Origin: a virus
Lineage: Duplodnaviria > Caudoviricetes
Strand: one strand, 5' to 3'
Virus record (IMG/VR): IMGVR_UViG_3300042900_000435
Location: 1 to 30,524 of that record
Length of the DNA stretch: 30,524 nucleotides
Shown here: piece by piece, positions 1 through 30,524 of the stretch
Position numbering within the stretch: the stretch's first letter is position 1
How the letters are laid out: the number at the start of each line of letters is the position of its first letter
The notes under the pieces: model-generated
Databases searched by the model: none
Told to the model about the DNA's origin: nothing
Seen by the model: the letters and a program-made list of their open reading frames with translations, nothing else
Made by a program: the position numbers and the translations under genes

Positions 1-1529
1 TCGTCTACACGATCTAGCATCTCGAGTCCTACCTTAACAATAGTGTGTGCGTGTCGATCATCATCCAACGGAGCACCGTGTATGTGCATGCTAGCATCAC
101 CTACATACTTGAGAACCATGCCGTTGGCATCAATGATAGGAATAGTGATAGCATCCATGTATCCGTTCATATACTTGGCTAGACCTTCAGGACCACCATT
201 GCCTGGTTTGTCAAAATATTCGCCGATAGGTGTAAAACCACGTAGGTCGCTAAACATAACACTTACGTCTTTCTTAATGCCCTTCTTGATTAGATCCGGA
301 TTCTCTTGTAACAGTCTAACTACTTCAGGCGAGCAGTAACCAGCAAATTGTTTCTTTATGGCCTGCTTTTGTAAGAACTCGCTTACAAACTTAACGCCGT
401 AAGTATGAAGAGCAACGATAACAAGCCCAGCCGCGAGCGCAGTCGCGTCTGATAGGATGAGCCAATTATTGAAAGCGTAGATAGTACCAGGAACGACGGC
501 ACCAACAATAACCACAGTAGCACCAATGCCAACATAAGTCCACCTCGACAAGAAAATTAATAATATGCCGAATGCTAGTAATGCTAGTATTTCAACTCCG
601 TCGGCATAGTCAGGACGTTGAATCACTACTCCGTTGATCATAGTTGCCATTACTGCCGCTTGCACATCTTGTGGCCACACTGCACCTTTGGCTGTAGGCA
701 AAGGATTGGCAATGCCAGCTGCGGTTGGACCCACAATCACGATAGCACCATTAAAGTTTTTGGGCAAGTCTAATAGACTCGCCTGCTGGTTTTCTTGACT
801 CCAATCGATCCACACACGACCTAATGCATCTGTTGTAATAGGACCAAACTTGGGTATACGCATTTTCTCAACACCAAGCTCGTTGAGCTTGACTTGAAAT
901 GTTGAGTCGCCAGCGGCCACACGAAGTGCTTCCATAGACATACTGGGATACAGTTTGCCATCAACAGATACAACTAGGGGAAGTCTACGATTAACACCAT
1001 CTACTTCTGGTAGTGTGCTAACAATACCAATACCTGCTGCTGCGTTTTCTAGCTGCGGTACATTAGCAATTAATCCAGGATACTGTATAATTTGACCTAA
1101 GTGCTCTGGACCTAACACTGCTGAGCCAGGATTGCGAGGAGAGTTCTTGGTTTTTTGCGATGGCACGCTGCCCATTACAACTGGATATTGTTTTAGGGCA
1201 TTTGCGAGAACAGCATCGCCACCAGTGCGATCAGGCTCAGCCATGATAACATTGAGCACAACAAGGCCAGCACCACGATCATACAAATCTTTAATAATTT
1301 TTGCATACTCTGCCCTGGGTAGTGGCCATTGGCCATATTTGTCTAAGGCTGCTTCATCTATGTTTACTGTATAGATGTTGTTGGCAGTTGGAGCTTTTTG
1401 TGTAATTAGTGTGTCAAAGTAGCGTAGTCTTACACTTTCTACAAAGACAGGATCGGCGATTCTTATACTTACAATAAGTGCCAATGTTAATAGGGCAGTC
1501 CAAGGACTTAGGAGGATTTTTTTCAGCAT
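1..1529 (-). CDS. CHASE2-domain class III adenylate/guanylate cyclase (3' end runs off the window; absent from the ORF track)
   Basis: Manual translation from ATG 1529: MLKKILLSPWTALLTLAL (TM), CHASE2 motifs TVNIDEAALDKYGQWPLPR and LPEVDGVNRRLPLV, a hydrophobic TM bundle, then in-frame cyclase motifs VMFSDLRGFT (M at 257) and MVLKYVGDA (M at 119). The Lys of KYVGD suggests ATP specificity. Confidence 0.93.
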   Translation of the reverse strand, partial: MLKKILLSPWTALLTLALIVSIRIADPVFVESVRLRYFDTLITQKAPTANNIYTVNIDEAALDKYGQWPLPRAEYAKIIKDLYDRGAGLVVLNVIMAEPDRTGGDAVLANALKQYPVVMGSVPSQKTKNSPRNPGSAVLGPEHLGQIIQYPGLIANVPQLENAAAGIGIVSTLPEVDGVNRRLPLVVSVDGKLYPSMSMEALRVAAGDSTFQVKLNELGVEKMRIPKFGPITTDALGRVWIDWSQENQQASLLDLPKNFNGAIVIVGPTAAGIANPLPTAKGAVWPQDVQAAVMATMINGVVIQRPDYADGVEILALLAFGILLIFLSRWTYVGIGATVVIVGAVVPGTIYAFNNWLILSDATALAAGLVIVALHTYGVKFVSEFLQKQAIKKQFAGYCSPEVVRLLQENPDLIKKGIKKDVSVMFSDLRGFTPIGEYFDKPGNGGPEGLAKYMNGYMDAITIPIIDANGMVLKYVGDASMHIHGAPLDDDRHAHTIVKVGLEMLDRVD

Positions 1530-1545
1530 GAAATATTTATGCTGT

Positions 1546-3219
1546 TTATTGTCCCTGTGTCACAGTAATTTTAGCACATCCGCCGGCAGTGGTACAGTTA
1601 TGCGTGATTGAATAGTAGTTTTGAGTACTGCCACTTTGTGTTAAGCTCAGATCAGTAGGCGTGCCGCTTAGATTAACTTTGGCCATATGGCCTGCACTAC
1701 CTTGTTGTAGTATATCTACATTTTTATTACCGCCGCTCAGTGTGACTTCAGCATAGTGACTACCACTGTCTTTTTGTTGCACTAGTAAACTGTTGTTATT
1801 GCTACCGACATCGGCAAATATTCCTTTGCTGCCACCAGTACTGGTCTGTTGTAGATCTACTGAGTTAAAATTGCCCACAACTCTCAAGTCAACATAGTTT
1901 ACCTGTGTCGTGGCATTACCAGTTTGTGTGATGTTAACATCGTTGCTTAGGCCGTTGCCATAGTAATTAACATAATTATTTCGTGTACCAGATTGATTGA
2001 CGATAACTTCATTCTGTGTTCCAAGTTGTTCAATATTAACTTTACTATCGGCAGTTGTTCTGTTAGTAAATGTTAAAACTTTGGCTGTATTTGTTGTATT
2101 TGCATTGAAAGATGCTGCTGATCCTCCACAGCATAATGTGTTGTTAGCTGCGGTCACTGGATCAACAATTGTATTACTAGATGCTGTTGATGTTGTTGTG
2201 CTGTTGGCATCATAGTAATAGGTAATCTCCGCAATCTGCATACTGTCGCAATTCAGCCCGCACCCATCACCTGCTTTGGTAGTTGGAAACAGCATAAAGT
2301 AATATGTGTAAGCAGTGGTATTACCTGTGCTAATCACTGAGCTAGTAGTAAAACGATTTTCACTTAATGTGATAGAATCTTGCTTAATCAATGTCCAAGT
2401 CGAACCATCATTACTGCCGTATAGTTTATAACTTGTAGGATCACGTCCACTAAAATCGTTGGCTGTGGTAACTGTAAATCCTGTCACTATTCTACCGGAA
2501 TTTAACTGAACAGTAACACCTGCATTCTTCTTATCAAAGTTTAGATATTTTGTATTTGGATTATTATCAAATGCATTATTAGGACCTTCACCGCCGGGAC
2601 TATTATTACTAGTTGGTATTGCTCTAGTAATATTAACTGTGGCACTGTTCATGTAGATTGCTGTAGGCGCAGGTGGAGGAGGACCTGCCGGTGCGGCAGT
2701 TTGCCCAGCAGCCAATGGAGTTGTTGATCCGTTAGCAGCGTATGAGTTAACCTGCGCCACTGTGGGATTCACTGTGCCAGTCCATGACAATCCGCTAGTA
2801 TTGGCAAATCCTTGTGTCATACTAAACAACTGGCCAGTATTGTTATCGTTACCTACAAAGAAGAAATAGTCTGTGCCCATATTAATAATACGTCCAGTTC
2901 CCATCACTGCTTTCTGTGTGCCTCCTGAACTAAATTGCACAGCGTTCCAGGGGTTAGTTGAATTACCAGTAGCAGCAAATGCCACATAATCACCAGTCGC
3001 CCATGCTAATTGTCCACTAGTCCAAGGGATCTTGTATGCTGTTCCTGGTTGCTTACTATAAATTTGACAAGTTGCTGTATACATACAGGCGCTGACGTTC
3101 CATTGACTGTCAGCAATTTGAAAGCGGCCAAATTTTAAATCAACAAGACCTGTTGCTTGACTATGTGCGCTCAGACAAAATGCCGTTAGAAAAGAAAATA
3201 TTAATAAGAAACGCTTCAT
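1546..3219 (-). CDS. Secreted chimeric protein: N-terminal domain, Pro linker, F5/8 type C (discoidin/CBM32-like) domain, C-terminal curlin repeats
   Basis: Signal peptide; APAGPPPPAP linker; EGPNNAFDNNPNTKY...RDPTSYKLYGSNDGSTWTLI...MQIAEI discoidin-like signature; C-terminal Q-x-G-x-x-N-x-x-x-V-x-Q repeats (IEQLGTQNEVIVNQSG and following). Confidence 0.8.
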   Translation of the reverse strand: MKRFLLIFSFLTAFCLSAHSQATGLVDLKFGRFQIADSQWNVSACMYTATCQIYSKQPGTAYKIPWTSGQLAWATGDYVAFAATGNSTNPWNAVQFSSGGTQKAVMGTGRIINMGTDYFFFVGNDNNTGQLFSMTQGFANTSGLSWTGTVNPTVAQVNSYAANGSTTPLAAGQTAAPAGPPPPAPTAIYMNSATVNITRAIPTSNNSPGGEGPNNAFDNNPNTKYLNFDKKNAGVTVQLNSGRIVTGFTVTTANDFSGRDPTSYKLYGSNDGSTWTLIKQDSITLSENRFTTSSVISTGNTTAYTYYFMLFPTTKAGDGCGLNCDSMQIAEITYYYDANSTTTSTASSNTIVDPVTAANNTLCCGGSAASFNANTTNTAKVLTFTNRTTADSKVNIEQLGTQNEVIVNQSGTRNNYVNYYGNGLSNDVNITQTGNATTQVNYVDLRVVGNFNSVDLQQTSTGGSKGIFADVGSNNNSLLVQQKDSGSHYAEVTLSGGNKNVDILQQGSAGHMAKVNLSGTPTDLSLTQSGSTQNYYSITHNCTTAGGCAKITVTQGQ

Positions 3220-4313
3220 GGTCTTCTCAATACTCCGGTCTTCTGAATAATGTTTACAACATTGCCGCCTGGATCTCCGCTACCGATTATATTAAACGCA
3301 TATTGATCGTTGTGACTGATTGATACAAAAGTATTCGAATCGTATCCGGATGTTTTTACTTCAGCGTAGTGATCTACATTACTTCTGTAGGCTGTGCCTT
3401 TACCTTTACTTTGTATATCAGATGAATCATTCTTTTCCCACGCCACACATACTGATGTGCTAGCATTACAACCAATCTTTCCAGCTGCTTCCATCATGGC
3501 AAGTATCCGAGCACTTTCAATAGCTTCGTTTGTTTCTCTAACTCTCATGGCAATTCGACGTTGTGCTTCTACTTCAATATCTTCAAATTCTCGATCTTGT
3601 TTTGATCTTGCTTGTTGTTTTATTGCGAGCATAACTTCTTGAGGCTTAACAAGAATTAAATTGTTACCTATATTGCCTTCGATAGTATTAACAACAACCG
3701 GGGCAGTTGGCATCATTGAAGCACTAGTGACATAGGTAGCTTCAAACGCTTTGTCTAGAGTCACTGATCCGATGCCTGTACTTACTGTGATACTGCCTAC
3801 TTTACAACGTTGTTCGTCTAATTCAAATTGTTTAACATCTTTTTCGTCTTTACAACTAGGAACCAGCATGACAAGACTTTGCCCAGTTTCGTCCACAGTC
3901 ATAGTGAAGTCAGTGCCACGCACTGCCACCGTGGCTGTTGGGGTTTTAATGTTTACCTGTTGCGGATTATTTTTAGCAATTTGTCCACTAGCGTATCGGA
4001 CAGTGCCCATACCAACTTTGAGCGCGAGCTTGCCTGCATCTGATTTCTTAGGATCGAAAACAAAATCGTCGATAAGCAATCTGCTGTTTTCTGTAACCTT
4101 GACTTTGGTATCATCTTTGAATGTTATATTACTTACACAGGCACCGGTTGTGTAGGTGTCCATGCTTTCAATGTCAGCCCCCTTGACTCCTGAAAGTTTT
4201 TTCTTGTTGCGTTCAACTTCACAGGCTGTGCCTTTGTTTTCTGAAACCGTGCCAATGCCAGCCCAGGAAGGGCTGGCCACTGTTAGCAATAGGGCTAACA
4301 ATATGACACGCAT
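3216..4313 (-). CDS. FecR-domain exported protein
   Basis: Signal peptide (ASPSWA); FecR motif ITFKDDTKVKVTENSRL...GTVRYASG...IKTPTATVAVRGTDF; ATGA overlap with the downstream gene. Confidence 0.85.
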   Translation of the reverse strand: MRVILLALLLTVASPSWAGIGTVSENKGTACEVERNKKKLSGVKGADIESMDTYTTGACVSNITFKDDTKVKVTENSRLLIDDFVFDPKKSDAGKLALKVGMGTVRYASGQIAKNNPQQVNIKTPTATVAVRGTDFTMTVDETGQSLVMLVPSCKDEKDVKQFELDEQRCKVGSITVSTGIGSVTLDKAFEATYVTSASMMPTAPVVVNTIEGNIGNNLILVKPQEVMLAIKQQARSKQDREFEDIEVEAQRRIAMRVRETNEAIESARILAMMEAAGKIGCNASTSVCVAWEKNDSSDIQSKGKGTAYRSNVDHYAEVKTSGYDSNTFVSISHNDQYAFNIIGSGDPGGNVVNIIQKTGVLRRP

Positions 4314-4315
4314 AA

Positions 4316-5131
4316 TTACCTCGCAATCGCTGTGGCTGGTGATACAATGTTCGAACTACTTGTACGAACTGTGATAGTGTTGTTGCTACCCTGTGTTTGT
4401 ATATTAACTGTGGTATCGTTGGTACCTTGTTGCTGAGTGGTAATACTGTTATAGTCACCAACGGTATTCATGGCAAGAATATGTCCGTTAGCACCGGCTG
4501 CATCCATTTGCTGAATGTTGAATACGTTGGCATTACCGTTAACAATATTAGATACTTGACCTCTGCTACTTAACAAACTGCTAGTAACTTGGTTGTTGTC
4601 ACCATCTAACACTGTGTTAGTTGTGATATTGCTACCGACTAGCTCTTGTAGAATCATGTTGTTATTACCGATAATTTGTTCTGTAATAACGTTTTGACTG
4701 TTAGTAGCATTATTGGGATTGCCAACAGTCAGTCTAGTTTGATTACCATTACCTAACATGTTGGTAGTATAACTATTATTGCTACCGCGAATGTTATACT
4801 GGCTGCTATTAGCATTGCCGGTTTGTGTGATGTTAACCGTATTTGTGCTGCCTGTAATAGTTCCGTAGTTTGTTGCGCTAGGAGCATCTGGTGTCAGTGT
4901 GGTAATACCTGTTCCAGATACTGCGGTTGCTACTGTTGTAGTAACACCGCCAACATTGTTTGTCCCGCCAACCTGTTCGATAGTGATAGTATTGCTACTA
5001 CCAACTTGTTCGATATAGACTTTGTTAGGGCCTGTTGCTGTCTGAGCACCACTTATGGTGGCAAAGCTCAAAAGCATCACTGTGAGTAATTTTCTCGACA
5101 ACTCACTACCGCCTGTCATTGTTTGTTTCAT
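4316..5131 (-). CDS. Curlin-repeat protein (CsgA/CsgB-like amyloid subunit)
   Basis: Signal peptide; N/Q/G/T-rich; repeated IEQVGSSNTITIEQVGG, ITQTGNANSS, QQQGTNDTTVNIQTQGSNNTITV; lies next to csgG/csgF. Confidence 0.85.
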   Translation of the reverse strand: MKQTMTGGSELSRKLLTVMLLSFATISGAQTATGPNKVYIEQVGSSNTITIEQVGGTNNVGGVTTTVATAVSGTGITTLTPDAPSATNYGTITGSTNTVNITQTGNANSSQYNIRGSNNSYTTNMLGNGNQTRLTVGNPNNATNSQNVITEQIIGNNNMILQELVGSNITTNTVLDGDNNQVTSSLLSSRGQVSNIVNGNANVFNIQQMDAAGANGHILAMNTVGDYNSITTQQQGTNDTTVNIQTQGSNNTITVRTSSSNIVSPATAIAR

Positions 5132-5228
5132 TTTTTTTCTAATGTCAGTTTATTTTTTGCTGACAAGTTCCTTGGACCTGTGTCCGTTGATAATATTTAC
5201 TTGCTCCTATTACAATATTATACTCCGC

Positions 5229-5276
5229 TGTTAAAATTTCAACATGTTAAAATTCCAACATGTTAAAATTCCAACA
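5229..5276. repeat. Three tandem 16-bp palindromic units TGTTAAAATT(T/C)CAACA (TGTT-N8-AACA); candidate CRP/Clr-family boxes
   Basis: Units at 5229-5244, 5245-5260 and 5261-5276 in the csgG-curlin spacer; minus-strand TATAAT at 5217-5222. Confidence 0.85.
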
Positions 5277-5279
5277 CCA

Positions 5280-6524
5280 TTAAGGTTTGTCAACCAGTAC
5301 ATCCTGCTTAACAAATCCTGATCTCTTTTCTGAATCGCTTACTTTGTGCCAGCCTTCTGGTCCCGGAGCAATAATGGTTAATTCAGTGCCTTTCTTTAAC
5401 AGCCAGGTGCGCTGACTTTTTTCATTTGCTTCTTTATAAACATATGAATCTTCTTTTAAATATCTAGCACCAAATAAATCTACTGTGGGCTTTATGCCAG
5501 TTTGCATCGCTGTTACTTTTAAATCAGCTGTAGGTTCTTCTTTCTTTACTTCTTGGGAGGTACTGGATACGGTTTCGGTTTTGGTTTCGGATTTGGTCTG
5601 TGGTTGAACCAACTCATCTTTCTTCTCCTCTACTGCTGGTGCAGGTGCAACTATTGGTGCGGGTATCGTTGGAATAACAGCAACCGGAGCACTTACTTTA
5701 TTGCTTTTAAATGCCCAGTGACCTTTGCGGGCACCTTCGTTGATAGTTTGAATTACTGCTGCCTGTACAGCTACGTCGATTGCCTTGTTGATGCTTTCAT
5801 TTATACTGCCGCCGACTTCACCCTCTAACGCATTTGCGTTAGCACCTAAAGTTGTGCCGTCTCCAACAAATCGCAATAATGTTACTTTGTCCATATAACT
5901 CAAGACTGTTTTGGTCACAGTCACTGTTGTTAAAATTTCGCCTGTAGACACGCTCACGGTTCTTAATGTCACTGTCACAGTGTCTGATTGATATTGTGTG
6001 CTTGCACCAATACCAAACAGTCTCACTCCACTGCCGCCTGTTAGGGTATTTGAATCATAGCCAACAATACCACCTTCCATGATAATTCCAGCAAACATCA
6101 TTGGAGGCAACAGCTTGGCATCACGTCCTTGATATTGTTCACGCATTTGACGAATCATTTGACGTTCTTTAATCAAGTTCTCTAGACCGACACGTTCTAA
6201 CACTGTGAACCAGCGTTGATCACCTACATCCTGCAGGGCCTTGATTAGATAGTTTTCAGCACCTTGCGTAACTGCTGAACTTAATGACGCAATCAGTGGC
6301 TGGCTTTTACGCTGCCCTGTTAGATCTCTAAATCCATACACTGCCACTGTTAACGGACCGCCTTCTGGTGGTTGTAATTTATTAGCGTCTTTCTTTAGAA
6401 ATTTACTAGACTCGACTTTTGGTTCGTCAAACTGATTTCCAGTTATTTTTTCTCTGATAGCTGAACTCGATGCGCAGCCAGTTAATACTGCAACAACTGC
6501 CAAGGATAATAATGTCTTTTTCAT
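5280..6524 (-). CDS. csgG: Curli secretion channel lipoprotein CsgG with C-terminal linker and SH3b-like domain
   Basis: Lipobox LTGC; CsgG motifs VAVYGFRDLTGQRK, LSSAVTQGA, WFTVLERVGLENLIKERQMIR, EGGIVGYDSN; last ~60 aa (LLKKGTELTII...GWHKV...SGFV) look like SH3b. Confidence 0.92.
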   Translation of the reverse strand: MKKTLLSLAVVAVLTGCASSSAIREKITGNQFDEPKVESSKFLKKDANKLQPPEGGPLTVAVYGFRDLTGQRKSQPLIASLSSAVTQGAENYLIKALQDVGDQRWFTVLERVGLENLIKERQMIRQMREQYQGRDAKLLPPMMFAGIIMEGGIVGYDSNTLTGGSGVRLFGIGASTQYQSDTVTVTLRTVSVSTGEILTTVTVTKTVLSYMDKVTLLRFVGDGTTLGANANALEGEVGGSINESINKAIDVAVQAAVIQTINEGARKGHWAFKSNKVSAPVAVIPTIPAPIVAPAPAVEEKKDELVQPQTKSETKTETVSSTSQEVKKEEPTADLKVTAMQTGIKPTVDLFGARYLKEDSYVYKEANEKSQRTWLLKKGTELTIIAPGPEGWHKVSDSEKRSGFVKQDVLVDKP

Positions 6525-6527
6525 CGA

Positions 6528-7013
6528 TTATCCCCCAAATCCAAATGTGCCGCTAGGCACGATCATTTCTGTAAATTGTCTTGGATCTAGTACATTTTCA
6601 ATTCTAACAACAATATTAGTGCCTACTACTTTCCAAGTAATGAAATTACCTGCCACTTCCATCTCGCCACAGTTACCTGAATTGTTAGCAGTGCAAACTG
6701 GAACACCATTAACACCAAACAAACTGTCTGTAATTTGTTTGGCTAGTTGTGAATAGATACGACTTTCTAAATTTGCTTTAAATTTAGCCTGCGGAGTGTT
6801 TAGTGCATCAGATTCTGCTTTTGCTTTTAGAGCATCGGCAGCAGCCTTATTTTTATCCCTAGCTTGTGTTTCTAATTGGTGTATAGTTAAGACGTGAGAA
6901 CTAAAACCAATACCACTAAAGGATGGGCTGTTAAAATTATGTTGTAATTCTGCACTGTTAGCTGCTGTTGCAATTGTAGCCATCAATGCGGTGGCTATTA
7001 TAAACTTAACCAT
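6528..7013 (-). CDS. csgF: Curli assembly protein CsgF
   Basis: Signal peptide followed by AELQHNFNSPSFSG (CsgF N-terminal NPxFGG-like motif) and FKANLESRIYSQLAKQI; directly upstream of csgG. Confidence 0.85.
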   Translation of the reverse strand: MVKFIIATALMATIATAANSAELQHNFNSPSFSGIGFSSHVLTIHQLETQARDKNKAAADALKAKAESDALNTPQAKFKANLESRIYSQLAKQITDSLFGVNGVPVCTANNSGNCGEMEVAGNFITWKVVGTNIVVRIENVLDPRQFTEMIVPSGTFGFGG

Positions 7014-7103
7014 CGATTCGCTCCCGGTAGTTACTGTTAGTATTTACGTAGGGACGATCTAAAGTTAACTGATTAGTTTAATCTAGATTAAAAGGATAGT
7101 TTA

Positions 7104-8201
7104 TTACGGTACCTTGACCTGCATACCATTCTGAGCACCGCCATCGATCCCTAATTTTTGTATGATCATAGTTTGTGCAAATTGGTCGGCAGTTTCAATG
7201 TATATGATATTTCCGGAACCGGTGTTGATGAATAATATTCCTTTAAATTCATCATGTGTTTTATAATAATCAAATGCGTATTTTTTTAATGCTGTGTAAA
7301 AAGAATCAAATATAACCGATCCTTGATTGTTCACTGCCGGGGCAGTTAATTGATTAAGTTCTGCAGGAGTTGCATCAAGATAGATAGAATTTATAACACC
7401 GCTAAGAGATGTTCTAATAAATTTTACCACACTGGCTGGCTTGGCACCTGCATTAATCAATGTTGGCCCGAAGTTATTCCAGAAATCTGATGTTTTTCCC
7501 ACATTAACAGTAGCAGGCGCAGTAATTGGGGCTTTTAATCCCAACTTACTAGGAAGGCTTGCGGCTGCTGTTTTTAGTGCCGACAGAGTTGAAGTGCTGT
7601 TACCGTAGCCTCGAACACCTTTAATTCTTCCGCCGTTGCCTTTTACTTCAATTAATTTACCAGCAATTACTAAATCGCCAGCGTCTTTGCTTAACATGAT
7701 TTTTGGGCTACAGATAGCCAAAAACATTTCTCCTGGGCCTTTTTGTGTTTTTGTCTTACCTGTTTTAAACAGTCCTTGAATAGCTATTAACTCGGGAGCG
7801 ACTTGTTTATAAACATTGGGATAGTTAGTAACAACCAATGATTCAAGATTTTGCCATACTCCGGGTGATAGTAGTTTTTTAAGATTAATAATGCCTTTTG
7901 TTGCTAATTCTACAGCGAAGCCTTCTTTTTCTTCATATGGTGCCTTGGCATCAATAATAGCTCTAGAAATAACAGTATGCACTTGACGAAGATCTTCGTC
8001 TTTCTGTAGAATCGAATCTACGCCACCGCCGATATCAATCTTTCTTACATAAGAATAAATTTGATGCAATTCATCGATATCTGTGACCTGATCAATTTTA
8101 CTAACAATTGCCTGCTTTACATTAGTCAATTGGCTAGAATTTGCAGGAGTTTCTCCTGGGGTTTGCGATATTTTTTCTGATAAAAATTCAAAGGATCTCA
8201 T
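7104..8201 (-). CDS. Hypothetical protein with PD-(D/E)xK nuclease-like motif
   Basis: GPGEMFLAI...AGDLVIAGKLIEVKG fits an E...GD...EVK catalytic pattern. Confidence 0.55.
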   Translation of the reverse strand: MRSFEFLSEKISQTPGETPANSSQLTNVKQAIVSKIDQVTDIDELHQIYSYVRKIDIGGGVDSILQKDEDLRQVHTVISRAIIDAKAPYEEKEGFAVELATKGIINLKKLLSPGVWQNLESLVVTNYPNVYKQVAPELIAIQGLFKTGKTKTQKGPGEMFLAICSPKIMLSKDAGDLVIAGKLIEVKGNGGRIKGVRGYGNSTSTLSALKTAAASLPSKLGLKAPITAPATVNVGKTSDFWNNFGPTLINAGAKPASVVKFIRTSLSGVINSIYLDATPAELNQLTAPAVNNQGSVIFDSFYTALKKYAFDYYKTHDEFKGILFINTGSGNIIYIETADQFAQTMIIQKLGIDGGAQNGMQVKVP

Positions 8202-8209
8202 ACAGTTAT

Positions 8210-8893
8210 TTATCGGATTTCAGGGAACAGGCATTCTTGGATAAAATGCTGAACATCGTCCTCTGATAGTCCTAAACTAACCATTACACGCGGTGTATGC
8301 GGGTTACACTTCTGATTTTGTGCATAGTAGTTCTGTGCTTCTGTAGTATCTGCCGCTGTATTGTTTGTTTCAGCAACTGTGCTTAGATAGTGTTCTATTG
8401 TAGTTTTTGCTAGATCTGTGATCTGTTGTAATTCTTCTTCATCGCTGACATTACCAGCAGCAACCATGCTACCACTGAATATGTTTGTAGCCCACTCGGG
8501 CAGGGCACGTTGTTTACGCCATTCTAATTTGGCCACTTCATCATGAAACCATTGCATCATAGGATGGTCAGCATCACCCGCTTTGGAGTAATCATGGAAA
8601 CAACCTGTGATTTTGTTTTTGCCAGCAATTACATCGAAGCCGTAGATCGGTGCTGGATTATGCGTATGCGGGAAGATGCAACAATGCATCATCCAAAGTC
8701 CCTTGCTTTCTCTAGCGTCTACTACATCAACGTGAGCACGACGATACCGATCACTAGTCCACACACGATTAACCCAGCCAGGTTGATTAAATCTTTCCAT
8801 CCCAGGCTCATTAACCTCTTGACCCGTGCGGCTGAAGTTATCTTCCAATAGATGTTGGATCTCAATTAGTGTATCCCATACCTTACTCTCCAC
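8210..8893 (-). CDS. pcyX: Ferredoxin-dependent bilin reductase, PcyA/PcyX family
   Basis: RRAHVDVVD...MMHCCIFP...PIYGFDVIAG...FHDYS, LPEWATNIFS and QNYYAQNQKCNPHT motifs; Asp at the PcyA Glu76-equivalent position; adjacent heme oxygenase. Confidence 0.85.
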   Translation of the reverse strand: MESKVWDTLIEIQHLLEDNFSRTGQEVNEPGMERFNQPGWVNRVWTSDRYRRAHVDVVDARESKGLWMMHCCIFPHTHNPAPIYGFDVIAGKNKITGCFHDYSKAGDADHPMMQWFHDEVAKLEWRKQRALPEWATNIFSGSMVAAGNVSDEEELQQITDLAKTTIEHYLSTVAETNNTAADTTEAQNYYAQNQKCNPHTPRVMVSLGLSEDDVQHFIQECLFPEIR

Positions 8894-9428
8894 GATACAA
8901 ATCTCGCATCATTTTAATAGCATATTCAAATGCTACACGAGCTTCGTCTCCAAGGTCGTCTGTTAGTGTTTGACGGATGGCCATTTTCATCGCATCGCCA
9001 TTATCAAAGTCGTAGAACTTGCCACTGCTAATATGTGCTACTTGTTTCTTAATGATTTGACCACCGAATAGGTCACCCATATGACGGCAGTATAAATGCG
9101 CCTTAACCAAATGTTTACGTTCCGGATCATTGCCTAGTTTGTGTAAGTATGTCTGATACTCAAGTGTAGCAGGAGTTAGATAACAGTAACTACCGTCGTC
9201 TAATTCTAGAAAGTCTGCAAGAATACCCTTGAGACGAGGAAGGTCTGGCATTGTGACCAGGAACCCCTGACGCTGACAATACCATTCAATAGGATCGTAT
9301 ATGGCCAAAAGATTATAGAGATAATTTCTGTAGTCTTGTTTTTCAATCTTGCCACTCAGCAACATCTTGGCAAACACAGTGGTTTCTGCTTCGTGATGCA
9401 GATCTTTGGTAATCTCTCTTAGACTCAT
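8883..9428 (-). CDS. hemO: Heme oxygenase
   Basis: LREITKDLHHEAE proximal-His motif, AHLYCRHMGDLFGGQII, EARVAFEY. Confidence 0.92.
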   Translation of the reverse strand: MSLREITKDLHHEAETTVFAKMLLSGKIEKQDYRNYLYNLLAIYDPIEWYCQRQGFLVTMPDLPRLKGILADFLELDDGSYCYLTPATLEYQTYLHKLGNDPERKHLVKAHLYCRHMGDLFGGQIIKKQVAHISSGKFYDFDNGDAMKMAIRQTLTDDLGDEARVAFEYAIKMMRDLYRGE

Positions 9429-9724
9429 TCTGGATCCACTAACACACGCAAAGGTGATCCATTCTGACGGGCCACTGCTGTGGCTTCCATGCCTTTTTGT
9501 TCGGCGATTTCAAAACTGTAGACACCTGCAACTCCGCTACCTGTTTCATGTATTTCTAATGTAACTTCTTTGGCAGAAGATTCGGTGTGCTTAAATATTC
9601 CTGTAAGCAGTTCTATAACCAATTCCATTGGGGTGGAATCGTCATTAAGCAGCACCACTTTCCACAAGCTGGGTGGCTGAAGTGCTACAACTACTGATTC
9701 TTCTACTGCGGTATCTGTTGACAT
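9425..9724 (-). CDS. clpS: ATP-dependent Clp protease adaptor ClpS
   Basis: PPSLWKVVLLNDDSTPMELVI...LEIHETGSGVAGVYSFEIAEQK. Confidence 0.92.
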   Translation of the reverse strand: MSTDTAVEESVVVALQPPSLWKVVLLNDDSTPMELVIELLTGIFKHTESSAKEVTLEIHETGSGVAGVYSFEIAEQKGMEATAVARQNGSPLRVLVDPE

Positions 9725-9749
9725 ATCGTTCCTGTGTTCTGTATTTAAT

Positions 9750-9769
9750 AAGGGAGGGTGGCCTCCCTT
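9750..9769 (-). terminator. Hairpin downstream of hsp20 (possible terminator)
   Basis: aagggagg-gtgg-cctccctt perfect 8-bp stem; weak U tract. Confidence 0.5.
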
Positions 9770-9777
9770 ATAGTATA

Positions 9778-10221
9778 CTATTTAATATCGACAATGTCAA
9801 TAACTTTTGGCTTTGCAGACTCGGGAACGTTTCTCACTAATTTAATAGTAAGCATGCCATTCTTTGTTTCTGCACCAACTACTTCAATGTGTTCTGCCAA
9901 TGGAAATTCTTTGGCAAAATCACGAGTAGCAAGACCTCTGTGTAGATATACAATTTCCGGATTCTCATGGCGAATAGATTCTGTTCCTTCGCCCGCAACT
10001 GTAAGAACATTAGATTCCACAGTAACAGAAATTTCCGATTTCTCAAATCCTGTCACAGCAATTTGAATCTCATACTGATTCTCACCAGTCTTGAGAATAT
10101 TGTGTGGCGGATAGTTGTTGGTTACACTATTAGCGTAACGACGTTCCATTTGGTCAAACATGGTGTCGAACCCGACCAGTGCTCTGCTTAGAGCATCTAA
10201 TTTTGTTAATTGATTGTTCAT
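9778..10221 (-). CDS. Small heat shock protein (Hsp20/IbpA-like)
   Basis: GFDTMFD, NYPPHNILK, IAVTGF, YLHRGLATRDF, NGMLTIKL. Confidence 0.95.
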   Translation of the reverse strand: MNNQLTKLDALSRALVGFDTMFDQMERRYANSVTNNYPPHNILKTGENQYEIQIAVTGFEKSEISVTVESNVLTVAGEGTESIRHENPEIVYLHRGLATRDFAKEFPLAEHIEVVGAETKNGMLTIKLVRNVPESAKPKVIDIVDIK

Positions 10222-10226
10222 AATAG

Positions 10227-10244
10227 TCTCCTTTTAAAGTAAGA
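10227..10244 (-). promoter_or_regulatory. SD-sequestering hairpin (ROSE-like thermometer candidate) of hsp20
   Basis: mRNA UCUUACUUUAAAAGGAGA; near-identical element precedes dnaK. Confidence 0.5.
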
Positions 10245-10277
10245 ACAATTGAGGCCTCGAAAGTACCTCGTTTATGA

Positions 10278-12176
10278 TTAGTCTGCCTTCTTCTCTGTGA
10301 AGCTGGCGTCGACTACATCATCTGGGCTAGGCTGGGTAGGCTGTGCTTGTGCCGCCTGTTCCTTGGCCTGCTTTTTCTCTAACAATGTTTTCATTGCCGG
10401 GAAAACCTTGTTAAGCTCTTCGGTGATCTTTTCAGCATCGTCACCTTTAGCTGCTGTTTCAACTGCGGTAATCACTGTTTCAATTTCTGTGACTTCTGCT
10501 TCTGTAAGCTCTGCACGGAATTCCTCAAGATCTTTTTTGACTTCGTGCACCTGTGCTTCTGCTGAATTTCTTGTATCGATCAGCGTACGAGCTTTCTTGT
10601 CTGCTTCTGCATTCAACTCTGCGTCTTTGATCATGGCTTGAATTTCAGCTTCTGATAGTCCACTGTTAGATTTAATAGTGATCTTGTTTTCTTTGCCTGT
10701 GGCCTTGTCTTTGGCTGAGATATGCATGATACCGTTGGCGTCAATGTCAAAGGTAACTTCAACTTGTGGCTGTCCTCTACGTGCAGGAGCAATACCGTCT
10801 AGTTTAAATTCACCTAACAACTTGTTATATTGTACAAGCTCACGTTCGCCTTGGAACACCTTGATATCCACTGCTGGTTGATTATCTTCTGCTGTTGAGA
10901 ATGTCTGCTGTCCTTTAGTCGGAATAGTAGTATTCTTTTGGATGATCTTGGTCATTACACCGCCCATGGTCTCAATGCCCAGGCTCAATGGTGTGACATC
11001 TAACAACAGCACGTCATTGCGATCGCCACCTAGCACAGCACCCTGGATAGCAGCACCAACGGCAACTGCTTCATCTGGATTAACGTCTTTGCGTGGTGCT
11101 TTGCCAAACAGTTTCTCAACTTCTTCTTGTACCTTAGGCATGCGTGTCTGGCCACCTACTAAGATGACTTCGTCGATGTCTGAGGCACTCACGCCTGCAT
11201 CCTTGAGAGCAATACGGCATGGCTCTAATGAACGTGTGATTAGTTCGTCAACCAGTTGTTCTAGTTTACTACGTGTGATCTTAACATTCATGTGTTTAGG
11301 ACCGGTAGCATCTGCTGTGATGTAAGGAAGGTTGACATCTGTCTGAGCCGAACTTGACAATTCAATCTTGGCTTTTTCAGCAGCGTCTTTCAAACGTTGT
11401 AGGGCCAACATGTCTTTGCTTAGATCCACACCTGCTTCTTTCTTGAACTCATCCACCAGATAGTCCATGATGCGTTGGTCAAAGTCTTCACCACCTAAGA
11501 ATGTATCTCCGTTGGTGCTTAATACTTCAATCTGCTTGTCCCCGTCTACATTCGCGATTTCGATGATCGACACATCGAAAGTACCGCCACCAAGGTCGTA
11601 AACAGCAATTTTCCTATCAGCTTTGTCATCTTTATCAACACCATAAGCAAGAGCTGCCGCAGTAGGCTCATTGATAATACGAAGTACCTCCAAGCCTGCG
11701 ATCTTTCCAGCATCTTTAGTGGCCTGTCTTTGGCTGTCGTTAAAATACGCTGGAACTGTGATAACTGCTTGAGTAACTGTTGTACCAAGATAATCCTCCG
11801 CTGTCTGTTTCATTTTACGCAGAACTTCTGCTGAAATCTGTGGAGGTGCTAGTTCTTTGTCTTGTGCCCTAACCCATGCATCGCCATTACTATTTTCATA
11901 GATTTCGTAGGGCATGAGGTCGAGGTCTTTTTGCACAGCCTGTTCTTTGAACTTGCGACCGATCAGTCGTTTGCTGGCATAAATTGTGTTCTTGGGATTT
12001 GTTACTGCCTGACGCTTGGCTGAAGCGCCAACAATGATTTCGTCTTGTGTATAGGCTACGATTGAGGGCGTAGTTCTAGCACCTTCTGAATTTTCAATAA
12101 CTTTGGATTTTCCATTCTCGATAACAGCCACGCATGAGTTGGTGGTGCCGAGGTCAATACCGATGATCTTAGACAT
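10278..12176 (-). CDS. dnaK: Chaperone DnaK (Hsp70)
   Basis: [55 protein letters not shown]. Confidence 0.99.
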
Positions 12177-12181
12177 GTTCT

Positions 12182-12200
12182 ATCTCCTTTAAAGTAAGAT
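12182..12200 (-). promoter_or_regulatory. SD-sequestering hairpin (ROSE-like thermometer candidate) of dnaK
   Basis: mRNA AUCUUACUUUAAAGGAGAU; two further hairpins and an exact TATAAATA lie upstream (about 12254-12261). Confidence 0.5.
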
Positions 12201-12261
12201 CTATTTGAGCACTATGCTCTATGAACTGCCCTTGACGGTGCAATTCACAATTTTATTTATA

Positions 12262-12546
12262 TCAGATATTCTCTAGATTCTGAATATTTGACCACTTTTT
12301 TAATTTTTCACGTTTAGCTTCAGCTGCACGATCAATATTTGTCCAGCTCACAATATCCATGCTGTGCAAGATATCGATCATGGTTATCATGTCGCCCAGC
12401 TCTTCTTCTAGGTGTGCCCTATTGGTTTTAGGTTTGCCCGGCTTGTAATTATCAAGCCCGAAGCGGCTGATTTTACTTACCGCTTGTATAACTTCAGCAC
12501 ATTCTTCTTGGAGAATGTCCATTACTTCTTTGGTTTGACTGTCCAT
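12262..12546 (-). CDS. MazG-like nucleotide pyrophosphohydrolase
   Basis: LQEECAEVIQAVSK...LEEELGD (EExxE...EExxD). Confidence 0.85.
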   Translation of the reverse strand: MDSQTKEVMDILQEECAEVIQAVSKISRFGLDNYKPGKPKTNRAHLEEELGDMITMIDILHSMDIVSWTNIDRAAEAKREKLKKWSNIQNLENI

Positions 12547-12549
12547 ATA

Positions 12550-13131
12550 TTACCTTTGATTTGCAAATGGTGCGATATAGTTACCGTCGCTCATTGTGCT
12601 GGTCCGCAGAGCTTTGTAGACATTTTGCACACCCACTGCTTGATTCCACGCATCTTCGAGAGCATGATGTTTTAGCACTGGAGGACGGTTGGGATTAATG
12701 CCTACATCAAAAATTGTACGGGTGTCACGAACTTCCCAGAAGCTCCACGGAATAGCTTTGCCGATTTTACGGAAATACCATTCTAGGATCGTAACGTCAA
12801 ATCCTGCACCGTGACTCCATACTCGTTTTCCGCCCCAACAAAACTTATACAGTTGTGTCATTGCTTCTTCAATAGATACTCTGTTTGCAGGATCAAATGC
12901 TTCGTTCTGAGCTTCCTGGCTTTGGTTGGCCCACCAATCTAAGGTAGCCTGTGATACCGTAGCACCAATCCGATCACAGCTATCAACATCAACACGGACA
13001 TAAAATTTCTCACATTTCTTTTCGTTTACATCGTCACCAAATGGATCAAATTTAACTGCTCCAATGGTAAGGATTGTGGCGGAGGGAAGGACGTCAAGCG
13101 TCTCCAAGTCTATCATAATATCTGTGTTCAT
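12550..13131 (-). CDS. DEDDh 3'-5' exonuclease (Rv2179c/RNase AS-like exoribonuclease)
   Basis: IMIDLETL, VWSHGAGFDVTIL, RDTRT, HHALEDA. Confidence 0.88.
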   Translation of the reverse strand: MNTDIMIDLETLDVLPSATILTIGAVKFDPFGDDVNEKKCEKFYVRVDVDSCDRIGATVSQATLDWWANQSQEAQNEAFDPANRVSIEEAMTQLYKFCWGGKRVWSHGAGFDVTILEWYFRKIGKAIPWSFWEVRDTRTIFDVGINPNRPPVLKHHALEDAWNQAVGVQNVYKALRTSTMSDGNYIAPFANQR

Positions 13132-13137
13132 ACAGTT

Positions 13138-13166
13138 ATTATACTACCTTTCTGACCAATGGTCAA
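13138..13166 (-). promoter_or_regulatory. Sigma70 promoter giving a probably leaderless exonuclease mRNA
   Basis: TTGACC-17-TATAAT ending 6 nt before ATG 13131. Confidence 0.75.
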
Positions 13167-13169
13167 TGA

Positions 13170-13406
13170 TTAAAACAGTTTAGGGGGAAGTTGTTGATCG
13201 CGGAGTTTTTTACGCCAACGTGCTTTGGCAGCACCTTTTTTGCGTTTGCGTTCAGTGGTAGGTTTTTCGTAGAATTCTTTGGCACGTAGAGTGTCCAGTG
13301 TGCCAGCTTCTTCGATTTTCTTTTTAAATCGACGCAGAGCCTGATTGATGTTTTCGTTTTCTTTGACTACAACACCAGTGCCTTTTGATTTACTAAATCT
13401 ATTCAT
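13170..13406 (-). CDS. rpsU: Ribosomal protein bS21
   Basis: [18 protein letters not shown]...[20 protein letters not shown]. Confidence 0.93.
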
Positions 13407-13794
13407 GATGATTTGAGACTTTCTCCAATAAAGTTAAAATTTCTTCAACACTGTATATAGCACGATCGTTGACCATATGTAAATCTTTTAGATTGCCAAA
13501 ATAGTAAGATCGTGGTTGAGCCGCTACCCAACCTATGATTAATTCGATAGCACCATTATTTTCAGGAGAAGCGTTGAATATAATCAAATCACCTTTGACA
13601 ATTTTGTCCATTAACCATGCAATAGGGTCTCCCATTTTCCAAACATAGTTTATGATGGTATGGGGCAGCGTGGCCTGCATCAATGCGTTGGAAACGATAG
13701 CACTGTGTTCTTCTGTGAGTTCTACATGAACAATTCGAATACCTTGTAACAAGGTATCGTCAGGCGAAGTAACAACTAGAATACGGTCACTCAT
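13399..13794 (-). CDS. Hypothetical protein (start probably MSDRIL at 13794)
   Basis: ATGA overlap with the upstream gene; co-oriented; no recognisable motif. Confidence 0.7.
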
Positions 13795-15257
13795 TTTTTG
13801 GCGTCTTGAATTCGTTGCCAAATGGTACGTTCACTCTGTTCAGCATTCTGTTGATAGTTTTCTTTGATACGTTTGATCTGGTTGCCCTGTTCATCATGTT
13901 CCATCCACGACACATCAGAAACACCACGTTCTTCAGCCCACTCTTTGGCCTTTGCTGCTTCTTCTATGTCGGGATTTTCATCGGCCCATTTCTTGGCTTC
14001 TACAGCAGCTTCATCCACAAAGTCTGCCTGAGGTTTGAGATAATTTTCCCAAGGCAACTGATCTATGATGCCTTTTGCCAACAACTGTCTTTGAAACTTA
14101 AGACTAGAATCCGGATGATCATGTTTCCACGCTGTCATAGCCGCAGCTTCCGATGTGGTTGCCGCTTCTAATATTTCTGAGTCTTTGATCTCACGTTCTT
14201 GTTCTACAGCTTTCTCAGCTTCTGCAATCATTTTGTTCCATTGCTCAAGCGGTATGTCTTCTACCGTTTCTGCTGGCTTTTCCTCTGTTGCTGTTATATC
14301 ACCTCCTAGTGCAGTCAACGGTGTTTCGCCTGGAACTTTTTCTGTGTGTGTTTGTGCTGGTGGAAACGGCCAAAATGCGCTCGGTGTTCCGTAAAACGAG
14401 ATTGTTTCTTCTTTGGGTTCTATCTCTGGTTCTTCAGTTACGACTTCTGTTTTAACAATCTCCGGAGTTTCTTCTTCTTGTTTTCGGAACCATTGGAAAC
14501 TGTATTGGCTTGCTAGCAGTAAAATAACAGCCAACGGATCAAATACAATAACAATAATAATAATTACCCATGTTACTGCTTTTTCTAATACGTTAGCATC
14601 TGGATTATCACCGTAGATAAAATTGGCAATATATTTTATTGGTCCAACTTCTGCTTCTACTTTGCGGACCTCAGCGGCAATCGGTGCCCTCTCTTCAGAT
14701 AGTTGACTAATAATTTTCTGTTCGGCTGCAATCTCAGTTTGGAGACGAGCACGTTCTTTTTGTTGGCCTCTTCGAATCGCAACTGCTTTGTCGGCACCTT
14801 TTTCGTCACTGCTTCGACCCATGACTTGGTCCACAGCCTCATCCATCTGTTTAAGCGCCTTACGGTTCGCATCTATATTATCCTTGGCAGTTTTAATCTT
14901 TTCGTCGTAGACGGCTATTCTACTCTGCACATCACCTGATACAAGACTTTGATCACTGTGTGCTTTAGACAAGAAGCCAAAAATACCCATACTAGTGATT
15001 AACATCAATATGGCAATGGCTGCTAGCAGATAGGCTCGAATAAAATACGGTGCTCTAGTCCAATTTTGTTTGAGCCATACAGTGCCAGCCAGTTTGCTGA
15101 CTTCCAAGGCCACTCCCATCACGATGATGGGAATAACTGCCGCAGAGAATATGGCCACAAGTCCAGCCACGCTGTAATAGATGGCCACTGCAGATACCGT
15201 TAATCCGCTGATTAAGGTTGACCATGCAATGAATTTGTCGCTTGTATGTATTCTCAT
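13791..15257 (-). CDS. Membrane protein with three N-terminal TMs, a coiled coil, a fourth TM and an acidic tail
   Basis: Hydrophobic segments around aa 10-55, 75-95 and 228-250; heptad-rich middle; E/K-rich C-terminus. Confidence 0.75.
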   Translation of the reverse strand: MRIHTSDKFIAWSTLISGLTVSAVAIYYSVAGLVAIFSAAVIPIIVMGVALEVSKLAGTVWLKQNWTRAPYFIRAYLLAAIAILMLITSMGIFGFLSKAHSDQSLVSGDVQSRIAVYDEKIKTAKDNIDANRKALKQMDEAVDQVMGRSSDEKGADKAVAIRRGQQKERARLQTEIAAEQKIISQLSEERAPIAAEVRKVEAEVGPIKYIANFIYGDNPDANVLEKAVTWVIIIIVIVFDPLAVILLLASQYSFQWFRKQEEETPEIVKTEVVTEEPEIEPKEETISFYGTPSAFWPFPPAQTHTEKVPGETPLTALGGDITATEEKPAETVEDIPLEQWNKMIAEAEKAVEQEREIKDSEILEAATTSEAAAMTAWKHDHPDSSLKFQRQLLAKGIIDQLPWENYLKPQADFVDEAAVEAKKWADENPDIEEAAKAKEWAEERGVSDVSWMEHDEQGNQIKRIKENYQQNAEQSERTIWQRIQDAKK

Positions 15258-15267
15258 GAACTAATAT

Positions 15268-15696
15268 TTAGCTGGACCAGTGCCACCTATTATCTACTTC
15301 GTTAAAGCAGGCAGTGGTTTGTAGATCTTTCTGCATGTTATGTGCAATAACACTCACGTGCAGGCGTTTGCATAATGCGCCATTTCTAGGAAACTGCCAT
15401 GCCACTCTAACTGTGCCGCTGGCGTTGTTCTTATACCATCTGGAGAATTGACCAGGTTGAACTTCCTCCAGAGCCAATATCAGCGAACTATAATAGGCAT
15501 CTTTCTGATCAGCATCAAGACCTTTGAACCAACCAAAACTGATATTGAGAATTTGTTCCAGCAAAGGTCCGTTGGTCTCTGGATAGAACTTGGGATTTTC
15601 TATGTTAATTGTCTGTGCGTTAGTGGACGTATTCATAACCAACAACAGCGCCGTTGTGGTCAAGAATCTGACAGCTTTTGATTTGTAGGTTAACAA
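15268..15696 (-). CDS. Exported 17-kDa surface antigen-like (RT0821/Lpp0805-like) protein; start probably TTG 15696
   Basis: GGAGA RBS before TTG; signal peptide; ALEEVQPGQFSRW...SGTV...CKRL...TACF...RW pattern. Confidence 0.6.
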   Translation of the reverse strand: MLTYKSKAVRFLTTTALLLVMNTSTNAQTINIENPKFYPETNGPLLEQILNISFGWFKGLDADQKDAYYSSLILALEEVQPGQFSRWYKNNASGTVRVAWQFPRNGALCKRLHVSVIAHNMQKDLQTTACFNEVDNRWHWSS

Positions 15697-15967
15697 GTTT
15701 ATCTCCAGATTGAACAGTTCTATTTGCGATACCACAATGACCAGCCATGCCCATTCTCACAGCAGTGAGCCGTTTGAATTGATCGTCGGTGCATTCAACC
15801 AAAGTTTCGCTGTTTACACGTTCACCATTCTGAGTCTTGATGGTTTGGCTGGTATGGCAGTATTGAGGTTTCTGTGCCTGCACCTTGGGAGCTGAGCCGC
15901 ATCCGGTCAACGCCAAGACACAAGCCAACAGAAATGTGGGCATCACCGCGATAGCAAGAGCTCGCAT
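15620..15967 (-). CDS. Cys-rich lipoprotein
   Basis: Lipobox ALTGC; TAATG overlap with the upstream gene. Confidence 0.7.
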   Translation of the reverse strand: MRALAIAVMPTFLLACVLALTGCGSAPKVQAQKPQYCHTSQTIKTQNGERVNSETLVECTDDQFKRLTAVRMGMAGHCGIANRTVQSGDKLVNLQIKSCQILDHNGAVVGYEYVH

Positions 15968-16446
15968 TATTGTGCCCTTGCTTGCTTGGCTTCGGCGATC
16001 AACTGCTCGAATACGTCTTTCTTCATTTCAAGACGAGCATAAGTGTAATGACGTCCGTTCATGGTAAAATGACCTTTTTCGGTTTTTACATGTTTGCGGA
16101 TAGCAGTATCTGTGACTTTGTAAGAAATCATAGTGCGAGTAGTTTTCTTGTCATTAACAATGTCAATCACAGTTTCAGAATTTACAGAACCGTTGATGCG
16201 TTTTGCAAAGTTGTTCATGGCAATGGCATCCATCTGTTCTTCTGCTGCCTGTGCGTGAATCGATTCACCTGCACCGCAGGCATAGACCATGTCTTCTTTC
16301 CACCAGAACCAACCCTTGACGCCTTCTTGAGCGCAGTCTTGATACCAACTAGGTTGCGCATAGGTCTTGCGATCTGGGATATCTTTCATTGAAGAACACC
16401 CTGTAACGGCTGCTGCCAATAAGCCTACTAAAATTGCCTTTTTCAT
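15967..16446 (-). CDS. Lipoprotein (LPP20-like); true start MKKAIL at 16446
   Basis: Lipobox AVTGC; PSWY and GAGES...AAEEQMDAIA LPP20-like pattern; promoter and RBS upstream of 16446. Confidence 0.7.
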   Translation of the reverse strand: MKKAILVGLLAAAVTGCSSMKDIPDRKTYAQPSWYQDCAQEGVKGWFWWKEDMVYACGAGESIHAQAAEEQMDAIAMNNFAKRINGSVNSETVIDIVNDKKTTRTMISYKVTDTAIRKHVKTEKGHFTMNGRHYTYARLEMKKDVFEQLIAEAKQARAQ

Positions 16447-16479
16447 CGTTTGCCTTTCTGTGTGTGTAACGATAACAAT

Positions 16480-16508
16480 AGTATAGCACCACAGCCGACC
16501 AAAGTCAA
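16480..16508 (-). promoter_or_regulatory. Sigma70 promoter
   Basis: TTGACT-17-TATACT with TG extended -10. Confidence 0.75.
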
Positions 16509-16525
16509 CCGGGTGCCTTACCAAT

Positions 16526-16825
16526 TTACTTGAAGAAGATCAGGGCCATTAGCACAGCCTGGACAATAAATCCAAATCCAATAGTGACAATGTTCAACAT
16601 GTCTTTTTGGATTGTGGCTTTGACGAACAACAGAGTCAATCCTGTCCAAACCAACAACACCAAATCCACACCCGGTAGTTTATCGGTCAGTCCTGCCATC
16701 ACTGCCAACATGCTAGGCACCGTGGCGGAGTGCAGAACAATAGCCGCAAGCCAACCAAATGTTTCTGCTGAGATCACAGAGATTTTGGTTTGAACAAAGG
16801 CTTTGACTTGATTGATGTCGATCAT
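16526..16825 (-). CDS. Three-TM small membrane protein, SemiSWEET/PQ-loop-like (start MIDINQ at 16825)
   Basis: GWLAAIVLHSATVPS followed by two more TMs; AAAGGA RBS; ATGA overlap with the sleB-like gene. Confidence 0.6.
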   Translation of the reverse strand: MIDINQVKAFVQTKISVISAETFGWLAAIVLHSATVPSMLAVMAGLTDKLPGVDLVLLVWTGLTLLFVKATIQKDMLNIVTIGFGFIVQAVLMALIFFK

Positions 16826-17376
16826 ATTTTGATTCCTTTCTGTTTGTAAAAAATGTGCTGTCCGATTTGACCTATTTTGTCTAACGGCCATCTTGGGTTA
16901 ACGTAGGTGGCATGATAATACAAAGCATCTTTGAGAATAGACAATCTAAATCCTTCCAAAAGAACTTTTTTAGCGACTTCATAGCTTTCATTGTATGCTT
17001 CCTTGTTGATTGGTCTGTTTCTATGTACCGAGTCACATGCCCATGAGAATTGACATACAACTTTTTCCATGAATACATTTTTTTGGTATACTACTCCGCA
17101 GACATCGTTGCCAAATTTTCCAGCGGCTACCCGATTCATAGTTACCTGCGCCACTGCTACTTTACCTTCGAAGGGCTCATACCCTGCTTCACGATAAATG
17201 TTGATGGCCAAACAGTCCAACTGTTTTTCACGTGTTTGTATTGAAACCACGTCCTTGCTGTAGGCACCATTCTGTTGTTTCAGCTGTTGAAACTTAGCAG
17301 TGGTCATGTTAGTAACTAACCATACCACAGCGATCACTCCTAATACATAGGATACTACTTTAAATGATTTTTCCAT
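16822..17376 (-). CDS. SleB-like cell wall hydrolase (Hydrolase_2) with N-terminal TM
   Basis: CLAINIYREA.GE..EGKVAVAQVTMNRV, CQFSW, ALYYHATYVNPRW, IGQHIFY. Confidence 0.92.
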   Translation of the reverse strand: MEKSFKVVSYVLGVIAVVWLVTNMTTAKFQQLKQQNGAYSKDVVSIQTREKQLDCLAINIYREAGYEPFEGKVAVAQVTMNRVAAGKFGNDVCGVVYQKNVFMEKVVCQFSWACDSVHRNRPINKEAYNESYEVAKKVLLEGFRLSILKDALYYHATYVNPRWPLDKIGQIGQHIFYKQKGIKI

Positions 17377-17630
17377 AAGTCCTCCTTTGACTTGGTGTAA
17401 TCCAAAATACAGATTACATTACATAAAGGGAGTTAACTTCACGAGGCTCTGAAAGAACCCTACTTTCGTGTAGTTGTCTCCATTGGACGCACAATCTCAT
17501 AACTTGTGTGCCTCTGGCGACCCTTGGCATCCCGAAAATACGGGTTTCTCATTGGCCAAGACCCGCGGAATCGTTTCTGCTTTTGACATACTTTGATTCA
17601 ACTATCTTAGTTTCTTTGCGAAACGTTTAA
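17377..17630 (-). ncRNA. Candidate structured 5' leader / cis-regulatory RNA of the hydrolase
   Basis: About 250 nt non-coding with at least five stems: 17523-28/17555-60, 17531-34/17541-44, 17489-94/17504-09, 17435-44/17466-75, 17396-402/17412-18. Confidence 0.55.
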
Positions 17631-17635
17631 TATAT

Positions 17636-17664
17636 ATCATACTTTCTTTCTTTCAAGTTGTAAA
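17636..17664 (-). promoter_or_regulatory. Sigma70 promoter driving the structured leader
   Basis: TTTACA-17-TATGAT. Confidence 0.6.
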
Positions 17665-17671
17665 CCGGCGG

Positions 17672-18067
17672 TTATCGACGCATTTTGGAGATATCTACAG
17701 CTTCTTCATCACTAAACACCGGAACGGCATTGCTCTTGTGCATTGTGGCAATGCCTTTGACTTTGGTTCCTGTGTAGATTGGACTGGCTTTCAACACAGC
17801 GTTACCACCGGTATCTACACTTTTAATGTGTGCTGTGGTATTACGGCCTTCTGGAATTTTCAAACTGTATGAACTGCTCAAACTAGGAGCACTCAATCCA
17901 CGAGTTCGTTTCTTTTCTTCGGCCTCTATGCCCCATTTTTTCTGCAATTCTTTCCAAGATTCATCCAATTCACGAGTTTTGCGGGCATGATCTGCAGAAG
18001 CAAATTTCTTCTTGCCTTTTTTCTTGCCTGTGGTTGACAGCCACGGACCTTCTAAATGCATGCTCAA
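17672..18067 (-). CDS. Basic hypothetical protein of a type common in large myophages
   Basis: C-terminal YTGTKVKGIATMHKSNAVPVF motif; AGGAG RBS; own promoter. Confidence 0.75.
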   Translation of the reverse strand: MSMHLEGPWLSTTGKKKGKKKFASADHARKTRELDESWKELQKKWGIEAEEKKRTRGLSAPSLSSSYSLKIPEGRNTTAHIKSVDTGGNAVLKASPIYTGTKVKGIATMHKSNAVPVFSDEEAVDISKMRR

Positions 18068-18098
18068 AATAGAACTCCTAAAAATTTACTGTAGTCTT

Positions 18099-18127
18099 AT
18101 TATAACGTCTTTGTCAGTGTTTGTCAA
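18099..18127 (-). promoter_or_regulatory. Perfect-consensus sigma70 promoter
   Basis: TTGACA-17-TATAAT. Confidence 0.85.
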
Positions 18128-19082
18128 TGCCAAAATAGGGGTCGTTTTTCAACCAGTTATAATAGATTTCAAATCCTTGATCTACATCCACTTTTGGATT
18201 AAATCCAAAATCATTTCGAGCCTTGGTAACATCTAGTGCTCCGCGACTAGGAAAGTCTGCATCTTTATCTCGAACTTCGATACTGCCGCGCCCTGCTAAT
18301 TTAACAGCAAGCTCAGCAGCACTTAATAAAGTCTTGCTATGACTCTTTGTAATATTGTATGTGTTATTTGCTGCCTTGTCTGAAAGTGTGGCAGCAACAA
18401 ATCCGTCAGCAGCGTCATCAACATAGGTAAAGTCTAAGGTTTCATTTCTGCCATTTACCTTAAGTGTTTCACCACGCATGGCAGTAAGCAAAAATTTCGA
18501 AATAACACGATCCTCCACATCTAATGGACCATATACTGCACTTGGTCTTAGAATGGTATGCTCGATACCATGTTTGCGTGTGTAATCTTTGACTAACCAT
18601 TCACCGGCAAGTTTAAGAATACCGTATTGACCCTGAGGGCGGCACTCTGCATCTTCTGTGACATAATCTTCAAAGTCACCATAGACCATACTACTGCTAG
18701 CATAGGTAAATCTGCGAACACCGTGTTCTACTGCTTTTTCTAATAGCATTAATAGTCCAGTGCTCATTACTGTGCTTCCCCACGTAGGATTGGCATTGAC
18801 TACTTTTTGTCTAGGAAATGATGCAAGATGGATAATTGCTTCAATGTTGTGTTTAGGTAATAGCCAATCAAACATACTACCTTCAAGAATATCATTCACA
18901 TGAATCTCAGAATGTTTAATAAACTTTCTTCGTTCTATCATTAAATGATCAAGCTCTTCTTGAGGAATGATTCCATAGTTAGTCATAACATCATAGACAA
19001 CCACAGTGTGTCCTTGATCCTCTAACTTTCTAACAATATTATGCCCAATGAGGCCCATACCACCGGTTACTAGAATATTCAT
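18114..19082 (-). CDS. NAD-dependent epimerase/dehydratase (extended SDR)
   Basis: ILVTGGMGLIG, YASSSMVYG, YGILK (YxxxK), LRPSAVYGP, DFTYVDD. Confidence 0.93.
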   Translation of the reverse strand: MNILVTGGMGLIGHNIVRKLEDQGHTVVVYDVMTNYGIIPQEELDHLMIERRKFIKHSEIHVNDILEGSMFDWLLPKHNIEAIIHLASFPRQKVVNANPTWGSTVMSTGLLMLLEKAVEHGVRRFTYASSSMVYGDFEDYVTEDAECRPQGQYGILKLAGEWLVKDYTRKHGIEHTILRPSAVYGPLDVEDRVISKFLLTAMRGETLKVNGRNETLDFTYVDDAADGFVAATLSDKAANNTYNITKSHSKTLLSAAELAVKLAGRGSIEVRDKDADFPSRGALDVTKARNDFGFNPKVDVDQGFEIYYNWLKNDPYFGIDKH

Positions 19083-19513
19083 TTTGTTTGATTAGAAATA
19101 GTTTTATACCCCTTGCCGGTAGGGTGTATGCGATCCGGGCTTAGATCGTGGGTGCGAGTTTCGATAACACGATCATGATACTTGTTGGCCACAGCCCAAA
19201 CTGCCTTGCGTTTTTCTTCTTTGATAGCCGGCAAGATCCAATAAACACGATCTGCTTGAACCAATTGACGCAGGGTGTCCAATTCTTCAAAGGTGTTTAT
19301 CTTTTCAGTATCGTTTGATCCTAGGCTGATAATAACGTGTTTGGCCTGTGTATCACCTTTGGTGTGTAACAGATACCGGTTCACATAGTCATAGCTGTTG
19401 ATACCACTCTTGGCATGAGTAACACATTCGGTACGAACCTGTCCCACACCTACTGCAAGGCTGTCGCCTAGAATCAAACATTCCAACATAAGTTTTCCAA
19501 AAATGTTAATCAT
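19079..19513 (-). CDS. SGNH/GDSL hydrolase
   Basis: ILGDSLAVG, SLGSND, DRIHP blocks. Confidence 0.88.
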   Translation of the reverse strand: MINIFGKLMLECLILGDSLAVGVGQVRTECVTHAKSGINSYDYVNRYLLHTKGDTQAKHVIISLGSNDTEKINTFEELDTLRQLVQADRVYWILPAIKEEKRKAVWAVANKYHDRVIETRTHDLSPDRIHPTGKGYKTISNQTK

Positions 19514-19520
19514 AAAATAT

Positions 19521-19548
19521 ATTATAACATACTTAATACATATGTCAA
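19521..19548 (-). promoter_or_regulatory. Sigma70 promoter
   Basis: TTGACA-16-TATAAT, ending 7 nt before ATG 19513. Confidence 0.7.
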
Positions 19549-19571
19549 GAGAAAGCCCACCGAAGTGGGCT
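19549..19571 (-). terminator. Intrinsic terminator with UUCG loop
   Basis: AGCCCAC-UUCG-GUGGGCU-UUCUC on the minus strand. Confidence 0.75.
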
Positions 19572-19595
19572 ATTCTGTTAGTTTACAAGGTATAA

Positions 19596-19820
19596 CTATC
19601 CCAGACTGTTATTTTTAACATCCATGGTCATTTGTTTAACCAATCGATATATCATTTCCTTGTGATACTCTGTGGCAAGATAGTCGCCTTGGCTTTCACC
19701 CGACTCGTATCCGTACTTGTATGCCGGAGTATCGATATACTGATTGCGTTCATCCATGCTGTTTAGTATTTCTCGTATTTTAGATGATTCTGGTTTTTTC
19801 TCTTTTATTGCTTTTGTCAT
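19596..19820 (-). CDS. Hypothetical protein
   Basis: GGAG RBS, co-oriented, 74 aa. Confidence 0.65.
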   Translation of the reverse strand: MTKAIKEKKPESSKIREILNSMDERNQYIDTPAYKYGYESGESQGDYLATEYHKEMIYRLVKQMTMDVKNNSLG

Positions 19821-19822
19821 TG

Positions 19823-20029
19823 TTATTCTCCAAATCTATCTATGCGATAGGTAGCTGCTAATGCCGCAGTCAGCTGTCGGTTATGTTCCATGGCTGCTTG
19901 ATAGCCATCTTCAAAACCTTGTTTCCAAAGCGGGTTAGACATCATTTCTTCATCCGTTTCGTTAATTTCTTTTAACATCTCGCGTAGTGATTTCCCTTTG
20001 CCGGGCCGGCCTGGTCCAAATTGTGTCAT
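19823..20029 (-). CDS. Hypothetical protein
   Basis: AAGGAG RBS, 68 aa, WKQGFEDGYQAA motif. Confidence 0.7.
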   Translation of the reverse strand: MTQFGPGRPGKGKSLREMLKEINETDEEMMSNPLWKQGFEDGYQAAMEHNRQLTAALAATYRIDRFGE

Positions 20030-20038
20030 ATTGTCTCC

Positions 20039-21991
20039 TTAAACTGTTTCTGGTAATTTGCCGCCGATAGCAACAAATTTATTTTCTAAATCAAAAATGT
20101 CAACAGTATCGGAACCAATTACTTTATCATCTTGCTTTTTTTGTTTTATTATCGAACGCGACACATCTTCTGAAACTTGTAGTTCTCGTGCAAAAATATA
20201 AGTATCTAAGAAATCACTATTGGTGCTTACACCAAACTCGTCAAAAGTCATTTTTTCTTGTGCAATGCGACTTCTGCAGATCATTACCCACAATAAAGAA
20301 TTTTTTAGAACTTCAGTTTTAGACATTTGTTTAGCTGTTTCAAAATATAGTTCAGGATCTGGGAGTTTAGAAACAGCTTGGGTTGCAATCTTTTCAATAC
20401 TTTTATAATTAGGATTATAGATAAGAAGATCTCTGCCGTTATCCCCACCTTTTTCAATTAACCAGCCAAAATTATCTTTAATTTGATAAGTTTTAATTTC
20501 GTCGTCTGTGGCTTCTCGATATTGAGGAATATCAGGCTGTGTAAACTGAGGATTTTTAAAGTTCTTTTGAACAGCCCTTTTTACTCCGGAGCCGGGTTGC
20601 GCGGGGTGATTGTTCCCTTGTCCTTGTGTTCTTTTAGAAACAATCCCTTGATTAATAGAAGGTTTTCCAAGTAAGGGACGATCAAGATCCATATATTTTG
20701 AAAACATATCTCTTAAAACTTCGTCAAGATCCGTTTTAAAATCTTTCTTAGTTTCTTTAGCTTTTTCTTTGTACCACTCAGGCATGTTTGCTTGAATCAT
20801 ACGAAGATTCTCGTCACTGTCAAACGCTAATTCTCCAGTTTCTTTTTGCAAGGTCACACGGTACTTGTCTGTAATTACAGCACGATCTGGCAATTCTACA
20901 AAAATACGGAAATGACTAAATTTATCTTGTATCCCTAATCTAAAGGCAATAGTTTTCCAATTTCGGTGAGTATTAACCTGGGTATCGTATATTTCGTCTC
21001 GCCACACAAATCCACTAAATGCAGTAGTCCAACTTGGACCATTTAAAAAATTATTAGACGCAGGATCGTCCGATCTTTCATATCCAGCTCCGATCGGAGC
21101 ATCGTAGAAGTAATGTATCTTAATACCATCTACAGTTTCTACAGTTTCTAATCGAGGATCCTCGCCTCCAAACACAGATGCTCGTTTTGGATTTTGTTGT
21201 GCCTTTTCAAAAGCTTCAAGAAATGTTATAAAAGTGCTAGTTGCACCTTTATCTCCCGATTCATTGTTAGCACTTGGGTCAATTTTGATTTTAATATTAT
21301 CAGGTAGTCTAAAATATCGTTTACATAGATTTTCTTTAATGTGTCCTGCATTGACTTTTTTACGTTCTTCACCGTCAGGACCAAATCCAAAAGTGTTCAA
21401 ATAAGTATCTTGATTTACCTCTCGACCTAAAATAATAACTTCTGTAAAATCTTGACTAAGGTCGTAATTTCGATCGTTAGAGTTTTCGTTTATCCAATCT
21501 GTACATTCTAAAATCGGATATCCCTGACCATCTTCGGAGTAGGCAACGATATTAAAATCAATACCATTAGTGTACTCTTTGCCTAACCAAGCAAAGTGTC
21601 CCTTTCCCTCTTTATATGTGATAATTAGTAAATCACTCCAGTTAAGCACTGAAGTTTTAATACCGACACCGTAATTTGCATTAAGGCTGGCGGTTTTTCC
21701 GCTGCCGCCAAGTTTAAGTGCTTTTACCAGTTCAGTAGCTGTCATTCCACCTAGGTTAAGCACTGATAATTTATTTTTAAACTTATCTAACCCACCTTGA
21801 TCTATTAATCCGTTAAGATGGAGTTTCCTTATCTTAATTTCTGCCGATTTGATATTTTTGTTGGAAATATAACTTTTGGTAGCTTCGAGAGCATTTTGAA
21901 CTGCTTCACGGTACCACATCCACTCTGGATGATCTTTCACTAATAGACTGGTTATAACACCAGAATTGTCTACGCCAATTGTATAACTCAT
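20039..21991 (-). CDS. GHKL (HATPase/MORC-like) ATPase-domain protein
   Basis: YREAVQNALEA (N box), NLGGMT, LGGSGK...NYGVGIK (G boxes), FTEVII. Confidence 0.75.
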   Translation of the reverse strand: MSYTIGVDNSGVITSLLVKDHPEWMWYREAVQNALEATKSYISNKNIKSAEIKIRKLHLNGLIDQGGLDKFKNKLSVLNLGGMTATELVKALKLGGSGKTASLNANYGVGIKTSVLNWSDLLIITYKEGKGHFAWLGKEYTNGIDFNIVAYSEDGQGYPILECTDWINENSNDRNYDLSQDFTEVIILGREVNQDTYLNTFGFGPDGEERKKVNAGHIKENLCKRYFRLPDNIKIKIDPSANNESGDKGATSTFITFLEAFEKAQQNPKRASVFGGEDPRLETVETVDGIKIHYFYDAPIGAGYERSDDPASNNFLNGPSWTTAFSGFVWRDEIYDTQVNTHRNWKTIAFRLGIQDKFSHFRIFVELPDRAVITDKYRVTLQKETGELAFDSDENLRMIQANMPEWYKEKAKETKKDFKTDLDEVLRDMFSKYMDLDRPLLGKPSINQGIVSKRTQGQGNNHPAQPGSGVKRAVQKNFKNPQFTQPDIPQYREATDDEIKTYQIKDNFGWLIEKGGDNGRDLLIYNPNYKSIEKIATQAVSKLPDPELYFETAKQMSKTEVLKNSLLWVMICRSRIAQEKMTFDEFGVSTNSDFLDTYIFARELQVSEDVSRSIIKQKKQDDKVIGSDTVDIFDLENKFVAIGGKLPETV

Positions 21992-22170
21992 TTTAATTTT
22001 CCTTGTTTAAGTTTCTTGTACTCTGTTACGCATTGAACTGAGATTAACAAGTATGTTATTATACCTATTGATCTAATCTTAGACGCAACAAGTATAATAT
22101 AACATAGTATACAACAAACTCCAACATAAATACAAGAGTGAGATTTACCAAAATATCGAATATTTTGTTC

Positions 22171-22195
22171 AAAATAAAAGGCACCTAGTGCCTTT
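22171..22195 (-). terminator. Intrinsic terminator
   Basis: AAAGGCAC-UAG-GUGCCUUU-UAUUUU. Confidence 0.7.
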
Positions 22196-22369
22196 GCCAA
22201 ACTTAATTGGATTAGTCTAACCATTTTGCCTCGCAAGGCTCACCCCTAAGGTTCTTTACTGGTTTGCATATAGTCGTATACTCGCTATGCGAGCAAATTA
22301 CTTAGTCTATTTAGGGTATGAAGTTACTGGTTACGGATTCCAGCGATACCTTTTATCTTGTATCCGATT

Positions 22370-23080
22370 TTAATTCCAATATCTAGATGAATCTAATCGA
22401 TCCCAGTAGGCTTTGTTATTGCGATTAACGAAGTTCTTGATTAGGTATTTGGCCATGCCCAAGTATCCCATCTTCTTAAATCTGCGACTGTCTTGTCCAA
22501 AGTGATGACGTATAATTCTAAACTTCTTAGGGCTGTATTTGCGAGACAAGAAGAAATCTTCACTTGTTGAAAACTGTTCAGGGAAGCCGCCATATTCTTC
22601 AAAGCGATCTCTGCGTGTCAGCATGAACGCTCCTACAGCAAAAGGACTAAAGTATTTCAATGCATGATTGATTAGATTAAATGCCGTGAATCCAATCTTT
22701 GCTCGTAGGTCCTTGTCATAGCACTTGATGTTTAGACCAATAAGATCTAGGTTCTTGCTTTCTATTAGATCAACAGCATCTCGTATCACAGTATCTTTAA
22801 AGAAACGAACGTCAGCATCGATGAACAATATGTAAGGTGTAGTTACCAAACGTGCTCCATTGTTCTTAGCAACAGATACTGGACCACCGTCGATGACTTC
22901 AACATTCAGTTCGTCCTTCATTATTTCTATAACTTCTCGAGTGCGATCTGTAGAACAATCAGCAATAATAATTTTAGTATCGCCTATCGATTGCTGACGT
23001 AGGTGCATTAATAAATGTGCAATATAGTTTTCCTCATTTTTGCAAGGAACCACAATGGTAATTTTTTCACTAAGTTTCAT
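22370..23080 (-). CDS. Glycosyltransferase family 2 (start probably MKLSEK at 23080)
   Basis: IVVPCKNEE, IADCSTDRT, AKNNGA, ILFIDAD, GGFPE...SED. Confidence 0.92.
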   Translation of the reverse strand: MKLSEKITIVVPCKNEENYIAHLLMHLRQQSIGDTKIIIADCSTDRTREVIEIMKDELNVEVIDGGPVSVAKNNGARLVTTPYILFIDADVRFFKDTVIRDAVDLIESKNLDLIGLNIKCYDKDLRAKIGFTAFNLINHALKYFSPFAVGAFMLTRRDRFEEYGGFPEQFSTSEDFFLSRKYSPKKFRIIRHHFGQDSRRFKKMGYLGMAKYLIKNFVNRNNKAYWDRLDSSRYWN

Positions 23081-23247
23081 TTCTTTACACACTTCCCTTC
23101 AATTTTAAATTGACTAAACTTCAACCAATAGGTCATAGATTGTAAACTTTGTTCACAGGCTGTTTGATTCTGGAACATCAATTCTATTCGTCCTGGTATG
23201 TCTTGCGGATTGTTTGTGTGTACCGCTATTAATATCATTATCCACAT
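23077..23247 (-). CDS. Small 56-aa protein not in the ORF track (MWIMILIAVHTNNPQDIPGRIELMFQNQTACEQ...EGKCVKK)
   Basis: AAGGAG RBS; hydrophobic N-terminus; two Cys; ATGA overlap with GT2. Confidence 0.65.
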   Translation of the reverse strand: MWIMILIAVHTNNPQDIPGRIELMFQNQTACEQSLQSMTYWLKFSQFKIEGKCVKK

Positions 23248-24007
23248 TGTCGCTCTCCTTGGTCCAAGTTACGACTTCCCAACGACCATCATGGTGCTCT
23301 ACAAGTGCTGTGCATGATTCAACCCAGTCGCCGTCGTTCATATAGATAACGCCGTCGATTTCTTTAATTTCTGCATGGTGTATATGCCCACAGATAACAC
23401 CATCGAACCCACGTTTTCTGCAATAGGCTACTAGATTCTTTTCAAACTGGAATATAAAGTCTACGGCCTTTTTAACACGGGCTTTGAGATACTTGCTCAG
23501 GCTCCAATAGCCAAAACCCATGCGGTGACGTAGCCAATTGAACTTGCTGTTGGCAGACAGGATAAAGTCATAGGCCTTGTCGCCAAGAAATGCCAGCCAA
23601 GGTGCCAGACGGGTAATACCGTCAAACAAATCCCCGTGTGTGACTAGATAGTGTTTGGTGTCAACACCTATGTGCTCTATTTGATTTACGATTTCAATGT
23701 TGCCAAAGTTAATACCATAGGGCATTAAGGGGCGGAGAAATTCATCGTGATTGCCTGCTACGTAGATTACTCTGGTGCCACGTTTGGCATGTCCGAGTAT
23801 ACGTCTTACAACGTTGGTATGACTCTGCTTCCAACGCCATTTGTTTTGTTGTATGCGCCACACATCTAATATATCCCCAACGAGATAAAGTGTTTCGCAG
23901 GTATTGTGTTTGAGGAAGTTGTTGAGCTTGTCTGCTTGACAATCCCTAGTCCCTAAATGTACATCAGATATAAAAATAGAGCGATAAGTTTTGGCTGTCA
24001 TAGCCAT
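23153..24007 (-). CDS. Metallophosphoesterase, PlcP-like phospholipase C (LpxH-like family)
   Basis: FISDVHLG, LVGDILD, GNHDEFLR, HGDLFD, LAFLGDKAYD, GYWSLSKYLKARVKKAV, DGVICGHIHHA, YMNDGDWVESCTALVE. Confidence 0.85.
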   Translation of the reverse strand: MAMTAKTYRSIFISDVHLGTRDCQADKLNNFLKHNTCETLYLVGDILDVWRIQQNKWRWKQSHTNVVRRILGHAKRGTRVIYVAGNHDEFLRPLMPYGINFGNIEIVNQIEHIGVDTKHYLVTHGDLFDGITRLAPWLAFLGDKAYDFILSANSKFNWLRHRMGFGYWSLSKYLKARVKKAVDFIFQFEKNLVAYCRKRGFDGVICGHIHHAEIKEIDGVIYMNDGDWVESCTALVEHHDGRWEVVTWTKESDNVDNDINSGTHKQSARHTRTNRIDVPESNSL

Positions 24008-24033
24008 ATTTATCGCTCTAAGGTGTGTGTAAT

Positions 24034-24051
24034 GTTACAGTTGTGTTAAAT
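24034..24051 (-). promoter_or_regulatory. Pho-box-like direct repeat upstream of the plcP-like gene
   Basis: Minus strand ATTTAAC-ACAA-CTGTAAC (7-4-7, 11-bp period), resembling CTGTCAT-AWAW-CTGTCAY. Confidence 0.45.
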
Positions 24052-24070
24052 CTGTACCAAGGTCTATTTA

Positions 24071-24577
24071 TTAACTGTTTAACACTTTTGCCACCGAATT
24101 CATTACACTGGCGATACGTCCAATGTCACGAAGTTGTTCTACTGTATAGCCTTCTGCCTTGAGTGTTTCGTAATGTGCCTTAACACAGAAGTGACACTTG
24201 CCCACAATGCTTGCTGCCAAACTGAATGCTTCAAAATTGGCCTTGGTTGTGCCGCCATGGCTGGCAATAGCGTTCATGCGTAACTGAGCCGGCAAGCCTT
24301 TGAGTGCAGGATCTTCGGCCATTTCAACATAGGGATACCATACATTGTTTTGTGCCATAATGCTGGCAGCAGTCATTGCGGCATCTGCGTGAACAGGAGC
24401 ATCAGCCAACATAACAGCCAACACCTTTCCGTTGCCAGTTGCAGCCAATGCAGCCACAGCACAGCCCATGGCCACATCAGCATCCAATGTGCTACGCAAA
24501 AGAACAGCGTCAAGATTTAACTTAGTGTCCTTAGCATAGTCGGGCAATGCACCCTTTACTGTTTCAATAAAACTCAT
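24071..24577 (-). CDS. ahpD: Alkyl hydroperoxidase AhpD
   Basis: LPDYAKDTKLNL, AASIMAQNNVWY, LPAQLRMN, SLAASIVGKCHFCVKAH. Confidence 0.93.
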   Translation of the reverse strand: MSFIETVKGALPDYAKDTKLNLDAVLLRSTLDADVAMGCAVAALAATGNGKVLAVMLADAPVHADAAMTAASIMAQNNVWYPYVEMAEDPALKGLPAQLRMNAIASHGGTTKANFEAFSLAASIVGKCHFCVKAHYETLKAEGYTVEQLRDIGRIASVMNSVAKVLNS

Positions 24578-24578
24578 T

Positions 24579-25214
24579 TTAATATTTTCCTGATGCTAAT
24601 ACGATTTGACAAATATGTTCTAATCGTTCAATGTGTTCAAATGCTCTCCACGGGCTTGTATCAATTGCAACTACTCCGTGTCCTTTAATACCTACAATGT
24701 CAAAACCAATTGTACCATCTTTACGAAGCCACAGATTTTCGTGACAACGATCAGCAAGTTCTTGACTGATAGGAGGCACATCTCCCACGTTCTTTGCTAC
24801 CTTAGTATAACGGTTTAGTTCTGGGAACTCTTCACTAATAGTGCTTAGATCAATCCCGGCATGCATGGCCGCAATACAATATGTAGGATGTAAATGAACA
24901 ACTACTCTGACTTCATTGCTGTGTTGACCCATCTTCTTTTGTAAACCAAAGTGTAGAGGAATCTCGCCGCTGGGTTTTAGTTTTTCACTAATGTCAGTGT
25001 AAGGTAGTTCATGCCAGGTATAACGATCAACAGGTTGATACATAATACCAATCTTCTTGAACTGATCAGGTTGCATAGTCTGCTTACGGACGCCGCTGGG
25101 TGTGATGTAGAAATGATCACGGTCGTGATGACGAATGCTGACATTGCCATCACGACTGGTAATCCAGTTGCGTCTATATGCTTCAACTAATGTATCGCAG
25201 ATAGTTTCTAACAT
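24579..25214 (-). CDS. Class II aldolase/adducin family protein
   Basis: DGNVSIR, ITPSG, KPSGEIPLH, VVHLHP, KGHGVVA, ERLEH. Confidence 0.9.
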   Translation of the reverse strand: MLETICDTLVEAYRRNWITSRDGNVSIRHHDRDHFYITPSGVRKQTMQPDQFKKIGIMYQPVDRYTWHELPYTDISEKLKPSGEIPLHFGLQKKMGQHSNEVRVVVHLHPTYCIAAMHAGIDLSTISEEFPELNRYTKVAKNVGDVPPISQELADRCHENLWLRKDGTIGFDIVGIKGHGVVAIDTSPWRAFEHIERLEHICQIVLASGKY

Positions 25215-25426
25215 TACTTGTTTCCGATACCGAAGTATTTTTGCAACACTTCTAGCTTATCTTCATACTCTGCAATATGCGCAATTTCAGTTTCTACAGC
25301 ACCCATCCAGTCAGTGTGATCGTGTATTGCCATAGGATTATTCAACATGACTTCTACATTCATCTTGTGTTTGATAATCTGTGCTGTAAAGTTTGCTTCT
25401 AATGCTTTAAGTAATTGTTCTTTCAT
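25214..25426 (-). CDS. Hypothetical phage protein
   Basis: AAGGAG RBS; two-helix pattern NVEVMLNNPMAI...IAEYEDKLEVLQKYF. Confidence 0.75.
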   Translation of the reverse strand: MKEQLLKALEANFTAQIIKHKMNVEVMLNNPMAIHDHTDWMGAVETEIAHIAEYEDKLEVLQKYFGIGNK

Positions 25427-25603
25427 TTATGCTCCTTGATAAAAGTTTAAGTTATCATCTTCAGCGAGCTCTGGAGTGTTCCAAACATTACGATTGTTCC
25501 ATTCACGAATACGATCCAATCGTTCTTGTTCTGTCATTTCATAACATCTAGGATTACGATCAGGCTGTCGCAGTGTGTCAATGCCTCGTTGAAGTTTAAA
25601 CAT
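25427..25603 (-). CDS. Small 58-aa hypothetical protein not in the ORF track (MFKLQRGIDTLRQPDRNPRCYEM...FYQGA)
   Basis: TAATG overlap with the ahpC stop; fills the gap exactly up to the next ATG. Confidence 0.65.
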   Translation of the reverse strand: MFKLQRGIDTLRQPDRNPRCYEMTEQERLDRIREWNNRNVWNTPELAEDDNLNFYQGA

Positions 25604-26142
25604 TACAGAGTCTCGCCGCCAACTGTGCGGTTACATGCACAGAGTTCACCAGTTTGTAACGCATCCAATACACGAAGTGTTTCTTCTGGGCTACGACCAA
25701 CGTTCAAGTTGTTAACAGTAACGTGCTGGATTTCGTTGTTAGGGTCAACGATGAATGTTGCACGAAGTGCAGCACCTGCTGGAGCATAGAATACTCCCAA
25801 CTGTTCAATCAAACTCAACTCGCCACGCTGTGTGTCAGCGAACTGTGTGTGAGTGATCTTCTTCAAATCAGCGTGTGCGTTCTGCCAGCTAACTTTACAG
25901 AACTCGTTGTCTGTGCTACCTGTTAGCAATACAGCATCGCGATCGGCGAAGTCACCTGCTAATTTGTCGTAGGCTACGATTTCTGTAGGGCATACAAATG
26001 TAAAGTCCTTTGGATAGTAAACGATCACTTTCCACTTACCTGGGAAACTCTCATCTGTGATGTCAAAGAACGCATCTTCTGGTTGTCCTGGCTTAACACC
26101 TGTGACTGTAAATGGGGCTAATTTATCGCCAACTGTTTTCAT
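25603..26142 (-). CDS. ahpC: Peroxiredoxin AhpC
   Basis: YYPKDFTFVCPTEI, ALRATFIVDP, VGRSPEETLRVLDALQTGELC. Confidence 0.96.
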   Translation of the reverse strand: MKTVGDKLAPFTVTGVKPGQPEDAFFDITDESFPGKWKVIVYYPKDFTFVCPTEIVAYDKLAGDFADRDAVLLTGSTDNEFCKVSWQNAHADLKKITHTQFADTQRGELSLIEQLGVFYAPAGAALRATFIVDPNNEIQHVTVNNLNVGRSPEETLRVLDALQTGELCACNRTVGGETL

Positions 26143-26197
26143 ATCTTCTCCTTGTGTGTGTTGAAAACTAACTCTTCAGTGTTTATACTGATATACT

Positions 26198-26283
26198 ATT
26201 ATAATAGTATTTAACTTGGAAATCAACCTTTTTAATAGATTCGTCCAATAATTATTTCAATGACGATTATAGGAAAAATTAAT
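26198..26283 (-). promoter_or_regulatory. ahpC promoter with OxyR-like operator
   Basis: TTGATT-17-TATAAT (26226-26198); ATAG-N7-CAAT at 26235-26249 and CAAT-N7-ATAG-N7-TAAT at 26258-26283. Confidence 0.55.
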
Positions 26284-26286
26284 ATC

Positions 26287-26313
26287 AAAAAGAAACCCGC
26301 CGAAGCGGGTTCT
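26287..26313 (-). terminator. Intrinsic terminator of the tmRNA
   Basis: AACCCGC-UUCG-GCGGGUU-UCUUUUU. Confidence 0.85.
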
Positions 26314-26678
26314 GCTATTTTTGATTACAAGGTATAACTACCTCGGACCGCTGTTTTTTAGGCAGCTAGAGCAAATCTGCTTTCATTAGCAGCACCGCGA
26401 ACGGTGTTACCAGTGAAGCTCATTGCGCTGAAGTCAAATGTATTTGCGTTTGCATTTACGTGTTTTGCTTGATTTACAGTCATCGCCTACTGTGTTGCCT
26501 TCTCCACTATCTCACCCTGTCGAAACCTTGACTGGCCCATCAGAAGCATACTTGGAAGATTTATTTACCGCTGACTATTACTCTTCCCCAGCGTCACTTT
26601 AGTATGCTTCTGGTGGACCAGGTGGGAGTCGAACCCACGTCCAGAATGCCTTCACTTTGAAGGGATTACAACAATTCC
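26314..26678 (-). ncRNA. ssrA: Circularly permuted (two-piece) tmRNA; outer ends approximate
   Basis: Acceptor piece GACGUGGGUUCGACUCCCACCUGGUCCACCA ends at 26611 and lies upstream of the coding piece, which starts GGGCCAGUCAAGGUUUCGAC at 26538. The 7-bp acceptor stem has the G3-U alanine determinant. Tag ORF 26453-26358 ends FALAA*. Confidence 0.93.
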
Positions 26679-26882
26679 TTAAGCAGGCTGAATATTGCTG
26701 GCCTGCTGGCCTTTCTGCCCCTGAGTCACTTCAAACCTTACACTTTGTCCTTCTTGTAGGCTCTTGAAGCCACTCGAATTAATCTGTGAAAAGTGAGCAA
26801 ATAAGTCTGCGCCACCATCGTCCGGAGTAATGAATCCAAAACCTTTGGCGTCGTTAAACCATTTTACTTTTCCTGTTACCAT
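26679..26882 (-). CDS. cspA: Cold shock protein
   Basis: [30 protein letters not shown]. Confidence 0.96.
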
Positions 26883-26926
26883 TTTACTTTTTTCCTTGTG
26901 TTAAAAATGTTTATCTGTGTGTGTGA

Positions 26927-27346
26927 TTAAAATTGATTGTTAAACCAACCAACTTTTTTACCTTCTGCAATGCGTTTTTCATATGCTTCTACACTTCCGG
27001 GCCATCTCCAGGCCCAAATTGCCACCAAGCACATAAAGGCTGCTGTATATAGTATACCACGAGTAGGCACATTTGTCAACCACATGATTATCAAACTGCT
27101 GCTCATCATGGCCAACATAAAGTATTTCATCTTGGTTGGGAATACCCTGCGCTCATTCCAATTAGTCAAGAATGGGCCGAATATTTTGTGGTTGTATAAC
27201 CAGGCATGCATGGTAGGCGACCCTTTGGCAAAACAGTATGCGGCAAACACCACAAATATACTGTAGGGTATGCCGGGAGTGATTAATCCAATATAGGCCA
27301 TGCCTAGGCTAAGAAACCCTAGTATTTTCCAAAATAATTTTTTCAT
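26927..27346 (-). CDS. YbaN/DUF454 family membrane protein (start MKKLFW at 27346)
   Basis: LGFLSLGMAYIGLITPGIP...AAYCFAKGSPTMHAWLYNHKIFGPFLTNW. Confidence 0.88.
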   Translation of the reverse strand: MKKLFWKILGFLSLGMAYIGLITPGIPYSIFVVFAAYCFAKGSPTMHAWLYNHKIFGPFLTNWNERRVFPTKMKYFMLAMMSSSLIIMWLTNVPTRGILYTAAFMCLVAIWAWRWPGSVEAYEKRIAEGKKVGWFNNQF

Positions 27347-27347
27347 A

Positions 27348-28307
27348 TTATGCTGCCACCACTCTGTTAGATATTGCACCAACAATAATATCGGAGTGTA
27401 AATTTGGTGTAAATTTTCCGCCTGCTGCACCATTCAGTGTTGCTAATTTATTTTGAGACGGTGTTTTCTTGCCTCCATTCGGCAATCCCGGAATTGCATA
27501 ACTCACGTGTATCCACACAGTCTTGTTTGGTAGATATTCCAACAGCAGTTGATCGTAGGGAATGTTTTTACTAATCCATACAGCAATATCAAAATAATCG
27601 TGTGCGCCCACTCCTCTAAACTGTAGGTCCATGGCCTGACCGGTGCCGTGTTGGCTTTTAGGATCGTTGTGTCTAAAACTATTGGTTATGGTTGCGTTTG
27701 GATATTTGGCCTTGACAGGTTCCCAAACATTTAATGCCAGTGCCGCTAGATTATTGACCACCGCACTTGGGCCGCTGACTGAAGGTGCGCATTGTGCTAG
27801 TTGAGGAATGGTTCTAGGAAAGGTAACTGCCTTTATCATTGTACCTAGTGTGGTGCCGTTGGGTGTTAGAACAGTAGCAAAACTTATGTCGCCAGTAACT
27901 GCCGCAGCGTCCCGCCCTTGAACCGGCGCACCAGGACCTACACCATCTGTTTTAGGAGTCGGAGTTGTAGTAATAATCTTGTATTCTTCAGCAGTAATTC
28001 TACCTTCTGCGAGAAATTGATCAGCTTGAGCTTTGCCCGCGGTATTATCGTCATCACCTTCTACGTTCTGCACAGCTGCTGTCACAGTGACCTTGGGCAC
28101 AGTGGTAGCTGTGAATGTTCCCGGTGTTGTGGCTGCATCATACAGAGCAATTTCAACACCATTGGCAAAAACATTAAAGGGATTATATAGGGGTTCTTGA
28201 CGACTTAGTGTTCCGGCTGCATGATTATGCGGTACAAGAAAATGTCCACCAACACTACTAGATCCCGCGCCGGGGGTGGTCGACTGTGTGGTAGGAGTAG
28301 TTGCCAT
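27348..28307 (-). CDS. Peptidase M15 family zinc peptidoglycan peptidase with N-terminal extension
   Basis: ITNSFR, SQHGTGQAMD (SxHxxGxAxD), DQLLLEY...WIHVSY. Confidence 0.85.
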   Translation of the reverse strand: MATTPTTQSTTPGAGSSSVGGHFLVPHNHAAGTLSRQEPLYNPFNVFANGVEIALYDAATTPGTFTATTVPKVTVTAAVQNVEGDDDNTAGKAQADQFLAEGRITAEEYKIITTTPTPKTDGVGPGAPVQGRDAAAVTGDISFATVLTPNGTTLGTMIKAVTFPRTIPQLAQCAPSVSGPSAVVNNLAALALNVWEPVKAKYPNATITNSFRHNDPKSQHGTGQAMDLQFRGVGAHDYFDIAVWISKNIPYDQLLLEYLPNKTVWIHVSYAIPGLPNGGKKTPSQNKLATLNGAAGGKFTPNLHSDIIVGAISNRVVAA

Positions 28308-28314
28308 ACACTAT

Positions 28315-28605
28315 TTAAGCCAATGCAATACCAGTGGTCTGCTGTATGAACTGATCAGCAAACTGTTTGTCTGTGGCTTCTGCCACTGCCACCACAGCTT
28401 TGGCTATTCTGATTTCTTTGCTGGGATCTACAGTAAACAGATAGGGCATTAACGCTGGACCTTTTGGACTCATGGCAATCACCATAGGATGAGCTAGTTT
28501 GTAGTGCATGATTTGATCATCAACCAGCTTTGCTACCAACTCTTCTCCACTGGTTAGTTTCACTGTGATCACTTCACCTACTGTTACGCCTTTGTCAATT
28601 AACAT
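28315..28605 (-). CDS. Conserved phage hypothetical protein, possible Sm-like fold
   Basis: VITVKLTSGEELVAKL...LAHPMVI...LMPYLF. Confidence 0.7.
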   Translation of the reverse strand: MLIDKGVTVGEVITVKLTSGEELVAKLVDDQIMHYKLAHPMVIAMSPKGPALMPYLFTVDPSKEIRIAKAVVAVAEATDKQFADQFIQQTTGIALA

Positions 28606-28620
28606 TCTATTTTTCCTAGT

Positions 28621-28872
28621 TTAATATCCGCTACCGTTAAATCCGGTTTCGTCGATGTATTTTCTTAATTCTGTAAATCCACCAATGGATGTTCCGTTGA
28701 TGATAATTTGTGGCACTGTTCTAGCATTCGGAACAGCTTCTAATAATTCTTCTCGAGTGTATCCATCTCCGATTTTACGTTCTTCAAATTTAATACCTTG
28801 TTGTTTCAATAATGCCTTGGCCTGATCACAATAGGGACAATTATACTTGCTCCATATAATAACTGGGTTCAT
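28621..28872 (-). CDS. Glutaredoxin (start MNPVII at 28872)
   Basis: CPYC, RTVPQI, IGGFTEL; AAAGGA RBS. Confidence 0.95.
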   Translation of the reverse strand: MNPVIIWSKYNCPYCDQAKALLKQQGIKFEERKIGDGYTREELLEAVPNARTVPQIIINGTSIGGFTELRKYIDETGFNGSGY

Positions 28873-28885
28873 TTTGTTTCCTTTA

Positions 28886-29053
28886 TTAACCTGTGTATAC
28901 AATACCGCCGTTCTTGTCTGTGACTCTGACCAGCAGCATGCCTTTGTTTTTATAACTCAGTGCTGCTGCTATGGCCGCCTGCTCATTGCCATAGTGTCCT
29001 ATGGTAGTCCAAGATTCGTAGGGATTGCTTCTTTTGAACTGTGCTTTATACAT
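28886..29053 (-). CDS. Small 55-aa hypothetical protein not in the ORF track (MYKAQFKRSNPYESWTTIGHYGNEQAAI...RVTDKNGGIVYTG)
   Basis: Fills the nrdB-glutaredoxin gap, co-oriented, globular beta-alpha-beta pattern. Confidence 0.7.
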   Translation of the reverse strand: MYKAQFKRSNPYESWTTIGHYGNEQAAIAAALSYKNKGMLLVRVTDKNGGIVYTG

Positions 29054-29059
29054 GATTTA

Positions 29060-30160
29060 TTATATAGCCGGAAGAGCGTCATAGTCAAGATTTTCGCTCA
29101 TTATACCTATGACATAATTGGTGCTTTCGCTTTCTTGCAGAGCCGTTTGCTTTTTGCTGGTATCAACGTGTTTGTTAAACCAAGGAATTGGAGTTGATCT
29201 TGGAGCAGCTTGTTGATATTTAATTCCGATTTCTTTAAGTGCGCTGACTGCTGTGTAATCCACAAAGTCTTTGAGAATGTTGGCATTCAAACCAATCACT
29301 GGTCCTTTGTTAAACAAATAGTCAGCCCAGGCTTTTTCTTCACGGATGACATCTAGATACAGTGCATATACTTCTGCTTCGCATTCTTGCTTGGCTTCTG
29401 CAAAGCGGCTGTCTTCTTTGACCACTTGATTGATAAGAAAGGCAGTCCAACCTTTGTGTAGAAGTTCATCTTGTAGGATTAGGCTGATAATGTTTCCATT
29501 GCCAATAAAGATCTTATTCTCTACCATGGCCAAGCTGGTAGCGAAAGATACCATAAAGCGGAATGCTTCTAGTGCATAGCTGGCATGTAGTGCCATCCAA
29601 ATTGCTCGGATATATTCTTTCTCTGGAATGTTTTCACCCATTTGTTTACGGCAGTTGACCATGTGCAGTGCTTCATAGTAGTTGCCAACACTTGATGCCA
29701 TGTCTACAATTTCTTTGGTATCATGAATAGTATTGAACACATCCTTGGGCACATTGTAGATGTTACGGATGATGTGACTATAGCTCTTGCTGTGAATGTT
29801 GGTTTCAAAGAATGTCCAGTTATAGACCAGTGCTTCTAATTCTGGCAAACTGATAACAGGCATGAATATTTGGCTTGGACCACGTCCTTGCAAACTGTCA
29901 AGAGCAGTTTGACGTAGCAAGTTGCTGGTAAAAATATGCTTGACTGCATCTGAGGCTTCTTTGAAATCATTTGAATCTTTGGTAAGACTGATCTCTTCTG
30001 GCTGCCAAAAGAAACCACGTGCTGTGGCTTCAAAGTCGGCAATCTTTTTGTATTTGACTTCTTCAAAGCGTTGTATGGTTACCGGGCCAGCTGGGTCCAG
30101 AAACATTTTACGATTAAGGTAGTCTGTCTTTGTGTTTAGGTTGTATTGTTGTTTACTCAT
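29060..30160 (-). CDS. nrdB: Ribonucleotide reductase class Ia beta subunit
   Basis: FFWQPEEISL, QTALDSLQGR, FFETNIHSKSY, LEAFRFMVSF, DELLH, ALQESE. Confidence 0.96.
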   Translation of the reverse strand: MSKQQYNLNTKTDYLNRKMFLDPAGPVTIQRFEEVKYKKIADFEATARGFFWQPEEISLTKDSNDFKEASDAVKHIFTSNLLRQTALDSLQGRGPSQIFMPVISLPELEALVYNWTFFETNIHSKSYSHIIRNIYNVPKDVFNTIHDTKEIVDMASSVGNYYEALHMVNCRKQMGENIPEKEYIRAIWMALHASYALEAFRFMVSFATSLAMVENKIFIGNGNIISLILQDELLHKGWTAFLINQVVKEDSRFAEAKQECEAEVYALYLDVIREEKAWADYLFNKGPVIGLNANILKDFVDYTAVSALKEIGIKYQQAAPRSTPIPWFNKHVDTSKKQTALQESESTNYVIGIMSENLDYDALPAI

Positions 30161-30524
30161 TTGTTGTGTCGTATGTTTGTTGAAAGATATCTTTCTTTAC
30201 TGCGCCGTAGTCGCCCTCGCCATGACGTACAATGTAATCGTTGCCTTTGGTATAGTTTAGATCACCCCATGATGTGCGTAGCACACCATCATGATCTGCA
30301 AGTTTCGCTATCTTGGGGATCTTCTTAGGTGTAGCGATACCGTTTCCTTGATCGTCTTTGAGATTTTCAAACTTCTCTGGAGTAATAGGATATTTCTCAC
30401 CTTTTGGACCTGTCATGATATAATGCCCTGCTTCATATCGAACTGGCCCTTCTAGGGTATCGACTGTTCCGGGTTCTTGGGCGATTTCATACTTTTCTTC
30501 AGCTGGTTTTTTAAAAGTTTTAAA
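30153..30524 (-). CDS. PGDYG-like protein with internal duplication (5' end outside the window)
   Basis: Frame is open to the edge: TVDTLEGPVRYEAGHYIMTGPKGEKYPITPEKF and LRTSWGDLNYTKGNDYIVRHGEGDYGAVKKDIFQQTY. Confidence 0.7.
   Translation of the reverse strand, partial: FKTFKKPAEEKYEIAQEPGTVDTLEGPVRYEAGHYIMTGPKGEKYPITPEKFENLKDDQGNGIATPKKIPKIAKLADHDGVLRTSWGDLNYTKGNDYIVRHGEGDYGAVKKDIFQQTYDTTNE

Follow-up and report, generated by a model that had tools for sequence, protein, structure and literature searches.

Why would a bacteriophage place the secretion pore of bacterial curli beside a FecR-domain protein and a CHASE2 adenylate cyclase? The question is raised by positions 1..7013 of the IMG/VR record IMGVR_UViG_3300042900_000435, whose 30,524 nt form the window analyzed here. 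When gene linkage, predicted structures, and bacterial relatives are considered together, the block may be viewed, with a confidence that falls somewhat short of even, as a phage FecR/CHASE2 module combined with the CsgG/CsgF pore and with curlin-like proteins, forming a putative trans-envelope sensor that converts the state of the surface into cAMP. If so, lytic phages would be able to read the outside of the infected cell and set cAMP, and CsgG would gain a signaling role beyond fiber export. The block is widespread, with its FecR motifs occurring in about 1,500 IMG/VR stretches; three functions have been proposed for it in print since 2020, and it is carried by Melnitz, a phage in culture.

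Gene content and linkage of the block

All six open reading frames that the initial annotation described as packed and co-oriented are confirmed on the minus strand within 1..7013, in the order csgF, csgG, curlin, FecR, lectin-curlin, and CHASE2-cyclase, with intergenic gaps of 3, 148, 2, -4, and 16 nt. Its observation that csgE, csgC, and csgD are missing also holds in the Pfam scan of the window, and CsgE was found in none of five large related contigs, three of which are at least 90% complete, with a positive E. coli control. The related phages are T4-like and 350 to 364 kb in size, and their host is likely to be among the Burkholderiales, judged from a weak similarity of S21 and DnaK.

The block, carried here by a giant T4-like phage, is an already published gene set. 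The initial annotation knew of no description of it as a single signaling circuit, but the block with FecR and cyclase as putative regulators had already been reported (Wittmers 2022, PMC9599517); there, CHASE2 is labeled in the supplement, the main text does not mention CHASE, and FecR is read as an iron regulator. The jumbo-phage review PMC7824862 does not mention the block, by term search. Added here are the anatomy of the FecR protein, the location of its bacterial relatives next to CHASE2 receptors irrespective of output, the dispensable lectin-curlin, the Ser-type cyclase, and the palindrome array.

The cultured phages Melnitz and HTVC008M, which carry the viral T8SS (PMC9599517, PMC7029224, PMC9004378), share the order csgF-csgG-curlin-FecR-curlin-cyclase, the absence of csgE, and the same pair of small membrane proteins, and their cyclases are 42% and 33% identical to the one studied here. 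The features by which the viral T8SS is recognized were all found: csgF-csgG-curlin followed by FecR, a second curlin and a cyclase downstream, one or two short "HK" genes, and no csgE. The present block departs from these phages in the SH3-like tail of its CsgG, in the lectin head on its second curlin, in the position of the small pair, which is encoded downstream of the cyclase, and in the palindrome array before its curlin gene. Outside the window, four identical loci carry the pair at 1.4 and 2.3 kb past the cyclase, and its members are homologous to the genes that precede csgF in Melnitz and HTVC008M; position and size suggest that these are the "HK" genes of Wittmers 2022.

The gene-neighborhood survey that the initial annotation had named beforehand as a check reveals near-absolute linkage in related phages. 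Counted over distinct viral loci with enough flanking sequence, FecR is linked to csgG in 72/72, csgG to cyclase in 38/38, FecR to cyclase in 45/46, and cyclase to FecR in 51/52, and the linkage survives inversion of the cyclase or its displacement by several kilobases. Among distinct csgG-selected loci with room, csgF lies 5' of csgG in all 59, and 73 of the 74 distinct FecR-selected loci contain a curlin gene. In one cyclase locus, L063, the upstream 9.5 kb contain no csg genes. FecR was not found in five cyclase-bearing records, all of them at most 38% complete and hence uninformative. Two neighbors were considered as parts of the block and rejected, a D-Ala-D-Ala carboxypeptidase (in only 30/57 loci) and a metallophosphoesterase (in only 35/57). 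The upstream bilin genes, clpS, hsp20, and dnaK are likewise neighbors and not parts of the block, and are missing from Melnitz and HTVC008M in the stretch compared.

Pore and curlin subunits

The csgF-like gene (6528..7013, minus strand) encodes 161 amino acids (Pfam CsgF, E 2e-8), and csgG (5280..6524, minus strand) encodes a pore lipoprotein of 414 amino acids (Pfam CsgG, E 1e-46) with a Pro/Ala-rich linker and a C-terminal SH3-like domain. The latter gives a weak SH3_4 match below the Pfam cut-off (E 7e-4), and such a tail is present in 49/138 distinct CsgG proteins.

The 271-residue curlin-like protein (4316..5131, minus strand; Curlin_rpt, E 7e-4, just under cut-off) is a curlin subunit with predicted beta-solenoid repeats, for which export through CsgG as an amyloid fiber is putative. 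Its repeats are degenerate when scored by the motif of PMC10192328, with the Asn ladder retained, the Gln ladder partial, and five full motifs. The best structural match of its model in VIA-align was Pontibacter CsgA (8c50; Z 19.0, rmsd 8.6, 193 aligned residues), and Foldseek returned no clear match. In comparison with enterobacterial curli (csgBAC, csgDEFG), CsgG, CsgF, and curlin-fold subunits are shared, whereas here CsgE was not found, the repeats are degenerate, and FecR and cyclase are added as partners.

The lectin-curlin (1546..3219, minus strand) is a surface protein of 557 amino acids with a variable head (F5/8 type C, E 2e-12) and a tail resembling the curlin (HHalign P 97.8%). Autotransporter barrels can carry the same kind of head (56.5% identity over 322 amino acids), and the lectin-curlin is absent from some loci. 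The initial annotation proposed a surface amyloid/lectin fiber; the lectin-curlin is instead an exchangeable, dispensable accessory outside the core.

The FecR-fold protein and its bacterial relatives

The exported FecR-fold protein (3216..4313, minus strand; 365 amino acids; Pfam FecR, E 7e-10) comprises a signal peptide, a domain like the PupR CCSSD (approximately residues 19 to 225), a 41-residue helix (238 to 278), and a C-terminal beta domain that finishes in a curlin-like segment (model pLDDT 78). The fold of the first domain is that of the periplasmic signaling domain of PupR (6ovm; Z 14.8, rmsd 2.7, 135 aligned residues; Foldseek E 1e-4). The C terminus aligns with the curlin tail at an HHalign P of 84% and a score of 33 (20 column shuffles stayed at or below 14.8), and with the core curlin at a profile P of 15%; FecR and curlin resemble each other modestly (E 0.003 in pairwise BLAST), and a curlin-type terminal strand motif is present on 113/125 distinct FecR ends. 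An Atlas search of the C-terminal domain returned no usable match, and the fold search barely covered that domain. With this succession of parts, from signal peptide to curlin-like end, the protein could act as a tether between pore and sensor.

Pairwise identity of the FecR domain tracks that of CsgF and curlin (rho 0.8). FecR and CHASE2 barely co-vary, with a rho of 0.15 over 73 loci and of 0.21 and 0.27 within two sampling sets, which points to free swapping of cyclases and argues against a tight relay between FecR and CHASE2. Part of this weak co-variation may stem from a variable slot between the genes.

Of 20 distant bacterial loci from GTDB that carry this FecR subfamily, 15 have a CHASE2 receptor no more than two genes away, with a cyclase as output in 2, HD-GYP in 2, and a kinase in 11. 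In further regions, FecR was near a CHASE2 receptor in 16/20 and csgG in none. The envelope partner varies (OmpA, a barrel-like fusion, or a TPR protein), so that FecR plus CHASE2 is the constant, and a relay between the two is thereby supported by association. Such pairing is already in print (PMC5192318 and PMC9239204, in the excerpts available): in the Burkholderia BiofilmReg and Campylobacterota cyclase clusters, an exported FecR-domain protein likewise adjoins a CHASE2 receptor, with the difference that curli genes are absent there.

The CHASE2 adenylate cyclase

The window holds residues 1 to 509 of the cyclase (3..1529, minus strand; CHASE2, E 4e-39), which ends at the contig edge; four loci that are 100% identical over these 509 residues supply the whole 684-residue protein, with one plus three transmembrane helices. 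A degenerate C terminus outside the window had been named as grounds for abandoning the proposal, and the identical loci instead reveal an intact C terminus under purifying selection, with a dN of 0.02 to 0.11 against a dS of 0.9 to 1.3 in six pairs for the catalytic domain. Of the catalytic residues, D428, K474, and D478 lie in the window, and D548, S555, R559, and K598 come from the identical loci. The two metal-binding Asp and the adenine-specifying Lys and Asp (D428, K474, D478, and D548) are invariant in 56/56, and with Arg559 and Lys598 also intact, the enzyme is a putative producer of cAMP. In the transition-state site, R559 is kept and the usual catalytic Asn is replaced by Ser555, a substitution found in 82/111 distinct cyclases, this one included.

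Candidate transcription signals

TAAATA motifs found by motif search, which we take to be like the T4 late promoter, precede csgF (7041..7046), the curlin gene (5194..5199), and the cyclase (1534..1539), all on the minus strand. The motif occurs 15 times on the coding strand and 3 times on the other, and lies within 100 nt upstream of 11/41 genes. Its placement suggests that the block is transcribed as three units rather than one operon. No RNA holder of the window's sequence was listed.

Before the curlin gene, three abutting 16-bp palindromes of the form TGTT-N8-AACA (5229..5276) likely constitute a regulator-binding array. A TATAAT -10-like box (5217..5222, minus strand) follows 6 nt after the last palindrome; this box, which lies outside the search pattern, is kept in 21 distinct loci (T 21/21, A 19/21, A 21/21, T 20/21). 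At least two palindromes precede the curlin gene in 25/133 distinct loci, compared with 11/3127 background windows, and the tandem form occurs once per genome in 3/5 contigs; Melnitz and HTVC008M do not have the array. The palindromes are shaped like the box of the Sinorhizobium cAMP receptor Clr: TGTTN8AACA was the first-described Clr box, with a relaxed form before the FecR gene smc02177 (PMC5498481, in part), and the array fits it. The refined Clr core has an inner C/G (PMC10127613, in part) that is not present in the array. A cNMP-binding or Crp-HTH domain was found in none of the five large phage contigs. A search with the presumed E. coli CRP consensus gave 14 matches against 20 expected, and sigma-70 scans remained at chance level.

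The curlin leader (5132..5174, minus strand) contains an AAGGA Shine-Dalgarno-like site followed by a hairpin (5143-5165), which would place AAGGA beside the start codon. Of 35 distinct leaders, 33 fold more stably than 95% of shuffles, with stem sequences that vary.

Proposed mechanism and alternative functions

The mechanism that we infer would begin late in infection, when CsgG and CsgF would form an outer-membrane pore recognizing both the curlin and the curlin-like FecR end, which would stack together. The FecR domain would then hang in the periplasm on a helical stalk of about 60 angstroms, contact the CHASE2 domain, and set cyclase activity by the state of the surface assembly. The resulting cAMP could act via a host CRP-family regulator and possibly feed back on the triple palindrome before curlin-fecR. 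A benefit might lie in adjusting late infection, such as the time of lysis or the coating of the surface, once contact is made with cells, debris, or other phages. Sinorhizobium meliloti offers a parallel, as an outer-membrane receptor signals there to CHASE2 cyclases (PMC7529298, excerpt); the NsrA-CyaK/CyaD1/D2-Clr pathway, as far as the available texts describe it, shares an outer-membrane part, a CHASE2 cyclase, cAMP, the TGTTN8AACA box, and a FecR-domain gene among the Clr targets. The pathways differ in that a CsgG pore and curlins here take the place of a beta-barrel receptor and that a Clr-like receptor was not found in the five large phage contigs. Against the sensor also stand the weak FecR-CHASE2 co-variation, the modest FecR-curlin similarity, the Ser at the catalytic Asn site, the palindrome array confined to a minority of loci and lacking the refined core, the L063 cyclase, and the finding that the FecR protein SMc02177 is dispensable for signal perception in S. 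meliloti (PMC5498481, in its available part).

A plainer reading, somewhat unlikely in our judgment, is that amyloid fibers with swappable lectin heads coat the host for aggregation, "sibling capture," or shielding, with the cyclase answering its own cue and co-inherited, and FecR a structural or capping subunit. This has been proposed (PMC7029224 and PMC9599517, as excerpted) and would accommodate the curlin fold, the variable heads common to autotransporter barrels, and the co-variation of FecR with CsgF and curlin rather than CHASE2. It fits less well with the degenerate repeats, the loci missing the head-bearing subunit, and the lack of clumping reported for Melnitz (PMC9004378, excerpt); curlin reads in the marine samples examined also lie roughly 5- to 70-fold below those of CsgG (Data Set S1C), a weak sign given that the short domain is easily missed. 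It leaves the bacteria-wide FecR-CHASE2 pairing unexplained. A role in lysis control, in which the pore and the two small membrane proteins would set when the membrane is damaged and cAMP would be a by-product, seems quite improbable, although CsgG has been proposed as a pinholin or secretin (PMC9004378), TAAATA late-type motifs precede the genes, and 41/42 distinct loci encode, close to the cyclase, a pair of small membrane proteins with a single helix each. These are weakly holin-like (PHROG holin, E between 1e-4 and 7e-3 across some 20 residues) and have YvrJ/BhlA look-alikes at 0.83-0.84, as a lead only, but the holin matches span the first helix only. Moreover, 119/138 CsgG proteins keep a lipobox, which is expected of a lipoprotein in the outer membrane and not of a pinholin in the inner one, and the proposal, in the available part of PMC9004378, took curlin genes as absent, whereas they are annotated in Melnitz.

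A weak or dead Ser-type cyclase, serving as a scaffold or as a decoy that jams a host CHASE2 pathway, is decidedly improbable. The Asn-to-Ser change itself and the stand-alone copies of the cyclase C-terminal domain near some loci speak for it; against it, the metal, adenine, Arg559, and Lys598 positions are kept, Ser is encoded by TCN (53) as well as AGY (29) codons, a sign that Ser is selected for, Asn persists in 26 phage copies, and Ma1120 is an active cyclase with Ala at this site (PMC4215837, in part). Uptake of iron or a cofactor, in which FecR would serve as a ferric-citrate regulator and CsgG as the pore for import (Wittmers 2022), is very improbable: the Pfam FecR match and the PupR-like periplasmic CCSSD fold are shared with FecI/FecR/FecA, but the N terminus holds a signal-peptide-like start in place of a cytoplasmic anti-sigma domain, a TonB-dependent receptor occurs in 0/5 large contigs, and the bacterial relatives adjoin CHASE2 receptors.

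An extended form of the sensor reading, which we regard as unlikely in its entirety, would make the block a closed phage signaling loop. FecR would be a trans-periplasmic tether, its curlin-like end held in the CsgG/CsgF pore and stacked onto a short rod of curlin whose tips can be exchanged; surface binding or pull would switch the CHASE2 cyclase, the cAMP would work together with a CRP-family protein of the host on the triple palindrome to retune curlin-fecR and other secreted surface proteins, and the holin-like pair would couple the loop to lysis timing. Were this the case, the block would amount to a phage surface sense organ assembled from the machinery of amyloid secretion, as a counterpart to lysis inhibition in T4.

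Curli-linked cellular versions

A curli-linked cellular version was found only in four MAG contigs, two from Caulobacteraceae and two from Henriciella, one of them cut before csgG. Naming a donor of the cyclase from the tree was rejected, as its 42 rows with 5 outgroups are too thinly rooted. In this sparsely rooted tree, the cyclases of the four contigs nest among the phage cyclases.

Gene block and its linkage

The six co-oriented genes reported in the initial annotation are confirmed as open reading frames (ORFs) on the minus strand, occupying positions 3-7013 of the 30,524-base virus record, with Pfam assignments to CsgF, CsgG, curlin (weak), FecR, an F5/8 lectin, and CHASE2 plus cyclase. 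The block is real, apparently functional, and belongs to the already published viral curli block (Wittmers 2022, PMC9599517), being identical in gene content and order to that of the cultured phages Melnitz and HTVC008M. In the available text of that paper, FecR and the cyclase are taken as putative regulators, expression of the block is reported, and the CHASE2 label appears in the supplement and is absent from the main text. The idea of an undescribed signaling circuit therefore stands only in part: the block itself is published, and its treatment as a FecR-to-CHASE2 relay was not found in the accessible portions of the open-access literature, where CHASE2 papers with FecR or curli include none on phages. 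Related contigs, 353-364 kb long and 98-100% complete, have a major capsid gene of the T4 type, and the likeness of S21 and DnaK to their closest entries, from Burkholderiales in a plasmid collection, gives a weak hint of a Burkholderiales host.

IMG/VR was scanned three ways, and linkage was counted among distinct loci with enough flank in each best-80 set. Loci selected by FecR profile (best 80 of at least 554) have csgG and csgF upstream in 72/72, curlin in 73/74, and the cyclase downstream in 45/46; those selected by CsgG (best 80 of 111) have FecR in 48/48 and the cyclase in 38/38; and 51 of 52 selected by cyclase (best 80 of 130) have both FecR and csgG. The conserved linkage of FecR and cyclase to csgG, suggested earlier as a check, is thus borne out within these best-80 sets, although the counts are not independent because the loci come from related phages. 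Linkage survives inversion or displacement of the cyclase gene.

Two paralogous single-helix membrane proteins (PHROG 18771; L002:13485-13865 and 14364-14645, minus strand, in a related locus and outside the window, beyond its position 1) lie near the cyclase in 41/42 distinct loci among the best-80 matches and precede csgF in Melnitz and HTVC008M. Sequence identity within the pair follows that of the cyclase (rho about 0.5) more closely than that of FecR (0.15-0.17). The pair is highly conserved, with weak likeness to holin/YvrJ/BhlA. A D-Ala-D-Ala carboxypeptidase gene (Peptidase_S11; L002:12092-12826) is also near the cyclase in 30/57 loci, often directly after it.

Cyclase and FecR protein

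The cyclase gene exits the contig, and the whole 684-aa protein is supplied by four IMG/VR loci that match the window's 509 residues exactly. The C terminus, whose possible degeneracy had been raised as an objection, is intact in these copies, and six pairs compared show dN/dS values well under 1 for each of the two domains. D428, K474, D478, D548, R559, and K598 are invariant in 56/56 close copies, and Ser555 occupies the position of the usual Asn. Among the matches listed, 111 distinct full-length cyclases comprise 82 Asp/Ser, 25 Thr/Asn, 1 Ser/Asn, and 3 unmatched, with the Ser encoded by TCN in 53 and AGY in 29. A class III enzyme with Ala at this site is active, according to the accessible part of PMC4215837. 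The window enzyme is likely an active adenylate cyclase, perhaps attenuated. Searches for a cNMP-binding domain and for a Crp-HTH domain, in five large contigs each, detected neither, and the cAMP receptor would therefore be the host's.

Stand-alone proteins of 99-119 aa resembling the cyclase C-terminal domain, with no Pfam match, occur mostly just upstream of csgF (L063:2310-2669, L155:9096-9422, L030:3721-4053, and L162:7909-8259; also L040, L054, and L061) and are possible regulators or decoys. Two-piece cyclase genes are seen in L016, L021, L099, L034, L131, L278, L283, and L293; in L034 and L131 the halves are separated by a 223-268-aa ORF, possibly an intron-borne endonuclease.

The predicted structure of the FecR protein (pLDDT 78, pTM 0.54) begins with a helix resembling a signal peptide, continues as a beta domain up to about residue 225 and a helix spanning 238-278, and closes with a C-terminal domain of six strands. 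Its first domain resembles the PupR cell-surface signaling domain (Z 14.8, rmsd 2.7, 135 aligned). In HHalign comparisons the last 75 residues match the curlin tail found in the lectin subunit family (P 84%, E 8e-6; score 33, where 20 column shuffles reach no more than 14.8) and, to a lesser extent, core curlin (P 15%, score 25, shuffles no more than 14.6). A curlin-type last strand is present at 113/125 distinct FecR ends, and HYAEV is common to FecR protein and curlin in the window, where direct BLAST is weak (E 0.003). We infer that the FecR protein may act as a tether linking the pore to the periplasm.

Taken tentatively, a surface-to-cAMP relay, with putative FecR-CHASE2 binding, is the most likely reading of the block. 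An iron uptake function, for which the FecR and PupR-like domains might speak, is highly improbable: the FecR protein lacks an anti-sigma part and five large related contigs yielded no TonB receptor, and the iron reading is therefore weak. That the block makes a plain adhesin fiber, putatively amyloid, is rather unlikely; the core curlin does resemble CsgA in fold (Z 19.0, rmsd 8.6), with repeats that are degenerate by the scheme in the available text of PMC10192328. Roles proposed in the accessible parts of PMC7029224 and PMC9004378 are sibling capture, uptake, or lysis timing, and we regard control of lysis as improbable and a decoy cyclase as marginally more so.

FecR and CHASE2 in bacteria

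Scanning GTDB yielded 33 loci. Four MAG contigs, cellular by GC content and neighbors, carry a curli-linked version with the canonical Asn, one ending before csgG; the small membrane pair was not found beside these four copies. Nine low-GC contigs resemble binned phage DNA, and seven of them carry the pair. At the 20 more distant loci a CHASE2 receptor lies within two genes in 15, with 2 cyclases, 2 HD-GYP, and 11 kinases as outputs; upstream sequence ends early in three of the five without CHASE2 nearby. An order-level sample gave 35 further matches, and of the 20 regions examined 16 contain CHASE2 and none contains csgG. In genome samples of 401, 401, and 201, only MAGs already known scored at the phage-type level, and the cellular curli-linked form is therefore rare among the genomes searched. 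One such copy, in a Caulobacteraceae MAG, is followed 440 nt past the CHASE2 cyclase by a Pycsar-type transmembrane effector (L172:11536-12129; PF18967, E 9e-25), not seen at the other three.

Across 73 distinct complete loci, pairwise identity of the FecR domain correlates with CsgF (rho 0.83) and curlin (0.79) and hardly with CHASE2 (0.15; 0.21 and 0.27 inside sampling sets), all being confounded by physical linkage; in the csgG-selected set the correlation with CsgF and curlin disappears as well. This low co-variation would count against a tight FecR-CHASE2 pair. In the S. meliloti pathway, as given in the available text of PMC5498481, the FecR protein SMc02177 is a target of the cAMP receptor Clr and is dispensable for perception.

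Promoter array and leader

Three abutting TGTT-N8-AACA palindromes (5229-5276) precede curlin, followed by 6 nt, TATAAT, TAAATA, and a hairpin between AAGGA and the start codon. At least two sites lie upstream of the curlin gene in 25/133 distinct loci vs 11/3,127 background windows, and the -10 box, outside the search pattern, is conserved in 21 distinct loci. In 3/5 contigs the genome has a single copy of the tandem form. Of 47 IMG/VR array matches, 30 are at csgG/curlin, 10 are chance-like, and 7 show the same layout before other genes (L357, L392, L366, L371, L390, L372, and L378; around 1501-1534, except that in L371 it is at 520-553 counted from the opposite end), five of which encode secreted Ser/Thr/Asn-rich proteins. 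Two of these secreted proteins have a curlin-like signal peptide, and another gene behind this promoter encodes a 143-aa protein.

The array is clearly under selection. Its palindromes fit the Clr box as originally described in the accessible part of PMC5498481, without the inner C/G of the refined core in that of PMC10127613. It could be speculated that a cAMP-bound CRP-family protein reads the array, a guess that we hold to be somewhat doubtful.

The leader hairpin (5132-5174) has an A-rich loop between a Shine-Dalgarno-like site and the start codon, and is retained in 33/35 leaders, where stem sequence varies and pairing is kept. Split ribosome-binding sites occur in some T4 late genes, which the hairpin may resemble, or it may be like a translational operator.

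Lectin-curlin and flanking genes

The lectin fiber had been proposed as a component of the signaling system; the lectin-curlin is instead accessory. Among the matches listed, 77 distinct loci with both FecR and cyclase encode, between the two, a head on a curlin tail in 51, the tail alone in 14 (one also with a barrel protein), an autotransporter-like barrel protein in 7, and neither, by the profiles used, in 5, three of which encode 1,098-1,445-aa proteins with terminal Phe. Representative proteins (n=53) gave 11 F5/8 type C, 2 PA14, and 3 Autotransporter matches, and tail proteins share heads with barrel proteins, at up to 56.5% identity over 322 aa. In L302 (3078) and L310 (6603), an autotransporter-like gene lies between csgF and csgG, and the second curlin before the cyclase is missing.

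Directly upstream of csgF, a 365-aa ORF (7104-8201) has no Pfam or PHROG match and is shared by few related loci. Beyond it lies a host-like cluster (8210-13406), a block neighbor often retained in this lineage, encoding a ferredoxin-dependent bilin reductase, heme oxygenase, ClpS, Hsp20, DnaK, MazG, an exoribonuclease, and ribosomal protein S21.

Follow-up and report, generated by a model that had tools for sequence, protein, structure and literature searches.

The locus examined here raises the question of what a long structured RNA does directly in front of a phage gene for a cell-wall hydrolase. The window, by which we mean the whole stretch of DNA analysed (30,524 nt), is a 30.5-kb virus fragment, estimated to be 9% complete, whose genes include a permuted tmRNA, RNR, DnaK, csgG/csgF, heme oxygenase and bilin reductase. 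The tmRNA (26267-26703, minus strand) is a permuted two-piece RNA of the betaproteobacterial type with the tag ANANTFDFSAMSFTGNTVRGAANESRFALAA; at 3216-9428 (minus strand), csgF, csgG, curlin-repeat and FecR genes adjoin those for heme oxygenase and bilin reductase, a gene set as in pelagimyophage-like phages.

All genes near the leader lie on the minus strand. An intergenic gap of 295 nt, the largest non-coding gap apart from the tmRNA and 22-kb regions as judged by eye from the ORF list, runs from the stop of a 131-aa ORF at 17672 to the sleB ATG at 17376. The earlier note had called the downstream gene a SleB hydrolase, and the domain search bore this out (PF07486, E 6e-25), with further matches to the phrog_938 endolysin (E 2e-20) and to PDB 4f55/4fet (E 2e-8); residue E63 is invariant in 8 of 8. 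The SleB N-terminus is hydrophobic (hydropathy 1.96 over residues 4-22) and presumably serves as an export signal or anchor. The features of the locus, all on the minus strand, are as follows.

17672..18067 (-): hypothetical upstream gene, 131 aa (phrog_27048); the usual neighbour, not a required one
17631..17636 (-): promoter-like TATATA box, of the -10-only kind, just 5′ of the RNA; TAAATA in divergent members
17377..17625 (-): structured leader RNA as a whole; homologues 231-282 nt, median 249
17610..17624 (-): P1, hairpin GUUUC/GAAAC with a GNRA-like loop; 100% paired, nearly invariant
17568..17607 (-): P2, variable covarying stem; 17599-17595 pairs with 17572-17568
17517..17566 (-): P3, helix of 10-12 bp; 17566-17555 pairs with 17528-17517
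17535..17540 (-): P4 loop, covarying with the P6 bulge, with which it forms pseudoknot PK1 (as its 5′ side)
17480..17517 (-): P5, with CCA/UGG closing pairs, a tandem-A loop, a variable stem and the loop GUUAUGAGA
17478..17481 (-): upstream GGAG (anti-anti-SD), invariant; overlaps the UGG of P5
17435..17475 (-): P6, long stem; its bulge AAAGUA (17466-17461) is the 3′ side of PK1
17422..17432 (-): anti-SD strand CUCCCUUUAUG, the 5′ side of P7
17396..17418 (-): P8, variable covarying hairpin between anti-SD and SD
17381..17390 (-): 3′ side of P7, including the Shine-Dalgarno (SD) GGAGG (17385-17381), 5 nt from the ATG
16822..17376 (-): SleB/Hydrolase_2 cell-wall hydrolase, 184 aa

The genes that follow sleB (13791-16837, minus strand) encode a 103-aa membrane protein, two lipoprotein-like ORFs, a 155-aa ORF and a 488-aa membrane-anchored coiled-coil protein. 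Pfam and PHROG gave no match to any of these, and the same leader may head them as an envelope or lysis cassette. A holin label for the 103-aa protein was not adopted, the Atlas search having yielded nothing beyond viral hypotheticals and a weak lead to MtN3/PQ-loop proteins (0.89). A second endolysin-like ORF lies at 27348-28307 (minus strand; phrog_894, E 3.5e-9), so that SleB may not be the main endolysin.

Conservation and distribution of the leader

Loci with close sleB genes were collected, of which the best 80 of 302 were taken, giving 56 distinct upstream sequences; 54 of these carry the 5′ motif, with L010 a variant and L044 devoid of the RNA. The set was extended by three pattern scans of viral sequences (at least 119, at least 119 and 23 loci) and one of metagenomes (at least 120 loci), where chance matches made up 7 of the 23 loci in the third viral scan and at least one among the at least 120 metagenome loci listed. 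There are 171 distinct full-length leaders, whose identity to the window copy goes down to 51% (measured on the first 100); many of them are close kin, and the counts given below are therefore not counts of independent events. Over 49 loci, the conservation of the leader (0.847) was practically that of sleB codon positions 1+2 (0.851), the values being 0.546 for the third positions and 0.54 for the spacer, and the leader was more conserved than the third positions at every locus (49/49).

In Rfam 15 at the gathering score, the tmRNA was the sole match in the window. The best scores on the leader were 14 bits (E 4-8), and none recurred in 9 divergent loci. This search, which the earlier note had suggested, is consistent with its idea of a possibly new RNA. 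Resemblances to the group I intron, RNase P, cobalamin, c-di-GMP, glmS and ykkC RNAs were dropped, having no Rfam match and the wrong order of words.

A single copy of the RNA is present in each of 5 phage records out of 5. Relatives that carry it are as long as 353 kb (98% complete) and 327 kb (92%). In one relative, G001, where 211 of the 234 ORFs of at least 140 aa were scanned, we found a clamp loader, a B-family polymerase, RecA-like and XPB-like proteins, KDO8P synthase and heptose enzymes, a gene content that suggests a jumbo tailed phage of a Gram-negative host. The KDO and heptose genes, together with the betaproteobacterial-type tmRNA of the window, point to a proteobacterial host. 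G001 also carries an IscB-like ORF fragment (L523:1166-1678, E 3e-10, below the cut-off). A scan of 185,579 prokaryote genomes with the exact pattern, which would miss divergent host copies, gave one match, on a phage-like 4.3-kb contig within a MAG; this contig carries the phage gene order, and no host chromosome was found to carry the RNA. Among 50,697 cultured phages, blastn of the leader returned only one chance match of 30 nt, and the model R1 found nothing at the sleB regions of 5 of the 951 cultured-phage hits, nor at L044. Applied to 34 of 37 more distant sleB/rlpA loci, R1 gave 5 matches, all in clades already known here. By these sequence comparisons, the leader RNA is a conserved family of giant freshwater phages, lying outside any catalogued RNA family.

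Close sleB genes without the RNA exist, which makes the RNA dispensable: L044 keeps only the SD end, behind another gene, and L475 has the usual upstream gene and a 140-nt leader with two simple hairpins. A contig resembling L044 was seen in an RNA library. Internal deletions of the leader in L145 and L100 remove P3/P4 or the 5′ strand of P3, and may be natural mutants or assembly artefacts. Other regions also look structured. In the T5-like Salmonella phage Sw2 (L466:685-1035), sleB is preceded at a distance of two genes by a gap about 430 nt long, whose ends are complementary along some 17 nt and hint at a further long structured RNA; it matches neither R1 nor Rfam. In a related phage (L496, upstream of 1113), a different structured-looking leader and a short ORF precede an RlpA gene; this leader follows the same kind of TATATA box and has no R1 match.

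Fold, covariation and the pseudoknot

The minus strand of the leader folds better than shuffled sequences (z = -2.65; 1 of 200 shuffles equally good). The plus strand also folds (z = -3.84), so that folding by itself does not fix the strand. At one P3 pair, G-C to G·U exchanges in 36 of 99 homologues give standard pairs on the minus strand only. A covariance model was built from 35 diverse sequences, and 99 leaders were aligned to it: 95.2% of the cells were paired and 15 of 46 pairs changed on both sides, a result equalled by 0 of 500 shuffles, with slid controls at 47% or less; being fitted to the model, this alignment leans towards the structure. RNAalifold on an unfitted MAFFT alignment of 47 sequences gave two-sided change in 11 of 52 pairs. 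Conservation and covariation among homologous leaders, on which the earlier note had staked its proposal, were thus both found.

The covariation is concentrated in P2, P5, P6 and P8, the near-invariance of P1, P4 and AGAU/GUCU leaving these pairings unproven by it. In P1, the loop occurs as GCAAA, GUAA, GAGA or GAAA. Two-sided change affects 6 pairs of P2 (in up to 48 of 99 sequences), 4 of 7 pairs of P5, and 4 of 6 pairs of P8 (in up to 25 of 36 sequences). The P2 region carries in 70 of 171 leaders an AGUA/GAA-type word, which we take to be a loop-E module. P3 encloses the conserved loop CAAUGAGAAA (J3/4) and P4 (17544-17541 with 17534-17531). Although its 3′ strand is variable, 22 of 22 strand types retain the pairing, and at most 2 of 200 letter shuffles were equally stable. 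The 5′ strand hardly varies, so that a second constraint seems to act on it, such as a mutually exclusive pairing of the invariant AGAU (17607-17604) with GUCU (17562-17559), an alternative that never covaries. The first model combined a P3 of 4 bp with AGAU/GUCU; the variation supports the extended P3 instead, and R1 and the 99-leader alignment show the alternative register (AGAU/GUCU plus the 4-bp P3) at this place.

The pseudoknot PK1 pairs the P4 loop with the P6 bulge. Two-sided change was found in 5 of its 6 pairs, which are 84.7% paired, and only 3 of 5000 type shuffles did as well (17 types); it is formed poorly in one clade (6 of 99 sequences). A second pseudoknot, between the P5 loop and UGUAAU past the anti-SD, is not established: it is 86.6% paired with no two-sided change, 221 of 500 shuffles scored as high, and a result of 79 of 3000 type shuffles was accompanied by 665 of 1000 letter shuffles.

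Possible partners of the anti-SD strand

The word CUCCCUUU (17432-17425), the upstream GGAG (17481-17478) and the SD AAAGGAG (17388-17382) are all present where the earlier note had placed them, and the CUCC strand has two possible partners, the upstream GGAG or the SD. All elements occur in 171 of 171 leaders, a count that holds partly by construction; in cores chosen irrespective of the 3′ end, the unbiased counts are 170 of 171 for UGGAGA, 168 for the CUCC-type word and 165 for SD-ATG. Among the misses are one chance hit (the single UGGAGA miss), two contigs that look rearranged, and an insertion. The SD stands 5-9 nt from the ATG in every one of the 171 full leaders and is joined directly to P7. 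P7 and P8 are about 98% paired in 36 sequences, the anti-SD with the SD side at 97.9%. P7 draws its support from U·G/U-A alternation, from single two-sided changes in L084 and L212, and from an extra U on one strand matched by an extra A on the other, found in L084 and in 7 leaders of a single clade; two apparent two-sided changes in the P7/P8 alignment are alignment shifts. CUCC and the two GGAG words hardly vary at all. Covariation therefore proves neither pairing, and the switching between the two is our inference. The earlier note had also placed the SD in an AAGUC/GACUU hairpin; this hairpin is present in the window and is not conserved, occurring in 44 of 171 leaders. What had been proposed there as a new structured leader tied to a lytic enzyme stands, with 171 copies, covariation and an anti-SD strand that has two possible partners. 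No conserved leader peptide was found: the ORF starting at AUGGAG runs for 4-100 codons, and 3 of 168 leaders lack the AUG.

The balance between the two folds was computed without pseudoknots, which the ensemble energy calculations leave out. Under constraint, the ensemble energy of the SD-sequestered (OFF) fold exceeded that of the GGAG-paired (ON) fold by +1.2 ± 1.4 kcal/mol. Forcing AGAU/GUCU moved the balance towards OFF in 26 of 29 sampled leaders, by -2.4 kcal/mol on average; this computed coupling is weak evidence, as the constrained AGAU/GUCU-plus-OFF minimum fold of the window departs from the covariation-supported structure.

The leader thus has a fold of P1-P8 with PK1, a fixed position and two possible partners for CUCC. 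As is expected of translational riboswitches, a structured, covarying 5′ leader stands before functionally related, non-homologous genes (SleB, RlpA). We regard it as probable, though well short of certain, that this pseudoknotted, phage-restricted leader acts as a ligand-responsive translational switch on an exported wall hydrolase, hiding or freeing its ribosome-binding site. Transcription would start just past the TATATA/TAAATA box, and the whole leader would be present on every message. In the ON fold, which nearest-neighbour calculations slightly favour without ligand, the upstream GGAG and CUCC would extend P6 and leave the SD free. In the OFF fold, the GGAG would be held in P5 and the conserved junctions, and the CUCC-SD helix P7 would stack on P8. 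An effector bound to the invariant core (J3/4, AUGGAGA, the P1 loop and PK1) would tip the balance, presumably by stabilising the OFF fold; the polarity could be reversed. An enzyme that carries an export signal of its own does not depend on a holin, so that its dose and timing would have to be set at translation. As to the effector, a small molecule is our tentative choice over a protein; a phage or host protein in this role seems rather doubtful.

A leader that is structural and constitutive, with no binding partner, would stabilise the mRNA or fix the translation rate, or respond only to temperature or folding kinetics. It would suit the unconstrained folds, where CUCC pairs dominantly with the upstream GGAG in 139 of 171 leaders and with the SD in 20. 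However, such a role needs neither unpaired nucleotides that are invariant by the dozen nor a pseudoknot at a distance of 80-160 nt from the SD, and relatives manage with short leaders, which makes this explanation unlikely.

Neighbouring genes, promoter-like box and known leaders

The position of the RNA bears on whether it is a leader at all. In 64 of 68 viral loci with enough DNA and in 63 of 63 metagenome loci, sleB lies directly 3′ of the RNA. Two of the four viral exceptions have RlpA (PF03330, E 9e-22) in its place, and the other two have an element with a TnpB-type ORF inside P8. This element of about 1.8 kb (L096/L119, the same contigs as L221/L251) separates the RNA core from sleB, which lies about 1.8 kb further on, past the insert, in the one record examined. 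In L212/L341, an 85-aa hydrophobic ORF follows the RNA, succeeded in L341 by an ORF that is RlpA-like by resemblance. The 131-aa gene is absent before the RNA in L212, L219, L232 and L238. Thus the upstream genes differ among lineages and a downstream cell-wall hydrolase persists, either SleB or the unrelated RlpA, the RlpA association being confined to two lineages.

One could suppose that the RNA acts on its own as a non-coding RNA, be it trans-acting, structural or catalytic, and is only co-transcribed with the hydrolase gene; its size, its own promoter-like box and its single copy in 5 of 5 records would fit, as would the intact survival of the 5′ part where the mobile element splits P8. 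Yet it travels with two unrelated hydrolase families and not with its upstream neighbours, its last helix includes the SD, and the gap before sleB has no terminator-like site. Contigs from RNA libraries, where DNA carry-over is possible, also extend across the leader into sleB. Taken together, these points render an independent RNA quite unlikely. For the rest, 24 lake and freshwater RNA runs contained 8-12% of the leader words, and in 8 such runs only contigs of relatives were found, with no common end.

The earlier note had credited the leader with its own promoter. A TATATA/TAAATA box, which we read as a putative promoter, does precede P1 in 137 of the 143 distinct sequences upstream of the RNA, in most cases by 11-15 nt. 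The sigma-70 sites show no such conservation: a -35-like word is present in 18 of the 143, and the two sites at the leader are among 25 found in 5 kb, where 11.7 are expected. In G001, TAAATA outnumbers every other intergenic hexamer, with 72 occurrences versus 33 on the other strand, and it is the core of the T4 late promoter TATAAATA as described in PMC3014915.

This raises the possibility of regulation in the manner of T4 gene e, where the SD would be hidden on early read-through messages and translation would proceed from messages started late, inside the hairpin. The logic is the same, a lysis enzyme with an SD-covering helix (PMC3014915); P7, as a possible fold, places the SD in a helix before a lysis gene, and, no terminator-like site being present, transcripts of the upstream gene could run on into the leader. 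However, TAAATA, TATATA, TATAAT and ATAAAT occur in 0 of 171 leaders between P1 and the SD, the promoter-like box lies 5′ of the whole RNA, and 200 nt of conserved fold would be left unexplained. With no internal late promoter, the leader is not a gene e-type hairpin, and regulation of this kind is very improbable. According to PMC3014915, the leaders of T4 gene e (lysozyme), soc, 49 and I-TevI share with ours an SD that can be sequestered in a helix, at a phage lysis gene in the case of gene e, but they are single hairpins with a late promoter inside the 5′ strand, whereas the present leader has no internal promoter word and possesses eight helices, a pseudoknot and an alternative anti-SD partner. 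The operators of T4 gene 32 and gene 43 are phage leader structures (in gene 32 a pseudoknot) that govern translation; in the same account they are short, act through a bound protein and are autoregulatory for nucleic-acid-binding proteins (PMC3014915), whereas the leader RNA described here precedes the gene of an exported wall enzyme.

A divergent c-di-AMP (ydaO) riboswitch is barely conceivable. The ydaO-yuaA RNA (RF00379) is likewise a structured, pseudoknotted leader, ydaO riboswitches regulate cell-wall hydrolase genes, and one word in the window, GUAGGG, resembles what we take to be a ydaO consensus word. The resemblance suggested by the earlier note nevertheless fell away: RF00379, for which membership means a score at or near 38 bits, has 0 matches at E ≤ 10 in the window and none in the 9 divergent loci, and GUAGGG occurs in only 68 of 171 leaders. 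The ydaO RNA is 134 nt long and the leader about 250 nt, conserved words and topology differ, no DAC domain was found in 5 of 5 phage records, and the leader is phage-only with a host that is probably proteobacterial; Proteobacteria mostly lack c-di-AMP.

Candidates published by Fremin et al. (2023, PMC10690425) stand before the same downstream domains. Those listed in the tables searched are DNAVirus_262, 1958, 511, 559 and 9038 upstream of Hydrolase_2 (38-99 nt) and 786 and 8392 before DPBB_1 (74 and 106 nt); at 38-106 nt none of these is near 250, and three are marine. DNAVirus_262 (45 nt; 31 sequences, 30 of them freshwater, 31 before Hydrolase_2; PMC10690425) could be the P7/P8 end of the leader RNA. 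The methylophage Melnitz, an aquatic myophage with a permuted tmRNA and csgG/csgF, also has a riboswitch-like RNA, a glutamine (glnA) element of a known Rfam class at ssrA that was speculatively tied to lysis timing (PMC9004378); the glnA element has no match to the leader, and SleB has 0 occurrences in the accessible text of that paper (PMC9004378). A literature search of titles and abstract openings, with subscription papers mostly outside its scope, gave no description of the leader RNA, and the main text of two 2026 language-model preprints does not mention hydrolase, SleB, endolysin, cell wall, jumbo or RlpA.

According to McCown et al. (2017, PMC5473149), phages seldom carry known riboswitches and undiscovered phage classes are possible. 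Carried further, the reading of the leader as a ligand-responsive switch would make it the first phage-specific riboswitch class, a 250-nt double-switch RNA by which a jumbo phage senses a host metabolite or alarm signal; we offer this as a speculation that is possible, if less than probable. Candidate signals would be (p)ppGpp, a cyclic nucleotide of anti-phage defence, or a precursor or fragment of the wall; if this is true, a self-exporting lytic enzyme would be timed to the state of the infected cell. The leader RNA is a concrete candidate, of a length suited to transcription and probing. It comes with a defined anti-SD and 171 natural variants, and both deletions and insertions in it are known from nature. 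Should it sense a metabolite, lysis timing would gain an input at the RNA level that is independent of holins; if it binds a protein, it would be among the most elaborate phage translational operators described.
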